Shown here one piece after another: positions 1-64,000 of a stretch of DNA of 64,000 bases. Position 1 is the first letter of the stretch. Each line of letters starts with the position of its first letter. The notes under the pieces are model-generated. The model made no database searches and was not told the origin of the DNA. It was given only the letters and a program-made list of their open reading frames with translations. The stretch is taken from positions 102,726 to 166,725 of the forward strand of contig OZ244716.1 of the NCBI GenBank assembly GCA_965219025.1, read 5' to 3'. The position numbers were made by a program, and so were the translations under genes. This DNA is from Dehalococcoidia bacterium. GTDB lineage: Bacteria; Chloroflexota; Dehalococcoidia; Lucifugimonadales; UBA2985.

Positions 1-445
1 CCTCAGCCAGCTTGCGCCGCTTGCTGCCCTCAAAGCCGAACGGCTTGGTGACCACGCCTATGGTCAGGGCGTCGACCTCACGGGCGATTTCGGCGACAAC
101 GGGCGCCGCGCCTGTGCCGGTACCGCCGCCCATGCCCGCGGCCACGAAGACCATGTCCGAGCCGGCCAGGGCCTCCAGGACTTCTTCCCGGCTCTCATCG
201 GCGGACTCCTTCCCCTTCTCGGGGTCTCCGCCAACGCCAAGACCTCTGGTTAGCCTCTCGCCCATGCGAATCCGGAGAGGTACCTCTGAACGCATCAGGG
301 CCTGCGCGTCCGTGTTCACGGCAACGTACTCCACGCCCTGAATCCGCTCGCGGAACATGCGCGAAACGGCGTTGCAACCCCCACCGCCAACTCCAACCAC
401 CTTGATCTTGGCGACTCCGTCGTTATCGTATCCTAGACTGGTCAT
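1..445 (-). CDS. ftsZ: Cell division protein FtsZ, copy 1 (runs off the left edge of the window)
   Basis: Manual translation from ATG at 445: [30 protein letters not shown]...[13 protein letters not shown] (tubulin signature). SD AGGAGGAG upstream; lies directly downstream of ftsA. Confidence 0.97.
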
Positions 446-461
446 TACCGCTCCTCCTGTG

Positions 462-1706
462 CTATGCCTGGGATCTCAGGGTAACCCTGTTGAACAGACT
501 CCCAACGAGGGATCCGTTTCTTGCAGGCTTGTTCTTGACGACCGCCGGGGCCGCTGCCTGAGAGTGCCTGGCATCCCATAGCAGAAGGCCAAGGGCGGTG
601 GCGAATGCAGGATCGTCCAGCTCTTCCGGAACCCACGTGTAGGAGGTCGGCATACCCGTCCTCACTGGGCCAGGCCAGATCTGCCCTGCCAGCTCCCGGA
701 TTCCCTGCAGATTTGCAGTCCCTCCGGTAAGCACCAGCCCACCGGCCGGCGCGCTGTCGAGTCCCGCCTTGCCCACCTCTGCGCGGGCCATGCGCAGCAG
801 TTCGCTAACGCGATCGCTGATCACGCTGCAGAAGTCCCTGAGGCTCACCTGCGTGTAGGACTGGTTGCCGAAGCCGGGCAGCCGAATCTGCTCCCGTTCG
901 TCCACCTCATCCGGCACGGCATGACCAAACTTCAGCTTAGCCTCCTCGGCCGCTAGGGAAAACGTCGTGAACGCAATCGAGATGTCGCGGGTAACCTGGA
1001 ATCCGGCCGCGGGTATGATGTTCGTGTGCCAGATGCTTCCCTCGAGGAAAACCGACACGTCCGTTGTGCCGCCTCCAATGTCGACCAGCACGACGCCCAT
1101 ATCCTTCTCATCGCGGGAGAGCGTGGACTCTGCGCTGGCCAGCGGCTCCAGCACCAGGCCCCTAATTCCCACGCCGGCACGTCGCAGCGCCTCGATCAGG
1201 TTGTCCATCGCCGTGTGGTCTGCCATGACGACGTGGCTTTCGACTTCCAGAGAGGAGCCATACATGCCAATCGGGTCGTGCACTCCCCAGTTGCCGTCGA
1301 TCCCGTAGTCCCTTGGGATCACGTGGAGGACCTTGTTCTCTGGGCCGGTGCGTTCCGCGCAGCAGGCCTTGATGACCTGGGTGATATCTTCCGAGCCTAT
1401 GGGCGAGCCGCTGGGCCGGTTGTCCATAGCGGCCCTGCAGTTCACGTAGCTGACGTGGCTGCCGGTGATTCCGACATACGCCGACGCGACCTTGATCCCC
1501 GCCTGAACCTCCGCCTCCCGAATCGAGGCCTGAATCTCCTGCTGAATCTCGGAGAGGTTGCTGACGATGCCCTTCTGCATGCCCCGTGATGGGACGGTGC
1601 CCGCGCCGATGACCCGAAGGGCGCCCGTGGCCTCGGCCTTGCTTATGAGGGTACAGACCTTGGTCGTCCCTACATCTATTGCCACCTGTATGTTGTCATT
1701 CTTCAT
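462..1706 (-). CDS. ftsA: Cell division protein FtsA
   Basis: [18 protein letters not shown] and LVLTGGTA actin-fold motifs; C-terminal amphipathic [10 protein letters not shown]; start placed at MKNDNIQ. Confidence 0.96.
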
Positions 1707-1889
1707 CGTGCACCACCTGGCTGCGGTATTTTGTGCCATGCTGCCGGTCCGGGGGCATGCCGTCGTGGAGATGTGGGGTTCAATCGCAAATATCTATCGT
1801 GTTGGGATCCTGCCTTCATAAGGCGTTGTATTTCGTTCCACACGACCTTACCCCCAGACCAGCTGTATCTGTAGAGGGGAACAGCCCCT

Positions 1890-2780
1890 CTAAACGCGCT
1901 CCGCAACCCGCATTCGGGCGCTTCGACTCCTACGGTTGAAACGGACCTCCTCGCGGGAGGGGGGAATTATCTTCTTGTTCACAATGCGCAGGCCGCCGGC
2001 CTCAACGCTCTCCTGCCTCAGAAAGCTCTTGACCAGCCGGTCCTCCAAAGAGTGGTAGCTTATGACCACAAGCCTGCCTTCCGGCCTCAGTAGATGCAAC
2101 GTCTGTCCCAACGCCATTGTGAGATTCTCCAGCTCACCGTTGACTTCTATACGAATGGCCTGGAATACTTGCGTTGCAGGGTGTACGCGGCTCCAGGGGC
2201 GCCGGATGACCCTGGAAACCACCTGCGCGAGATGAAGCGAGGTATCTATAGGCCGGTTCTCCACCACCCCCTGCGCAATCCGGTCGGCCCGGCGCTCCTC
2301 GCCAAAGCTGCGGAAAATCCTGGTCAGCTCCAGTTGGGAGTAGTAGTTCACCACTTCCCAAGCCGTCAGCTCCTGGCTCGGGTCAAAGCGCATGTCCAGC
2401 GGCTCCTCAAACCGGAAGCTGAAACCCCTCCCCTCCCCCTCTAGCTGGAGCGAAGAGAGACCCAGGTCCATGAGAATGCCGTCCACGCAGCCGTAACCAT
2501 TCTCTCGCGCAATGGCCTCAAGGTTTCGGAAGTTGTCGTTGGCCAGCGCGTAGAGGTCCCGATGTGGGCTCAAGCGGTTCGCCGCGGTCGCAAGCGCCGC
2601 GGGGTCCATGTCGATTCCCAGGAGCCGGCCGCCGGGGGAGGCGGCCTCCAGGATGGCCCAGGCATGCCCGCCCTCGCCGACGGTGCAGTCGATGTAGGTG
2701 CCTCCGGGCGTGACTCGGAGCCCTGCGACGGACTCGTCCACAAGCACAGGCGTGTGATATGGCATGGTCAAGACAGTCAC
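1890..2780 (-). CDS. rsmH: 16S rRNA m4C1402 methyltransferase RsmH (MraW)
   Basis: HTPVL, DCTVGEGGHA, DLGLSSLQL, ISYHSLEDR, RSRSARMR motifs; GTG start overlaps the mraZ stop (GTGA). Confidence 0.96.
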   Translation of the reverse strand: MTVLTMPYHTPVLVDESVAGLRVTPGGTYIDCTVGEGGHAWAILEAASPGGRLLGIDMDPAALATAANRLSPHRDLYALANDNFRNLEAIARENGYGCVDGILMDLGLSSLQLEGEGRGFSFRFEEPLDMRFDPSQELTAWEVVNYYSQLELTRIFRSFGEERRADRIAQGVVENRPIDTSLHLAQVVSRVIRRPWSRVHPATQVFQAIRIEVNGELENLTMALGQTLHLLRPEGRLVVISYHSLEDRLVKSFLRQESVEAGGLRIVNKKIIPPSREEVRFNRRSRSARMRVAERV

Positions 2781-3223
2781 CGCGCCCCCTCCGAGACCTC
2801 GGCGATGTACGATGCCTCCTGGTCCAGCAGCTCCCTCTCCTGCTGCCACGACCCCACGTCCCAGACCTCCAGGTAGTCACCCATACCGGCCACCACCACC
2901 GACTCGCCAATCCCGGCGTACTGCCTCAATGTGGCCGGCAGCATCACCCTCCCCTGTCGATCCAGCTGTAGGTTGTATGCAGCTGAGAAGGTCAATCTGC
3001 GCATTCTCCTGTTCTTGGCCCTTTGCGTAGGAAGGTCTGCGACTTCCTTCACGTGGGCTTGCCACTGACTGTGAGAAAACGCTGCGATGCAGCAATCGTA
3101 GGCCCGGGTGAGAACAAGGCCGCCCGTGAAGGCGTCGCGGAAGCGGGACGGCACGGCGATGCGACCTTGCGGGTCCACCCGAACCTCCTGCTCCCCGATG
3201 AATGAAAGTGTGTCACGCTCCAC
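2777..3223 (-). CDS. mraZ: Division/cell-wall cluster transcriptional repressor MraZ
   Basis: Two DxQGR motifs (VDPQGRIAVP, LDRQGRVMLP), GMGDYLEVW; upstream of rsmH. Confidence 0.96.
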   Translation of the reverse strand: MERDTLSFIGEQEVRVDPQGRIAVPSRFRDAFTGGLVLTRAYDCCIAAFSHSQWQAHVKEVADLPTQRAKNRRMRRLTFSAAYNLQLDRQGRVMLPATLRQYAGIGESVVVAGMGDYLEVWDVGSWQQERELLDQEASYIAEVSEGAR

Positions 3224-3290
3224 CTTGTTTCACCATTTCCCGCCTAATCTATCCTAACGACACCTAGAATAGCACTATAAATCCACAAGC
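3221..3290 (-). promoter_or_regulatory. Putative MraZ-binding boxes with 10-bp periodicity
   Basis: On the + strand cacc/cacc/cgcc/atcc/cacc start at 3221, 3231, 3241, 3251 and 3261 (GGTG-like on the - strand), covering the mraZ start region. Confidence 0.6.
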
Positions 3291-3652
3291 GCAATACCAA
3301 TTGTCGGGATTTTTTGTGCTTTTTCTGAGTCTCGATATAGGACATCTAGAGCGCTTTACAAAGCATGCGCTCCGGCCTGTCACGCGCGGCACAAGACTCC
3401 CGAAAGGCCCCCGGCAAGTGGCGGTTCTGCCGGAAGCAGGACCGGTCCAGCTTGCCGGTTCCGTGCGGCCGGACTCGGCGGGCATGACGGTGCGGCCGCC
3501 TGGCATGGGACGTCCGCGCGGGTCACTTGCTGGCACCCAGGCGACTATTCGTTCAGCAAGGCGGGGGTGTTCGTGTTAGGAGCCTGGCGCGCCGGTGCAG
3601 ACGCGCAGATCATGTGCCGGCAACTTGTGGGGTAACCAGCGCCGCCGTAAGC

Positions 3653-3955
3653 CTAACGCTCAGCCGGACTCACGTCGCTGACAAGCCGTAGCAGCTGAGG
3701 CCTCGTACCCGGCACGCGAATCAGCAAGCCCCTCGCCTCCATGTCCTGCTTCACCGAGACCACGTACCACTTCACCGAGCCATCGAAGCTGCCGCCCACG
3801 CGCTGCCCGACCTCCGCAACCAGCTCCGTGTAGGTCATGCCATCGCTGCCGCTCAGCGCCGCGGCGATCGCATCCCGTATGGTCTCATACTTTTGCCTGC
3901 TGATGTTCACGCCCCGCTTGCCCTGCGGGTGCAGCGTCAGGGTCCTGTCGTCCAC
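3653..3955 (-). CDS. Small conserved protein (DUF6958-like, winged-helix-like)
   Basis: LHPQGKRGVNISRQKYE...FDGSVKWYVVSVKQDMEARG pattern; starts 2 bp after the trmD stop. Confidence 0.7.
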   Translation of the reverse strand: MDDRTLTLHPQGKRGVNISRQKYETIRDAIAAALSGSDGMTYTELVAEVGQRVGGSFDGSVKWYVVSVKQDMEARGLLIRVPGTRPQLLRLVSDVSPAER

Positions 3956-3957
3956 GG

Positions 3958-4710
3958 CTACGCCTCCCGCTCTTCGAGCAGCGCGCGGTCCTCCGCGCTC
4001 AGATCCGCCCTCTCCAGCAGGTCTGGCCGCCTCTGCTGCGTCCGCCTCAAGGATTGCCGCCTCCGCCAGCGCCGCACCTCCTCGTGGTTGCCTGAGAGAA
4101 GCACCGGCGGCACCTTCCAGTCGCGAAACTCCGCCGGCCGGGTGTACTGTGGAAACTGGATGAGTCCGGTGGAGTGAGTGTCGTCCTCGATGGACTGGCC
4201 GTCTCCCACGGCCCCCGGCAGCAGTCGCACCACCGCGTCGACCACCGCCATGGCCGGGATCTCGCCGCCGCTCAGCACGTAGTCGCCTATGCTTATCTCG
4301 CGGTCGGTGAGGTGCTCCAGTACGCGCTCGTCCACGCCCTCGTAGTGGCCGCAGATGAGCACGAGGTCCCTGAGCGACGCGAGCTCCTCAACCACCGCCT
4401 GCGTCAGCACCTCACCCTGTGGCGACATCAGGACGACGCTGGCTCTGTCTGCGCGGTCTCGTCCACCCTCTTCCGCAATGAGGGACTTCACGGCCTCCAC
4501 GGCCTCGAACAGCGGCTCAGGCTTCAGCACCATGCCTCCACCGCCACCGTACGGGTAGTCGTCCACCGTCCTGTGCCTGCTGTGGGCGTAGTCGCGGAAG
4601 TTGTGGACGCGTATGCGCACCACGCCGCCATCCACCGCCCGGCCCACAATGCTCTCACGGAACGGCCCCTCCAGCATGGCCGGAAAGAGTGTAAGGATGT
4701 GGATGTCCAT
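3958..4710 (-). CDS. trmD: tRNA (guanine37-N1)-methyltransferase
   Basis: VDDYPYGGGGGMVLKPEP, ICGHYEGVDER, SIGDYVLSGGE, PQYTRP, LLSGNH motifs. Confidence 0.98.
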   Translation of the reverse strand: MDIHILTLFPAMLEGPFRESIVGRAVDGGVVRIRVHNFRDYAHSRHRTVDDYPYGGGGGMVLKPEPLFEAVEAVKSLIAEEGGRDRADRASVVLMSPQGEVLTQAVVEELASLRDLVLICGHYEGVDERVLEHLTDREISIGDYVLSGGEIPAMAVVDAVVRLLPGAVGDGQSIEDDTHSTGLIQFPQYTRPAEFRDWKVPPVLLSGNHEEVRRWRRRQSLRRTQQRRPDLLERADLSAEDRALLEEREA

Positions 4711-4711
4711 G

Positions 4712-5206
4712 CTAGTGCGGAGGATGGGTCTCCACCCGCGCGCTGGTCAGGGTCTCCAGGGCGTGAGGCAGCACTTCTGCGACGGCCTCCAGGCACTCCC
4801 TGACGGCCCTTGGGCTGCCGGGCAGGTTGACAATGAGGCAGTGGCCGCGCAGCCCGGACACGCCTCTACTGAGCATGGCCATGGGGGTATGCCGCAGCCC
4901 CGCCTGTCGCATCGCCTCCGAGATGCCCGGCACCTGCCGGTCGATGACGGACAGCGTGGCCTCCGGCGTCACGTCGCGGGGCCCCAGGCCGGTGCCGCCC
5001 GTGGTCACGATCAGGTCCACCTCGCCGCTGTCCGCCCACTCCGCGAGCCTTTCGGCGATGATCGAACGCTCGTCCGGCACAATCTCGTAGCGCGCCAGCG
5101 TGAAGCCCATGTCCAGGAGCACTTCGCGGATGGCCTGCCCGCTCGTGTCTTCACGCTGGCCCTCTGCGCCCATATCGCTGCTGGTCAGGATTCCCAGGTT
5201 GTACAT
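4712..5206 (-). CDS. Molybdopterin adenylyltransferase, MogA/MoaB family
   Basis: TSSD...REDTSG, TTGGTGLGPRDVTPEA, AMLSRG, NLPGSPRAV motifs. Confidence 0.93.
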   Translation of the reverse strand: MYNLGILTSSDMGAEGQREDTSGQAIREVLLDMGFTLARYEIVPDERSIIAERLAEWADSGEVDLIVTTGGTGLGPRDVTPEATLSVIDRQVPGISEAMRQAGLRHTPMAMLSRGVSGLRGHCLIVNLPGSPRAVRECLEAVAEVLPHALETLTSARVETHPPH

Positions 5207-5335
5207 GTCCACCTGCGCCCACAACGGAACTGGCTCCAATATACCACACGAGTCGGCGCCCGATAACGCCGGCGTTTTGCTCAATCCATGTCCACGGCAT
5301 ATAATGTACGGCAGTCATACCGACTCAGCAGAAAC

Positions 5336-5956
5336 ATGAATCCAACCACAGTCCAAAAGAGAAGTTCCACGCAGGAGGACGCGGCGTTTCTCATGGGCAT
5401 CCTGGCATTGCTGCCGGAGCCTCAGGCGCGCGTTGCCCTTGTGGTGGTCAGCGGACTGCCCGGCAGCGGCAAGTCCTACTTCAGCCGGCAGCTTGCGCAG
5501 CGCGCTCCCCTTGCCGTCGTGGAATCGGACGCGATGCGGTGCGCCCTCTTCGGCACGCCCACGCACAGCGGCCCCGAGAGCGCTCGCCTCTTCAGGGCAT
5601 GCCACGCACTCATCGATGACCTGCTCCGGCGCGGTATCCCCGTTCTGTTCGACGCCACCAACCTGATCGAGCAGCTCAGGGAGAGGCTCTACAGCATAGC
5701 CCACCGGACCGAAGCCAAGCTGGTCATTGTGCGCGTGGAGGCGCCTGAGGACGTGATCGCCAGCCGGCTCGCGCAGCGAGAGGCGGGAAACGGCGACCCG
5801 GAAGACAACTCCACCGCCGACCTGGCCGTCTACCGGCGCATGACAAGCGTGGTGGAGCCGATCCGCCGCAATCACTACGCCGTGGACACCTCAAGGGATA
5901 TCGCACCGGTCGTCGAGAAGATCTGCAGAGAACTCGACCGGTGGTTCAAGGGCTGA
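5336..5956 (+). CDS. P-loop kinase-like ATP-binding protein (AAA_33-like)
   Basis: Walker A SGLPGSGKS, VLFDATNL; TATAAT at about 5300. Confidence 0.8.
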   Translation: MNPTTVQKRSSTQEDAAFLMGILALLPEPQARVALVVVSGLPGSGKSYFSRQLAQRAPLAVVESDAMRCALFGTPTHSGPESARLFRACHALIDDLLRRGIPVLFDATNLIEQLRERLYSIAHRTEAKLVIVRVEAPEDVIASRLAQREAGNGDPEDNSTADLAVYRRMTSVVEPIRRNHYAVDTSRDIAPVVEKICRELDRWFKG

Positions 5957-5984
5957 GAGCCCGTTCAAGAGAGGAGAGATTGAT

Positions 5985-7496
5985 ATGGAAATCAGGGCCA
6001 TCGCAGGCGACATCACTCAGGTTGACTCGCCGGCCATAATCGTCAACCTGTTCGATGGGGTGGAGACGCCCGATGGCGCGACGGGCGCGGCCGACAGGGC
6101 GCTTGGCGGGGCGATTTCGAATCTGATTGCCGATGGCGAGATACGCGGCAAGAAGGGCGAAATCACCATCATCCACACCCTTGGCCGGATTCCGTCCGCC
6201 CGCGTTGTGGTGGCTGGCCTGGGCAAGGCCGAGAGCTTCAGCCCGGAGGTGGCAAGGCAGGTTACGGCGGCCGTCTGCCGCCGTCTCAGGTCAGCGGGAA
6301 TTCGCAGCGCCGCGACCATCGTGCACGGCGCCGGCATCGGCGGGCTGGACGTGGCGGACGCGGCACAGGCCCTCGCCGAGGGTGGACTGCTGGGCCTCTA
6401 CACCTTCCGGCGCCACTTCTCGAAGAACGACGACGGCGACAGGACGCTCGACGAGCTGAACGTGGTCGAGCAGGACGCGTCGCGCATTGCGGCCATCGAG
6501 AGCGGCTTGGAACGCGGCCGGATCTTCGCCGAGGCCGCCATGCTCGCTCGCAACATGGTGAACGAGCCGCCCAACCACATGACGCCGACCCACATCGCCG
6601 ATATAGCGGCGGGCCTGGCTTCCGAGCACGGCCTGGACTCCACGATCCTCGACCGGCCGCAGATGGAGGAGCTCGGCATGGGCGGGCTGCTCGGCGTGGC
6701 AAAGGGCAGCGTCGAGCCTCCAAAGTTCATCGTGCTCAGCTACAGGGGAGACCCCGACCACCCTGACAACAACCTTGGACTGCTGGGCAAGGGCATCACC
6801 ATGGACACGGGCGGAATCTCCCTCAAGACATCGGCCGCAATGTTCTCCATGAAGAGCGACATGTCCGGCGCGGCTGCCGTCGTTTCCGCCATCGGCGCCA
6901 TCGCGCAGCTGAAGCCCAAGCTGAACGTCACCGCAATCGCCGCGGCCACGGAGAACATGCCAAGCGGCTCCGCGCAGAAGCCCGGCGACGTGCTGCGCAC
7001 CATGAGCGGCAAGACCGTCGAGGTGGAGAACACGGACGCGGAGGGACGCCTGGTCCTCTCGGACGCGCTGGCCTACGCCAGGCAGATGGGACTGAATCGG
7101 CTGGTGGACGTGGCCACGCTGACGGGGGCCATCGTCACGGCGCTTGGCGACGTGTGCATAGGCGCGTTCACAAACAACGCCGAGCTTCTCGAGTCCGTGA
7201 TTTCGGCCGGCGAGGCGGCCGGCGAGCGTATCTGGGAGTTGCCCATGTACGACGACTACAAGGAGCAGAACCGGAGCCAGGTTGCCGACGTCAAGAACAC
7301 GGGCGGGGCCAAAGCAGGTTCCATCACGGCCGCGCAGTTCCTGGCCGAGTTCAGCGAGGACACGCCCTGGGTCCACCTGGACATCGCAGGCACGGCCATG
7401 ACGGACAGGGAGTCCGGATACCTCGTGCGGGGCGCGACCGGCGTGCCGACCCGGACGCTCATCCGCCTGGCGTTGGACCTGGCCGCGCAGGAGTAG
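5985..7496 (+). CDS. pepA: Leucyl aminopeptidase (M17)
   Basis: GKGITMDTGGISLK, MKSDMSGAA, NTDAEGRL, WVHLDIAG motifs. Confidence 0.97.
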   Translation: MEIRAIAGDITQVDSPAIIVNLFDGVETPDGATGAADRALGGAISNLIADGEIRGKKGEITIIHTLGRIPSARVVVAGLGKAESFSPEVARQVTAAVCRRLRSAGIRSAATIVHGAGIGGLDVADAAQALAEGGLLGLYTFRRHFSKNDDGDRTLDELNVVEQDASRIAAIESGLERGRIFAEAAMLARNMVNEPPNHMTPTHIADIAAGLASEHGLDSTILDRPQMEELGMGGLLGVAKGSVEPPKFIVLSYRGDPDHPDNNLGLLGKGITMDTGGISLKTSAAMFSMKSDMSGAAAVVSAIGAIAQLKPKLNVTAIAAATENMPSGSAQKPGDVLRTMSGKTVEVENTDAEGRLVLSDALAYARQMGLNRLVDVATLTGAIVTALGDVCIGAFTNNAELLESVISAGEAAGERIWELPMYDDYKEQNRSQVADVKNTGGAKAGSITAAQFLAEFSEDTPWVHLDIAGTAMTDRESGYLVRGATGVPTRTLIRLALDLAAQE

Positions 7497-7522
7497 CGGC
7501 CGCCGCGCCGCCCTCCACAACC

Positions 7523-7683
7523 GTCATTGCGGCTTCCGCCGCAATCCAGGGCGGCCGGGGCACTACTCCCCGGCGGCCATTCCTGCGCAGGCAGGAATCC
7601 AAGGGTAACCTGCGGCCGCAAGGTAGCACGATGTCGGCAGGCCCCAGGTTTCTCGACTCGGTTGCGCCTCGCTCGAAATGACA
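7523..7683. repeat. Composite cluster of REP/RPE-like palindromic elements
   Basis: GTCATTGCGGC..GCCGCAATCCA, CATTCCTGCGCAGGCAGGAATCCA, and an inverted copy (7649-7683) of the TGTCATTTCGAGCGA..AGTCGAGAAA unit of the 48.3-48.8 kb array; lies between convergent genes. Confidence 0.75.
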
Positions 7684-7697
7684 GCGGTGGCTTGTGT

Positions 7698-8339
7698 TCA
7701 TGGCGGGCGGTCCAGTTCCCATCCTTTAGCTGCGAGGATTGGATCGCATCGCTCTTCTACAGTCTCATAAACCGTCGTCCCCTGGACGTAGGCTTGCTGT
7801 AACTGCTCAAGGCACTCTGCCAGCTCAGGCATTCCGCCCTGCTCGGCTTCCGATATATGTTCGCCGATGGTATCGGCCATCCGGTCCAGGTACTCTCTGA
7901 GCCCTGGGTCGATGGTTGGCGCAGGACCCGATGTTTGGGTGGGGCTTGGGGTATGGGTCGGAACCTGAACGTTGTCCGGGATTACGATTATCTCTATTAG
8001 AGCCTCGCACGTCTCTGGATTGTAGGCTATTTCTCGCTTGGTGATACTTCCGGCGACACCGCCCATGCCGGAGAAATGGTAGCTACAGCCATCTTCTATC
8101 TTTGTGCCTACGATTATCCTGCGAGATACGATACTGTTTGGCGGCGGGGTTGAGTATGGATAGACAACTACGTTGTCGCCTTCGAGGGTTAGAGGGGTTG
8201 GGGCTGGCGGTGGGGTTGGCGTGGGAGTGGGGATCGTGGTGGGCGTAGGGATTGGCGTGTCTGTTGGAACCTGGGTAGGCGTAGGTTCGCTACAGGCAAG
8301 GGCCAGGATGATGAATGCCGCCAGGATTGCTTTCGCCAT
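7698..8339 (-). CDS. Hypothetical lipoprotein with Pro/Thr-rich linkers
   Basis: Lipobox ILALAC, PTPT repeats, four further Cys; lower GC than neighbours. Confidence 0.75.
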   Translation of the reverse strand: MAKAILAAFIILALACSEPTPTQVPTDTPIPTPTTIPTPTPTPPPAPTPLTLEGDNVVVYPYSTPPPNSIVSRRIIVGTKIEDGCSYHFSGMGGVAGSITKREIAYNPETCEALIEIIVIPDNVQVPTHTPSPTQTSGPAPTIDPGLREYLDRMADTIGEHISEAEQGGMPELAECLEQLQQAYVQGTTVYETVEERCDPILAAKGWELDRPP

Positions 8340-8555
8340 ACGTCACTCCGCCCTGGTCATTCTGTGGTCTGCAAAGAATAGTATGAAAGAGATTTCCCCG
8401 AAAGTCGATAGACCCTGGACGCCTGCGGAATTCCAAGCTCAGCGCTCAGCGGTGCACGAGGCCGGAACGCTCAGCCACGCGAGCCAGCCGGCCCATCGCC
8501 ATTGCCCCGCCGAGTGCAAAGATGCTAGAATCGACTTCGGCCTCTTTGAGGCCGT

Positions 8556-8635
8556 GGTGGGCGTGGCCAAGCTAGGTCCAAGGCGCCAGGTTGTGGCCCT
8601 GGAGATCGAGGGTTCAAATCCCTCCGCTCACCCCA
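8556..8635 (+). tRNA. tRNA-His (GTG)
   Basis: G-1 plus acceptor GTGGGCG/CGCTCAC, anticodon arm CCAGG-TTGTGGC-CCTGG, T arm GAGGG-TTCAAAT-CCCTC, encoded CCA. Confidence 0.95.
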
Positions 8636-8660
8636 AACCCTGAGCACAAGCGAGGAACAC

Positions 8661-9869
8661 TTGCCGCCAATGGAATCAGCCTCGACACCCTGGAACCGGA
8701 CGAGCAACCCTCACCTTGAGGGCGTCGAGGTCATCACCGAGGGCGACACCAGCGGTTACGGCATGGCGCTCCGATTCTACCTGCCGGGCGGGCGCGAGGT
8801 TGGAGCCGTTTCACTGCCCCATCAGTTTCCGAACAGGACGGGTCCCACGTGGGCCTACCTTGTCGAAAGCCACGGCTGGACGCTCATCGACGCCGGGCCG
8901 CTCGGCGCGATGCCCGCGCTCGAGAAGGGCCTCCAGGCTCTCGGCAGGCGCCCCGCCGATCTCGAACGCGTCGTCATCACCCACGGGCACCAGGACCACG
9001 ACGGCAACGCCTACGACCTTGTGCGGACGAGCGGCGCCGAGCTTTGGGCCCATCAGCTATACTTCCACTTCCTGCCGTACGAGTACGCGCGGATGGGACT
9101 GGACAGGTCTTCACCTCTGCACCGCGCCATATTCGAGGTGGCACGGCGCGAGGAGGCGCAGTTCAGGAGCCGAACCAACTCGCCCGGCGACTGGCGGTGG
9201 CGCGACCACTACCGCGGCTACATCATGGGGCATCGCGCCATCCTGGAGGACCGACTGCCCATCCATCCCATCCGCGACGGCGAGGCGCTGGACGGCCTCC
9301 GGTTCCTCTACACTCCCGGCCACGCAGTGGACGAGATTTGCGTGACCATGGACGGCGTCGTGTTCAGCGGCGACCACATCCTGCCTCAAATCACGCCTCA
9401 TCCCACCATCAAGCGCACGCACCCAGAGAACATTCTGAGCTCTCTGCCGCCGGAGCACAGAGACCCCGGTGAGCACTACGGCCTTGCGAGCTACATCCGC
9501 TCGCTCGGCAGGACTCTGCAGCTGGAGCGAAGCGCAACGGTGCTGCCCGCGCACAGGCTCTACAACCACGGCCGGTTCAACGTGCGCAACCTGCGCCGAG
9601 CCCAGGAGATTGTGCGCCACCACGTCCGGCGGCTGGACCGGGTGGTCGAGTCAATGGACGGCGGCGCGGACACGCCGGAGAAGCTGGCCGCCGACCTGTT
9701 CCCTCCCAGGAAGCTCACGGGCGGCGGGTTCTTTGCCGCCGTGTCGGAGGTGGTCAGCCACCTGGAGCTGCTCGCCGATACGGGCGACGTGGCCGTCCAC
9801 CAGGACGGCCGGGTGGCAAGGAACGGGACGGAGTCATACAGAACCCGGATCGGGGAGATGACCTTGTGA
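8661..9869 (+). CDS. MBL-fold metallo-hydrolase
   Basis: LIDAG, THGHQDHDG (HxHxDH), TPGHA, SGDHILP, LPAH motifs. Confidence 0.9.
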   Translation: MPPMESASTPWNRTSNPHLEGVEVITEGDTSGYGMALRFYLPGGREVGAVSLPHQFPNRTGPTWAYLVESHGWTLIDAGPLGAMPALEKGLQALGRRPADLERVVITHGHQDHDGNAYDLVRTSGAELWAHQLYFHFLPYEYARMGLDRSSPLHRAIFEVARREEAQFRSRTNSPGDWRWRDHYRGYIMGHRAILEDRLPIHPIRDGEALDGLRFLYTPGHAVDEICVTMDGVVFSGDHILPQITPHPTIKRTHPENILSSLPPEHRDPGEHYGLASYIRSLGRTLQLERSATVLPAHRLYNHGRFNVRNLRRAQEIVRHHVRRLDRVVESMDGGADTPEKLAADLFPPRKLTGGGFFAAVSEVVSHLELLADTGDVAVHQDGRVARNGTESYRTRIGEMTL

Positions 9870-9918
9870 AACCGCACCGGGCGGAGGGTCAAAGGCAAGG
9901 CTGGGCAAGGAGATAGCG

Positions 9919-10647
9919 ATGGTTGATTCCCCCAACGGCAACCCCAAGCGTGTGATGATTGTGGTGGCCCATCCGGACGACGCGGACTTCATGGCCGCGG
10001 GCACTCTGGCGAAGTGGGCACGACAGGGCAGCGAGGTCTACTACGTGCTGTGCACCAGCGGTGACAAGGGCTCGTCCGACCCGGAGGTCAATCCAGCAGA
10101 GCTGGCCGCCACCCGCGAGCGGGAGCAGAGAGCGGCAGCGGGCGTGGTGGGAGCCAGGGACGTGGTATTCCTCCGGTACCCGGACGGCGCCCTCCAGAAC
10201 ACGCTGGAGCTGCGCCGGGACTTGGTGCGGGAGATTCGACGCTACCAGCCGGACGTTCTGCTGTGCCAGGACCCCACCAATCGATTCAGCGAGGGCTACG
10301 TCAACCACCCTGACCACCGCGCGGCCGGCGATACCGCCCTGGACGCCGTCTACCCGTCCGCCCGCGACTACCACGCCTACCCGGACCTGATCGAGGAAGG
10401 ACTGATGCCCCACAAGACGCTTGAGGTATACCTGGGGGGCTCCCCCACCACCTCAACCGTCTGGGTGGACATCTCGGACACGATCGACGTTAAGGTGGCA
10501 GCGCTTCGTGAGCATGCGTCGCAGGTGGGTGCGAACCCCGAACGCCTCGCGACCCTGGAGTCGAGGATCAAGGAGCGGGCCGCCGAGCTCGGAGCGCCCC
10601 ACGCGCTCACCTACGCTGAAGGCTTCCGCTACATACACCTGCGCTGA
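9919..10647 (+). CDS. PIG-L/LmbE-family deacetylase
   Basis: VAHPDDADF, REREQRAAA, HPDHRAAG, HASQV motifs. Confidence 0.93.
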   Translation: MVDSPNGNPKRVMIVVAHPDDADFMAAGTLAKWARQGSEVYYVLCTSGDKGSSDPEVNPAELAATREREQRAAAGVVGARDVVFLRYPDGALQNTLELRRDLVREIRRYQPDVLLCQDPTNRFSEGYVNHPDHRAAGDTALDAVYPSARDYHAYPDLIEEGLMPHKTLEVYLGGSPTTSTVWVDISDTIDVKVAALREHASQVGANPERLATLESRIKERAAELGAPHALTYAEGFRYIHLR

Positions 10648-10692
10648 ACGCGCCGCGCTCCGGGTAGCTTGACCGCAGACCGATAGCCTGCT

Positions 10693-12021
10693 CTACCGAG
10701 GCCGCAACTTCAAGCCGATCAGGAGCAGCGCGCCGGAGCAGTTCAACACCGCTAGCACCACGAATGCGAACTGGTACGACTGCGTAGTATCGTACATGAA
10801 GGCTGCAAACAGCGGGGCAAACACTACGCTTACGCTGCTGATGGGATCCATGAAGCCGGCCAGCCTGGAGAAGTTCTCCCGCCCGAACACCTCGGCCCGC
10901 AGCACTGTCATCAGAGTACCCCGCATGCCAAAGGACAGCCCGAACACGGTAGCAAAGACAACCACCTGAGCGAACGTGGTCGAAAACGTAAGGATCAGCA
11001 CGGCGATACTCTGAAGGACGAAGGCGGCAGCGGCCACCCTGCGCAGCCCCATCTTGTCGCCAAGGAAGCCACCTATCAGCCTGCCGGGCGCAGCCATGAT
11101 CAGCGTATAGGAAAGCAGGCTTGCCGCTGTAATCTCGCTGATACCGATGTCCACAATCGCCGGTATCTGGTGGACTCGCAGCGCGCCCCACGCCGTGATG
11201 CCCGCCGAGTGGGCCAGCGCCAGGAACCAGAAGTTGCCGCCCCGCAGGGCCTGACCGACGGTCATGGTCTCTTCGACTGGCGCCCCAGGTACCGTACGGG
11301 CGTCGCTCGCATCAGAGGTGGCAACGTAGGACGGATCATCGGCGCCGGGCTGGTCGCCGTCCGGCAGGTAGCCGTGCTCCTCGGGATTGTTCCGCATCAT
11401 CGCGGCCAGGGGCACACCAATGATGATTGTGAGAATGCCTACGAACATGGTTGCGGTGCGCCATCCATAGTCTTGGATGGACCACGCCCAGACGGGGACC
11501 AGGAGGGCGCCAATGCTCCCTCCAAGCTGGTATATCGCAATGACCCTGCCACGCCAGCGGAAGAACCAGTTGATCAGCACCGTGATGATAGGCAAGAAGC
11601 CGGCTACACTTTGCCCGAGCGTGATCATCAGGAAGGAGCCGTAGAACTGGTAGAGGCTAGTGGACATGCTCAGGAGCACGAAACCAGCCCCAAAGAACAC
11701 CCACCCCACCATCATGTAGCGGCGCGGCCCTATCCAGTGGATGAGATAGCCCTCGATGGGGCCTGTAACGCCTCCCTCGAGCCTGCTGAGGGAAAAGGCT
11801 AAGGTAATGGAGGTACGGGTCGCGGCAAGATCGCGTTCCAACGGCAGTACGAGGGCCTGCGCGCCCACGTTGAACACCGCCGATTGAATTGCGCTAGCAG
11901 TGGTCGCCGCCGCCACGATCCACCAGCCGTAGAACACGCCTAGACGCGACCGCGGGGTTTCTGTTTGAGTAGAGCCCTGTGCTCCGGTAGGATCGCTTTT
12001 ACTTGGAGGGTCCGAGTCCAA
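10693..12021 (-). CDS. MFS transporter (OFA-like)
   Basis: FYGWWIV start, about 12 hydrophobic segments, GFLGDKMGLRR motif A. Confidence 0.92.
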   Translation of the reverse strand: MDSDPPSKSDPTGAQGSTQTETPRSRLGVFYGWWIVAAATTASAIQSAVFNVGAQALVLPLERDLAATRTSITLAFSLSRLEGGVTGPIEGYLIHWIGPRRYMMVGWVFFGAGFVLLSMSTSLYQFYGSFLMITLGQSVAGFLPIITVLINWFFRWRGRVIAIYQLGGSIGALLVPVWAWSIQDYGWRTATMFVGILTIIIGVPLAAMMRNNPEEHGYLPDGDQPGADDPSYVATSDASDARTVPGAPVEETMTVGQALRGGNFWFLALAHSAGITAWGALRVHQIPAIVDIGISEITAASLLSYTLIMAAPGRLIGGFLGDKMGLRRVAAAAFVLQSIAVLILTFSTTFAQVVVFATVFGLSFGMRGTLMTVLRAEVFGRENFSRLAGFMDPISSVSVVFAPLFAAFMYDTTQSYQFAFVVLAVLNCSGALLLIGLKLRPR

Positions 12022-12164
12022 GGGTCCTTATACTCTCCTGATACAGTCCCCTGACCAAGGTTGCGGGGATCTTCGTAATGGCGCAACCGCAATTGCCGGC
12101 TGGCCCAATGACGGACACACAATATCACATTCGGGCAGTGCTGTCACGGCCGCAAGGCCCGCGT

Positions 12165-12211
12165 CTTGGCCCGCTCAACTGGTTCGACAAGCTCACCATG
12201 AGCGGGCCAAG
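12165..12211. repeat. REP-like hairpin with TTCGACAAGCTCA core
   Basis: 13-bp stem CTTGGCCCGCTCA/TGAGCGGGCCAAG enclosing TGGTTCGACAAGCTCACCA; same core inverted at 32260-32298. Confidence 0.75.
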
Positions 12212-12316
12212 GGAACCCTCACACCACGCCGCTCTCGGCCAGAACTGCCAGCTCGGCACGACCAGCGACCACTCCTGCCTGCGCAGGAGTCCATCCTCTC
12301 CGCGTATCCCGGACCA

Positions 12317-15001
12317 TCACACCACGCCGCTTTCCGCAAGCACCGCCAGCTCAGCCTTCGACAGCCCGAGCTCGCCGCAAAGCACCTCTTCGTTGTGCTC
12401 GCCCACCATCGGCGCTCGCCGGGAGATCTGCCACGGCGAGTCCTTCCATATACCAGCCGGTCCCGGGTGACGGAAGGTCTTCCCTATCTCCGGGTATGAG
12501 ACCTCCGCCCAAAAGTCCCGGTCCTCCAAGTGCGGGTCTTCCATGACCTCGTCCGGCGCGCGTACGGCGCCCATGTTGAAGCCCCGGCGCTGGCCGCCGT
12601 GGTAAGCCTCATCGCGGGTGATGCTGCCGAAGAAGCTGATCAACATGTCGTTGAGGTGGTCCTTGTTGTCGTTTATGACCGCCTGATCGCCGTACTTCTC
12701 GTCCATCAAGTCGCCCGCCATGCCGTATTCGTCCATCCACTTTGCCAGGACCTGCAACTGCTGCGGGCTGATCCGGTTGAGGATGCCGGCGTTGATGTAC
12801 TTGCCGTCGCTGCAGCGGTGCTGAGCCTTGGGCGACAGGTTGATGCCCCCGCCCCTTCCGGTTGTGCGAGCCGCCACGCGCCCGGTGTAGACGTAGAAGT
12901 TGATGTGACCTTCCGTAGTGAGCGCGCAGGCGTCATGCACCGAAGAATCGATGTACTGGCCGCAGCCGCTCGATGCGCGATGGCTGAGCGCGGCCATCAC
13001 CGCGATGGTCGCGAAGTGGCTCCCCATGTGCCACGCCTGGCCGCCGCTCGGCGCTATCGGAGGCGCACCAGGAACGTCGTCGTCGTCGTAGCCGCACTTG
13101 GCCATCTGACCTCCGGCGGCCAGGTGGTTGAGGTCGCTGCTCACGTAGTCCTTCCACGGCCCCGTCTGCCCGAAGTCCGTGAGAGAGCACATCACGAGGC
13201 CGGGGTTGTCCTGCTTCAGGTCGTCGTATCCGAGACCCAGCGAGGGCAGATAGCCGGGCCTGTAGCTCTCCAGGACCACGTCCGCTTCCGCCGCCATGCG
13301 CCGGAACAGCGCGCGGCCGTCCTCAGTCTCTATGTCCAGGGTAATGCCGCGCTTGGAGGTGTTGTAGTGCCAGAAGTAGAGGCTCCGCTCCCTGTTGGGC
13401 ATGTCCTCATAGAAGGGGCCAACCGAGCGCGTTGACTGACCGCCCGGCGGCTCGATCTTGATCACGTCCGCGCCCAGGTCCGCCATCAGCTTGCCGCACC
13501 ACTGCCCCTTCTCGTTGGCCAGCTCCAGGATGCGCAGCCCGGTGAACGGGCCGCCGGTTCCCGGCTCGCGCTCCGCCTGCGGCGGCGCGGCCTGCGACTC
13601 CGTCCCGTTGGTCATTCCGCACCACTGCACGGCGGAGGCATCCTCCATCATCTCGCGCAGGTACGGGTAGTCGTCCATGCTCAGATCGCGGGGCCAGAAC
13701 GTGCCGTCCTGGAAGCCGTTCACCAGCTCCTCGTGGTTAATCCCGAGCAGCCCCTCGTAGATCTCGCGGTTGTGCTGGCCGATCATCGGCCCAGGCCGGT
13801 GGTTGTACGCCGGCGTCTCCGACAGGTGGAACGGCGCGTTCTGCAGCGACCACTTCCCCAGCGCGGGGTGCTCGATCTCGCGGTACATCCGGCGGTGCCT
13901 CATCTGCAGGTCGCTGTCCACGCGGTCCCTGCCGTCCTGCACCGGCATGGAGTGGATGCCCGCAAGCTGGCAGCGGTGCATGATCTCGTACTTGCCAAGC
14001 GAATTCGTCCACGCCTGTATGCCCTCGTCAATCTCCTCCTGGTGTTCGAGCCGGCCCTGCAGCGTGGCGAACTTCTCGTCAGTGGCCCACGCGGGCGAAC
14101 CCATCACGCCGATCAGGCGGCGCCACTCGTCATCCGAGAAGCAGGCTATGGTGACCCAGTCGTTGTAGCCCCAGGGCCGCGTGCGATACGCGTTGTGGGG
14201 CGCCACCGTTGGGCCGCGGTAGTTGTTCACCAGAGGCGTGCCGGGCCAGTGGGCCCTGTTCCCCGCCGGGTAGCCCTCCCGCATTGTGGAGCGGCCGTTG
14301 GCCTGAATGTCAAGGAAGGCTGCGCCATTGAGCTGCACGCCGGTGATCCACTGCGACTTGTCGACGTGCTGGCCCCGTCCGGTCATCTGGCGATGGTAGA
14401 TTGCGCTGAGGGTCGTGATGACGCCGTACATGCCGCCCGTATCGTCCATGTAGGACCAGCCCCAGCCCGCCGGCTGCTCGCCCGGAAGGCCGGACAGGAA
14501 GGTCATGCCGGAAAGTGCCTGAGCTATCGGGCCCATCGTTTGGTAGTCGCGGTCGCGGCCCGTGTGGCCAAAGCCGGACATGGAGACGTAGATGATGTCC
14601 TCACGCAGCTTCTTCATCTCCTCGTAGCTGAGGCCCCACCTCTCGAGTACTCCGTACGCGAAGTTCTCGATAACGACATCGGAGACGGAGACAAGCCTCC
14701 GCACCAGGTCCTGGCCGCGAGGTGTGCGGGTGTTCAACGTGACGCTCAGCTTGTTGGCGTTGGTGTCGCTGAAGTGGCCGTCTGTGTTGAGGTTGGCGGG
14801 CAGGCCCGCGGGAGTTGAGCCGCCGCCTCCGGCGCCGCGCGTGCTCGGATTCTGCGGCCACTCCACCTTGACAACCTCCGCTCCCAGCGCGCCCAGCCAT
14901 CGCGTACACCACGGCCCGGCGCGAACCCACGTGAAGTCAAGCACTCGGATCCCATCTAGGGGTCTGGGGCCGGTCAGGGCTAGCGTTTCTGTCTGAATCA
15001 T
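12317..15001 (-). CDS. Double-domain class III (CaiB/BaiF) CoA-transferase
   Basis: N-half LDGIRVLDFTWVRAGP...WSYMDDTGG; C-half GLRILEL...LMADLGADVIKIEPPGG...NTSKRGITLD. Confidence 0.93.
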   Translation of the reverse strand: MIQTETLALTGPRPLDGIRVLDFTWVRAGPWCTRWLGALGAEVVKVEWPQNPSTRGAGGGGSTPAGLPANLNTDGHFSDTNANKLSVTLNTRTPRGQDLVRRLVSVSDVVIENFAYGVLERWGLSYEEMKKLREDIIYVSMSGFGHTGRDRDYQTMGPIAQALSGMTFLSGLPGEQPAGWGWSYMDDTGGMYGVITTLSAIYHRQMTGRGQHVDKSQWITGVQLNGAAFLDIQANGRSTMREGYPAGNRAHWPGTPLVNNYRGPTVAPHNAYRTRPWGYNDWVTIACFSDDEWRRLIGVMGSPAWATDEKFATLQGRLEHQEEIDEGIQAWTNSLGKYEIMHRCQLAGIHSMPVQDGRDRVDSDLQMRHRRMYREIEHPALGKWSLQNAPFHLSETPAYNHRPGPMIGQHNREIYEGLLGINHEELVNGFQDGTFWPRDLSMDDYPYLREMMEDASAVQWCGMTNGTESQAAPPQAEREPGTGGPFTGLRILELANEKGQWCGKLMADLGADVIKIEPPGGQSTRSVGPFYEDMPNRERSLYFWHYNTSKRGITLDIETEDGRALFRRMAAEADVVLESYRPGYLPSLGLGYDDLKQDNPGLVMCSLTDFGQTGPWKDYVSSDLNHLAAGGQMAKCGYDDDDVPGAPPIAPSGGQAWHMGSHFATIAVMAALSHRASSGCGQYIDSSVHDACALTTEGHINFYVYTGRVAARTTGRGGGINLSPKAQHRCSDGKYINAGILNRISPQQLQVLAKWMDEYGMAGDLMDEKYGDQAVINDNKDHLNDMLISFFGSITRDEAYHGGQRRGFNMGAVRAPDEVMEDPHLEDRDFWAEVSYPEIGKTFRHPGPAGIWKDSPWQISRRAPMVGEHNEEVLCGELGLSKAELAVLAESGVV

Positions 15002-15380
15002 TGCTCTCCTCCCGGGATGAATGACTGCGACACTGCGTGCTTCGAGCGGTCTGGGGTTGTACCGGATGGCGATCCGGTCTGCCAGGAAGTGGACTCACTC
15101 GGCATTGCCTGCTCCGTCGGAGATAGTGACGCACATGCGCCTGCCGTGCGCCGCTGGAACCGAAGTCTTCTGGCTCGGGGCAGGCCAGCTATGCGAGAGT
15201 ATACATCAGCCAACGTCTGCCTTCAAGTCTTGCGCTTGCGGGAGACCTCCCGCGAATCCGGCGCGGTTTCCGCCTTTCGACGTGCCATACTTGGCGCGAA
15301 ACGTCGCGCAGCTAGCGCGGATGCTTTTCGCTCAGGGTGAGGAGTGGACTTGTGGAGCTAAGGAAGGGGTCCTTAAGCGA

Positions 15381-15409
15381 AACGGGCGTCCCCGTTGGGG
15401 ACGCCCGTT
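15381..15409 (-). terminator. Probable intrinsic terminator of ftsZ copy 2
   Basis: Perfect 13-bp stem AACGGGCGTCCCC/GGGGACGCCCGTT with 3-nt loop, weak T-rich tail on the - strand. Confidence 0.7.
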
Positions 15410-15461
15410 CGATATGGGTTGCCGGTGGATGCCGGCCGCCCATAGGCGGCGTTGCCTCGGC

Positions 15462-16517
15462 CTACCTGCCTGGGCCCTTGCGCATGAAGCCTAAGCCTCG
15501 GTTGCCCTGCGGCTTGCTGTCCTTGAGGCCGGTCGCTATGAGGGTCAGCTTGACGCTGTCCTCCAGCTCATCGTCTATGGACATGCCGAAGAAGACGGTG
15601 GCGTTCTTTCGGACGGTGCTCGAGATCAGCTCGCCCGCGGCGTTCACCCCGCCAAGGCTGAGGTTATGCCCGCCCTTTACGGAGAAGAGCACGCCCTGCG
15701 CTCCCTTGATGGACATGTTGAGGAGCGGGTTGGCCATGGCCTGACGAGCGGCGTCCACCACGCCCAGCTTACCGTTTCCCCTGCCGATTGCCATCAGAGT
15801 CGACCCGGGGAACCCCATAACTGTGCGCACGTCCGCGAAGTCCACGTTGATCTCGCCGGGAACGTTGATCAGCTCGGACACGCTCAGGATTCCCTGAGTC
15901 ACCACCTCGTCGGCGGTCCTGAAGGCATCCATCATCTCCGCGTCGTGGCTCACGTATTTCAGCAGCCGGTCGTTGTGAATGACAATGAGGTTGTCCAGGA
16001 AGGGCCGGAGCCTATCCACGCCGGCCATTGCCTGACCAATTCTGCGGTTCCCCTCAAAGCTGAAGGGCGTGGTCACAACCCCGACCACCAGCGCGCCCAT
16101 GTCCTTGGCCACGGATGCTACGTAGGGAGCGGCCCCCGTACCCGTTCCGCCACCCATGCCGGTTGTGACGAACACAAGCTCCGCATTCTTGATGGAGTCC
16201 CTTATCTCCTTCTCCGACTCCTCAGCCGCGCGCTCGCCGACCTTGGAGTCGCCGCCGGCGCCCCAGCCGTGGGTCAGCTTGGGCCCTATCTGGACCAGGT
16301 CCGCGCCATTGGCCGTGGATTCCAGCGACTTGATGTCCGTATTGACCATCACGAACCGGACGCCGGGAATCCTGTTCTGCAGCATGCGCCGCACGCAGTT
16401 GCATCCGCCGCCTCCTATGCCAACTACCTTAATGCGCGCGGGCGCCCTTTCCCAAGACTGAGCTAGGGCGTCGCTGTTCTGGCTTGCTATGGCGCGAGCT
16501 TCGATTGTGTCTACCAT
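15462..16517 (-). CDS. ftsZ: FtsZ paralog (copy 2), short C-terminus
   Basis: [25 protein letters not shown]7 loop [21 protein letters not shown]; SD GGAGG. Confidence 0.95.
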
Positions 16518-16621
16518 TAGATTCCTCCATGTTGTATCGCGCTCCGTCCATCAGGACAAAGCCTATCAAGGCCGGCCGGCGACTGGCAGCCGCACAACCG
16601 GCATGCTTCCGCCGCCTTGAT
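16517..16621 (-). CDS. Putative 34-aa Cys-rich micro-ORF with non-canonical ATC start, coupled to ftsZ2
   Basis: SD AAAGGAGG 5 nt before ATC; reads IKAAEACRLCGCQSPAGLDRLCPDGRSAIQHGGI; stop overlaps the ftsZ2 start (TAATG). Confidence 0.35.
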   Translation of the reverse strand: MKAAEACRLCGCQSPAGLDRLCPDGRSAIQHGGI

Positions 16622-16797
16622 CTAGCCCTCCTTTCCACCGCGCAGGCCGACAAAAGTCACCCCGGCGAGGGAAACCGGAAACCATCAGCTCAGTTGTATC
16701 GTGTAACCAACCTAGAAGTTCCGTGATTCATCTGTGTGGTTCATGCCGCTTCGGTGATACGATTGCGGACATATTGCGGTTCGAGTTGAATGATGGT

Positions 16798-16844
16798 ATG
16801 CTAGGACACGCACTGGAGCAAGTCAATGGTATCTTGCGTACCAT
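16798..16844 (-). promoter_or_regulatory. Sigma70-type promoter toward ftsZ2, with adjacent palindrome
   Basis: Minus strand TTGACT-17 nt-TAGCAT (16826-16798); inverted repeat ATGGTA-N7-TACCAT at 16826-16844. Confidence 0.55.
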
Positions 16845-16924
16845 ATCCAGACACATCGGAGAACCACACTGCACAAACACCGCGGTTCGCCGCATAACCC
16901 TTGTAACCGCAGGATACGATTCTT

Positions 16925-17677
16925 ATGGTTCAAACAAGCGAATCGTTGTTCCGGCCCTACGCCCCACCCGCCAATGTCCTCGCCTGCCTCCACAGGCTGA
17001 GGCGCATGAACATGCCCTCAGTCGTCACCCGCGACCTCCTGAAGTCCATCGGGATTTCTGAGAATATCGTCCCCAGGGTCTTCGCAACCCTGCGATTCCT
17101 GGACCTCGTTACGGACAGCTCAGAACCCACGGACGTGCTGCGAGGCCTGGCGGGCAGCACGGAAGACGAGTACCGGCAGCTGTTGGAGAAGACCGTACGC
17201 AGGGCATACGCAGATGAGTTCGAGAGGATAGACCCCAGCGTGGATACCCAGGAGCGCGTGATGAACGCGTTTCAGAGGTACATGCCCAGATCCCAGCACA
17301 ACCGCCAGGTCATGCTCTTTCTGGGCCTCTGCCGGGAGGCGTGGATTCCCACGTTGGACGTCCCAAGACGCCGCGGCATGCTCGGCAGACCGTCGTCTGC
17401 CAGTTCCGCGGGACGCCCGGCCCAGCCGCGCGCATCACAGACAGTTCGGATATCTTCCGGTACGCCGCCCGTGCTGCTGCAGCAGGCGGACGCGGGGATG
17501 CTCGAAGCTCCGATGCTGGGAATCACCCTGCTTGACGCTTCCCACATGCCGGAAGATGACTTCTGGGAGATCTGGAACTCCCTGGGCATCCTCTTCCTCA
17601 GACGGGCTCAGCGGGCATACCCATCGCCGATGCAGAGCGACGAGTCATCACAGGCGAAGGGAGTGGACGGCGCTTAG
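16925..17677 (+). CDS. DUF5343-like protein
   Basis: PYAPPANV...LRFLDLV...YRQLLEKTVRRAYADEF pattern, then a low-complexity linker and short C-terminal domain. Confidence 0.7.
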   Translation: MVQTSESLFRPYAPPANVLACLHRLRRMNMPSVVTRDLLKSIGISENIVPRVFATLRFLDLVTDSSEPTDVLRGLAGSTEDEYRQLLEKTVRRAYADEFERIDPSVDTQERVMNAFQRYMPRSQHNRQVMLFLGLCREAWIPTLDVPRRRGMLGRPSSASSAGRPAQPRASQTVRISSGTPPVLLQQADAGMLEAPMLGITLLDASHMPEDDFWEIWNSLGILFLRRAQRAYPSPMQSDESSQAKGVDGA

Positions 17678-17702
17678 GCGGCGGCGGGCGCCATGCCCTG
17701 CC

Positions 17703-18959
17703 CTATACCACTCCCGCTTCCGCGAGCACAACAAGGTCATCCCTGCTGAGGCCCAGCTCTCCGCAGAGGACTTCTTCGTTGTGCTCCCCAACCAGGGGCG
17801 CGCGACGGGAGATGCCCCACGGCGACTTGGGGTAGATGGACGACCCGCCGGGATAGGTGAAGCTCTCACCCAGCTCAGGGTGCTCCACCTCGACGAATAG
17901 CTCCCTGTCGTGCCAGTGCGGGTCCTCCACGGTATCCTCAGGCGAACGCACGGCCCCCAGCAGGAAGCCGCGCTCCTGGCCCTCGTGATAGGCCACCTCT
18001 GCCGGCACGCTGGCGAAGAAGCGCTCGACCATCTCCATGATGTGCGGCTGGTGCTCCTGGACTGCGCCCGGCTCCTGGTACTTTGGATCGTCAAGGTCGT
18101 GCTCCACGCCGTGCATGTCCATCCAGTCCGCCCACGTCTGGAGGCGGTCGGCCGTAAGGCGCAGGGCACCGAAGTTGATGTAGCGTCCGTCGCTGGTAGG
18201 GAACTGGGAGCGCGGGCTTGGCCCCACGGAGTGATGGCGGCCGGTGTTGCGTCGCACCACCTGCTTCGTGAACATGTAGATGGGCATGGCCCCCTCCGTG
18301 GTGAGCGCGCACGAGCTGTGCACTGAGGCGTCGATGTACTGGCCCTCGCCGGTCACGTCGCGCATGCACACCGCGGCCATGATTGCGATGTAGGCGTAAT
18401 GGCTGCCCATGTGCCACGCGTTGCCGCCGCCCGGCGCTATGGGAGGCGGGTCCGGCACGTCCTCTTCGTTGTAGCCGGACGAGGCCATCTGACCTCCCGC
18501 CGCCATGTGCACCAGGTCGGTGCCGCGATACTGGCTCCAGGGCCCCGTCTGCCCGAAAGGCGTCAGCGAGCACATGACCAGCCGCGGGTTCAGCCTCCTC
18601 AGGTCCTGGTACCCCAGGCCCAGCGAGGGCAGGTAGCCCGGCGTGTAGGTCTCAAGCAGAACGTCCGCGGTCGCCGCCAAGTCGCGGACTATGCGTCGCC
18701 CTTCCTCGGTTTCCAGGTTCAGCGTAACGCCCCGCTTGGACGTGTTGTAGTGCCAGAAGTGAAGGCTGCGATCGGCATGGGGCGCGTCCTGGTAGAACGG
18801 GCCTATCCGTCGCTCCGACGCCCCACCGGGCGGCTCCACCTTGATCACGTCGGCGCCGTGGTCTCCCATCAGCTTGCCGCACCACTCCCCTATCACGTCG
18901 GAGAGCTCCAGCACGCGAAGGTTCCCCAGGGGGCCGGACGAGAATCTCGTGTTCTCCAT
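17703..18959 (-). CDS. Class III CoA-transferase, BbsE-like subunit (no canonical catalytic Asp)
   Basis: GPLGNLRVLEL...GADVIKVEPPGG, GGGNAWHMGSHYA; homologous to the C-halves of the fused paralogs; SD AGGAGGAGG. Confidence 0.92.
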   Translation of the reverse strand: MENTRFSSGPLGNLRVLELSDVIGEWCGKLMGDHGADVIKVEPPGGASERRIGPFYQDAPHADRSLHFWHYNTSKRGVTLNLETEEGRRIVRDLAATADVLLETYTPGYLPSLGLGYQDLRRLNPRLVMCSLTPFGQTGPWSQYRGTDLVHMAAGGQMASSGYNEEDVPDPPPIAPGGGNAWHMGSHYAYIAIMAAVCMRDVTGEGQYIDASVHSSCALTTEGAMPIYMFTKQVVRRNTGRHHSVGPSPRSQFPTSDGRYINFGALRLTADRLQTWADWMDMHGVEHDLDDPKYQEPGAVQEHQPHIMEMVERFFASVPAEVAYHEGQERGFLLGAVRSPEDTVEDPHWHDRELFVEVEHPELGESFTYPGGSSIYPKSPWGISRRAPLVGEHNEEVLCGELGLSRDDLVVLAEAGVV

Positions 18960-18972
18960 GGCTTCCCTCCTC

Positions 18973-20340
18973 CTACGCGGTTGTGGCTTCCTTGGCTTCC
19001 AGGGCATCAATCAGGTACGGCTCCAGCGGAATGCTCTTGGGCCAGAATGTGCCGTTCTCGTAGCCCTCGCGAATCTCCTGCGGGCTGAGGCCAAGCATGT
19101 CCACCAGCACCTCCATGTTGTGCTCTCCGCAGAGCGGCCCGGAACGCTCGACGCTCGTGGGCGATTCCGAGAAGAAGAACGGCGTGTTCTGCGTCAGGTG
19201 CTCACCGATCACCGGGTGCTGGACCGTGGTGTACATGCCCTGCTCCCGCAGCTGAGGGTCGTGCTCCACGCGGTCCTCGTTGCTCTGCACGGGCGCGGCG
19301 GGAACGCCAGACGACTGGCACACGGCGGCCAGCTCGTACTTCTCCAGCGTGAGCGTCCACTCCTCGATGTTGCAGTCCAGCTCATCCTGGTTCCGGATGC
19401 GACCGGCCACGGTGGCGAATCGGTCTTCGTTGGCCCACGCCGGCGAGCCCATCAGCTCCACCAGCGCGCGCCAATCGCTCTCGGTGAGGCAGGTGATGAC
19501 GCACCAGTCGTTGTAGCCTCCGCCCTTCGTGCGGTAGGAGTTGTGCGGCGCGGCGGACGGGCCCCTGTACGAGTTGAGCATGGGGGCCTCCGGCCACACG
19601 GTGCGGTTGCCCGGCGGGAAGTACTCCCGGCGGCTAGCGCGCCCGTTTACGGTCTTGTCCAGGATCGCAGGCCCGGTGAGTGTAATGCCCGCGGCCACCT
19701 GGGACATGTCCACCCACTGCCCTTCTCCGGTGGAGTTCCGGTGATGCAATGCGGTCAGCACGCACATCACGGCGTACATCCCGCCAGTGTTGTCCATGTA
19801 CGACCAGCCCCAGCCCGCCGGAGGCGCGCCCGGAAGCCCGGACGTGAAGGTGAGGCCGCTCAGTGCCTGCACGATTGGCCCCATGGTGTTGTAGTGCTTG
19901 TTGCGCCCTGTCTGGCCCAGCCCGGCCATGCTGACGTAGACGATGTCCGGCTTGATTCGCGTCATCTCGTCGTAGCCGAGGCCCCAGCTGTCCAGCACTC
20001 CGGTGCTGAAGTTCTCGATGACGACGTCCGACATGCCAACCAGCTGCTTCAGGAGACCAAGGCCCTTGTCCGTCCGGGCGCTGATGGTGACGCTGCGCTT
20101 CATCGGATTGGTGTCGCTGTAGTCACCGCCGCTGTTGATGCCGGGAGTGATGCCTGCCGGCGTGGTGCGCTCGTTGCCCGACACGAGCCGGCCGGTGAAC
20201 ATGCCAAGCGCAGGCTCCGGCCACTCCACCTTGACGATGTCGGCGCCCAAGATCGCGAGCCATCTGGTGGCCCAGGGGCCAGATCTCACCCAGGTGAAGT
20301 CTAGGATACGAATGCCATCCAACGGTCTTCGATCTGCCAT
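18973..20340 (-). CDS. Class III CoA-transferase, BbsF-like catalytic subunit
   Basis: LDGIRILDFTWVRSGP, WSYMDNTGG; homologous to the N-halves of the fused paralogs. Confidence 0.92.
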   Translation of the reverse strand: MADRRPLDGIRILDFTWVRSGPWATRWLAILGADIVKVEWPEPALGMFTGRLVSGNERTTPAGITPGINSGGDYSDTNPMKRSVTISARTDKGLGLLKQLVGMSDVVIENFSTGVLDSWGLGYDEMTRIKPDIVYVSMAGLGQTGRNKHYNTMGPIVQALSGLTFTSGLPGAPPAGWGWSYMDNTGGMYAVMCVLTALHHRNSTGEGQWVDMSQVAAGITLTGPAILDKTVNGRASRREYFPPGNRTVWPEAPMLNSYRGPSAAPHNSYRTKGGGYNDWCVITCLTESDWRALVELMGSPAWANEDRFATVAGRIRNQDELDCNIEEWTLTLEKYELAAVCQSSGVPAAPVQSNEDRVEHDPQLREQGMYTTVQHPVIGEHLTQNTPFFFSESPTSVERSGPLCGEHNMEVLVDMLGLSPQEIREGYENGTFWPKSIPLEPYLIDALEAKEATTA

Positions 20341-20386
20341 TGCATATGCCTCCATTGCTCCACTAGGCGTTCCCGGGTGTAGAAGC

Positions 20387-20436
20387 GGGAGTGGTCACCT
20401 GTCTGTAGCCGAAAGGCCACTGTGGTAACCACTCCC
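20387..20436. other. Intergenic stem-loop between the solute-binding protein gene and the CoA-transferase pair
   Basis: GGGAGTGGTCACC...GGTAACCACTCCC outer stem with inner GCC-GAAA-GGC hairpin. Confidence 0.5.
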
Positions 20437-20478
20437 ACCGCTGACTAGCATAGGGTAAGTACGGTTCCTCCCATACCC

Positions 20479-22485
20479 CTACTCAGCCAGCCACATTCGG
20501 TCCGTGAGGCGCTGCTGAGAGGGAGTCCCGAGGTTGTAGAAACGAACTCCCTTCAACTCCCGTCGGACGGGCCACGCCACATTCATCGACCCGAGGGTCG
20601 CGCTGGTCAGCCGCTCGTTCACCATGTATAGCTCAATGTCCCGTAGAAGCACTGCACGCCTGGCGTCGTCCAGCGTGGAGTCCGCTTCCTCCAGCATCGC
20701 GTCTACTCTGGCTATCTCATCGTCCGGCGCCACCCCCACGCCCTTGTAGCCCAGAATGTAGCAGTTCGGCTTGCCGGTTCTTTCGGAGTGCAACCCATTG
20801 AGCGCGTCCCCAGGGTTAGCCGTCAACGTGTTCTCCATCACTGTCGAGGCCTCGGTCCTGATGGTGTAGATACAGTCGGTGCTAATGCTGCCGTACGTAT
20901 CAACGTACTTCACATTGAACTCCCACCCTAGGTGCTTCTTGAATTGGTCAATTCCCCAGAGACTGGGTTCCCTGCGGCTCAACAGCTGAATGACGTACTG
21001 GTCACTCTTGGGGCGATTCCCCTCTCCGAAGACCTCGTCCAGCAGCCGATTGGCCTCGGCTATGTCGGCGTCCTTCGTGGCAGGATTGAACCCAGGGAAG
21101 GCCAAGTACTCCTCCGGTGGGATGCTCCATCCGACGTCTGGGTGGAAGAAATAGGCTATAGTCGCCATCTTGACGTCACCCACCGTCATGAACTTGTCCC
21201 AGTTCTGCCGGTCCAGGAAGAGGTTTACCGCCCACCGCACCTTCCAGTCGTCGAAAGGCGGCCTCAACGGGTTCAGCATGAAGACCTGGATGTGGTTGTA
21301 CCTCACGATGTGCAGCTCGATGATGTCATCGTAGGTGGACTGGATCTGGGCCACCTGGGCCTTGGTCACCCCGCTGCTCCCGTGACCCGCGTGGTGGGTC
21401 TTACCCGTGACCAGGGCTGCAAACTTTGTGTTGTAGTCCTGGATGAAGTAGTTCTCCCAGCCGTCCGCAAATGGAGCGCCCTCTCTGAAGTAGTTCGGGT
21501 TCCTCTTCGACTTTATCACGGTCTGAGAGTCACCAAAGGTGGGTATGAAGGGGCCCGTCCCATGGTTCATCAAATACCCTTCAGGGTTGGCAGTGGACTG
21601 GACTCCAGGATACTCGAGGTCCATCCACTCCCGGTATTCTTTGTTCCACACTTGCATACCTGCAGCCAGCCAACCTATGGTGGCGTTCCTGTGGTATTCG
21701 AACTCCAGGACGACGGCATGCCCATCAGGTCCATCCGGGCAGGTCGCCTCATCAAAGTGGGCCCAGTACGTCTTGTATCTGTTGATGAAGGAGACGCGCT
21801 CGTCCGGAGGCGGGTTGGTGAGCCATTCCATGCTTGACTTTACATCCTCACAGGTTAGCTCTGTCCCGTAGCTCTCGGCCGGAGCTCCATTGTCCTGGCC
21901 CCAACCCTCGGAGTGGAACATCACGCCCTGGCGTAGCTGGAAGGAGTAGGTCAAACCGTCCGCGGACACCTCAAAGCTCTCGCACAGGTCACAGATGGGC
22001 ACATCCCTGATGGACCCCCAAGGGTCCATCATCAGCAGGCTGTTTTGGGCCTGGAACCCTCCGAAGCTACTCGCAAAGGCGCCCCATCCCATGTAACCGC
22101 CGAGCCAACGGGAAACCGGACGCGGGCCAGACATCTTGATTGTCCCGCCGTACTGAGGCTCCCCCCACTCGGGCTTATAGCCCCGGTGATTCTTCAGGAA
22201 GCCGATCCAGTCCGATTCATCCACCACCACCTCCGGCACCGCCGTCGCCGTCGGCTCAATCCTGGTAGACGTCGTGGCCGTTGGTTGCCCAGGCTCAGGC
22301 GTCGTCTCCATCGCCGGGGTTGTGGCCATCGGTGCAAGAGAAGTAGCCGTTGGCGCACTGGTCGCCTCCGGCGGGGGGCTTGTCGCCGTTGGATCCTCTC
22401 CTCCGCACGCAACCGCCACCACCACAATAGTGGCAGCTAATACAACTCCCAATGGCCTTACTCTACTCAAGTTCCGTAACTCCAT
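20479..22485 (-). CDS. ABC transporter substrate-binding lipoprotein, family 5 (orphan)
   Basis: Lipobox AVAC, Pro/Thr linker, PQYGGTIK, DLCESFEVSADGLTYSFQLRQGVMFH, GTGPF, PFDDWKVRWAV. Confidence 0.92.
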   Translation of the reverse strand: MELRNLSRVRPLGVVLAATIVVVAVACGGEDPTATSPPPEATSAPTATSLAPMATTPAMETTPEPGQPTATTSTRIEPTATAVPEVVVDESDWIGFLKNHRGYKPEWGEPQYGGTIKMSGPRPVSRWLGGYMGWGAFASSFGGFQAQNSLLMMDPWGSIRDVPICDLCESFEVSADGLTYSFQLRQGVMFHSEGWGQDNGAPAESYGTELTCEDVKSSMEWLTNPPPDERVSFINRYKTYWAHFDEATCPDGPDGHAVVLEFEYHRNATIGWLAAGMQVWNKEYREWMDLEYPGVQSTANPEGYLMNHGTGPFIPTFGDSQTVIKSKRNPNYFREGAPFADGWENYFIQDYNTKFAALVTGKTHHAGHGSSGVTKAQVAQIQSTYDDIIELHIVRYNHIQVFMLNPLRPPFDDWKVRWAVNLFLDRQNWDKFMTVGDVKMATIAYFFHPDVGWSIPPEEYLAFPGFNPATKDADIAEANRLLDEVFGEGNRPKSDQYVIQLLSRREPSLWGIDQFKKHLGWEFNVKYVDTYGSISTDCIYTIRTEASTVMENTLTANPGDALNGLHSERTGKPNCYILGYKGVGVAPDDEIARVDAMLEEADSTLDDARRAVLLRDIELYMVNERLTSATLGSMNVAWPVRRELKGVRFYNLGTPSQQRLTDRMWLAE

Positions 22486-22634
22486 GAGGCACCTCCAACG
22501 GAGATATGCCGAGAATAGCACCTTGCCCTTCGAAGGTCAATACCGGAAGGTGGTATGCATTGTTCAACTCGTCATACCACACCCAGCCCACATCCCCATC
22601 CCCCATGGATACGGCCGCCAGAGGGTCTCCCCTG

Positions 22635-23063
22635 CTATTGGAAACGTTCCAGAATCACTACGGGTATCTCCCGCGACGTCCTGGTCTGGTAAAGGTCGTA
22701 TTCGGGCCAGATCTCGGCCATTGTGGCCCACACGGCCGGCTTCTCGTCGGGGCCGGCCGTACGCGCCTGCGCCGTGAACCGGTCAGCCGCGACCTGCACG
22801 CCAACCTCCGGGTTCTCGCTCAGGTTCATGTACCAGTCCGGGTGGCGAGGCGCGCCGCCCTTGGACGCCACGACGATATACCTGTCTCCATGCCGGCCGT
22901 AGATCAGAGGCGTGGTGAAGGACCGCCCGCTACGGCGGCCGGTGGTGGTCAGAAGCAGCGTCGGGACGCCGTTCCAGATGTGGCCGTCCTCGCCCTCCGA
23001 CTCCTGGTAGCGGCGGACGTGGTCTTCAACCCAGCCTCTCGGTCGATTGTCAGACGTGGTCAT
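22635..23063 (-). CDS. F420-dependent (deazaflavin) nitroreductase, Ddn family
   Basis: LLLTTTGRRSG, VASKGGAPRHPDWYMNL, YQTRTSREIPVVIL. Confidence 0.95.
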   Translation of the reverse strand: MTTSDNRPRGWVEDHVRRYQESEGEDGHIWNGVPTLLLTTTGRRSGRSFTTPLIYGRHGDRYIVVASKGGAPRHPDWYMNLSENPEVGVQVAADRFTAQARTAGPDEKPAVWATMAEIWPEYDLYQTRTSREIPVVILERFQ

Positions 23064-23093
23064 CGGTTCGCTCCGGCTTTGGAGTCTCGTGCT

Positions 23094-23618
23094 TCAGGAA
23101 AGGGACGCCAGGACCTCGTCCGTCGTCATCACTCCCTGCCGCACGTAGATCTTCTCCGTCAGCACCCTGTGCACCTCCGGGTCGCGGTCGGCGCAGGCGT
23201 CCGTGATCACAACCACGCGATAGCCCAGATCGCCCGCCCACCGGCTGGCCGACAGAACGCAGCCGCTCGTCGAAACGCCCATGAGCGCCAGGGTGTCGAC
23301 GCCCATCTCGCGCAGTGAAACGTCCAGACCCGTGGTGGAGAAGGGCCCTGCCTTGGTCTTGGAGATGACGGCCTCTCCCGCCGCCGGCTGAACTCCGGGG
23401 TGAATCTCCGCTCCGGGCGACGGCTCCGTGAACCTGCCTCCCCGGTGCATAATGTGAATTATTGGCACACCCCGCCCGCGCGCTCCTTCCAGAACGCGGG
23501 CGGCGTTGGAGACCACGGCCGGCGAGTCCTCCGCAACGCCGCTCACGATGTCGTTCTGGAAGTCCATGATGAGGATGGCGGTCTTCGCCAGGTCTATGGG
23601 CTGCTGCTCAGTGGTCAA
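23094..23618 (-). CDS. Isochorismatase-family cysteine hydrolase
   Basis: Intact D-K-C triad: IMDFQND, ISKTKAGPF, GVSTSGCV. Confidence 0.93.
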   Translation of the reverse strand: MTTEQQPIDLAKTAILIMDFQNDIVSGVAEDSPAVVSNAARVLEGARGRGVPIIHIMHRGGRFTEPSPGAEIHPGVQPAAGEAVISKTKAGPFSTTGLDVSLREMGVDTLALMGVSTSGCVLSASRWAGDLGYRVVVITDACADRDPEVHRVLTEKIYVRQGVMTTDEVLASLS

Positions 23619-23656
23619 ATCGTACCTCCCGATGAAATGCGGCTTGCGGCTTGGAG

Positions 23657-26323
23657 CTAGATGGCGCCGCCCTCTGCAAGCACGGCAAGGTCGGCCCTCG
23701 TGAGGCCCAGCTCACCGCACAGCACCTCCTCGTTGTGCTCTCCCACGAGCGGCGCGCGCCGGTAGATGCGCCACGGCGAGTCGTTCCAGATCCCTGCCGG
23801 GCCGGGATAGGTGAAGCTCTTTCCCAGTTCGGGGTGCTCAACGCTCACCCAGAAGCCGCGGTCGTGCAGGTGGCCGTCGTCCAGCAGGTCGTCGGGAGTG
23901 CGTATGGCGCCCCAGTTGATGCCCCTCTCCTGCGCGCCATGATAGGCCTCCTCTTGCGTCAGGCCCAGTACGAACCGCTCCAGCACCTCGAAGATGTGGT
24001 CGGTGCTCTCCTGTATCACCGCCGTGTCACCGTACCGCTCTTCCAGCAGGTCCTCGGCCGCGCCGTAGCCGTCCATCCACTCTGCTAGAACGCGAAGCTC
24101 ACGCGGCGCAATGCCGAAGCCGATCATCAGGTTGACCATCTTCCCGTCCTTGCACCTGAACTGGGTCCTGGGTCTGATGGTTGGGAAGGCGTGCCGGCCC
24201 GTCTGCCTGAGCACCACCTCTCCCCTGTAGATGTAGATGGGGACGGCCGGCTCCGTGGTGAGCGCGCACGCCTCGTGAATGGATGCGTCAATGTACTGGC
24301 CCTTGCCGGTTGTGGAGCGGTACACGAGCGCCGACGTGATGGCAATGTACGCGTAGTGGCTGCCCATGTGCCACGCCTGCCCGCCTCCGCCGGCGATGGG
24401 CGGCGCGTTCGGCACGATCTCGTCCTCGTAGCCGCAGCAGCCCATCTGGCCTCCCGCCGCCAGCTGCACCATCTCGCTTGTGACGTAGTCCCGCCACGGG
24501 CCGGTCTGGCCGAAGGGCGTCAGCGAGCACATGACGAGTCGCGGGTTCTCGGCCCGCAGCTCGTCGTATCCCAGCCCCAGCGAGGGCAGGTAGCCCGGCG
24601 ACATGGTCTCGAGCACCACATCGGCGCTTGCCGCCAGACTGCGGAAGAGCGCGCGCCCGTCCTCCGTTTCGAGATTGAGGGTGATGCCGCGCTTGGACGT
24701 GTTGTAGTGCCAGAAGTAGACGCTGCGCTCCCGGTTTGGCAGGTCGTCCAGGAACGGGCCGACCTGGCGGGCTGCGCCACCACCCGGCGGCTCGATCTTC
24801 ACCACGTCCGCGCCCAGGTCCGCCATCAGCTTGGCGCACCACTGCCCCTTCTCGTCGCCAAGCTCCAGCACCCGCAGGCCGTGAAGGGGACCGGCGTCAT
24901 CGGGCGCGCCGTCTCCCCGACCGGCCGAGGTGGAGGTGACGGCCTTGCGATCGACGCGCGGCTCCAGCTGTCCCGCGGCCATCATCTCATCCATATAGGG
25001 GAAGCGCTCCATGGAAGGCGGCCACAGGATCCCGTCCTCGAATCCGGACACAAGCTCATCGTGGCTCCTGCCCAGGATTCCCTCCAAGATCTCCTGGTTG
25101 TGCTCGCCCATCAGCGGACTCGGTATCCGGTTCCCCGGCGGGCTCTCCGACATCTTGAAGGGCGCGTTCTGCAGCTTGTACGACCCAAGAACAGGATGCT
25201 CCAGCGGCAGGTACATTTCGCGGTGCCTCAGCTGCGGGTCGTTGTCCACCCGGTCCTGGTTGCTCTGCACAGGCATGGCGCGAACACCCGCAGCCTGGCA
25301 CCTCTCCATCAGCTCGTACTTCTCCAGCGTCCGAGTCCACGACTCGATTCCGGCGTCCAGTTCCTCTTGGTGGGTCAGCCGCCCAAGGGCCGAGTCGAAT
25401 CGCGGGTCGGTTGCCCAGGCGGGCCGTCCCATCACCTCCACGAGCCGCCTCCACTCCTCGTCGGAGAGGCAAACGATGGCGCACCAGTCGTTGTAGCCTT
25501 CTGGCGCCGTCCTATAGGCGTTGTGCGGCGCAACGGTTGGGCCGCGGTAGTTGTGCAACAGCGGCGTGCCCGGCCAGTGCGTGCGGTTTCCCGGTGGGAA
25601 CCCCTCGCGAATCGAGGACCTGCCGTTGACCGTCATGTCCAGGTACACGGGCCCGTTGAGCGTGCAGCCGACGATCATCTGGGACAGGTCAACGTGCTGC
25701 CCCCTGCCGGTCACGTTACGCCGGTACAGCGCCGTAAGCGCAGAGAGGGCAACGTACATCCCGCCTGTATCGTCCAGGTACGACCAGCCCCAGCCCGCGG
25801 GCGGCTCACCGGGTAGCCCGGAGAGGTACGTCATGCCGGAGAATGCCTGCGCCGACGGGCCGTTGGTCTGGTAGTGGTGATAGCGGCCCGTGTGGCCGAA
25901 ACCGGCCTGTGACACGTAAACGATATCCGGCTTGAGCTTGCAGAGCTCCTCGTATCCGAGCCCCCAGTTCTCCAGGACACGAGAGCTGAAGTTCTCTAGC
26001 ACGACGTCGGACTCCGAGATCAGCTGCTTCACTATGTCCAGGCCGCGCGGAGACCGCACGTTGACCGTGAGGCTCAGCTTGTTGCAGTTGGTGTCGTTGA
26101 AGTTGCCGTTGGTGTTGAGGTTGACCTCCATGCCCTGCGGGGTAGTGAAGGCCCCTCCCCTGCCGCGCTCATTGAGGGGCCACTCAACCTTGATGACCTC
26201 GGCGCCAAGAGTGCCGAGCCATCGCGCGCCCCACGGCCCCGCGCGTACCCACGTGAAGTCCACAACACGCACGCCGCTGAGCGCGCCGGGTGTCTCTACG
26301 GCCCTGACCGCCGTCTCAACCAT
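23657..26323 (-). CDS. Double-domain class III CoA-transferase
   Basis: Same two-half architecture as 12317-15001 (WSYLDDTGG; GGGQAWHMGSHYA). Confidence 0.93.
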   Translation of the reverse strand: MVETAVRAVETPGALSGVRVVDFTWVRAGPWGARWLGTLGAEVIKVEWPLNERGRGGAFTTPQGMEVNLNTNGNFNDTNCNKLSLTVNVRSPRGLDIVKQLISESDVVLENFSSRVLENWGLGYEELCKLKPDIVYVSQAGFGHTGRYHHYQTNGPSAQAFSGMTYLSGLPGEPPAGWGWSYLDDTGGMYVALSALTALYRRNVTGRGQHVDLSQMIVGCTLNGPVYLDMTVNGRSSIREGFPPGNRTHWPGTPLLHNYRGPTVAPHNAYRTAPEGYNDWCAIVCLSDEEWRRLVEVMGRPAWATDPRFDSALGRLTHQEELDAGIESWTRTLEKYELMERCQAAGVRAMPVQSNQDRVDNDPQLRHREMYLPLEHPVLGSYKLQNAPFKMSESPPGNRIPSPLMGEHNQEILEGILGRSHDELVSGFEDGILWPPSMERFPYMDEMMAAGQLEPRVDRKAVTSTSAGRGDGAPDDAGPLHGLRVLELGDEKGQWCAKLMADLGADVVKIEPPGGGAARQVGPFLDDLPNRERSVYFWHYNTSKRGITLNLETEDGRALFRSLAASADVVLETMSPGYLPSLGLGYDELRAENPRLVMCSLTPFGQTGPWRDYVTSEMVQLAAGGQMGCCGYEDEIVPNAPPIAGGGGQAWHMGSHYAYIAITSALVYRSTTGKGQYIDASIHEACALTTEPAVPIYIYRGEVVLRQTGRHAFPTIRPRTQFRCKDGKMVNLMIGFGIAPRELRVLAEWMDGYGAAEDLLEERYGDTAVIQESTDHIFEVLERFVLGLTQEEAYHGAQERGINWGAIRTPDDLLDDGHLHDRGFWVSVEHPELGKSFTYPGPAGIWNDSPWRIYRRAPLVGEHNEEVLCGELGLTRADLAVLAEGGAI

Positions 26324-26371
26324 TGCTCACCTCCGTATAGCCGCCGAGTCGGCGGCTCGCGCTCGAAAAGG

Positions 26372-26959
26372 CTACCGGTAGTCCGCAAGTTCGATGACGC
26401 TGGCCCGGCATTCGCCCGAAGCGAGCTCTAGAAGCGCAACGTTTCCGAGCTTCATCAGGTTCCTGGGCAGCGTTGGGCTTCCGGGGTTTACGAAGAGGAC
26501 GCCCTGGTGTTCCTCGACCATGGCATAGAGGGTTCGACCGAAGACAACGATGTCCACCGGCGAGCCGAAGAAGTCCTCGACCATGCTCGGCACTGCCCCA
26601 TCGGCGAGCGTGTGTGAGCCAAGTGTGCCCGGAAGGATGTCGTCGCTGAAGCCGTCGAGCTCCAGGTTGTTCACCATGCCGATGGTGTGACCCTCGACGG
26701 GCAGCACCAGCAGCTCGGAAACGCGCGTGTCGCTCTCGCTCTCAAGCGCGAGGGGCGTCGGTCGCTCCGCCTGCCCGCCATGCACGCGGCCAACTGCCAT
26801 CACGGGCGCGATGCGCTCCAGCCAGTCGAGCACGCTGGGAACGTGAATGCCGCCGGCGTGGAGGATCAGGTCTACGCCCTCGAACGCGGTCGAAACCTCC
26901 GGCGGGACCTCTTTCGCTCCCCCTGGAACCCGGGTGTCCGAGATAAGGCCTATCCTCAT
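26372..26959 (-). CDS. YfcE/Vps29-like metallophosphoesterase-fold protein with degenerate metal site
   Basis: MRIGLISDT, VDLILHAG, DIVVFG, LFVNPGSPT framework; most His/Asp/Asn ligands replaced. Confidence 0.85.
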   Translation of the reverse strand: MRIGLISDTRVPGGAKEVPPEVSTAFEGVDLILHAGGIHVPSVLDWLERIAPVMAVGRVHGGQAERPTPLALESESDTRVSELLVLPVEGHTIGMVNNLELDGFSDDILPGTLGSHTLADGAVPSMVEDFFGSPVDIVVFGRTLYAMVEEHQGVLFVNPGSPTLPRNLMKLGNVALLELASGECRASVIELADYR

Positions 26960-27017
26960 CGGTTCTCCGATCCCGCGGTGATGGTTGGGATTGAGCCCGA
27001 TTCTAACCCAATTCCGG

Positions 27018-27042
27018 CGCGCAGTCCAGCAGGCTCAGGACG
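27018..27042 (+). repeat. 25-bp direct repeat, copy 1
   Basis: CGCGCAGTCCAGCAGGCTCAGGACG, identical to 27751-27775. Confidence 0.9.
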
Positions 27043-27057
27043 ACGATTTCTGAAGCC

Positions 27058-27709
27058 CTATGGTACGGGCCTGGCGCTATGGTATCCCTTGGCCAAAATC
27101 ACCATTCCCGCTATTCCCAAACCTGCTGCTACTGTAGCAACAAGGATCAAGCCGTACGGCAAGAGAGCGCTGATACCATCAAGCCCGCTTTCCAGCCAAG
27201 CAATCGAAGCCACCACTAAGAGTCCGTAGATAACCATTGGGATGGATAGAAGGGCTAATGGAGTGTCGATCGTCCTTCGAGCGATAAGAACGTATGCGAG
27301 TCCCACTCCCCACGGAATAGCGACAATGAACACACTGGCGGTTGCAGAAAGCAGAGGATAGAAGCTGATCAGCAAAGTGTCACCTCGCTCTATCACGTGG
27401 TTGCATAATCCGTCCAAGTACGACTCCGGTACTACCCAATGCGTAGCTAACCAGGACAGTGAGAGCAACGATGTTTAGTGTGACGTCGTGCCTCTCCACG
27501 AGTGATGGCGTGTGTCCGGAGACTACAATCACCAAAGTCGCCCAATCCAGGAGCAATGCCAGTTCCAACAGGGCAAAGCCGGCGATTGGGAGCAGGCTCT
27601 TGAATTGACAATCGGGATTACGACTTGTCAGCGATCTAAGGAAACCCCACACCACAGGCACTGTGATCGCCGCAGTGTATGTCGTATGAATGAGCAGGGC
27701 CGTGTTCAA
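27058..27709 (-). pseudogene. Multi-TM membrane protein, probably frameshifted (two overlapping hydrophobic ORFs)
   Basis: ORFs 27380-27709 (SD GAGGAG, TTG start) and 27058-27468 overlap by 89 bp, both hydrophobic; lower GC. Confidence 0.55.
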
Positions 27710-27750
27710 GGCCGTGACTCCTCAAGGTGGCGACGTATCAGCCGCTTAGT

Positions 27751-27775
27751 CGCGCAGTCCAGCAGGCTCAGGACG
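27751..27775 (+). repeat. 25-bp direct repeat, copy 2 (includes the stop codon of the DM13 gene)
   Basis: Identical to 27018-27042. Confidence 0.9.
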
Positions 27776-28673
27776 CGGAGAGCGGGGCCACGCTGAATAC
27801 CACTGAGAACGGCTTGCAGTAGATGATCACGCTGTTGAAGCCTGATACGTCCACGTCTGCGGGGATCGGGTAGTTCTGATTGCCACGGTTGCCCTTCAGC
27901 GGTCCCAGGTCCACGTACTCGTCGCTCTTGACGTCGCCTGAGTCTGCGGGGTCCGGATGTGACGCGAGCAAGACGTGGAGCGCCGGCCCGTTCGTCACGT
28001 TCAGGTCCTCCAGTCTCAGAATGTGGTTGCCTCCCGGCGTGGCGAAGATGGTGGCATCGCCGCTTCCGCGGTGAAAGCTGTCGGCGTCTCTGAACTGCCC
28101 CGCTGTCACGGCGCGCACCTCGCCCTGAGGGTTCGCAAGAGCCGACATGACCGGCTCCATCATGCCTGCGACCTGCTGCATGTCCTCTGTGCTCGCGCCG
28201 CTCATGGCAGCCGTGAGCGCCTCCGTTAGCGCTGCGACGTCGTCGGTCTTCATGGCCGTGATGGACTCGCCTGCCTCCATCATCGCTCCGGCATCGATGT
28301 GCGATGCGCCCGGCATCGACTCCGCCATCGCCGCATCATCCACCATCGCCATGCCGGCCATCACCTGCTCCACGTCCACACGCTCCATCCCCTCCGGCAC
28401 CACAGCCGTGTATGCGAACGGGAACTCCTCCTCCACCGTGACATTGGTGAACAGCGGCGACGCCATCCACCATCCCACCGCCAGCCCGACGATGACCGCA
28501 GGCACCCCGATCACGGCGGATGCGACCGGGTACCTCTGCAACACGACGTACCAGCGCAGCCTATAGGCTGCGTATAGAAACCCGGCAGCAGCGAGAATGG
28601 AGACTGCCCCAATGATGAAGCGATACTCGTACAGGCTGCCAAGGGCTTCTTCGATTTCACCCACGATTCCCAT
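27768..28673 (-). CDS. Membrane-anchored DM13-domain protein with Met-rich linker
   Basis: Two N-terminal TMs, SPLFTNVTVEEEFP, HRGSGDA, NGPALHVLL, DLGPLKGNRGNQNY, IYCKPFSVVF. Confidence 0.9.
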   Translation of the reverse strand: MGIVGEIEEALGSLYEYRFIIGAVSILAAAGFLYAAYRLRWYVVLQRYPVASAVIGVPAVIVGLAVGWWMASPLFTNVTVEEEFPFAYTAVVPEGMERVDVEQVMAGMAMVDDAAMAESMPGASHIDAGAMMEAGESITAMKTDDVAALTEALTAAMSGASTEDMQQVAGMMEPVMSALANPQGEVRAVTAGQFRDADSFHRGSGDATIFATPGGNHILRLEDLNVTNGPALHVLLASHPDPADSGDVKSDEYVDLGPLKGNRGNQNYPIPADVDVSGFNSVIIYCKPFSVVFSVAPLSAS

Positions 28674-28958
28674 CTCACTCCCCCTGTGCGGCCCTGTCAC
28701 TGCGCAATGCCCGTGGTGACAGGGCCGCGAGTTTTTCCTTTGACTCAATTCTACTACAGAGGCGAGAGGGTAGTCTCGTCGCCGGCGCGCCTCCGGCTGC
28801 GGTGAATCCACCGCCAAAGCCATCGCATGCGAGCGTTACGCCGCGGGCAATCTTGTGATATGTTACTCGACGCGGGCGCGTGCAACCGGCCCGCGACGCC
28901 GGCGTGACGAATCTACCACAACCCGCGCACGGCAGTCAGGAGGCACAAGATCAGTCGG

Positions 28959-30242
28959 TTGGGCCCGGCCCCCACACGCAAAGGCCTCTTCTATGGCTGG
29001 TGGGTAGTCATAGCTTGTTGGACCTTCACCCTCTACGGCTCCGGAATCTTCTTCTACGGCTTCAGCGTATTCTTTCAGCCCATTGTCACCGAGTTCGGCT
29101 GGTCGCGCGCCGTCACCTCCGGCGCGTTCGCCCTATCGCAGGCGGAGGGCTTCATCGAAGGCCCCATCATCGGCCCGCTAGTGGACAAGTACGGGCCGCG
29201 CAAGCTCATGCTGATCGGCATCACCATGGTGTCCATCGGCTTCGTAGCCCTCAGCCTCATAGACGGTCTGCTCGCCTTCTACGTTGTATACGTGCTGCTG
29301 CTGGCCGTGGGGTTCAACACCGGATTCTTCATCGCGGCGCAGGCCGCCGTGGGCAACTGGTTCATCCGGCGACGTTCCTTCGCCCTGGGTCTGCTGACCA
29401 CCGCATTCGGTTTTGGCGGAGCGGTGATGGTACCGATCATCGCCTGGCTGGTGTCGGAGTATGGCTGGCGAAGCGCGGCCTTCTCCTTGGGCATCGGCAT
29501 GGCGATCATCGGCCTGCCCATGGCCGTGCTCGTCCGCCACAAGCCGGAGCAGTACGGCTACCTGCCCGACGGCAGGGTCGAGGCTCCCGCTCTCGCGGAC
29601 GCTGCCGGAACCCGGACAAGCGCGCGGGTCACGTCAGACGTCGACGAGATCGACTTCACCATCTGGGAGGCGCTCAAAACGTCCGCGTTCTGGATCCTGT
29701 CCCTGGCCTTCGGGTTCCGAACGCTGGCAATCTCTGCAACGGTGATCCACCAGATACCGCTCCTCACGGACCGCGGGTTCTCAGCGACCGCGGCCGCCGG
29801 TGTGCTCGCCCTCATGAGCCTGATGAGCGTACCAGGCAGGCTGATCTTCGGCTTTCTGGGAGACTACTTCGACAAGCGAATTCTTGTCTCGATAGCCTAT
29901 CTCCTACAGGGCGTTGGGCTTGTGATTTTGCTCAACGCCACGCGCCTGGAGCACCTGTACCTGTTCACGCTGGTATTCGGCCTCGGTTGGGGCGCTCCAA
30001 CCGTGCTGGTGGCCCTGCGCGGCGACTACTTCGGGAGGCGATACTTCGCCACAATTGCGGGCGTGCAGCAGTCGGTCGTTGCCATCGGCACCATCATCGG
30101 CCCGGTGTATGCCGGCTGGATCTTCGATACGACTCGCAGCTACGATGCGGCGTTCATCACCTTCATCGTGGCCATAGTGATTGGCGCGGTACTCGTCCTC
30201 TTCGCACGGCAACCCAAGCCGCCCCCTCGCCTCGCCGCTTGA
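28959..30242 (+). CDS. MFS transporter (OFA-like)
   Basis: FYGWWVV, GPLVDKYGPRK, GFLGDYFDKR, about 12 TMs; true start may be ATC at 28950. Confidence 0.93.
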   Translation: MGPAPTRKGLFYGWWVVIACWTFTLYGSGIFFYGFSVFFQPIVTEFGWSRAVTSGAFALSQAEGFIEGPIIGPLVDKYGPRKLMLIGITMVSIGFVALSLIDGLLAFYVVYVLLLAVGFNTGFFIAAQAAVGNWFIRRRSFALGLLTTAFGFGGAVMVPIIAWLVSEYGWRSAAFSLGIGMAIIGLPMAVLVRHKPEQYGYLPDGRVEAPALADAAGTRTSARVTSDVDEIDFTIWEALKTSAFWILSLAFGFRTLAISATVIHQIPLLTDRGFSATAAAGVLALMSLMSVPGRLIFGFLGDYFDKRILVSIAYLLQGVGLVILLNATRLEHLYLFTLVFGLGWGAPTVLVALRGDYFGRRYFATIAGVQQSVVAIGTIIGPVYAGWIFDTTRSYDAAFITFIVAIVIGAVLVLFARQPKPPPRLAA

Positions 30243-30373
30243 CCTTATGTCTGCGCGGGCATATCATGCCACTGTCACCAGCCAAATTACCTTCCCTCCA
30301 ACTGCGAAGGAAGGCCGGAAGGGGGGCCACGGCCCCCACCTGATACCCACAGGGCCACTCAGGAGGTGTAACC

Positions 30374-30787
30374 TTGGAAAGACCAGTTCCCGTACCAGAC
30401 GAGGTCAGCGCGCCCTTTTGGAGCGCCTGCAACGAGGAGCGCCTGGTGGTGCAGAGCTGCACCGCCTGCGAGAGGCTGCAGTATCCGCCGGCCGGGGCCT
30501 GCACGGAGTGCGGCTCCGCAGAAAGCCTGTCTTGGCGCGAGGTGAGCGGCCGCGGCACCATCAACGGCTACATCGTGATCCACGACTCCCGGCTCAGGGT
30601 GTGGGTGCCTGTGCAGCCTTACAACGTGGCCGTCGTGCAGCTCGAAGAGGACCCCGCAGTGAACTTCTTCTCCAACGTGCCTGGCACGCCTGCCGACCAG
30701 GTTCCCGTAGGGTCGAATGTCGAGGTGGAGTTCGTGAACGTCAGCGAGAGCCAGAAGATCCCCGAGTGGCGGGTGGTGGAAGGCTGA
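30374..30787 (+). CDS. Zn-ribbon + OB-fold protein (DUF35/ChsH2-C/BbsA-like)
   Basis: PVPDEVSAPFW, CTAC...CTECGS, SGRGTI, PYNVAVVQLEE. Confidence 0.92.
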   Translation: MERPVPVPDEVSAPFWSACNEERLVVQSCTACERLQYPPAGACTECGSAESLSWREVSGRGTINGYIVIHDSRLRVWVPVQPYNVAVVQLEEDPAVNFFSNVPGTPADQVPVGSNVEVEFVNVSESQKIPEWRVVEG

Positions 30788-30833
30788 GTCGCAGGCCTGG
30801 ACAGGGACACGACATAGTAAGGAGGGCTGAACC

Positions 30834-32162
30834 ATGGTGACAACTCAGACACCGTCGGCATCGATGTACCGCTCGAGGGAGGGACTCGGCGTATGGGAGC
30901 ATAAGGGCAAGGTGGCCGCCGTGGGCATCGGCCACTCCCCCACCGCCCGGCGTTGGGACGAGCGCGTGGAGTCCAGCATAGGCACGTGGGCCATCATGGC
31001 GCTGCGAAACGCCATGGAGGACGCCGGCGTCACGCCTGACCAGGTCGACGGCATGGTCGTAGTGCCCGCCGCTACCACGGGCGACCGCTGGTATCCGACC
31101 CATCCCGTGCCGGAGGACTTCGCAAGCTCCTACGAGCTAACCGACAACCTCAACGACGGCCTCAGCTCCATGAGCGTGGAGTGGCTCCTCAAGAACATGC
31201 CGGAACTGACCAACGTGAAGTTCGCCATGCACGCCCCATCCTGCATGTCCGACGCCGTTGTGGTGGCAGCGCAGGCCGTCGGCGACGGCCTCACCAACAC
31301 CTGCCTGGTCCTGAAGTCCTGGAACAACCTCTCCGGCCGCTACGGCCACGAGTCCGGCAACAACGCCCTGGACATTGCTCCGGGGGCCTCTCAGTGGACC
31401 AACCCCTGGGGCTTCGGCGCGGCGGCATCCACGTTCGCATACCTCTTCGACCAGTACTGCCGCAAGTACGGCAAGAGCCACGATATGATGGCCCCCTTTG
31501 TGGTCAACGAGAAGCGCAACGGCCTGATGTTCCCGGAGGGCTTCTGGGCACAGCATCGGCCCGAGCCGCTGACCATCGAGGACTACCTGGCCGCTCGCTG
31601 GGTCGCCAAGCCCGCGAACCTCTTCGATTGCGACCTGCCGATCCAGGTGGCCTGCGCATACCTGTTCACCACCGCGGAGCGCGCAAAGGACATGAAGCAG
31701 AAGCCCGTCTACATTCTCAATCACTCATCCGACCGGACACACGTGAAGAGCACCATACAGACGCTGGACGAGTGCGAGGCCGCTACGGACAGCGTGGGCC
31801 GCAAGCTCTACGAGGGCGCAGGCATAGGCCCCAGCGACCTGTCGTTCGAGAACATGTACGACGGCTACACGCTGTTCCACCAATTCCACATCGAGGGGCT
31901 GCGGTTTGCCGGTATCGAGCGCGGCGAGGCCCTTGACCTCTACGCGACGGACATCACCATTGAGGGGCCCAACCCCGTCTCGCCGAGCGGTGGCAACGCC
32001 GGCAGCGGTCGCACCCGCACGTGGATGCACACGGACAGCATCCAGCAGCTGCAGGGGCGAGCGGGCCCGAGGCAGATACGGCGCCCCGCGGAGATCGGCG
32101 TATCCGGCGGCCCAACGACCACCGGCGGCAACTTCACCGTGTGGAGCTCCACACCGGGGTAG
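30834..32162 (+). CDS. Divergent thiolase-fold protein (SCP2-thiolase/Ltp2-like)
   Basis: VAAVGIG, ALRNAMEDAGVTPDQVDG, NLFDCDLP, KPVYIL, MYDGYT, PSGG, QQLQGRAGPRQI. Confidence 0.85.
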   Translation: MVTTQTPSASMYRSREGLGVWEHKGKVAAVGIGHSPTARRWDERVESSIGTWAIMALRNAMEDAGVTPDQVDGMVVVPAATTGDRWYPTHPVPEDFASSYELTDNLNDGLSSMSVEWLLKNMPELTNVKFAMHAPSCMSDAVVVAAQAVGDGLTNTCLVLKSWNNLSGRYGHESGNNALDIAPGASQWTNPWGFGAAASTFAYLFDQYCRKYGKSHDMMAPFVVNEKRNGLMFPEGFWAQHRPEPLTIEDYLAARWVAKPANLFDCDLPIQVACAYLFTTAERAKDMKQKPVYILNHSSDRTHVKSTIQTLDECEAATDSVGRKLYEGAGIGPSDLSFENMYDGYTLFHQFHIEGLRFAGIERGEALDLYATDITIEGPNPVSPSGGNAGSGRTRTWMHTDSIQQLQGRAGPRQIRRPAEIGVSGGPTTTGGNFTVWSSTPG

Positions 32163-32259
32163 GCGTCGCGGCTGCCCGCGGCCCATCACTCCAAGTTCGG
32201 CTGTCGCTCATGGCGAGCTTGCCGGATCATTCGAGCGACTAGACTGCAATTGGACCTGA

Positions 32260-32298
32260 CCCCGCTCATCCTGAGCTTGTCGAAGGAAATGGGCGGGG
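32260..32298. repeat. REP-like hairpin with TGAGCTTGTCGAA core
   Basis: CCCCGCTCAT-CCTGAGCTTGTCGAAGG-AA-ATGGGCGGGG; inverse of the core at 12165-12211. Confidence 0.72.
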
Positions 32299-32319
32299 TT
32301 TGCAAGGAGGTCAATGGGA

Positions 32320-33273
32320 ATGGTAGCGCTTGGTAGCGAGGCGCCGAATGAATTCAGCGGGAGAGGCGGCCGGGGGAGAGCGGTCCTAAGGATCATCCAT
32401 GCGGTGATGGCGTTGCCCGGTGCCCGGGTTGACCGTGCCGAGTTCCTAATGTCGCAACTTCACGTTCACTTCAATGAGGAACAGGTCAGGAAAGCAATCG
32501 AGTCTGGGCCTGGCTCCGCAGGCATACCCCTAGACGAGATTGACTCCATTGCCGATTCGGTTATCGGTTCTCATGTGGTGAGAGCGGCGGGCATTTCCTT
32601 CGCATCTGGACTGCCAGGCGGGTGGTTCATGGCGGCGACAATTCCCGCCGATGCTGTCCAGTTCTTCTGGCACGCGACCGTGCTTGCCCAGAAGTTGGCA
32701 TACTTATACGGATGGCCTGACTTCCTTGAGGAAGGCGACCTGGATGAGGAGACCGAGCTTCGCATCGCGTTGCTGCTTGGCGCGATGATGGGAGCAGCGA
32801 CAGCAAACGAGGTCTTGGCAGAAGTTGCCAAGCGTTTCGCCGGAGAGGCAACCCGCCGTATTCCACGGTATGCCCTCACGCAAACCGCGTACTACCCGTT
32901 GGTTAAGTCTGTGCTCAGGTGGGTCGGCGTTAGGGTCACTAAACAGTCCTTTGCGAAAGGCCTGTCCAAGGCAATACCTATCTTGGGAGGCGTGCTTTCT
33001 GCAGGTGTAACTGCTGTCACACTGCTCCCGATGGCTAGGCACCTGAAGAACCATCTCCGAACCTTGAAGTATGCGCAACTTGCGCTGGATGAGGGTACAC
33101 CCAATCAGGAAGATGCAGACAATGAGGCCTCAGAGCTTGTTGAAGACCCTGACGAATTGGAGTTAAGGGAAGAGTTCTCCGAAGAGTTGAGGGCTTCACT
33201 GGAAGCGGTGGCCAGCGGTAACCCAACCCTTCCCGCCAATCAGGTAGCCCAAAATCAAGGGCTATCTTGGTGA
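32320..33273 (+). CDS. EcsC-like protein with C-terminal antitoxin-like extension
   Basis: LPGARVDRAEFL, GLPGGWFMAATIPAD, QKLAYLYGWPD, KAIPILGGVLS; acidic tail DPDELELREEFSEELRASLEAVASG...VAQNQGLSW; SD AAGGAGG. Confidence 0.8.
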   Translation: MVALGSEAPNEFSGRGGRGRAVLRIIHAVMALPGARVDRAEFLMSQLHVHFNEEQVRKAIESGPGSAGIPLDEIDSIADSVIGSHVVRAAGISFASGLPGGWFMAATIPADAVQFFWHATVLAQKLAYLYGWPDFLEEGDLDEETELRIALLLGAMMGAATANEVLAEVAKRFAGEATRRIPRYALTQTAYYPLVKSVLRWVGVRVTKQSFAKGLSKAIPILGGVLSAGVTAVTLLPMARHLKNHLRTLKYAQLALDEGTPNQEDADNEASELVEDPDELELREEFSEELRASLEAVASGNPTLPANQVAQNQGLSW

Positions 33274-33536
33274 TGTACGAGGTTGAGTTCACGCGTGCCG
33301 CAGATGACGACCTTTCTCGCCTGGACAGAAATATAGCGCAGCAGGCGCTCGACAGACTACACTGGCTGGCTGACAATGCCGAATCAGTGCAGCACAGGGA
33401 ATTGAGTGGGCCCTGGAGCGGGGTATTTAGATTGCGGATTGGCGACTTCCGGGCCCTATACAGCTACGACAGGGCCGAGCGTAAGATCATTGTTCATTTC
33501 ATAAGGCATCGCAGTGAGATTTACAGACTCCGCTAA
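33273..33536 (+). CDS. RelE/ParE-family toxin
   Basis: MYEVEFTRAADDDLSRLD, FRLRIGDFRALY, HRSEIY; TGATG overlap with the upstream gene. Confidence 0.93.
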   Translation: MYEVEFTRAADDDLSRLDRNIAQQALDRLHWLADNAESVQHRELSGPWSGVFRLRIGDFRALYSYDRAERKIIVHFIRHRSEIYRLR

Positions 33537-33698
33537 TGCCTGCCAACAACTCACCCGGACGGTCAATCGAATTCATCTCACCACAAACAATGCGCAATCA
33601 CGGGTGTGTATACATGCATTGCGTTCGATAGGAGCGCCAAAATACGGCATCGCCATGACACCCAACAGCCCTGAGCTCCCGTCCCCCCGCCTAGACCC

Positions 33699-34940
33699 TT
33701 GAACTCCAGCAGCCGTTCCCTCTGGCAGTTCGCCAGCGCGCGGGGGATGAGCCGCCGCCGCTTCCTGAGTCTCATGGTGGCGGGCGGCTCCGCTGCCGTG
33801 CTCGCCGCATGCCTCGGAACAGAGGTGCCAACGGCCATGCCCTCACCTACCGGAACGCCGACGACGCCCGCGGAGGGGCCCGCCAGCCCCTACTTCAAGG
33901 ACCCAGCGCCCTTCATCGAGCGCGACGGCAAGGGGCTGGAAGCCCGCCTTGAGAACATGCAGGGCCTCATAACTCCCAATCGCTACTTCTTCGTTCGCAA
34001 CAACTCAACGAGCATCGGGCTGGACGCCGCCGACTGGCGGCTCTCGGTGGAGGGAGACGCCGTGTCGGAGCCTTTGGAGCTGACGTACGAGGACATCCGC
34101 AGCCTGCCCAGCCGTACGCTGATCTCCTACCTGGAGTGCGCCGGCAACCACCGCGCCATGTTCAACCTTCTGAACAGTCGTGAGACCTCCGGCACCCAGT
34201 GGACGAGGGGCGCGATCAGCAACGGTGAGTGGCTGGGAGCGACGCTGCGAGACGTACTGACCCTCGCCGGCATCGACGACGGCGCTGTCAGTGCGATGCT
34301 CGTGGGGCTGGACACCGAGTCGCCGGAGGAGGGCTTTCGATACGTCCTGCCGATGGAGAAGGCGATGCACCCGGACACTCTGCTCGCCTACGCCCTCAAC
34401 GGCGAGACGATTCCCAAGGACCACGGCTACCCGCTGAGGGCGGTGGTCCCTGGCTGGGTAGGTAGCTCGCACATCAAGTGGCTGGGACGCATCGTAGTTT
34501 CAAGCGAGCAGCTGTGGACGCGAAACAACACCACGTCCTACACGCTCATCGGCGACGAATATGCACCGGAGGGTGAGTCGATGGGCAAGCCGGTAACGGA
34601 GCAGGTCATCAAGAGCGCGCTGGCCTTGCCCTGGCCCGCGGAGCTTGCGGCCGGTCAGCGCCGCATCCACGGCTACGCCCACTCGCCCGGCGGTCCGATC
34701 TCACTCGTAGAGTGGAGCGCCGACTCCGGGCTGACTTGGCGCGCCGCAGAGCTGTCAGGCGGCCAGCCGGACTACTCATGGGCGCGGTTCGAGTTCGTGT
34801 GGGACGCGGCGCCGGGAGAGCACACGATCACGACTCGGGCCACTGACACGGCGGGCAACACGCAGGCTGACCACGTCCCCTACAACGAGAAGGGCTACCT
34901 GTTCAACCAACCTCTGCCCCACCCTGTACGAGTGGCGTAG
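33699..34940 (+). CDS. Sulfite oxidase-family molybdoenzyme, Tat lipoprotein
   Basis: SRRRFL Tat motif, LAAC lipobox, FFVRNN, ECAGN (Mo-ligating Cys), DHGYPLRAVVPGW, IKWL; start uncertain. Confidence 0.93.
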   Translation: MNSSSRSLWQFASARGMSRRRFLSLMVAGGSAAVLAACLGTEVPTAMPSPTGTPTTPAEGPASPYFKDPAPFIERDGKGLEARLENMQGLITPNRYFFVRNNSTSIGLDAADWRLSVEGDAVSEPLELTYEDIRSLPSRTLISYLECAGNHRAMFNLLNSRETSGTQWTRGAISNGEWLGATLRDVLTLAGIDDGAVSAMLVGLDTESPEEGFRYVLPMEKAMHPDTLLAYALNGETIPKDHGYPLRAVVPGWVGSSHIKWLGRIVVSSEQLWTRNNTTSYTLIGDEYAPEGESMGKPVTEQVIKSALALPWPAELAAGQRRIHGYAHSPGGPISLVEWSADSGLTWRAAELSGGQPDYSWARFEFVWDAAPGEHTITTRATDTAGNTQADHVPYNEKGYLFNQPLPHPVRVA

Positions 34941-35072
34941 GCCTCAAGCAGTGCTTGTCAGGAACCGGACGATGCCTGTAGAGCTCGATCAGATAGTTGA
35001 TCGGTGACTCCCTTGGCTGCCACGTCACCGGGGGGGGACGCGCTGGAACAGCCGCGGTCAATCCCGATCGCG

Positions 35073-35443
35073 CTAGTTCTCCGCAGCTTCCTTCCAGAGG
35101 CTGCGGCCGGTGACGGCCAAGACGATGGGCACCAATGTGTCCACTACCGCCCAGATGACCCAAGCTTGATCGTAACGCCCACCGTGAGGTAGTAGGCAGC
35201 GTTAACGTCAAGATAGCGGCGCGTGACGCCACCGCCTGGGTCGCCGTCGCATTCCCTTCGCTTGCGGGTGTAGTTGTAGGGCAGCGCAATGGTAAGTCCG
35301 ATGAACATCAGGACATCCAGCACGTACCAAACATCCAGCACTTCGATCGAATCTGCGAGGGACGAGCTGACAACGAAGAACACCGCCACTGCGACTGCCA
35401 CGCCTATCAGATAGATGGCGCCCAGCTTCTTCAGTCCTGCCAA
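35073..35443 (-). pseudogene. Membrane protein pseudogene (frameshift or internal deletion near 35165)
   Basis: Hydrophobic ORF breaks after YLTVGVTI; another frame continues WVIWAVVDTLVPIVLAVTGRSLWKEAAEN*. Confidence 0.65.
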
Positions 35444-35457
35444 GGGTCTCTCCTACT

Positions 35458-35829
35458 TCAGACGCCCTCCAGTGCTCCCTGTCCAACCTCAGGTTCAGGC
35501 TGAGCAGCTTCCCGTTCAAGTGTTTCCTTTATCCAGCTGTTGATGCTCACGCCACCCTGCGCCGCAAGCGCGGCAACGCGGGAGTGAAGCTCGGGTCCGA
35601 GTCGCACGTTCAGCTTACCGGAGAAGGGCGGCTGCGGGTGAATACCTCTCTCTTCACAAACTGCCAGATACTCGTCAACCGACCTATGAAATTCCCTTCG
35701 GAGCGTATCCACGTCGGCAGCCTCGCAATTCGCGACGGGGTAGCCCCCGCTGCTGACCACGCTCCCATGGAGTAGTCGAACGGAATCGTCGTACTCTACC
35801 CTGGCGATGTATCCCTTATACTGCATCAC
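35458..35829 (-). CDS. hicB: HicB-family antitoxin
   Basis: MQYKGYIARVEYD, FHRSVDEYL, PFSGKLNVRLGPELH...SINSWI (RHH). Confidence 0.93.
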   Translation of the reverse strand: MMQYKGYIARVEYDDSVRLLHGSVVSSGGYPVANCEAADVDTLRREFHRSVDEYLAVCEERGIHPQPPFSGKLNVRLGPELHSRVAALAAQGGVSINSWIKETLEREAAQPEPEVGQGALEGV

Positions 35830-36086
35830 GGCGTAACTCCCAATAGCGTGAGGAATCTCATAATATTTCTTGCTGTTGATCTGGACGTTTCGGGCTGCGG
35901 ATGGGGCCGATGAACCACGTACACCCTTCCACCGCCTACCAGGGCAACACGGGAGCCGCCTCTCTCCTCAACCTCCACTCCTACCGCATGCAACAGTGAC
36001 TCAATCTCTGACCACCTGATGTCAGAAGGCGTTGGCCTTGCGAATATGCGCTCCAGGGTCCGGCGATGCCTTGCCCTCAGTTCCAT
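35826..36086 (-). CDS. hicA: HicA-family toxin
   Basis: RTLERIFARPT..IRWSEIESLL, GSRV, HRPHP; GTGA overlap with hicB. Confidence 0.93.
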   Translation of the reverse strand: MELRARHRRTLERIFARPTPSDIRWSEIESLLHAVGVEVEERGGSRVALVGGGRVYVVHRPHPQPETSRSTARNIMRFLTLLGVTP

Positions 36087-36089
36087 ATA

Positions 36090-36106
36090 GTACTACCTTG
36101 CAGTAC
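36090..36106. promoter_or_regulatory. Putative HicB operator, immediately upstream of hicA (no SD)
   Basis: GTACTAC-CTT-GCAGTAC imperfect palindrome; TTGATT on the - strand at 36116-36111. Confidence 0.5.
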
Positions 36107-36264
36107 CACCAATCAAGCCCCCAGTCGGCTTGGGAACTCGCCGGACTAGTGAGCGGCTTTCGGCGAAAGAGGAACATCCGGGGCGACTTCGGTGTTTGAA
36201 GAAGCGCACAAGTCGTTGATTTCGCGGGGGCTGCTAAAGTTGGAGGCAGCTTCCAAGGCCCCCG

Positions 36265-37398
36265 CTACCACTGCACGAACATGGGCATGACCACGTGCAC
36301 GTAGTCCTCGCCGCCAAGCGGCTTCAGCACACCAGGGCTCGAAGGCGTCGTCGTTTCCAGCGCTATGTTCTCCCCGTCCAGGTTTGACAGCACCTCCGTC
36401 AGGTAGCGGCTGCTGAAGGCGATCTTCGCCTCCGTCCCCTCGACGTTGGCGTCTATCTCGCCGGTGTTGTCCCCCGTCTCCTCCGCGCTGGAGGTAACCA
36501 CCATCTTACCCCTCATGCCATCTTCGCCGGGCGCCATGTTCAGCCGGATGATCCCTCCGCCGTCCCTGGCGAAGATCGAGGCCGCACGTGCGGCGCGCGA
36601 GAACTCATGCAGGTTCATCACCGCCGTGGTGTTTGCGCTCTGCGGTATCAGCTGGGCGTAGTTGGGGAACGAGCCCTGCACCAGCTGCGACACGATTTCG
36701 ATGTTCTTGATGTGGACCAGGAGCTGGCTCTTGGAGGGCGTGATGACGACCTCTACCGGCTCGTCCTGGTCGGCCAGCAGGCGCTGAATCTCCTGCAGCG
36801 TCCGCGCCGGCACGATCGCCTCCGTGTCCTCGGGCGCAGGCTCCAGGAGCGACCCCTTGTACACTGCAAGCCTGAATCCGTCCGCACCCGCGAGTGTGAA
36901 CTGCTGCCCAGAGATCTCGACCTTCACGCCCGTGAGCACAGGCCTCGCCTCCTCCGTCGCGGCCGCAAAGGCCACTCGGCTAATGGCCGTCCTCAGCAAG
37001 TGCGGCTCCACGCGGGCGGTCATGCCCTCCTCCACCGTCGGAATCGGCGGAAACTCCTCCGCTGCGGTGCCGTTGATGTTCGCCTGAAAGCGGCCGCACT
37101 TGAAGCGGATCCCCAGCGGCCTGGTGGTCATCTCCATCTCGACGCGGTCCGGCGGAAGCGAGTTTACGAAGTCCGTCAGGAGCCTTGCTGGAATGGTCAC
37201 CGAGCCTTCCTCGTGTACCTCGCCGCCCACCCACGTGGTGACCGCGAGCTCCAGGTTGGTAGCCGAGAGCTTCAGCCTGCCCTGGTCTGTCTCTATGAGG
37301 ACGTTCTGAGTGATGGGCAGAGTTGTACGCGTCGCAACCGCCCGCCCCACGAGCGCCAGACCCCGACTGAGGTTTTCCTGAAGGCACGTGAAACGCAT
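36265..37398 (-). CDS. dnaN: DNA polymerase III beta sliding clamp
   Basis: SATNLEL, EEFPPIP, RPVLTGV, DGFRLA, GSFPNY, HVVMPM motifs. Confidence 0.97.
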   Translation of the reverse strand: MRFTCLQENLSRGLALVGRAVATRTTLPITQNVLIETDQGRLKLSATNLELAVTTWVGGEVHEEGSVTIPARLLTDFVNSLPPDRVEMEMTTRPLGIRFKCGRFQANINGTAAEEFPPIPTVEEGMTARVEPHLLRTAISRVAFAAATEEARPVLTGVKVEISGQQFTLAGADGFRLAVYKGSLLEPAPEDTEAIVPARTLQEIQRLLADQDEPVEVVITPSKSQLLVHIKNIEIVSQLVQGSFPNYAQLIPQSANTTAVMNLHEFSRAARAASIFARDGGGIIRLNMAPGEDGMRGKMVVTSSAEETGDNTGEIDANVEGTEAKIAFSSRYLTEVLSNLDGENIALETTTPSSPGVLKPLGGEDYVHVVMPMFVQW

Positions 37399-37473
37399 TT
37401 GCACTTCCTTGGGATTGGATTGAACGGTAGTATAGGGCGGCCCCGATGCATCGTCAACAGAACTCACGCTTCG

Positions 37474-38130
37474 CTATTGCAACAGCGTCTCGATGTCCGC
37501 CACCACGCGCTCCGCGTCCCAGTCCTCCGTGTTGTACAGTGCCCGCACCACACCGGCGCGGTCCGCCAGGACCATGCGGGTCGAGTGGAGCACATTGTAC
37601 TCGTGTAGGTGGACAGTGCCGTCGGTGTGGACGTGCCGGTTGGACTGGTCAATTCGGTTGTATCCCAGCTTTAGCCCGTCCGTGATGACCGCTCGGACGT
37701 CCTCTGGGTTGCCGGTGAGAAACCGCCACGACTCGTGGTCAGCACCGTAGCCGTCGGCATACGCCCGCAGTGCCTCCGGCGTGTCCTGCTCCGGGTCGAC
37801 GGTGATCGATAGCAACACGACCCGGCTTCCCAAAAGCCCATCTACTCCGAGCTGCGACTGCACCTCAGCCATGCGGGGCGTGAGTACGGGGCAAAGCAGA
37901 GTGCAGTTTATGAACACGAAGTTCGCCAACATGACCTTGCCTTCCAGCGACGAGCTTGAGAATTCTCGGCCAAGTTGGTCGGTTAGCGTGAAGGCAGGCA
38001 CATCGAAGTACTCAGGCAGTTCAGCCGGTTCCTGAGAGCCACACGCGGCCGCTCCCAGTAGGAGCATCAGCGCCGCCGCGACGATCCCGTACCGGAATCC
38101 ACGCGCGCCGCGCAACCATTGCGCGCTCAT
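37474..38130 (-). CDS. SCO family copper chaperone lipoprotein
   Basis: AAAC lipobox, FTLTDQ, CTLLCP (CxxxC), SITVDPEQDTPE, LHS. Confidence 0.94.
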   Translation of the reverse strand: MSAQWLRGARGFRYGIVAAALMLLLGAAACGSQEPAELPEYFDVPAFTLTDQLGREFSSSSLEGKVMLANFVFINCTLLCPVLTPRMAEVQSQLGVDGLLGSRVVLLSITVDPEQDTPEALRAYADGYGADHESWRFLTGNPEDVRAVITDGLKLGYNRIDQSNRHVHTDGTVHLHEYNVLHSTRMVLADRAGVVRALYNTEDWDAERVVADIETLLQ

Positions 38131-39131
38131 CCAGTGCCCCGCGTCGACCACGAACCGTCGGGTTCCGGCGGGGGGGACGAATCCCCTGACGCTCCTCTAT
38201 GAAGCGACCCTGCCAGCAGCATCGCAACCGCCCAGAACACCATCGCGGCCGCCAGGTGCGACCCTCTCACATCCGGCGGCAGCTTCAGCACTACGTTCAG
38301 GATCCCCAGCGTCGTCTGCAGGGCCAGCAGAGAGGCCATGAACCCCGCGATCGCCGCCAGGCCGGGGTGCCTTGCCGCGATCGCATGTACCGCCACCCCC
38401 ATCATCAGCAGCACCACCACGAGACCAATAACCCGATGCGCCATGTGTAACCACTGCGGGCCCGTCATGTCCCACGGAAGCACATTGCACAGCGGTATAG
38501 TAGTGCAGGCCAGCGGCGCGCCGACGCTCCGCGTCACGTAGGCTCCAGAAAGGAGCATCACGAACGTGGCGGCCGCCAGTACAGTCGAGGAACGGCGCAG
38601 CGCGCCCAGGTTCCACCCGGGCTGCAGGCCGTAGTGGAGCCATCGCGGGCGCACGAGCTGGGCGGCGGTCAGAGCCAGCAGTCCCACCAGTCCGGCGGCC
38701 ACGCCCGTATGGAGCAGCGCCCACCCCGGATCGATCTCGGACAGGACCGTGAATGCGCCGAGCGCCGCCTGAACCAGCAGGAACACGCCCGCCGCCGCAG
38801 CGAGCGCAAAGACGCGGCTTCGACGCCCGTAGTCTGCGTACACTGCCGCCACCATCAGGAGCGTGAACACTCCGGCAACGGCCGCCGACAGGCGGTGGAT
38901 GTACTCAATCCACGCCGCCAACTCCCAGGGCGGTACGATGCGCCCGTAGCACAGGGGCCAGTCCGGACAGCCGAGGCCTGAGCCGGTGACACGCACCACT
39001 CCTCCGAGCGTGACCGCCAGGAGCGCCGTGGCCAGCGCCGCTGCCGCCGTTGCCGGAGCCAGCCGGCCCGCCTCAGGTCGCTCGCGATCGGCGCCCGTCA
39101 GTTTGTCGCTCCGCTGAGTGCCGCCCACCAC
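38127..39131 (-). CDS. ctaA: Heme A synthase (COX15/CtaA)
   Basis: GSGLGCPDWPLC, EYIHR, second Cys pair CTTIPLC, HMAHR. Confidence 0.92.
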   Translation of the reverse strand: MVGGTQRSDKLTGADRERPEAGRLAPATAAAALATALLAVTLGGVVRVTGSGLGCPDWPLCYGRIVPPWELAAWIEYIHRLSAAVAGVFTLLMVAAVYADYGRRSRVFALAAAAGVFLLVQAALGAFTVLSEIDPGWALLHTGVAAGLVGLLALTAAQLVRPRWLHYGLQPGWNLGALRRSSTVLAAATFVMLLSGAYVTRSVGAPLACTTIPLCNVLPWDMTGPQWLHMAHRVIGLVVVLLMMGVAVHAIAARHPGLAAIAGFMASLLALQTTLGILNVVLKLPPDVRGSHLAAAMVFWAVAMLLAGSLHRGASGDSSPPPEPDGSWSTRGTG

Positions 39132-39132
39132 G

Positions 39133-39999
39133 TCACACAGCCGGCCGGAACTCCGGCAGACCCTCGTTCTCCTCCCTGTAAAACCAGCGCAGGAAAACCA
39201 CGCAGATCGCAGGCACGAAGACGATGAGCCACGTCACCTTCATGACGATGCCGCCAAGCTGCTGATCCGCCAGGGGCGACAGGTCGAACACCCTTGGCGC
39301 CGCCTCGTAGAACGGATAGAAGGTCTGGTTTGAGAAGGTGATCACGGCGAACAGGGGCGTCTGCGAAATGGACATCAGCACGAGGTACAGCAGCTGACCA
39401 GGGTACGACAGCGGCGGGAGTGAAGGGAGCGGGCTGAGGATGGGCCACCACGCTATGACCGCGGTAGAAAGGAACAGCAGATGCTCCAGGATGTGGAAGA
39501 TGTGGGCGTTCAGCGCCCCGTCATAGAACACTGGGAAGTGCCACACCGCGAACACGCCGGTGAACAGTAGAAACGCCAGTGGCGGGAATGTCAGCAGCCT
39601 GCCGAGCCTCTGCACCGCGTCCGAGCGCACCAGCGGCTTGATCAGCCAGCCCGGCGTGCCCAGCAACAGCAGGGGCGGCACCACAAGCGTGATCAGCATG
39701 TGCTGCGCCATGTGCGCGCTGAACAGGTAGCTGTCGCTCAGCTCGTGGATTGGGCCGGCCAGCGCGAAGAGCAGGATGAGTACGCCGGTCAGGAAGGACG
39801 CTACCTGCCATCCGCTCGGACCGGGTGACCCCGGCCCCGTGATTCGTTCTCGCAGCGGTCCAGTAAACAGCAGGTACAGGCCGGCCAGCAGAAACAGCCC
39901 AGAATAGAGATCAGGATGCCAGTGCCACACCCACCATTGAATGTCGATGCGGCCGCCGGCGTCCTGCGTGAGAATGGCGGGTAGTGTTATGCTCCACAA
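39133..39999 (-). CDS. ctaG: caa3-type cytochrome c oxidase assembly factor CtaG
   Basis: YLFSAHMAQHML, PPLLLLGTP, WHFP, DQQLGGIVM. Confidence 0.92.
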   Translation of the reverse strand: MWSITLPAILTQDAGGRIDIQWWVWHWHPDLYSGLFLLAGLYLLFTGPLRERITGPGSPGPSGWQVASFLTGVLILLFALAGPIHELSDSYLFSAHMAQHMLITLVVPPLLLLGTPGWLIKPLVRSDAVQRLGRLLTFPPLAFLLFTGVFAVWHFPVFYDGALNAHIFHILEHLLFLSTAVIAWWPILSPLPSLPPLSYPGQLLYLVLMSISQTPLFAVITFSNQTFYPFYEAAPRVFDLSPLADQQLGGIVMKVTWLIVFVPAICVVFLRWFYREENEGLPEFRPAV

Positions 40000-40145
40000 A
40001 TTGGAATACTCCGGCGTACAATCGGTCCGCCCGTCATGCTACGAGGGGGCTTCGCGCGCCGGAGCATCATGAAGCCGGATGGTGGCCTCTCCAAGACCGG
40101 CGCCCCGAGTTGCGGATCTCGCTCGGCGGTGTGCGCGTGCAGCGC

Positions 40146-40454
40146 CTAGAGCACCGCCTGGAACAGCACCAGTAGCGCTGTGATGACTCCGGAGGCCAGC
40201 ATCAGCCCCCCCACGAAGAACATCGAGAATAGCCTCTCGTCGAACTTCAGGTGCATGTAGAACATGGCCACAAGCGCGAACTTAAACACGGAGAGCACTG
40301 AGAATACGGTCAGCTTCACGCTGTCCAGCAATTGCTCCGGGAAGAATACGGCCCACTCGATGAACGTAACGATGCCCAATATGGCGGCGATCTTCAGGTA
40401 GGTCATCGCCGTCGGGTGCGCCGGGTGTCGCCCGTGTTCCATCGTCTCCTCCAC
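40146..40454 (-). CDS. Cytochrome c oxidase subunit IV
   Basis: KFALVAMFYMHLKFD motif, three TMs. Confidence 0.92.
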   Translation of the reverse strand: MEETMEHGRHPAHPTAMTYLKIAAILGIVTFIEWAVFFPEQLLDSVKLTVFSVLSVFKFALVAMFYMHLKFDERLFSMFFVGGLMLASGVITALLVLFQAVL

Positions 40455-40465
40455 TTATGCTATGC

Positions 40466-41179
40466 CTACGCCACTGTGACGCCTATCAGATAAACCACCG
40501 TGAATATGACGATCCACACTATGTCCACGAAGTGCCAGTAGAGCGCCGCCAGATCCACGTTCAGCCCTCCGTCACGCGCAAGGTCGTCGCCTTTGCGGCG
40601 GAAGGAGTAGCCGAACAGGGATAGCAGCCAGATCACGCCCACGGTCACGTGTGCCCCGTGGAAGCCCGTCAGCGTGAAGAAAGTGCTGCCGAACAGGTTG
40701 GTGCGCGGGGTGAGCCCGTAGTTGGCCTCGTATTCGGTGGCCCCGTTCATGCAGGCTTCCTCCGGGTGCAGCGCCGGTCTGTCCAGCGCAAGAGGGCACT
40801 CAAAGGTCTGATGGTGGTGGGCAAACTCGGTGAACTCGAAGTACTGGAAGCCCAGAAACGTCGAGCCGAGCAGCGCCGTGCACAGAATCCACACCCTGAA
40901 CCGCTTGACGTCGCCCCGGTTGATGGCGGAGTAGGACATCACCATCATCAGACTGCTCATCAGCAGGACGAATGTGCTGACCGTCGTGGTGTTTATGTCC
41001 AGGACGTCGGCCGGCCCGGGGCCGCTGTTGCTCTGCCCGTAATAGACCAGGTACGTGGCGATCAGCGAGCCGAAGAACATGCACTCCGAGCCCAGGAAGG
41101 CCCAAATCAGCATCTTCCGGTGGTCGATGCCGGTCGTTGTTGCGTGTTCGGCGTGCGGCGCCGCCTCAGTGTGTTCCAA
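40466..41179 (-). CDS. ctaE: Cytochrome c oxidase subunit III
   Basis: WAFLGSECMFF, LTGFHGAHV, YWHFVDIVW. Confidence 0.95.
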   Translation of the reverse strand: MEHTEAAPHAEHATTTGIDHRKMLIWAFLGSECMFFGSLIATYLVYYGQSNSGPGPADVLDINTTTVSTFVLLMSSLMMVMSYSAINRGDVKRFRVWILCTALLGSTFLGFQYFEFTEFAHHHQTFECPLALDRPALHPEEACMNGATEYEANYGLTPRTNLFGSTFFTLTGFHGAHVTVGVIWLLSLFGYSFRRKGDDLARDGGLNVDLAALYWHFVDIVWIVIFTVVYLIGVTVA

Positions 41180-41203
41180 CTTGCCCTCTCCCTGTGGCTA
41201 GTG

Positions 41204-43045
41204 TCAGTGTTCCTCCGGCGCGGTTGCCGGCTCCATCGACCAGGCGTAGACGCCAATCATTGTGATGAAGACGCCGATTATGCTGACCGGGAAGCTGTAG
41301 ACCAGACCGTAGCCGGCGATTCCAAGTCCAAGGGACGTGACCAATGGCAGGATGGAAGGGCTTGGCATGTGAATGCCGTGACCTTCGTCGTCGTCGTAAG
41401 CGCCTCCGGCCGGAACGTGAACTCCGTGGCCGTCGCCGTGCTTCTGGTCCCAGAACGCGTCGCGGCCGTGCACCGTGGGAATGACTGCAAAGTTGTACTC
41501 AGGCGGAGGCGAAGGTATGGACCACTCCAGGGTCCGCCCGTCCCAGGGGTCGTCGCCGGCCGATTCACCCTTGCGCAGGCTGCGGAAGAAGTTGTGCACG
41601 AAGATCAGCGTCGCAATGCCCAGGAGGAATGCACCCAGGGTGGACACCAGGTTCCAGAAGTCCCACCCCATGCCCTCCGGGTACGTGTAGTTCCTGCGCG
41701 GCATCCCGTCCAGCCCGAGGAAGTGCATGGGGTAGAATGCTATGTTCATGCCGAGGAAGGTGAGCCAGAAGTGCCACTGCCCAACCTTCTCATTGAGCAG
41801 GCGGCCGGTGGCCTTCGGGAACCAGTAGTAGATTCCTGCGAACACGGCCATGATGCTTCCGCCGAACAGGACGTAGTGGATGTGCGCCACGATGAAGTAC
41901 GTGTCCTGCTGCTGCGCGTCCGACGGCGCGACGGCGTGCATAACACCGCTCAGTCCGCCTACGATGAACAGGAAGATGAACCCGATCGCGAAGAGCGGCG
42001 CCGTCTTCAAGTCGATCGAGCCTCCCCACAGGGTGCCTATCCAGTTGAATATCTTGATGCCCGTGGGCACGGCGATGAACATGGTCGTTACGGCGAACAC
42101 GGAGTTTGCAATGGGCCCCAGTCCCACGGTGAACATGTGATGGCTCCACACGGCCCAGCCCATGAAGCCGATGGTGATTCCGGACAGCACCACGACCGGA
42201 TATCCGTAGAGCGGCTTGCGGGCAAAGGTGGGCAGCACCTCGGAGACAATGCCCATGGCAGGAAGAATCAGGATGTACACCTCCGGGTGTCCGAAGACCC
42301 AGAACAGATGCTGCCACAGGATCACGTCCGCGCCCGCATCCACGTTGAAGAAGTTCATTCCAAAGGTGCGGTCCATGTACAGCTCGATCAGCCCGACGGT
42401 GATGACCGGCATCGCCGTCACCAGCAGGAAGGAGGTCACCAATGTCATCCAGATGAACACCGGCAGCCGCATGAGCGTCATGCCCGGCGCCCGCAAGTTG
42501 ATGATGGTGATGATGAAGTTGAGGGCCGCGGCCACCGAGGATATTCCGAGCACGGCCAGGCCGACTACGTAGAAATCCATGCCTCTGCTGGGGTTGAAGC
42601 TCTCCGCCGTCAGCGGCGCATATGCGAACCAGCCTGTGTTGGGGGAGCTTCCGACAACCCAGCCCGTCTGCAATATCATCGCACCGAGCAGGAAGACCCA
42701 GTAGCTGAAGGCGTTGAGGCGCGGGAATGCCACGTCTCGGGCGCCAATCATCAGCGGCACCACCAGGTTGAAGAAGGCAGCGCTAAGGGGCATTATGGCA
42801 AGAAATATCATGGTGAGAGCGTGCATGGTGAAGAGCTGGCTGAAAACCTCCGCGCTTACGATGCCATGCTCCGCCCTGGCCAGCTGGAAACGCATTATGA
42901 GCGCCTCCAGGCCGCCCACCATGAAGAAGGCGAACGCTGTGACGCCGTACAGTATCCCGATCTTCTTGTGGTCCACCGTTGAGATCCAGCTCCAGATGCC
43001 GGTGGGCCTCGTGGGCCTGCTGAACACTCCTGCTATGGTAGCCAT
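41204..43045 (-). CDS. ctaD: Cytochrome c oxidase subunit I (A1 type)
   Basis: DHKKIG, FGHPEVY, WSHHMF, AHIHYV, GMPRR. Confidence 0.98.
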   Translation of the reverse strand: MATIAGVFSRPTRPTGIWSWISTVDHKKIGILYGVTAFAFFMVGGLEALIMRFQLARAEHGIVSAEVFSQLFTMHALTMIFLAIMPLSAAFFNLVVPLMIGARDVAFPRLNAFSYWVFLLGAMILQTGWVVGSSPNTGWFAYAPLTAESFNPSRGMDFYVVGLAVLGISSVAAALNFIITIINLRAPGMTLMRLPVFIWMTLVTSFLLVTAMPVITVGLIELYMDRTFGMNFFNVDAGADVILWQHLFWVFGHPEVYILILPAMGIVSEVLPTFARKPLYGYPVVVLSGITIGFMGWAVWSHHMFTVGLGPIANSVFAVTTMFIAVPTGIKIFNWIGTLWGGSIDLKTAPLFAIGFIFLFIVGGLSGVMHAVAPSDAQQQDTYFIVAHIHYVLFGGSIMAVFAGIYYWFPKATGRLLNEKVGQWHFWLTFLGMNIAFYPMHFLGLDGMPRRNYTYPEGMGWDFWNLVSTLGAFLLGIATLIFVHNFFRSLRKGESAGDDPWDGRTLEWSIPSPPPEYNFAVIPTVHGRDAFWDQKHGDGHGVHVPAGGAYDDDEGHGIHMPSPSILPLVTSLGLGIAGYGLVYSFPVSIIGVFITMIGVYAWSMEPATAPEEH

Positions 43046-43135
43046 CTGTTCCCTCCGCTGCTCTTCGCCACGCCGGCTGGCGGGGTGAGATGCGAAAGAC
43101 TCTGCCTGAGCCCTTGTCCCATTGCAGCTCTCATT

Positions 43136-44176
43136 CTACTTCAGACTCAAGATATATGCAGTAAGGTTGTTGACGTCCTCATCGCTGAGGGCGAAGTTCG
43201 GATTTGTGTAGGCCAGTCCGTCCCTGTTCATAATGTTCCCTGGCTTGAATTCGGAAGGGTCGGTTATCCAGGCCCGCACGTTCTCCTCGGTGTTGTCCAG
43301 AACGCCGGCGGCAATTGAGTTGCGGCTGCCCACGTGGGTCATGTTCGGCCCGATGATACCCGCAGCGGCCGGCACACCGGTAATCTTGTGGCAGGCGATG
43401 CAGGCCTTCGTAATGAACAGCTGCGCGCCCACGGTCTCCGCCTCCGTTGATGGCTGTGGAGCCTCGGCCAGCTGTGCCTGTGTCCAGGCCTCGTAGTCCT
43501 CCTGGGACTCGGCGATGACCCGGAACTTCATCCAGGTGTGGGACTCGCCGCAGAACTCGGCGCACTGCCCCAGATACTCGCCCGGCTCGTCCGCCTGGAA
43601 CCACATGCTGGTCGTCTTGCCCGGCACCACGTCGATCTTGCCCGCCAGTTTGGGAATCCAGAAGCTGTGGATTACATCCTCTGAGGTCAGGTCAACCACC
43701 ACCGCCTTGCCCACTGGAACGTGAATCTCGTTTGCCGTGACCACGCCGGAGTCCGGGTACTCCACGGACCACCACCACTGGTGTCCCGTGACCTCGATCC
43801 GCATCTGGTCGGAGCCCGCCGGCGGTTCCGTGATGTAGAACTGCCCGGCCACCGTGGGGACGGCCAAGGCCGCAAGCAGGAGCGCTGGAATGAGCGTCCA
43901 GGTTATCTCCAGCTTGGCACTGCCGTGCACCTGCTCCGGAATACCCTGACCGGGCCTTCTGCGGTAGCGTATAACCGTATAGACCAGCCACCCGCACACC
44001 AGCACAAATACTACGAGTACAGCCCAAAAGAGAAGCCAGAACAGACCAAGCTGCCGTTCCGCAACAGGACCATAGGCCTGAAGAATCGATTGGGGACTAT
44101 CCGGATTGCACCCGACCGCGAGGAGAAGGCCGAGTACCGCTATCGCAGGAGATCTAAAGAGACTTCGCTTCATCAT
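43136..44176 (-). CDS. ctaC: Cytochrome c oxidase subunit II with fused cytochrome c (caa3 type)
   Basis: Lipobox LAVGC, DVIHSFW, CAEFCGESHTWM (CuA), CIACH heme c. Confidence 0.97.
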   Translation of the reverse strand: MMKRSLFRSPAIAVLGLLLAVGCNPDSPQSILQAYGPVAERQLGLFWLLFWAVLVVFVLVCGWLVYTVIRYRRRPGQGIPEQVHGSAKLEITWTLIPALLLAALAVPTVAGQFYITEPPAGSDQMRIEVTGHQWWWSVEYPDSGVVTANEIHVPVGKAVVVDLTSEDVIHSFWIPKLAGKIDVVPGKTTSMWFQADEPGEYLGQCAEFCGESHTWMKFRVIAESQEDYEAWTQAQLAEAPQPSTEAETVGAQLFITKACIACHKITGVPAAAGIIGPNMTHVGSRNSIAAGVLDNTEENVRAWITDPSEFKPGNIMNRDGLAYTNPNFALSDEDVNNLTAYILSLK

Positions 44177-44267
44177 TGCCGGGGTCTTTTATTCGATCCT
44201 ACCGAGCATTGACGCTTCCCGACCGGCGGCATCAGTTGGCATGTTCCCTGCCCTCCAACGCCGTGGA

Positions 44268-44285
44268 TTGTGCTAAGCGTCACAA
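44268..44285. promoter_or_regulatory. Putative Rex-type operator upstream of the oxidase operon
   Basis: TTGTG-CTAAGCGT-CACAA, 18 bp, matches the outer arms of the Rex consensus TTGTGAA-N4-TTCACAA. Confidence 0.55.
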
Positions 44286-44505
44286 CATTACCACGCAGCC
44301 TGATTTCTGGCAAGTAGTTTTGAAACGAAATCGAGCGGATTCGTGCAGCGCCAAACCTGGAGTCGCCTGTCCGTCCCCACGCCTCCTACGCCCGCCGGTC
44401 GCGATGCCGCCCGACCTGTGATAGAATCACCAGCGTCGCCGTTCCTCCGCGCGCCGCTTGGAGCGCCGGCACTGGGCGGCGCCTCGGTATAGAAAGGGGA
44501 ATCGA

Positions 44506-45315
44506 ATGCAGGGCCCGTCGGCCGGTGACTCGCCAGGCACGCTCATCAGCCTCCTGACCGGCGATCCGTCGGAGTACACCCGCGGCTGCGCAGCGCTGGC
44601 GCTCGGTCAGGCCCGTGTCGTGCGCGCGCAGAACCAACTGCTCCGCGCGCTCTCAGACGAGTCGGCGTGGGTGCGCGGCTGGTCGGCATTCGCCCTCGGA
44701 CGCCTACAGCAGCCGAACGCGCTCCCCAACCTCTGCCAGGCCCTCGGCGACGAGGACGTTTGGGTGCGGCAACAGGCCGCCGACGCCATCGTCCGATTCG
44801 AGAGCCACCTTGCGGATGCGGCGCTCCTGCAGTCCCTCAAGCAGCGTGATCCCACCGCGAGGTCCTGGACGCTCCACGCCATCGCCGGCCGGGGCCACCC
44901 CGACACCGCGATGGACGTAGTGCCCATACTTGAGGACGAGAGCCGCCCCGTGCGGCTGAGCGCGATTCGCACGCTCTACCGCCTTGGACAGGCCGCGGCC
45001 GCCGCGCCGGTCCGGATGTTCCTCCGAGACAACAACGAGAACATCCGCGGCGCGGCCGCCTACGCACTCGGCGCGCTGGGCGACCGCGAGAGTGTGGCAG
45101 CCCTCACGCTGGCCCTCACAGACTCCAAGCCCTGGGTGCGCCGCAACGCTGCGTGGTCGCTGCTGGCCATGGGCGAGGCCCTGAACCTGGTCGCGTCCAT
45201 GACACGCGACGAAGACCAAGGTGTCCGCCTCTTTGCCGAGAACGCTCGCACAAAGCTGCACGGCGCCCCCCACGCAAATGCAGCTCCGGAGCAGGCGCCG
45301 GAAGCCTTCGCATAG
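44506..45315 (+). CDS. HEAT/PBS-lyase repeat protein
   Basis: Repeated L.D....VR..AA.ALG.LG units (about 7-8). Confidence 0.9.
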   Translation: MQGPSAGDSPGTLISLLTGDPSEYTRGCAALALGQARVVRAQNQLLRALSDESAWVRGWSAFALGRLQQPNALPNLCQALGDEDVWVRQQAADAIVRFESHLADAALLQSLKQRDPTARSWTLHAIAGRGHPDTAMDVVPILEDESRPVRLSAIRTLYRLGQAAAAAPVRMFLRDNNENIRGAAAYALGALGDRESVAALTLALTDSKPWVRRNAAWSLLAMGEALNLVASMTRDEDQGVRLFAENARTKLHGAPHANAAPEQAPEAFA

Positions 45316-45476
45316 CCCCGTCTATTCTCGCCCGGAGACCACGGCTGTGCCCATTTCGCCTACCATAGCTGCCCACCGCGACTCGCGGTCACGCTTTGAC
45401 TGTAGTCCCCGTGGTGATAGAATGGTGCCCTGAGAATCGGCACAACCCTAAATAGCATTCGGGCGGATGACCGGAA

Positions 45477-48317
45477 ATGACCCAGCTAGATCACCCTGCA
45501 CGAGACATACCCAAAGCCTACGATCCTGGCGCAGTTGAGCAGCGCCTCTACGGCTCGTGGATCGACGGCGGCTACTTCACGCCCACAATCGACCCCGAGA
45601 AGGAGCCGTTCGTGATCATAATGCCTCCGCCCAACGTGACGGGGGAGCTTCACCTCGGCCACGCACTCCAGGCCACCCTCGCAGACATCATGGTCAGGTG
45701 GCACCGCATGAAGGGAGAGCCCACGCTCTGGCTCCCCGGCGCCGACCACGCCGGCATTGCCACCCAGGTCATGGTGGAGCGCAGCCTGGCGCAGGAGGCC
45801 GCGGAACACCCCGAGGATGAGGCCGGCCTCACGCGGCAGCAGCTTGGCCGCGAGCGCTTCCTCGAGCGCGTGTGGGACTGGGTACGGCGATACGGCCACA
45901 CAATAGACGAGCAGCACAAGCGACTCGGAGCGTCCTGCGACTGGACGCGCCGCCGCTTCACCCTCGACGAAGGTCCCAGCCTCGCCGTGCGTACCACGTT
46001 CGCCAACCTGTATGAGAAGGGCCTCATCTACCGCGGCGAGCGCATCATCAACTGGTGCCCAAGGTGCTCCACCGCCCTCTCGGACCTGGAGGTGGACCAC
46101 GAGGAAGAGAGGTCGTTCCTCTACCACATACGCTATCCCCTGGAGGACGGCGACGGCTACCTGACGGTCGCGACCACCCGTCCGGAGACCCTCCTTGGCG
46201 ACACCGCAGTGGCCGTCAACCCAGACGATGACCGCTACCGCCACCTCGTCGGTCGTCGCGTCCTGTTGCCTATACTCAACCGGCCGCTGCCCATCGTGGG
46301 CGACGACGCCGTCGACCCGGAGTTCGGCACGGGCGCACTCAAGGTCACGCCCGGCCACGACCCCGTCGACTTCGAGGTGGGCCAGCGTCACGGCCTGCCA
46401 CTCGTCACCGCCATCAACCTGGACGGCACCATGAGCTGCGAGGCCGGCCCGTACGAGGGCATGGACCGCGTACGCTGCCGTGAGGTCATACTCCGGGACC
46501 TGGACTCCGCCGGCCTGCTCGACCACCAGGAGCCCTACAGCCACTCCGTGGGCCACTGCGGCCGGTGCGGCGTCGTCGTGGAGCCGCTGGCCAGCAGGCA
46601 GTGGTTCGTCAGCATGGAGGACCTTGCCAGGCCCGCGATGGACGTGGTCAGGCACGGGCGTATCAAGATCGTGCCGGACAGGTACTCAAGGGTGTACCTG
46701 AACTGGATGGAGAACATCCGTGACTGGTGCATCAGCCGCCAGCTGTGGTGGGGTCACCGCATCCCGGCCTGGTACTGCCTCGACTGCTCGCAGGACGCGA
46801 TCCACCTGGTCTTTCCGCCGGAGGACGGCCTGCAGGACGGCGCCTACCGCACGCTCCGAGAGCAGGGCCTCGCCTGGAACGACATCGAGGCAAGGGCTCT
46901 GCACGTTTTCACCGACCTGACCGCCCAGCCAATCGTCGCGCTGGAGCCGCCGGAGGCCTGCCCCGCGTGCGGTGGGTCAGAGCTGTTCCAGGACCCCGAC
47001 GTGCTCGACACCTGGTTCTCCTCGGCCCTCTGGCCCCACTCAACGCTCGGCTGGCCCACTGACGCCGACGACATGCGTTACTTCTATCCCACCACCGTCA
47101 TGGAGACAGGCTACGACATCCTCTTCTTCTGGGTTGCTCGAATGGTGATGATGGGCCTGGAGAACGCAGGCGAGATACCCTTCAAGTGGGTCTATCTGTC
47201 GGGCCTCATCAGGGACGAGCAAGGCGCCAAGATGAGCAAGACCAGGGGAAACGTCACCGACCCGCTGGAGGCCATCGAAGCCTACGGTACCGACGCCCTC
47301 CGCTTCACTCTGACCACGGGCAACGCACCCGGCAACGACCTGCGCATCAGCGACGGGAAGCTGGCCGCCAGTCGCAACTTCGTGAACAAGGTGTGGAACG
47401 CTGCCCGGTACGTGCTCACAAACCTGAGCGAAACACAAAGTCAGCCGGAGTGGCGCACTCCTCCCCTGCTTCATCGCCACGACCGATGGATCGTCGGCCG
47501 CCTCAACGAGGTGGCCGGACAGGTCGACCGCTTCATGGAGGACTTCCTGTTCGGCGAGGCGCAGCGCGAGGTCCACGACTTCTTCTGGAACGAGTTCTGC
47601 GACTGGTACATAGAGATGGCCAAGCTGAGGCTCAGGGCCGGTTCCGAGCCATCCCCTCTGCCGGTCCTTGTACACGTTGTGGAAAAGAGCATGCGCCTGA
47701 TGCACCCGTTCCTGCCCTTCGTTACCGAGGAGATATGGCAGACCCTCAAGGACAGCCTGACCGGCACGGAGGACATGCAGGACTCAATCGTGATCGCGGA
47801 CTATCCCGCCGCGGAGCCTTCGAGGCTTGACGCCCAGGCTGAGAGGGAGATGGAGCTTGTGATGGGCGTGGTGAGAGCTATCCGAAACGTCAGGGCCGAG
47901 TTTAAGATCCCGCCGAACCGAGCACTCACCTGCCTGGTTGAGCACTCCGCGTCCGGCGCGGCCCTCCGCGAGGAGGCGGACGTCGTTGAGAGCCTGGCGC
48001 GGACGGAGCCTCTCGTCTTCCCTGCGGAGGGCGACACCCGGCCGCCGGTTGCTTCGACAGTGTCCGCGGTGCTGCCCGACGCGACGGTGCTGATTTCGCT
48101 GGAGAGTCTGGTGGACACGTCCGCCGAGCGCACTCGGCTGGAGCGCGAGCTTCAGGAGTGCCTGGACAACATGCAGAGGCTCTCACAGAGGCTGGGCAAC
48201 GCAGACTTTACGACCAAGGCGCCGGAGGACGTGGTGGAGCGAGAGAGAGAGCGGCTGGAGCGCCTGGGCGAGCGCAGAGACAGGGTGCAGGAGCTTCTGG
48301 CCCAGCTAACTGCGTAG
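45477..48317 (+). CDS. valS: Valine--tRNA ligase
   Basis: PPPNVTGELHLGH, ATTRPET, DWCISRQLWWGH, KMSKT, C-terminal coiled coil. Confidence 0.98.
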   Translation: MTQLDHPARDIPKAYDPGAVEQRLYGSWIDGGYFTPTIDPEKEPFVIIMPPPNVTGELHLGHALQATLADIMVRWHRMKGEPTLWLPGADHAGIATQVMVERSLAQEAAEHPEDEAGLTRQQLGRERFLERVWDWVRRYGHTIDEQHKRLGASCDWTRRRFTLDEGPSLAVRTTFANLYEKGLIYRGERIINWCPRCSTALSDLEVDHEEERSFLYHIRYPLEDGDGYLTVATTRPETLLGDTAVAVNPDDDRYRHLVGRRVLLPILNRPLPIVGDDAVDPEFGTGALKVTPGHDPVDFEVGQRHGLPLVTAINLDGTMSCEAGPYEGMDRVRCREVILRDLDSAGLLDHQEPYSHSVGHCGRCGVVVEPLASRQWFVSMEDLARPAMDVVRHGRIKIVPDRYSRVYLNWMENIRDWCISRQLWWGHRIPAWYCLDCSQDAIHLVFPPEDGLQDGAYRTLREQGLAWNDIEARALHVFTDLTAQPIVALEPPEACPACGGSELFQDPDVLDTWFSSALWPHSTLGWPTDADDMRYFYPTTVMETGYDILFFWVARMVMMGLENAGEIPFKWVYLSGLIRDEQGAKMSKTRGNVTDPLEAIEAYGTDALRFTLTTGNAPGNDLRISDGKLAASRNFVNKVWNAARYVLTNLSETQSQPEWRTPPLLHRHDRWIVGRLNEVAGQVDRFMEDFLFGEAQREVHDFFWNEFCDWYIEMAKLRLRAGSEPSPLPVLVHVVEKSMRLMHPFLPFVTEEIWQTLKDSLTGTEDMQDSIVIADYPAAEPSRLDAQAEREMELVMGVVRAIRNVRAEFKIPPNRALTCLVEHSASGAALREEADVVESLARTEPLVFPAEGDTRPPVASTVSAVLPDATVLISLESLVDTSAERTRLERELQECLDNMQRLSQRLGNADFTTKAPEDVVERERERLERLGERRDRVQELLAQLTA

Positions 48318-48330
48318 GCTGCCCGCCGCC

Positions 48331-48765
48331 CCCTCTGTCATTTCGAGCGAAGCGCAGCGTAGTCGAGAAATCTAGGACCATTCGCCTGCGTATGCCCTAG
48401 CCCAGCGAAGCCGCCCTCCTCCCCCTCTGTCATTTCGAGCGAAGCGCAGCGTAGTCGAGAAATCTAAGGCCACTCGCCTGCGTATGCCCTAGCCCAGCGA
48501 AGCCGCCCTCCTCCCCCCCTGTCATTTCGAGCGAAGTGTCGCGTAGCCGAGAAATCCAAGGCCACTCGCCTGCGTATGCCCTAGCCCAGCGAAGCCGCCC
48601 TCCTCCCCCTCTGTCATTTCGAGCGAAGCGCAGCGTAGTCGAGAAATCTAGGACCATTCGCCTGCGTATGCCCTTGCCCAGCGAAGCCGCCCTCCTCCCC
48701 CTCTGTCATTTCGAGCGAAGTGTAGCGTAGTCGAGAAATCTAAGGCCACTCGCCTACGTATTGCC
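48331..48765 (+). repeat. Tandem array of five 92-bp REP-like units
   Basis: TGTCATTTCGAGCGAAG starts at 48336, 48428, 48520, 48612 and 48704; intervening sequence nearly identical. Confidence 0.93.
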
Positions 48766-48898
48766 TTCGCTAACCAAGCTGCGTGCTCCCGGGCATTGAC
48801 GCGCCACCAATAGAGTGACGCTTGAGATTCCACGGCCCCGCTCTAAAACCAGTGGTGGTGAGCCGCATGCCACAGGCGCGGCAACCGCCGCCCCTCGA

Positions 48899-49576
48899 TC
48901 AACTCCGATCGCGGTTCTTATTCAGAAACAGCAGGCCCTTGCGGGTGTCACTGGCCACTCGTTCGCCTTCGCCCGTGATGAGCCTGTGCTTGAAGAGCCA
49001 GTAGGTGAACTCCTTGGCTTCCGTGGCCGTCACCGAGGCCGACTCCCCGTACCCGCGCTCCCCGCGGAACCTCCGGTGCAGCTCCTCCCTGCCCTCCCCG
49101 TACACGCGCCGGAAGGCCCGCTCCGCCGCCTCCCGCCTCGCCCGAGTGCCGCGGATCGGCAGGCGTTTCTGCTCCTCCTCCTCCGCGCTGCGCATGACCG
49201 CCTGCTCCACCACCACGCCGTACCAGTAGTTCAGGTATGAGCTGTACTTCTCCGGCCCTAGCAGGCCTCTCAGTTCATCCTCGCTGAGCGCGCGAGGGAA
49301 CTCGCCCGAAGAGAGCAGCTGCGACTTCTCCTCCTCCGGCACCAGCCCGTCCACCTCGGCCAGCAGCCGCTCCGCCAGGACCAGCCAGTCGAAAGCTTCC
49401 CCGCCCAGTAGGTAGCGATTGTGCCTGTCGTCGTGGACCTCTTCCGGAATTGTCCACATGGCCATGGACTCCAGAAGCGCTGGCACCCAGTCCCTTCCCT
49501 CTTCAAGGGCGCTCTTGAGATGCTCAATGGCCTCCGGGTTGCTGAGCCCTTCCCGCTCCGCCGTGCTTCCGTCCAT
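48899..49576 (-). CDS. Hypothetical protein, last gene of the prs-secA-polX run
   Basis: 225-aa ORF with host-like codon usage, 12 bp after the polX stop; YLLGGEAFDWL, YLNYWYGV, EFTYWLFK. Confidence 0.85.
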   Translation of the reverse strand: MDGSTAEREGLSNPEAIEHLKSALEEGRDWVPALLESMAMWTIPEEVHDDRHNRYLLGGEAFDWLVLAERLLAEVDGLVPEEEKSQLLSSGEFPRALSEDELRGLLGPEKYSSYLNYWYGVVVEQAVMRSAEEEEQKRLPIRGTRARREAAERAFRRVYGEGREELHRRFRGERGYGESASVTATEAKEFTYWLFKHRLITGEGERVASDTRKGLLFLNKNRDRS

Positions 49577-49588
49577 ACCATCCGCCTC

Positions 49589-51316
49589 TCAGCCCTCGCC
49601 CCTCAGGAATGCCAGGAACGCGGCCGCCGGTCTCGTGTTCAGGATGTCCTCCGGCCGGCACCAGCCGCGGCGCGCCACGGCCACACCGAAACGCATGTTG
49701 TCCATGTGCTCGGTGGCGTGCGAGTCCGTGTTGATTACCAGCGGAGCACCCAGCTCCCTCGCACGCAGCACGTGCGTGTCCTTCAGGTCCAGCCGCTCCG
49801 GCGAAGCGTTGATCTCCAGCGCCGTCCCCGTTTCTGCCGCCGCCCGGAATACCGCCTCCACGTCAACGTCGATCGGCTCGCGCTCGCCCAGCAGCCGTGT
49901 GGTGAGGTGTCCGATGACGTTCACGTGCGGATTGCGAATCGCCCGCACGATGCGTGCCGTCATGGTATCCCGGTCCTGCCCCATCGCCGAGTGCACGGAC
50001 GCCACCACGACGTCCAGCATCGCGAGAATATCGTCAGGGTAGTCCATCGAGCCGTCCGCACGGATGTCGACCTCAGAGCCGGTCAGTACGCGAATGTCCG
50101 GGAGCTGTGCATCCAGCGCGCACACGTTGCCAATGTGGCGCATCAGGCGCTCCTCGTTCAGGCCGTTGGCAATGCCGCGGCCCACCGAGTGGTCGGTGAA
50201 GGCCACGTACTCAAGTCCACGGCTGCGCGCCGCTTCCACCATCACGGACAGCGGGTCGCGGCCGTCGCTCTCGTTTGTGTGGCAGTGTAGGTCGCCTCGA
50301 ATGTCGCCGATCTCGACGAGCGCGGGCAGAGCGCCGTGGGCCGCCGCCTCCACCTCCCACAGCCCCTCTCGAAGCTCAGGCGGTACGTACTGGAGGCCGA
50401 GACGTACGTAGAAGTCGACCTCGTCCGCGAACTTCTCCACCTGCCCCGTACTCATGTCCGTTATTCCGTACTCGTTCAGAGAAAGTCCCATCCGGTTCGC
50501 CAGCTCCCTGAGCCGTATGTTGTGCTGCTGGCTGCCGGAGAAGTACTGGATCAGGGCGCCATAGCTCTCCCCTTCCACCATTCGCAGGTCCACCTGCAGG
50601 CCGCCATGCAGCACGGCACTGCCCTTTGTGGGACCGTGCGCGAGCACCTCATCGACCACGGGGAGCTGCACGAATGCGTCTATGACGGCTGCCGGATCGT
50701 CCGCGGTCCCCATGATGTCCACGTCGCCGATGGTCTCACGCCACCGCCTCAGGCTGCCCGCCGCGTCGATACGATGCAGCCCCGGACACGCCTCGCGCAG
50801 GGCGGCGATTATCTGGTCAGCGGCGCTCATCGCGCGGCCTATAGGTATGCGCTGGTCCTTGGTGCGCTGCGAGCGGATGTGCCTCAGGATGTTCTCAGCC
50901 GTCTTCGCACCGAGGCGCGGCATGGCGGACAGCCGTCCCTCCACGATCGCCTGCTCCAGCTCCTCCACGCTTGAGACGCCCATCTCCATTGTGATGCGCA
51001 GCGCGGTCTTGGGCCCGATGCCGGGAACGTCCATCAGGGCAAGAATTCCGTCCGGGAACTCCGCCCTCAGTCCCTCCATGTACTCCAGGCGGCCCGTGGT
51101 AACCAGCTCACTGATCTTGGCTGAAATGGCCTCACCTATGCCGGGAATCTGCCGGAGGTCGCTCTCCTCCTTCACCAGCTGGGACAGCTCAGTGGGCAGG
51201 TGCTCGATGGTACGGGCGGCGCGCTGGTAGGCGCGTATGGTAAACGTGGACTCCTCCTTCAGCGAGAGCAGCCCTGCGATCTTCTCGAAGATTCCGGCAA
51301 TCTGGGCGTTGTTCAT
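49589..51316 (-). CDS. polX: DNA polymerase X / PHP exonuclease
   Basis: IPGIGEAI and VPGIGPKT HhH motifs, AGSLRRWRETIGDVD, QVDLR, GDLHCHT, TDHS, NTDSH. Confidence 0.96.
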   Translation of the reverse strand: MNNAQIAGIFEKIAGLLSLKEESTFTIRAYQRAARTIEHLPTELSQLVKEESDLRQIPGIGEAISAKISELVTTGRLEYMEGLRAEFPDGILALMDVPGIGPKTALRITMEMGVSSVEELEQAIVEGRLSAMPRLGAKTAENILRHIRSQRTKDQRIPIGRAMSAADQIIAALREACPGLHRIDAAGSLRRWRETIGDVDIMGTADDPAAVIDAFVQLPVVDEVLAHGPTKGSAVLHGGLQVDLRMVEGESYGALIQYFSGSQQHNIRLRELANRMGLSLNEYGITDMSTGQVEKFADEVDFYVRLGLQYVPPELREGLWEVEAAAHGALPALVEIGDIRGDLHCHTNESDGRDPLSVMVEAARSRGLEYVAFTDHSVGRGIANGLNEERLMRHIGNVCALDAQLPDIRVLTGSEVDIRADGSMDYPDDILAMLDVVVASVHSAMGQDRDTMTARIVRAIRNPHVNVIGHLTTRLLGEREPIDVDVEAVFRAAAETGTALEINASPERLDLKDTHVLRARELGAPLVINTDSHATEHMDNMRFGVAVARRGWCRPEDILNTRPAAAFLAFLRGEG

Positions 51317-51392
51317 GCTCGCAGTGTCCTCAGACGTCCAGTCCGCCTTCGCGGGGAGCGCCGCACACGCGACGGTCTCGCTCCGCGCCCAC

Positions 51393-53990
<2,598 letters not shown>

Positions 53991-54005
53991 GCGTCAGCGC
54001 CCTCC

Positions 54006-54956
54006 CTACTCGAACATTGCTCCGACGGAGAGCCCTTCGTGAATCCTGCGAATTGCCTCGCCGAGCAGCGGCGCGACCGATAGCACGGTGACCTTGCCGT
54101 TGCGCTTCTCGCCGGGCAGCGGCAGGGTGTCGGTGACCACCAACTCTTTGATCGAACTCTGCTCCACTCGGGTCGCGCCGGGGCCGGATAGCACTCCGTG
54201 CGTGCAGCAGGCGTAGACGTCGCCCACGCCGGCCTCCTTGAGAGCGTCCACGGCGTTCATGAGCGAGCCGGCCGTGTCCACCTCGTCGTCGAAGGTGATC
54301 GCGGTCTTGCCCGCCACGTCTCCGATGATGTTGAGGCTCTCGCTGCTGTCGGCGTTGCCCATGCGCCGTTTCTCTATGATCGCCAGGGGGGCGCCCAGCG
54401 TCGCGGCCATGTCCCTGGCCCGCTTGCTGATGCCGATGTCGACGGCCACCACCACCACGTTCTCCAGAGCCTTGTCCGCGAAGTACCGGGACAGAAGGGG
54501 CAGCCCCGTTAGCTCGTCCACTGGGATGTTGAAGAAGCCCTGGATCTGGCCGGCGTGGAGGTCAACGGTGAGGACGCGGTCGGCCCCGGCCACGCTCAGA
54601 AGGTCTGCCACCAGGCGTGCCGTGATGGGCACGCGGGGCTGGTCCTTCTTGTCGGTGCGGCCGTAGGCGTAGTACGGGATCACCGCCGTTATGCGGCCCG
54701 CGGAGGCGCGTTTGGCGGCGTCCAGCATTATGAGCAGCTCCATGATGCGGTCGTTGACGGGATAGGCGAAAGGCTGGATGAGGAAGACGTCTCTCTGCCG
54801 AACGTTCTCTCGAATCTGTACGAAGGTGTTATCGTTGCTGAACTTGAAGACGTTGGATTCCCCGACGGAAATGTTCAGATAGCTACAGACGTCCCCGGCC
54901 AGTTGCTCGTGTGCCGTACCGGCAAAGACCTTCAGTTCGTCATTTCGGCGCTGCAT
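54006..54956 (-). CDS. prs: Ribose-phosphate pyrophosphokinase
   Basis: PYYAYGRTDKK, DLHAGQIQGFF, DDEVDTAGS, THGVLSG. Confidence 0.97.
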   Translation of the reverse strand: MQRRNDELKVFAGTAHEQLAGDVCSYLNISVGESNVFKFSNDNTFVQIRENVRQRDVFLIQPFAYPVNDRIMELLIMLDAAKRASAGRITAVIPYYAYGRTDKKDQPRVPITARLVADLLSVAGADRVLTVDLHAGQIQGFFNIPVDELTGLPLLSRYFADKALENVVVVAVDIGISKRARDMAATLGAPLAIIEKRRMGNADSSESLNIIGDVAGKTAITFDDEVDTAGSLMNAVDALKEAGVGDVYACCTHGVLSGPGATRVEQSSIKELVVTDTLPLPGEKRNGKVTVLSVAPLLGEAIRRIHEGLSVGAMFE

Positions 54957-55137
54957 GGTCTATTCTCACCCCCGTCGTGCTGATGTGGCCCCCCGGAGGG
55001 GCGAAACCCAACATCCGCAACCTCAACTGTAAGATTATAGCATAGCGACCCTGGTCGCGCGCCCAGCCGCCCGCGCGCCGGCGGCGCCGCCCACCTCGGA
55101 CGGCGCCGCCTGGCCAATGGTCGAATTGCACGTCTCG

Positions 55138-57825
55138 CTACACGACGCCGCTCTCGGCCAGCACGGCCATCTCCGCGCGGCTGAGACCAAGCTCCCCGCT
55201 CAGAATCTCCTCGTTGTGCTCGCCGATGAGCGGAGCGCGCCGGGAGATACGCCACGGCGAGCCGTTGAATATGCCCGCGGGTCCGGGGTGGCGGAGCGTC
55301 GCGCCTACCTCCGGGTAGGAAACCTCCGCCCAGAAGCCCCTGTCCTCCAGGTGGGGGTCTTCCATGACCTCGTCCGGGGAGCGCACGGCGCCGCAGTTGA
55401 TGCCCATCTTCTGCATGCGGTGATAAGCCTCATCCCGCGAGACACTGGCCAGGAATCGGGCCACGATGCCTGCGATGTGGGGCCGGTTCTCGTTGAAGAC
55501 GGCCGGGTCCTTGTACTTCTCGTCGAGCAGGTCCTCGGCAAGGCCGAGCTCGTCCATCCACTCCGCGAGGGCAGGCAGCCTGGCCGCCGTGACCCTGTTG
55601 CCGACGCCGCCGTTTAGGTAGTTCCCGTCGCCGCACAGCATCTGCGTGGGGTCCGTTCGAGTTGCGGACGCGTGACGCCCCGTCTGGCGCTGCACGACCT
55701 GCCCGCGGTAGATCCAGTTGTTGACGTGGGACTCGGTTGTGAGGGCGCAGGCCTCGTGCACGGAGGCGTCAACGTGCTGACCGCGGCCGGTCCTGGAGCG
55801 GTAGATTAGCGCCGCGACCGTGCCGATGTACGCGAAGTGGCTGCCCATGTGCCACGCCTGTCCCCCTCCGCCGGCAATCGGGGGTGCGTCCGGCACGTCG
55901 ATCTCCTCGTAGCCGCAGCCCGCCATCTGACCGCCGGCCGCAAGGTGCAGCAGGTCCCTGCCCACGTAGTCCTTCCACGGGCCCGTCTGGCCGAACGAGG
56001 TCAGCGAGCACACGATCAGGCCGGGGTTGCTCTCCTTCAGGTCGTCGTACCCCAGTCCGAGCGAGGCCATGTAGCCGGGGTTGAACGTCTCCAGTATCAC
56101 GTCCGCGCCCTCCGCCAGCTTGCGGAACAGGCGCCGCCCGTCCTCCGTCTCTATGTCCAGCGTGATGCCGCGCTTGGACGTGTTGTAGTGCCAGAAGTAG
56201 AGGCTCCGCTCACGGTTCGGCATGTCCCCGTAGAAGGGCCCAACGGTGCGTGTGGACTGGCCTCCGGGAGGCTCGATCTTCACGACGTCGGCGCCGAGGT
56301 CGCCCATGAGCTTGCCGAGCCACTGCCCCTTCTCGTCCGTCAGCTCCAGCACGCGCAGGCCGCCGAACGCTCCGGCCGTCTCCGCGTCCGGCGTGCGGAC
56401 CGGAGCGGGTGGAGAGAGCGGGCCCTTGGGCTCGCCCGTCCACTCCGCGGGCGTCCCGTCGTCGATCATCTCCTGGAGATAGGTGTACTCCGAGCGGTCG
56501 TAGTCCCTGGGCCAGAAGGTGCCGTCCTCGAAGCCGTCCACCAGCTCCTCGTGGCTTATGCCCAGCAGGCCCTCGAACACGTCCTTATTGTGCTGGCCGA
56601 CCAGCGGCCCCGCCTGGTGGTTGTACGCAGGCGTCTCCGACAACTTGAAGGGCGAATTTTGCAGCGGCCACGTGCCCAGCGCCGGATGCTCAACGGGTCG
56701 GTACATCTCCCGCTCCTGAAGCTGCGGGTCGTTCTCGAAGCGGTCCTGGCTGCTCTGCACCGGCATGCAGGGCACGCCGGCCCTCTGGCACCGCTCCATG
56801 ACATCGTACTTGCCCAGCGTCGACGTCCACGCCTCGATGCCGGCGTCCAACTCCTCCTGGTTTGCCAGCCTGCCCGCCACCGTGTCGAACTTCGAGTCCT
56901 TGGCCCACGGCGGCGATCCAATCACCTCCACCAAGCTCCGCCACTCGCGGTCGGTCATGCACACGATGGCGCACCAGTCGTTGTAGCCGCCGGGGCTCGT
57001 GCGATAGGCGTTGTGGGGCGCAACGGTGCGCTCCCGGTAGGCGTTGGTGAGAGGAGTCCCGGGCCAGTGGGCGCGGTTTCCGGGGGGATAGCCCTCGCGG
57101 ATGGTTGGGCGGTTGTTGGCCTGAATGTCCAGGAACGCCGCCCCGTTCAGGGCGACGCCGGTGATCCACTGCGACTGGTCAACGTGCTGGCCCTCGCCCG
57201 TCACGTTGCGGTGGTAGATTGCGCTGAGGGCATACATGGCGCCGTACATGCCGCCGGTGTCGTCCATGTATGACCAGCCCCAGCCCGCGGGCTGCTGGCC
57301 CGGCAGGCCGGAGGTGTACGTCAGGCCGGACAACGCCTGCGCGATCGGCCCCATCGTTTGGTAGTCGCGGTCGCGGCCGGTGTGCCCGAAGCCGGACATG
57401 GACAGGTAGATGATGTCGGGCCGCAGCTTCTTCATCTCCTCGTAGCCGATGCCCCACCGGTCCAGGACTCCGTACGCGAAGTTCTCTATCACAATGTCGG
57501 ACACGGATACGAGCCTCTTGACCAGGTCCTGGCCCCGGGGTGTGCGTGTGTTGAGGGTTACGCTGAGCTTGTTGGAATTGGTGTCGCTGAAGTGGCCGTT
57601 TGTGTTCAGGTTGGCGGGCAGCCCGGCCGGAGTGCCTGCGCCAGTGCCAATGTTCTCGCCGCGGGTGTTGGGGCTCTGGGGCCACTCCACCTTGATGACC
57701 TCCGCGCCAAGGGCGCCCAGCCACCGGTTGCACCACGGGCCCGCCCTGACCCAGGTGAAGTCAAGGACGCGGACGCCGTCCAGGGCTCTGGGAGTAGTTG
57801 CGACCGCTGCTTCCGTCTGCACCAT
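55138..57825 (-). CDS. Double-domain class III CoA-transferase
   Basis: Close paralog of 12317-15001 (shared GHTGRDRDYQTMGPIAQALSG, WSYMDDTGG); SD AGGAGGTGG. Confidence 0.93.
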   Translation of the reverse strand: MVQTEAAVATTPRALDGVRVLDFTWVRAGPWCNRWLGALGAEVIKVEWPQSPNTRGENIGTGAGTPAGLPANLNTNGHFSDTNSNKLSVTLNTRTPRGQDLVKRLVSVSDIVIENFAYGVLDRWGIGYEEMKKLRPDIIYLSMSGFGHTGRDRDYQTMGPIAQALSGLTYTSGLPGQQPAGWGWSYMDDTGGMYGAMYALSAIYHRNVTGEGQHVDQSQWITGVALNGAAFLDIQANNRPTIREGYPPGNRAHWPGTPLTNAYRERTVAPHNAYRTSPGGYNDWCAIVCMTDREWRSLVEVIGSPPWAKDSKFDTVAGRLANQEELDAGIEAWTSTLGKYDVMERCQRAGVPCMPVQSSQDRFENDPQLQEREMYRPVEHPALGTWPLQNSPFKLSETPAYNHQAGPLVGQHNKDVFEGLLGISHEELVDGFEDGTFWPRDYDRSEYTYLQEMIDDGTPAEWTGEPKGPLSPPAPVRTPDAETAGAFGGLRVLELTDEKGQWLGKLMGDLGADVVKIEPPGGQSTRTVGPFYGDMPNRERSLYFWHYNTSKRGITLDIETEDGRRLFRKLAEGADVILETFNPGYMASLGLGYDDLKESNPGLIVCSLTSFGQTGPWKDYVGRDLLHLAAGGQMAGCGYEEIDVPDAPPIAGGGGQAWHMGSHFAYIGTVAALIYRSRTGRGQHVDASVHEACALTTESHVNNWIYRGQVVQRQTGRHASATRTDPTQMLCGDGNYLNGGVGNRVTAARLPALAEWMDELGLAEDLLDEKYKDPAVFNENRPHIAGIVARFLASVSRDEAYHRMQKMGINCGAVRSPDEVMEDPHLEDRGFWAEVSYPEVGATLRHPGPAGIFNGSPWRISRRAPLIGEHNEEILSGELGLSRAEMAVLAESGVV

Positions 57826-58011
57826 GCTGCCACCTCCTGAGCTGATGCCGTCACGACGCGAACCGCCGTCGGGAGCGGATACCGCAGAATAGCACCGGCG
57901 TCCGCGGGGTGTCAACGCGCCGGCGCCAAGCTCCCAGGCCAGCCGGCCATGCTACAATGCGGTTCGTCCCGCGCACTGCAGCAGCGCGGCAACACAACTC
58001 AGGAGGTCGAA

Positions 58012-58374
58012 ATGCCCAATCCGGTGGTGCACTGGGAGATAACGGCAAGGGATGCGAAGAAGACTCAGGAGTTCTACGCGAGCCTATTTGGCTGGCACGT
58101 GGACAGCAGCAACCCCGTAGGCTACGGCTTCGTGGACACCCACTCGGAGTCAGGCATCAACGGGGGAATCCCCCAGGCGGGAGAGGGGGACCAGGCGCGC
58201 GTCATCCTGTACGTGGAGGTGGACGATCTCCAGGCGTACCTTGACCGGGCGGAGGAGCTCGGCGGCAGGACGCTGATGCCTCCAACCGAGATACCGGGGA
58301 TAGTGACGATCGCGCTCTTCGCAGACCCCGAGGGAAACACGACCGGGCTGGTCAAGTCGGATCAGCCGTCCTAG
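58012..58374 (+). CDS. VOC/glyoxalase family protein
   Basis: MPNPVVHWEI, FYASLFGW, GINGGI, FADPEGN; SD AGGAGG; TGCTACAAT upstream. Confidence 0.94.
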   Translation: MPNPVVHWEITARDAKKTQEFYASLFGWHVDSSNPVGYGFVDTHSESGINGGIPQAGEGDQARVILYVEVDDLQAYLDRAEELGGRTLMPPTEIPGIVTIALFADPEGNTTGLVKSDQPS

Positions 58375-58404
58375 GCGACTGATCTCCGCCTACGGAGCCG
58401 GGCT

Positions 58405-59229
58405 CTACGCCCCCACCCTGACACCGCCCTCGCAAATGCCGCGCAGAGTCTCGATGGCCGAGAGCACGGCCAGGTGGCTGGTCATTGGGTTGTCCGGGTG
58501 GGGCACATTCTCCATCGTGAACCGCAGGATGCCGCTTCTCCCGGCGGCGTAGACTTCGTGGATGTTGCCCCCGGCCTCCGGGTCGGCGATGATCCGCACG
58601 CGGGTGCGCTCCGGACCCAGGCCCGCCAGGCTGAGTGTGGCGGCCACGTTGATGTTGAACGGAAAGCGAGCCACGGCCTCCCTTGCGCTCCCCTCGAATA
58701 CCACGGTGGCGGAGGTGATGGCGCCCATGTCGGAGCCGGAGGCGGAGTCGACGAGGCTGGCCGGGGGCTTTCGCGTGGTTAGCACCACTTCCTCCAGCTC
58801 GTGCCTTGACGCCCTGATGGCGTCCACGCCGCCCAGCGCGCCCGAAGGCGCGTAAACGCGGCAGCCGCTTTCGGCCGACGCGGCCTCCAGACGTGAGTAC
58901 AGGTCTCCGTCCAGCAGGGCGCCCGTGCTCATGACCATTAGGTCCCTGCCGCTTGCGAGGACGGCTCCTGCATTGCGGCGAACGGCCTCCTGCGAGGCGG
59001 CCTCCACCACGAGGGTCATGCCGGGGGCGGCAAGGAACCCCTCGACGGTGTCAGTTGCGGCGGGTTGCGAGGACAAACGCCCCGCGAGGCTCGTGAGTCT
59101 GCCCGAGTCCTGGTCAAAGAGCGCGATAACCCTGGCGCGGCGGATGGCTCCCCCGTCGACGGCGAGCGCCAGTCCCCGCCCGATTGCCCCGCAGCCCAGA
59201 ATGCCTATACCCTGCTCCGCTGAGTTCAT
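58405..59229 (-). CDS. nadX: L-aspartate dehydrogenase
   Basis: GILGCGAIG, VVEAASQ, PSGALGGVD, RKPP, FPFNINVAA, NIHE, PDNPMTS. Confidence 0.92.
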   Translation of the reverse strand: MNSAEQGIGILGCGAIGRGLALAVDGGAIRRARVIALFDQDSGRLTSLAGRLSSQPAATDTVEGFLAAPGMTLVVEAASQEAVRRNAGAVLASGRDLMVMSTGALLDGDLYSRLEAASAESGCRVYAPSGALGGVDAIRASRHELEEVVLTTRKPPASLVDSASGSDMGAITSATVVFEGSAREAVARFPFNINVAATLSLAGLGPERTRVRIIADPEAGGNIHEVYAAGRSGILRFTMENVPHPDNPMTSHLAVLSAIETLRGICEGGVRVGA

Positions 59230-59298
59230 GGCCTGCACATAGTAGCAGGTTGGGGCAGCCCGGTACATAGGCGGCACAGAATGGCCTGGCAGCGCGAC

Positions 59299-59326
59299 TT
59301 GACGGTTACACGCAAGCGTGTAGAAT
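59299..59326 (+). promoter_or_regulatory. Leaderless sigma70-type promoter with perfect palindromic operator
   Basis: TTGACG-16 nt-TAGAAT (extended TG-type context), ATG 6 nt after the -10; TACACGC-AA-GCGTGTA at 59307-59322. Confidence 0.75.
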
Positions 59327-59332
59327 ACTCGC

Positions 59333-59599
59333 ATGGAGTACGGAACAAGAGGCGTCAGAAGGCCGCCCTGGTCCGGCGACGGAGTGCGGGCCCTGAGACG
59401 CCACCTGGGGTTGACCCAGCAGCAGCTCTCCGAGGAGCTGGGCACCAGGCAGCAGACCATCAGCGAGTGGGAAACCGGGATGTACAGCCCCAGGGGGGCC
59501 TCCCGCACGCTGCTCAACATCATCGCTGAGCGCGCCGGCTTCGAATACGGGTCCTCAACACCGGGAGAGCACGCTGCCGCGGAGGGCACGGATGAATAG
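59333..59599 (+). CDS. XRE-family helix-turn-helix regulator
   Basis: VRALRRHLGLTQQQLSEELGTRQQTISEWETGMYSP. Confidence 0.93.
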   Translation: MEYGTRGVRRPPWSGDGVRALRRHLGLTQQQLSEELGTRQQTISEWETGMYSPRGASRTLLNIIAERAGFEYGSSTPGEHAAAEGTDE

Positions 59600-61091
59600 C
59601 GCACCGGTTAGCCCACCGGACCGTCGGGTGGGGCCGGTGACGCGTGAGGCGCCGGTGGGATGCTTCCGGGTTGCAGAACGTTCCCCAACGCCGGGACTGC
59701 GCCGGGCAGCCTCGAAAAACGCGGTATCACGCATGCCTCCTGAGGCGCAGGTTGCCGGATGGTGGCGCTCCGGAGCTCTGGGGCGGATCGTCACCCTGGA
59801 TGGTGCGGACCTCCAGGTGCTCTACCCCGGCCGGCCGGCTCCGGGCTCCGGGCCGGACTTTCGCGACGCGGTTCTGATCACGCCCGGCGGGGAGCTTGTG
59901 CGAGGGGACGTGGAGGTACACCTTCGGCAGAGCGACTGGCAGGGCCACGGCCACCATACGGATACGCGCTACGAGGGCGTGGTGATTCACCTATTCCTCC
60001 GCGGTCAGGCCGCACGGGGAGCCACGGCTTCCGACGCACGGGAGGTCCGGCTGGATGCGCCACCTTCTCTGGGGATGCGGGGGCCCTCGGCCGCCGGAGT
60101 CCACGGCCGCACGGTGGCGGCGCCTCTCCAGAGCCTGTTAGCACTTCCGCGGCTCAGGCTGGAACAGGCGCTGGACGAGGCCGGAGACTGCAGGTTCCTT
60201 CGCAAGGCCTCCGCCATGCTTGCCCGCATGCGGGAGGCGGATCCAAGGGAGGCGCTCTACGCCTCGCTCCTGGAGGCGCTGGGCTACAGCCGCAACCGCG
60301 GCCCCATGCTGCGCCTGGCCCGGGGCCTGACCCTGGGAACGCTCAGGTCGAAGGTCGGAGGCCACGCGAGCCCTTTGTCGCTAGAGGCACTGCTGCTGGG
60401 GGCCGCAGGGCTGCTGCCACACCAGAGGGGCATGCTTCTGCTCACTCCTGAGGGCGCTGCACGCGCTGCGGAGCTGTCGGAGCGCTGGAGAAGGGTCGGA
60501 CTCCGCCCCGTGCTGGGTCCGGGAGACTGGGACCGGACCGGAATCCGGCCTCCAAACAGCCCTCACCGCAGGCTGGCGGCCGCCGGAGTCCTTCTGGCCA
60601 GGTACTGGCGGGATGGGCTTCAGCAGGCCCTGTTCAACCTGTCCGAGGTATGCTCTCCGGCGGAGCTCCGCCGGGAGCTCCAGGTGGAGGGTGACGGGTT
60701 CTGGGCCAGCCAGCTGGACTTCCACCTACCCGCGGGCAGGGCGCCCGCGCTCCTGGGAGAGGGCCGCGCGGGTGAGATACTGGTCAACGTCCTGCTGCCC
60801 CACCTGTACGCCGCCGCACACCTGGCCGGGAACGCTGAGCTCAGGCGGAGGGCACTGCGCCTCTACCGCGGAGCTCCCGCGTGTCCGGACAACGAGGTCA
60901 CTAGGGAGGTCAAGGCGCTCATGGCCGCTTCCAAAGGCGGCTGCCCCGTGGTAAACTCCGCCAGGAGACAGCAGGGTCTGATCCACGTTTACCGGGTTCT
61001 GCAGGGCCGGGCCTCTCCGGTGCCCGCCCGCAGGCTGCGAGACTGGAATGCACAGGACAACGGACGACCATCTGCCGCTGTCGGCGGATGA
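59592..61091 (+). CDS. DUF2851-family protein
   Basis: LYPG...GPDFRDA...GDVEVH..SDWQGHGHHTDTRY..VVIH, LGYSRNRGPM, RPPNSPHRRL, ARRQQGLIH; start overlaps the HTH stop, SD GGAGG (alternative start 59733). Confidence 0.88.
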   Translation: MNSAPVSPPDRRVGPVTREAPVGCFRVAERSPTPGLRRAASKNAVSRMPPEAQVAGWWRSGALGRIVTLDGADLQVLYPGRPAPGSGPDFRDAVLITPGGELVRGDVEVHLRQSDWQGHGHHTDTRYEGVVIHLFLRGQAARGATASDAREVRLDAPPSLGMRGPSAAGVHGRTVAAPLQSLLALPRLRLEQALDEAGDCRFLRKASAMLARMREADPREALYASLLEALGYSRNRGPMLRLARGLTLGTLRSKVGGHASPLSLEALLLGAAGLLPHQRGMLLLTPEGAARAAELSERWRRVGLRPVLGPGDWDRTGIRPPNSPHRRLAAAGVLLARYWRDGLQQALFNLSEVCSPAELRRELQVEGDGFWASQLDFHLPAGRAPALLGEGRAGEILVNVLLPHLYAAAHLAGNAELRRRALRLYRGAPACPDNEVTREVKALMAASKGGCPVVNSARRQQGLIHVYRVLQGRASPVPARRLRDWNAQDNGRPSAAVGG

Positions 61092-61626
61092 GGCGGTGGA
61101 GGCGTCCTTCGGCGAGAGGCGGGGCCTCGACCCCGCGGCGACCGGAGACCGCAACTCAATCGTCCTCACCGACCGCCGGCTGCTTCTAGTGCACAGGAAC
61201 GGCCGCCGAAGGGACGTGACCTTCGTGTCGCTCTTGGACGTCGGCCTCGTCGAGGTGAGGCGCACCTCGCGAGGCGTTTCGCCCCTCTGGCGCGTGGTGC
61301 TGCTGCTGGCTGGCGCCGGCGCCGCCCTTGCCACCATAGGCTATCCCCCACTGGAGATGGGGCTTGCCGGGGTGCTGGCCCTGGCCGCACTCTACCACCT
61401 GTACCGCTACGTAGACGTGGCAGAGGAAGGGACAATCCTGCTTCACCTCACCCAGGAACAGGTCTGGCTCCCCTACCAGGGACGGCTGGCCGAGCAGGCC
61501 TACGACTTCGTGAACCGCCTCTTCAGCCTGAGGGAGGCACTGCTCCCGGCACGCCCCGCGACGCAGGAGCCGGCCTACGAGCCATGGGACGAGCCTGGCG
61601 AGTGGGAGTCCGAGTGGCGGTGGTGA
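61048..61626 (+). CDS. Hypothetical membrane protein (PH-like domain interrupted by two TMs)
   Basis: IVLTDRRLLL strand motif, two hydrophobic helices; overlaps the DUF2851 end. Confidence 0.7.
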   Translation: MHRTTDDHLPLSADEAVEASFGERRGLDPAATGDRNSIVLTDRRLLLVHRNGRRRDVTFVSLLDVGLVEVRRTSRGVSPLWRVVLLLAGAGAALATIGYPPLEMGLAGVLALAALYHLYRYVDVAEEGTILLHLTQEQVWLPYQGRLAEQAYDFVNRLFSLREALLPARPATQEPAYEPWDEPGEWESEWRW

Positions 61627-61645
61627 GAGGCCCTGCCGCGTCGCC

Positions 61646-62668
61646 CTAGCCCAGGCGCAGGCTGGGGTACACGTCCATGTCCCACCCGTCGGCGGCGCCG
61701 GGCGAGCTTCTGAAGTAGGCGCAGGATGCGATCATTGCGCCGTTGTCCGTGCAGAGCCGGGGAGACGGAATGAACACGGGCAGAGTCGACTTCTCGCGGA
61801 GCACCTGCCTCAGCATGGCGTTTGCTGCTACGCCTCCTCCCAGCAGCACTCCCCTGGCGCCGAATCGCCGGGCCGCGTCCAGCGTCTTCACCGCCATAAC
61901 CTCCGCAACCGACATCTGGAAGGCTGAGGCCATCTCTCTGACAAGCCTCGCGTCCGGAGGGGCGTCCTCCTGCGGCGGGTAGACACCCTCCCGCCTGGCC
62001 GCGTGGAGAAGGGCCGTTTTGAGTCCGCTGAAGCTGAAGTCGTCCGTGCCCCTCAGCCACGCTCTGGGGAGGGACATCTCGCCCGTGGCGTCGCGGGCGG
62101 CGCGCTGCACCTCTGGGCCGCCCGGAAAGCCGAGGCCCAGGATGCGGGCCGCCTTGTCGAAGGCCTCACCGGCGGCGTCGTCTCGCGTGCGACCCAGGAG
62201 GGTGTAGCGGCCATGGTCCTCCATAAGGAGCAGGTCAGTGTGGCCTCCGGACGCGATGAGACACATCAGCGGGAAGCCGCACTCCGAATCCGGATCGGCA
62301 TCCTCGAGCCAGTTGGCATACACGTGACCCTCCAGGTGGTTGACTCCCATCAGGGGCAGACCCGCGGCCAGTGCCAGCGCCTTGGCGGTGTTCACTCCCA
62401 CCAGCAGAGCGCCGGCCAGGCCCGGGCCGTTCGTAACGGCAACGGCGTCGACGCTCTCCAAGTCGAGGCCGGCACGCCCCAGGGCTTCCTCCAGAACGGG
62501 CACCATCTCCAGCACGTGCTGTCGCGAAGCGACCTCAGGGACCACACCCCCGTAGCGGGCATGAATCTCCACCTGCGAGGCGATGACGTTCGACAGGACG
62601 CGGCGGCCGTCCTCTACAACCGCGATGGCCGTCTCGTCGCAGGACGTCTCTACTCCCAGTACTTTCAC
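61646..62668 (-). CDS. tsaD: tRNA N6-threonylcarbamoyltransferase TsaD
   Basis: GVETSCDET, GGVVPEVASRQH, HLEGH, SGGHT, DDAAGEAFDK, CTDNGAMI. Confidence 0.98.
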   Translation of the reverse strand: MKVLGVETSCDETAIAVVEDGRRVLSNVIASQVEIHARYGGVVPEVASRQHVLEMVPVLEEALGRAGLDLESVDAVAVTNGPGLAGALLVGVNTAKALALAAGLPLMGVNHLEGHVYANWLEDADPDSECGFPLMCLIASGGHTDLLLMEDHGRYTLLGRTRDDAAGEAFDKAARILGLGFPGGPEVQRAARDATGEMSLPRAWLRGTDDFSFSGLKTALLHAARREGVYPPQEDAPPDARLVREMASAFQMSVAEVMAVKTLDAARRFGARGVLLGGGVAANAMLRQVLREKSTLPVFIPSPRLCTDNGAMIASCAYFRSSPGAADGWDMDVYPSLRLG

Positions 62669-62756
62669 GTGTGAGTTCTCGCAAGTCCGCCGGAGCGCGC
62701 AGCCAAGCCGCTCAGGCTTCGTGCGCCTCGATACCGGCTTACCACACGAAGCGCGG

Positions 62757-63125
62757 CTACTCCTCCACCTGCTGGCCGGTGCTGCCCACCTGCGTGAGCG
62801 AGATGTGCGCGAAGGCCGAATCGGGAGTTGCGCCGTGCCAGTGCCTCTCGCCCGCGGGAATGTGAACGATGTCGCCCACGGTTACCACCGCCTCGCCCTC
62901 CTCCGTGGCCACTATCCCTGTGCCCGCGGTGACCAGCAGCACCTGGTCGCAGCTGTGCGTGTGAAGCTTGTTCCTTGCGCCGGGACTGAAACTGACGTTG
63001 CTCATGTTGAAGTACGGCCCCATCTCCTCGGTTACCAGGGGCTGGCGCGAGACCTCACCGCCAATGAACAAGCCTCCACCTTCGACCGGCTCCGCCGGCA
63101 CGTCCTGAAGCCTGACTACCTTCAA
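62757..63125 (-). CDS. Cupin domain protein
   Basis: FSPGARNKLHTH..DQVL, IPAGERHWHGA. Confidence 0.93.
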   Translation of the reverse strand: MKVVRLQDVPAEPVEGGGLFIGGEVSRQPLVTEEMGPYFNMSNVSFSPGARNKLHTHSCDQVLLVTAGTGIVATEEGEAVVTVGDIVHIPAGERHWHGATPDSAFAHISLTQVGSTGQQVEE

Positions 63126-63246
63126 TTCGTCACCTCCGCGAGTGGGATGGAAGCACCACGGCCATCATTGTAGCATCGTGTGGCTGCGGCTGGAAGCGTC
63201 GAGCACGGGCTGGCAAAGCGGGCGAGTTTTGGGTAGGATTTACCTG

Positions 63247-63334
63247 GGAGGGGTGGCCGAGCGGACGATGGCGCCTGTCTTGAAAACAGGTTTACCGAAA
63301 GGTGACGTGGGTTCGAATCCCACCCCCTCCGCCA
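63247..63334 (+). tRNA. tRNA-Ser (TGA)
   Basis: Acceptor GGAGGGG/CCCCTCC, anticodon arm CCTGT-CTTGAAA-ACAGG, long variable arm, T arm GTGGG-TTCGAAT-CCCAC, GCCA end. Confidence 0.96.
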
Positions 63335-63500
63335 CGATTGCTTGTTCCACAGCGTCCAGCGTGTTCTAGTTTAGCCTCATTTACGCCATCTGTAGGCATG
63401 CTTTGCCCCCGTTCTTTGTTCTAATGACGTCTTGCCAAGTCCCCATAGGTTGTTAGAATCTACCTCATCGTGGGGGATAGCATGTGGGATTAGCGGTAAT

Positions 63501-63964
63501 ATGGGAAAGCTGACTGATAGAACGATTCGCAACCTCGAGACCCCCGGCCGGCACACCGACGGTGACACTCTCTACCTGGTCATCTACCCGTCCGGAACCA
63601 AGGCCTGGGTCCAAAGGCTCGTCATCCATGGACTGCGTCACGACCTGGGACTGGGGCCCTATCCTGCTGTGTCCTTGGCCTTAGCCAGAAAGTCGGCTCT
63701 AGAAAACCGTGCACTTGTAAAGTCGGGCGGCAACTCCCTGGCGGTGTAGCGAGAGGCGGAGGCACTGGCCAAGACCCCTCCTTCGAGGCTCTCGCACGGC
63801 GACACATCGCCGAGAACTCCGACTCTTGGAGGAACGCCAAGCACAGGGCCCAGTGGCTCTCTTCACTCGCGACATACGTCTTCCCCTCTCTCGGCGCCAT
63901 GAGGGTTGATGAGATCTCACGCAGGGATGTGATCGAGACCCTCTCCCCTATCTGGACCTCCAAT
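63501..63964 (+). pseudogene. P4-like tyrosine integrase pseudogene
   Basis: MGKLTDRTIR...DGDTLYL...GLGPYPAVSLALAR arm-binding domain; TAG at 63747; frameshift near 63780, then WRNAKHRAQWLSSLATYVFP...PIWTS. Confidence 0.88.
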
Positions 63965-64000
63965 TGTCCTGACCCCGAAAACTGGTCCAGCCGGAGTGTT
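63965..64000. mobile_element. Probable terminal inverted repeat of an IS3-family element inserted in the integrase
   Basis: Integrase similarity stops at TGTCCTGACCCCGAAAACTGGTCCA, a TG-start sequence resembling IS3-family ends; only 36 bp visible. Confidence 0.55.

Follow-up and report, generated by a model that had tools for sequence, protein, structure and literature searches.

What controls a RelE-type toxin when the gene coupled to it encodes a protein of 317 residues? The question is raised by a gene pair in the window, which is the whole 64,000-nt stretch of Dehalococcoidia DNA analysed here and in which all coordinates are given. The antitoxin of a type II pair is commonly imagined as a small protein that binds DNA, and an earlier note on this DNA, made from the sequence alone, had proposed that the only candidate antitoxin is the C-terminal tail of the long protein. 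The pair, the relatives of each of its parts, the predicted complex of tail and toxin, and the genomic site were analysed together.

The relE gene and the reading frame coupled to it

The coupling of relE through TGATG to an ORF of about 317 aa was recovered as first described, with both ORFs in place and the overlap at 33271-33275, where the TGA stop codon of the upstream ORF (33271-33273) runs into the ATG of the toxin (33273-33275). The upstream gene is co-directional with the toxin gene, adjoins it and overlaps its start, and a database protein of 317 aa (P0001) is identical to its product; the features of the locus are collected in Table 1. The Shine-Dalgarno sequence AAGGAGG is located 9 nt 5′ of the ATG at 32320, and a second ATG of the same reading frame, at 32314, lies just 3 nt from the box. 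A scan of the locus for promoters and terminators gave no excess over shuffled sequences.

The acidic linker and the tail are both present as the earlier note had them, with a net charge of -15 across residues 253-317 of the fusion protein and a pLDDT below 50 at residues 259-275 in the AlphaFold model. Judged by blastn breakpoints, homology at the DNA level with tail ORFs in relatives begins at 33112-33128. The statement that the tail has no start of its own also held on inspection: no in-frame ATG, GTG or TTG with a usable Shine-Dalgarno sequence was found across residues 225-300, the sole TTG being at residue 280, within the region of the conserved DPD motif. Misassembly of the fusion ORF was ruled out, as single short-read contigs cross the junction in four of four runs, extending from 32262 or 32271 to 33650 without a difference; these runs come from one study, possibly on the source sample itself. 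An independent protein with 78% identity (P0002) has the same linker, tail and junction.

Table 1 Features of the relE locus in window coordinates
Feature	Position	Strand	Basis
Whole variable block, 1539 nt, in the interval between the thiolase-like gene and the molybdopterin oxidoreductase gene	32180..33718	+	blastn, GC, GC3
REP-like hairpin, one copy of a dispersed repeat family	32257..32300	+	fold; repeat count
Shine-Dalgarno AAGGAGG	32304..32310	+	sequence
317-aa fusion: PDC-S30/EcsC-like body, acidic linker, putative antitoxin tail (end coordinate includes the stop)	32320..33273	+	ORF list; P0001
Body, residues ~21-264, all-helical PDC-S30 domain	32380..33111	+	PADLOC, hhalign, AlphaFold, hydropathy
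Acidic linker predicted to be disordered, residues ~253-275	33076..33144	+	pLDDT, blastn breakpoints, charge
Putative antitoxin tail, last 50 residues, predicted RelE-binding module	33121..33270	+	alignments, protein scan, complex prediction
RelE/ParE-superfamily toxin, 87 aa (ORF list)	33273..33536	+	Pfam PF05016; RelE-type solved relatives

The toxin belongs to the superfamily found in type II RelBE/ParDE-like pairs. It passes the cut-off of Pfam ParE_toxin (PF05016) with 4e-11 and has a weak match, at 1e-4, to TIGR02385 (RelE_StbE). Among solved structures, a profile of ten homologues matched 2khe (1e-13), 3g5o/Rv2866 (4e-12), 9g12, annotated 'Toxin RelE' (1e-7), and E. coli RelE (approximately 1e-4); the matches were of the RelE type only, with no ParE entry at E<=1e-3, and the single toxin sequence aligned end to end with three of these solved relatives. 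ParE proper is a gyrase poison, RelE an mRNase that depends on the ribosome. Residues H79, R80 and Y84, forming a C-terminal H-R...Y pattern, are invariant in the ten homologues and present in the toxin of the window, and by analogy with RelE they are putative catalytic residues. The upstream protein departs from the usual antitoxin: at 317 aa it is not small, and none of the usual DNA-binding domains (RHH, HTH, Phd/YefM, AbrB) was found in it with Pfam or NCBIfam at E<=1, its N-terminal part being a PDC-S30 domain.

The tail family and its predicted complex with RelE

When relatives were sought with the whole fusion protein, matches confined to the tail were returned inside quite different ORFs. 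Scanning 1.84 billion proteins with a profile built from six tails gave 121 matches at E<=1e-3, mostly proteins of 48-90 aa with the motif at the C-terminus, the commonest form being a stand-alone protein of 64-90 aa. The motif consists of a conserved DPD-x-LEL, a glycine turn and a GL-x-W end, and the tail of the window holds all 10 nearly invariant columns of the family alignment. No Pfam model covers the family, the best Pfam antitoxin match of the toxin-binding part being TacA1 at 0.059, and no relative was found among solved structures, where the best match (E 0.044, a surface protein) was judged to be chance. Other searches with the tail were null: a metagenome scan gave 493 pattern matches of which none was confirmed, and a word-index search for tail-bearing proteins of 174-555 aa returned only the window's own protein, a result that says little because the search missed P0002.

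The genes next to the tail are consistent with an antitoxin role. The locus survey was built on the narrower of two tail alignments (A2), the wide one (A3) being very diverse. In 19 of 23 species-genome loci a RelE-superfamily ORF or its remnant lies directly downstream of the tail (9 intact ParE_toxin ORFs, 3 fragments with a Pfam match, 2 HigB-like ORFs and 5 frameshifted or cut ORFs), and the remaining 4 have no toxin there. When 401 genomes were sampled evenly across the class, the tail was present in 10, and at 8 of the 10 loci that lie outside the window's own genome a ParE_toxin ORF adjoins or overlaps it. By gene neighbourhood, then, the tail appears to be an antitoxin module.

A complex of RelE with the 50-residue tail was predicted with an ipSAE of 0.83 in three runs, relative to 0.01 for the best of three controls; among solved complexes 116 of 157 reach the ipSAE mark used, among mismatched pairs 2 of 215. 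Partner pLDDT did not fall below 78 or contact agreement below 83%, and the predicted contacts join tail residues 12-50 to RelE residues 3-9, 11-33, 44-51, 62-64 and 73-85. The model of the complex thus passed its controls, and this pass may partly be learned likeness, since RelE-antitoxin complexes have already been solved. Together with the toxins that follow the family elsewhere, the predicted binding supports the resemblance to the toxin-binding C-termini of RelE-associated antitoxins that the earlier note had pointed out.

That the tail is the only candidate antitoxin at this locus was likewise borne out. The tail profile has a single match at E<=1 in the 2.15-Mb genome, the tail has no Shine-Dalgarno start of its own, and no candidate was found downstream. 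A 62-aa ORF at 33514-33702 was considered as a downstream antitoxin and rejected, as it belongs to no family and is not conserved in G004, the genome of a sister species in the same genus, where relE and the gene after it are just 42 nt apart.

The body, other tail bearers and the variable site

The N-terminal body, residues 21-264, is matched by the PADLOC candidate defence family PDC-S30 at E 2e-90 (profile positions 12-256 of 268) and more weakly by PDC-S29; no Pfam or NCBIfam domain was found in the 317-aa protein at E<=1. It had been called EcsC-like, a description that stands as remote homology and fails as a family assignment. A profile of 65 body homologues aligns over approximately 155 columns with two EcsC proteins verified by Pfam (hhalign 95.8%, E 8e-9, and 94.1%, E 1.3e-7), and ESM Atlas neighbours of the body are automatically named 'EcsC family protein'; Pfam EcsC (PF12787) matches neither the fusion protein (E<=1) nor anything else in the genome (E<=10), and the family is PDC-S30. 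The body is thus best described, from these alignments, as remote kin of EcsC and not as a member of its family. Its AlphaFold model is all-helical (pLDDT 69.6, pTM 0.63), and no fold match was obtained by Foldseek against the PDB (best E 0.5) or by a wide VIA-align search, where the best match (Z 5.8, rmsd 7.3, 129 residues aligned) was below chance level for helical models. By hydropathy, residues 218-238 form one strongly hydrophobic segment, enough for a membrane helix; were this a single membrane span, the body and the tail would be placed on opposite sides of the membrane.

Homologues of the body are numerous, with 461 proteins at E<=1e-3 among 8000 candidates scored, the best 120 mostly of 250-275 aa, and 474 stretches confirmed in a metagenome scan; neither body nor tail was found in viral contigs. 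The family itself is modular, with members that carry an N-terminal HicB domain (P0055, P0063, P0072), a C-terminal extension of about 120 aa in gut metagenomes or a basic tail in soil metagenomes. Whether homologues ever carry the tail or neighbour relE, on which the earlier note had made its reading depend, has a split answer. The tail is found in 2 of the 120 best homologues listed (the window's own protein and P0002), and none of 80 PDC-S30 loci from metagenomes has the tail or this toxin. On the other side, tail and relE recur together on other bodies, and misassembly is excluded.

One of these other bodies is found in G004, where the identical site holds an SNF2 protein of 1125 aa that has the tail as its C-terminus and whose gene overlaps that of a toxin with 72% identity to the toxin of the window. 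The domains of this long protein are SNF2, Helicase_C and RapA_C, it is scored by PADLOC as BrxHI/DrmD-like, and it resembles the RapA-like BrxHII architecture described in PMC12839542. The SNF2-tail-relE arrangement was found at six loci in Dehalococcoidia/Chloroflexota MAG species, the SNF2 part being joined only about 5 residues before the tail motif. Two decayed SNF2 genes keep the tail in frame, with SNF2 residues 1-107 joined to 1075-1125 in P0123 and residues 546-675 joined to 921-1124 in P0135. Tail bearers also include an uncharacterised domain of about 190 aa (L123, P0132, P0175), Type III R-M Mod proteins (P0170, P0234), a protein of 148 aa (L124) and one of the CopG type (P0189), and the junctions of the tail bearers are at differing distances from the DPD motif. 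As read from these proteins, the tail is carried by at least five apparently unrelated bodies, several of which are defence-type proteins. No published description of such a tail fusion was found in the literature searched, including PMC12839542 and 10.1101/2024.01.29.577857.

The pair is flanked by a thiolase-like gene and a molybdopterin oxidoreductase gene, and the lower GC content that had been noted for the block was confirmed (0.52-0.60 vs 0.63-0.71 in the flanks), as was a difference in GC3 (0.61-0.64 in the pair vs 0.82-0.88 around it and 0.84-0.88 in the two flanking genes). The REP hairpin reported before the block was also found, with its stem at approximately 32257-32300 and a core present in 35 genome copies at <=3 mismatches vs 0 for the reversed control. 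The reading as REP-like is due to this repeat count and not to folding energy, the z-score of the 96-nt fold being only -1.67. At this hairpin the contigs of the four runs break, with depths in the thousands.

In G002, the closest genome of the same genus, the block is absent and the flanks, 95-97% identical by blastn, are 63 nt apart, so that the block is an indel of 1539 nt; no direct repeats of the kind left by target-site duplication were seen by eye at its ends. Between the window and G004, DNA homology by blastn is limited to the flanks and to 33128-33524. Three relatives have at this site a minus-strand gene of 383-407 aa with an orphan tail ORF and no toxin, and two further relatives have that minus-strand gene alone. 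Taken together, these comparisons mark the site as a hot spot in which the right-hand edge, tail with or without relE, tends to stay and the cargo changes. The suggestion of a recent chimera that replaced the N-terminus of an antitoxin is accordingly upheld in one half only: replacement is favoured by the SNF2 protein of G004 on the same tail and relE and by the empty site of G002, and 'recent' is doubtful because P0002, at 78% identity, has the same junction. The fusion would appear to be old enough to be common to both proteins.

Readings of the fusion and known systems

The pair is probably a type II RelE system whose antitoxin forms the C-terminal tail of a PDC-S30 fusion of 317 aa that arose by cargo swapping. 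In such a system both genes would be co-transcribed and relE translated by coupling at the TGATG overlap. The tail would wrap RelE, pairing as an extra strand with the N-terminal beta-strand of the toxin and covering its C-terminal catalytic end, so that the toxin is kept from acting and stays anchored to the body. The anatomy of the locus, the homologies of its parts, the synteny and the recurrence of the fusion are observed; that the tail binds RelE is a prediction of the complex model; neutralisation, lability of the tail and an addiction or policing effect are what we infer. Since the tail would be made only by ribosomes that read the whole upstream ORF, RelE would be freed if synthesis of the fusion stopped, if the tail or linker were degraded, or if a nonsense, frameshift or promoter-down mutation arose in the body gene. 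The net effect would be addiction to an intact, expressed upstream gene. As to origin, the cargo at a hypervariable site would have been replaced while the tail-relE module on its downstream side stayed fixed.

What the body contributes is less certain. It might be an active sensor that detects phage or envelope stress, with the tail then releasing RelE in abortive infection, a reading that is unlikely even though the body falls in a PADLOC candidate defence family, other tail bearers are of defence type too (the BrxHI/DrmD-like SNF2 helicase, the Type III Mod proteins) and members of this body family occur joined to a HicB antitoxin domain, which indicates that body and antitoxin have been fused more than once. 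PDC-S30 is a candidate family only; its name was met in genome surveys alone, and neither a functional study of it nor relevant EcsC literature was found in the literature searched. Typical members stand alone with no toxin nearby, no fold match points to a sensing mechanism, and the presence of very different bodies on the same tail argues for a role independent of what the body does. Somewhat more credible, and still doubtful, is a neutral chimera in which a rearrangement at the hot spot put a PDC-S30 gene in frame with a small antitoxin ORF already present; the tail would still work, and the fusion would do no more than provide it with a promoter and a start codon. Linker residues ~258-275 do resemble the N-terminus of tail ORFs of 64-73 aa in relatives (P0121, P0122, P0125), as if the small ORF had been joined almost whole, and the fusion is a rare one at a hypervariable site. 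Neutrality sits poorly with the junction kept in P0002 and with independent fusions, at different junctions, to at least four other bodies; the deletion derivatives that stay in frame suggest selection as well, though selection acting on no more than the tail could account for them too.

Two further readings would leave the pair without a working fusion. Production of the tail as a separate, ordinary small antitoxin, whether from an internal start or through cutting of the acidic linker, would make the coupling of the long ORF only apparent; stand-alone forms are indeed the commonest in the family and a linker predicted to be disordered could be cut, yet the missing in-frame Shine-Dalgarno start 5′ of the DPD motif, the position of the TTG codon inside the motif region and the SNF2 fusions joined so close to the motif make this the least probable of the readings considered. 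It is also highly improbable that the module is decaying, with RelE or the tail no longer functional and the ORFs persisting by chance. Orphan tails without a toxin (L011, L012, L018) and toxins frameshifted in at least five loci are frequent among relatives, and as decay is common in the family the copy in the window could be on its way out too; both of its ORFs are intact, however, their overlap is preserved, and the nearly invariant positions of the tail and the invariant positions of the toxin are all present.

The favoured reading, a RelE pair whose antitoxin is the tail of the fusion, may be extended to the other bodies. That related bacteria carry the same tail and toxin on quite different proteins suggests that the toxin guards whatever gene precedes it. 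Because the antitoxin would be the last ~50 residues of whichever protein lies upstream, a truncating or silencing mutation would free RelE, and rearrangements at the hot spot would survive only if some ORF stayed in frame with the tail. The tail-relE unit would then be a portable 'insurance cassette' policing whether costly defence genes (the SNF2 helicase, the Type III methylase, PDC-S30) stay intact and expressed, an idea that is offered tentatively and is more likely wrong than right. At the least, control of the toxin would be tied to full-length translation of the upstream gene, with the toxin-binding piece alone behaving as a movable tag. If this tag works as predicted, it would offer a simple genetic means of making a cell rely on complete translation of a gene of choice, the way in which hot-spot defence genes escape decay would be explained, and a small antitoxin family covered by no Pfam model would be defined.

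The pair is like RelBE-type systems in its PF05016 toxin with RelE-type relatives, in its upstream antitoxin with overlapping stop and start codons, and in an acidic C-terminal module, disordered in part, for which wrapping of the toxin is predicted. It is unlike them in that the putative antitoxin has 317 aa and no detected DNA-binding domain, and its toxin-binding part matches no Pfam antitoxin family and is grafted on an unrelated domain of 250 aa. PaaA2-ParE2 of E. coli O157 has a small antitoxin without a DNA-binding domain, and its short helical peptide that wraps the toxin is resembled by the stand-alone tail members of 64-75 aa; in the present case the corresponding peptide is attached to large proteins and no separate regulator gene was seen, and the likeness drawn is one of architecture. 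The body matches the PDC-S30 profile over nearly its full length, and with EcsC proteins (PF12787) it has in common, by profile alignment, the motifs G-L-P-G-G ... Y-G and I-P-x-x-G-G; typical PDC-S30 members have 250-275 aa with neither tail nor neighbouring toxin, and Pfam EcsC is unmatched here. CapRel is a fused toxin-antitoxin defence protein, and Panacea is reportedly an antitoxin domain shared among many partners. Both resemble the present case in combining a modular antitoxin element with varied partners and links to phage defence, and both differ from it in that here the toxin is separate and the varying partner is a non-toxin body fused to the putative antitoxin.

Hot-spot contents in relatives

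In five relatives, the variable site between the thiolase-like and molybdopterin oxidoreductase genes is occupied by a gene encoding a protein of 378-407 aa, for which searches of Pfam and PADLOC returned no match. This gene is accompanied in three of the five by an orphan ORF encoding the antitoxin tail (the last ~50 residues of the 317-aa protein) with no toxin gene.

Coordinates of the alternative hot-spot gene and of further features of the window
Feature	Location	Strand	Remark
378-407-aa protein gene	L004:267-1418, L005:270-1421, L008:42-1265	-	also in L134, L135
HicA toxin gene	window 35829-36086	-	PF07927
HicB antitoxin gene	window 35461-35829	-	PF05534
HicA/HicB pair	window 35461-36086	-	
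Two small ORFs	window 27061-27793	- (136 aa), + (94 aa)	GC3 0.55-0.60
REP-like repeat copy	window 32257-32300		member of dispersed repeat

Further features of the window

The hicA and hicB genes form a second toxin-antitoxin pair in the window; they have low GC3 (0.57-0.62) and are flanked by the molybdopterin oxidoreductase gene on one side and dnaN on the other. The two small ORFs, which are likewise low in GC3 and of which neither has a Pfam match, may mark another small foreign islet. The REP-like repeat occurs at 35 places across the genome with a conserved 22-base core, and short-read contigs from four runs break at it at depths in the thousands, so it is widespread in that community.

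Other architectures of the PDC-S30 body and the tail

The PDC-S30 domain, a PADLOC candidate defence family, is preceded by an N-terminal HicB-like antitoxin domain (PF15919) in database proteins P0055, P0063 and P0072; one protein of this architecture is annotated "HicB family antitoxin" by one source. PDC-S30 subfamilies with other extensions were found in gut metagenome (L043-L071) and soil (L075-L112) loci; one subfamily carries a C-terminal domain of ~110-135 aa with a weak DUF533 match, and another has a conserved N-terminal stretch and a 53-aa basic C-terminal tail.

The antitoxin tail also forms the C-terminus of two Type III restriction-modification Mod-type proteins, P0170 (458 aa) and P0234 (183 aa). 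At two loci (L015:3935-4410 and L019:3893-4447), a small tail-family protein is followed by a HigB-like toxin (PF05015) in place of ParE_toxin, and the tail family therefore partners two branches of the RelE superfamily.
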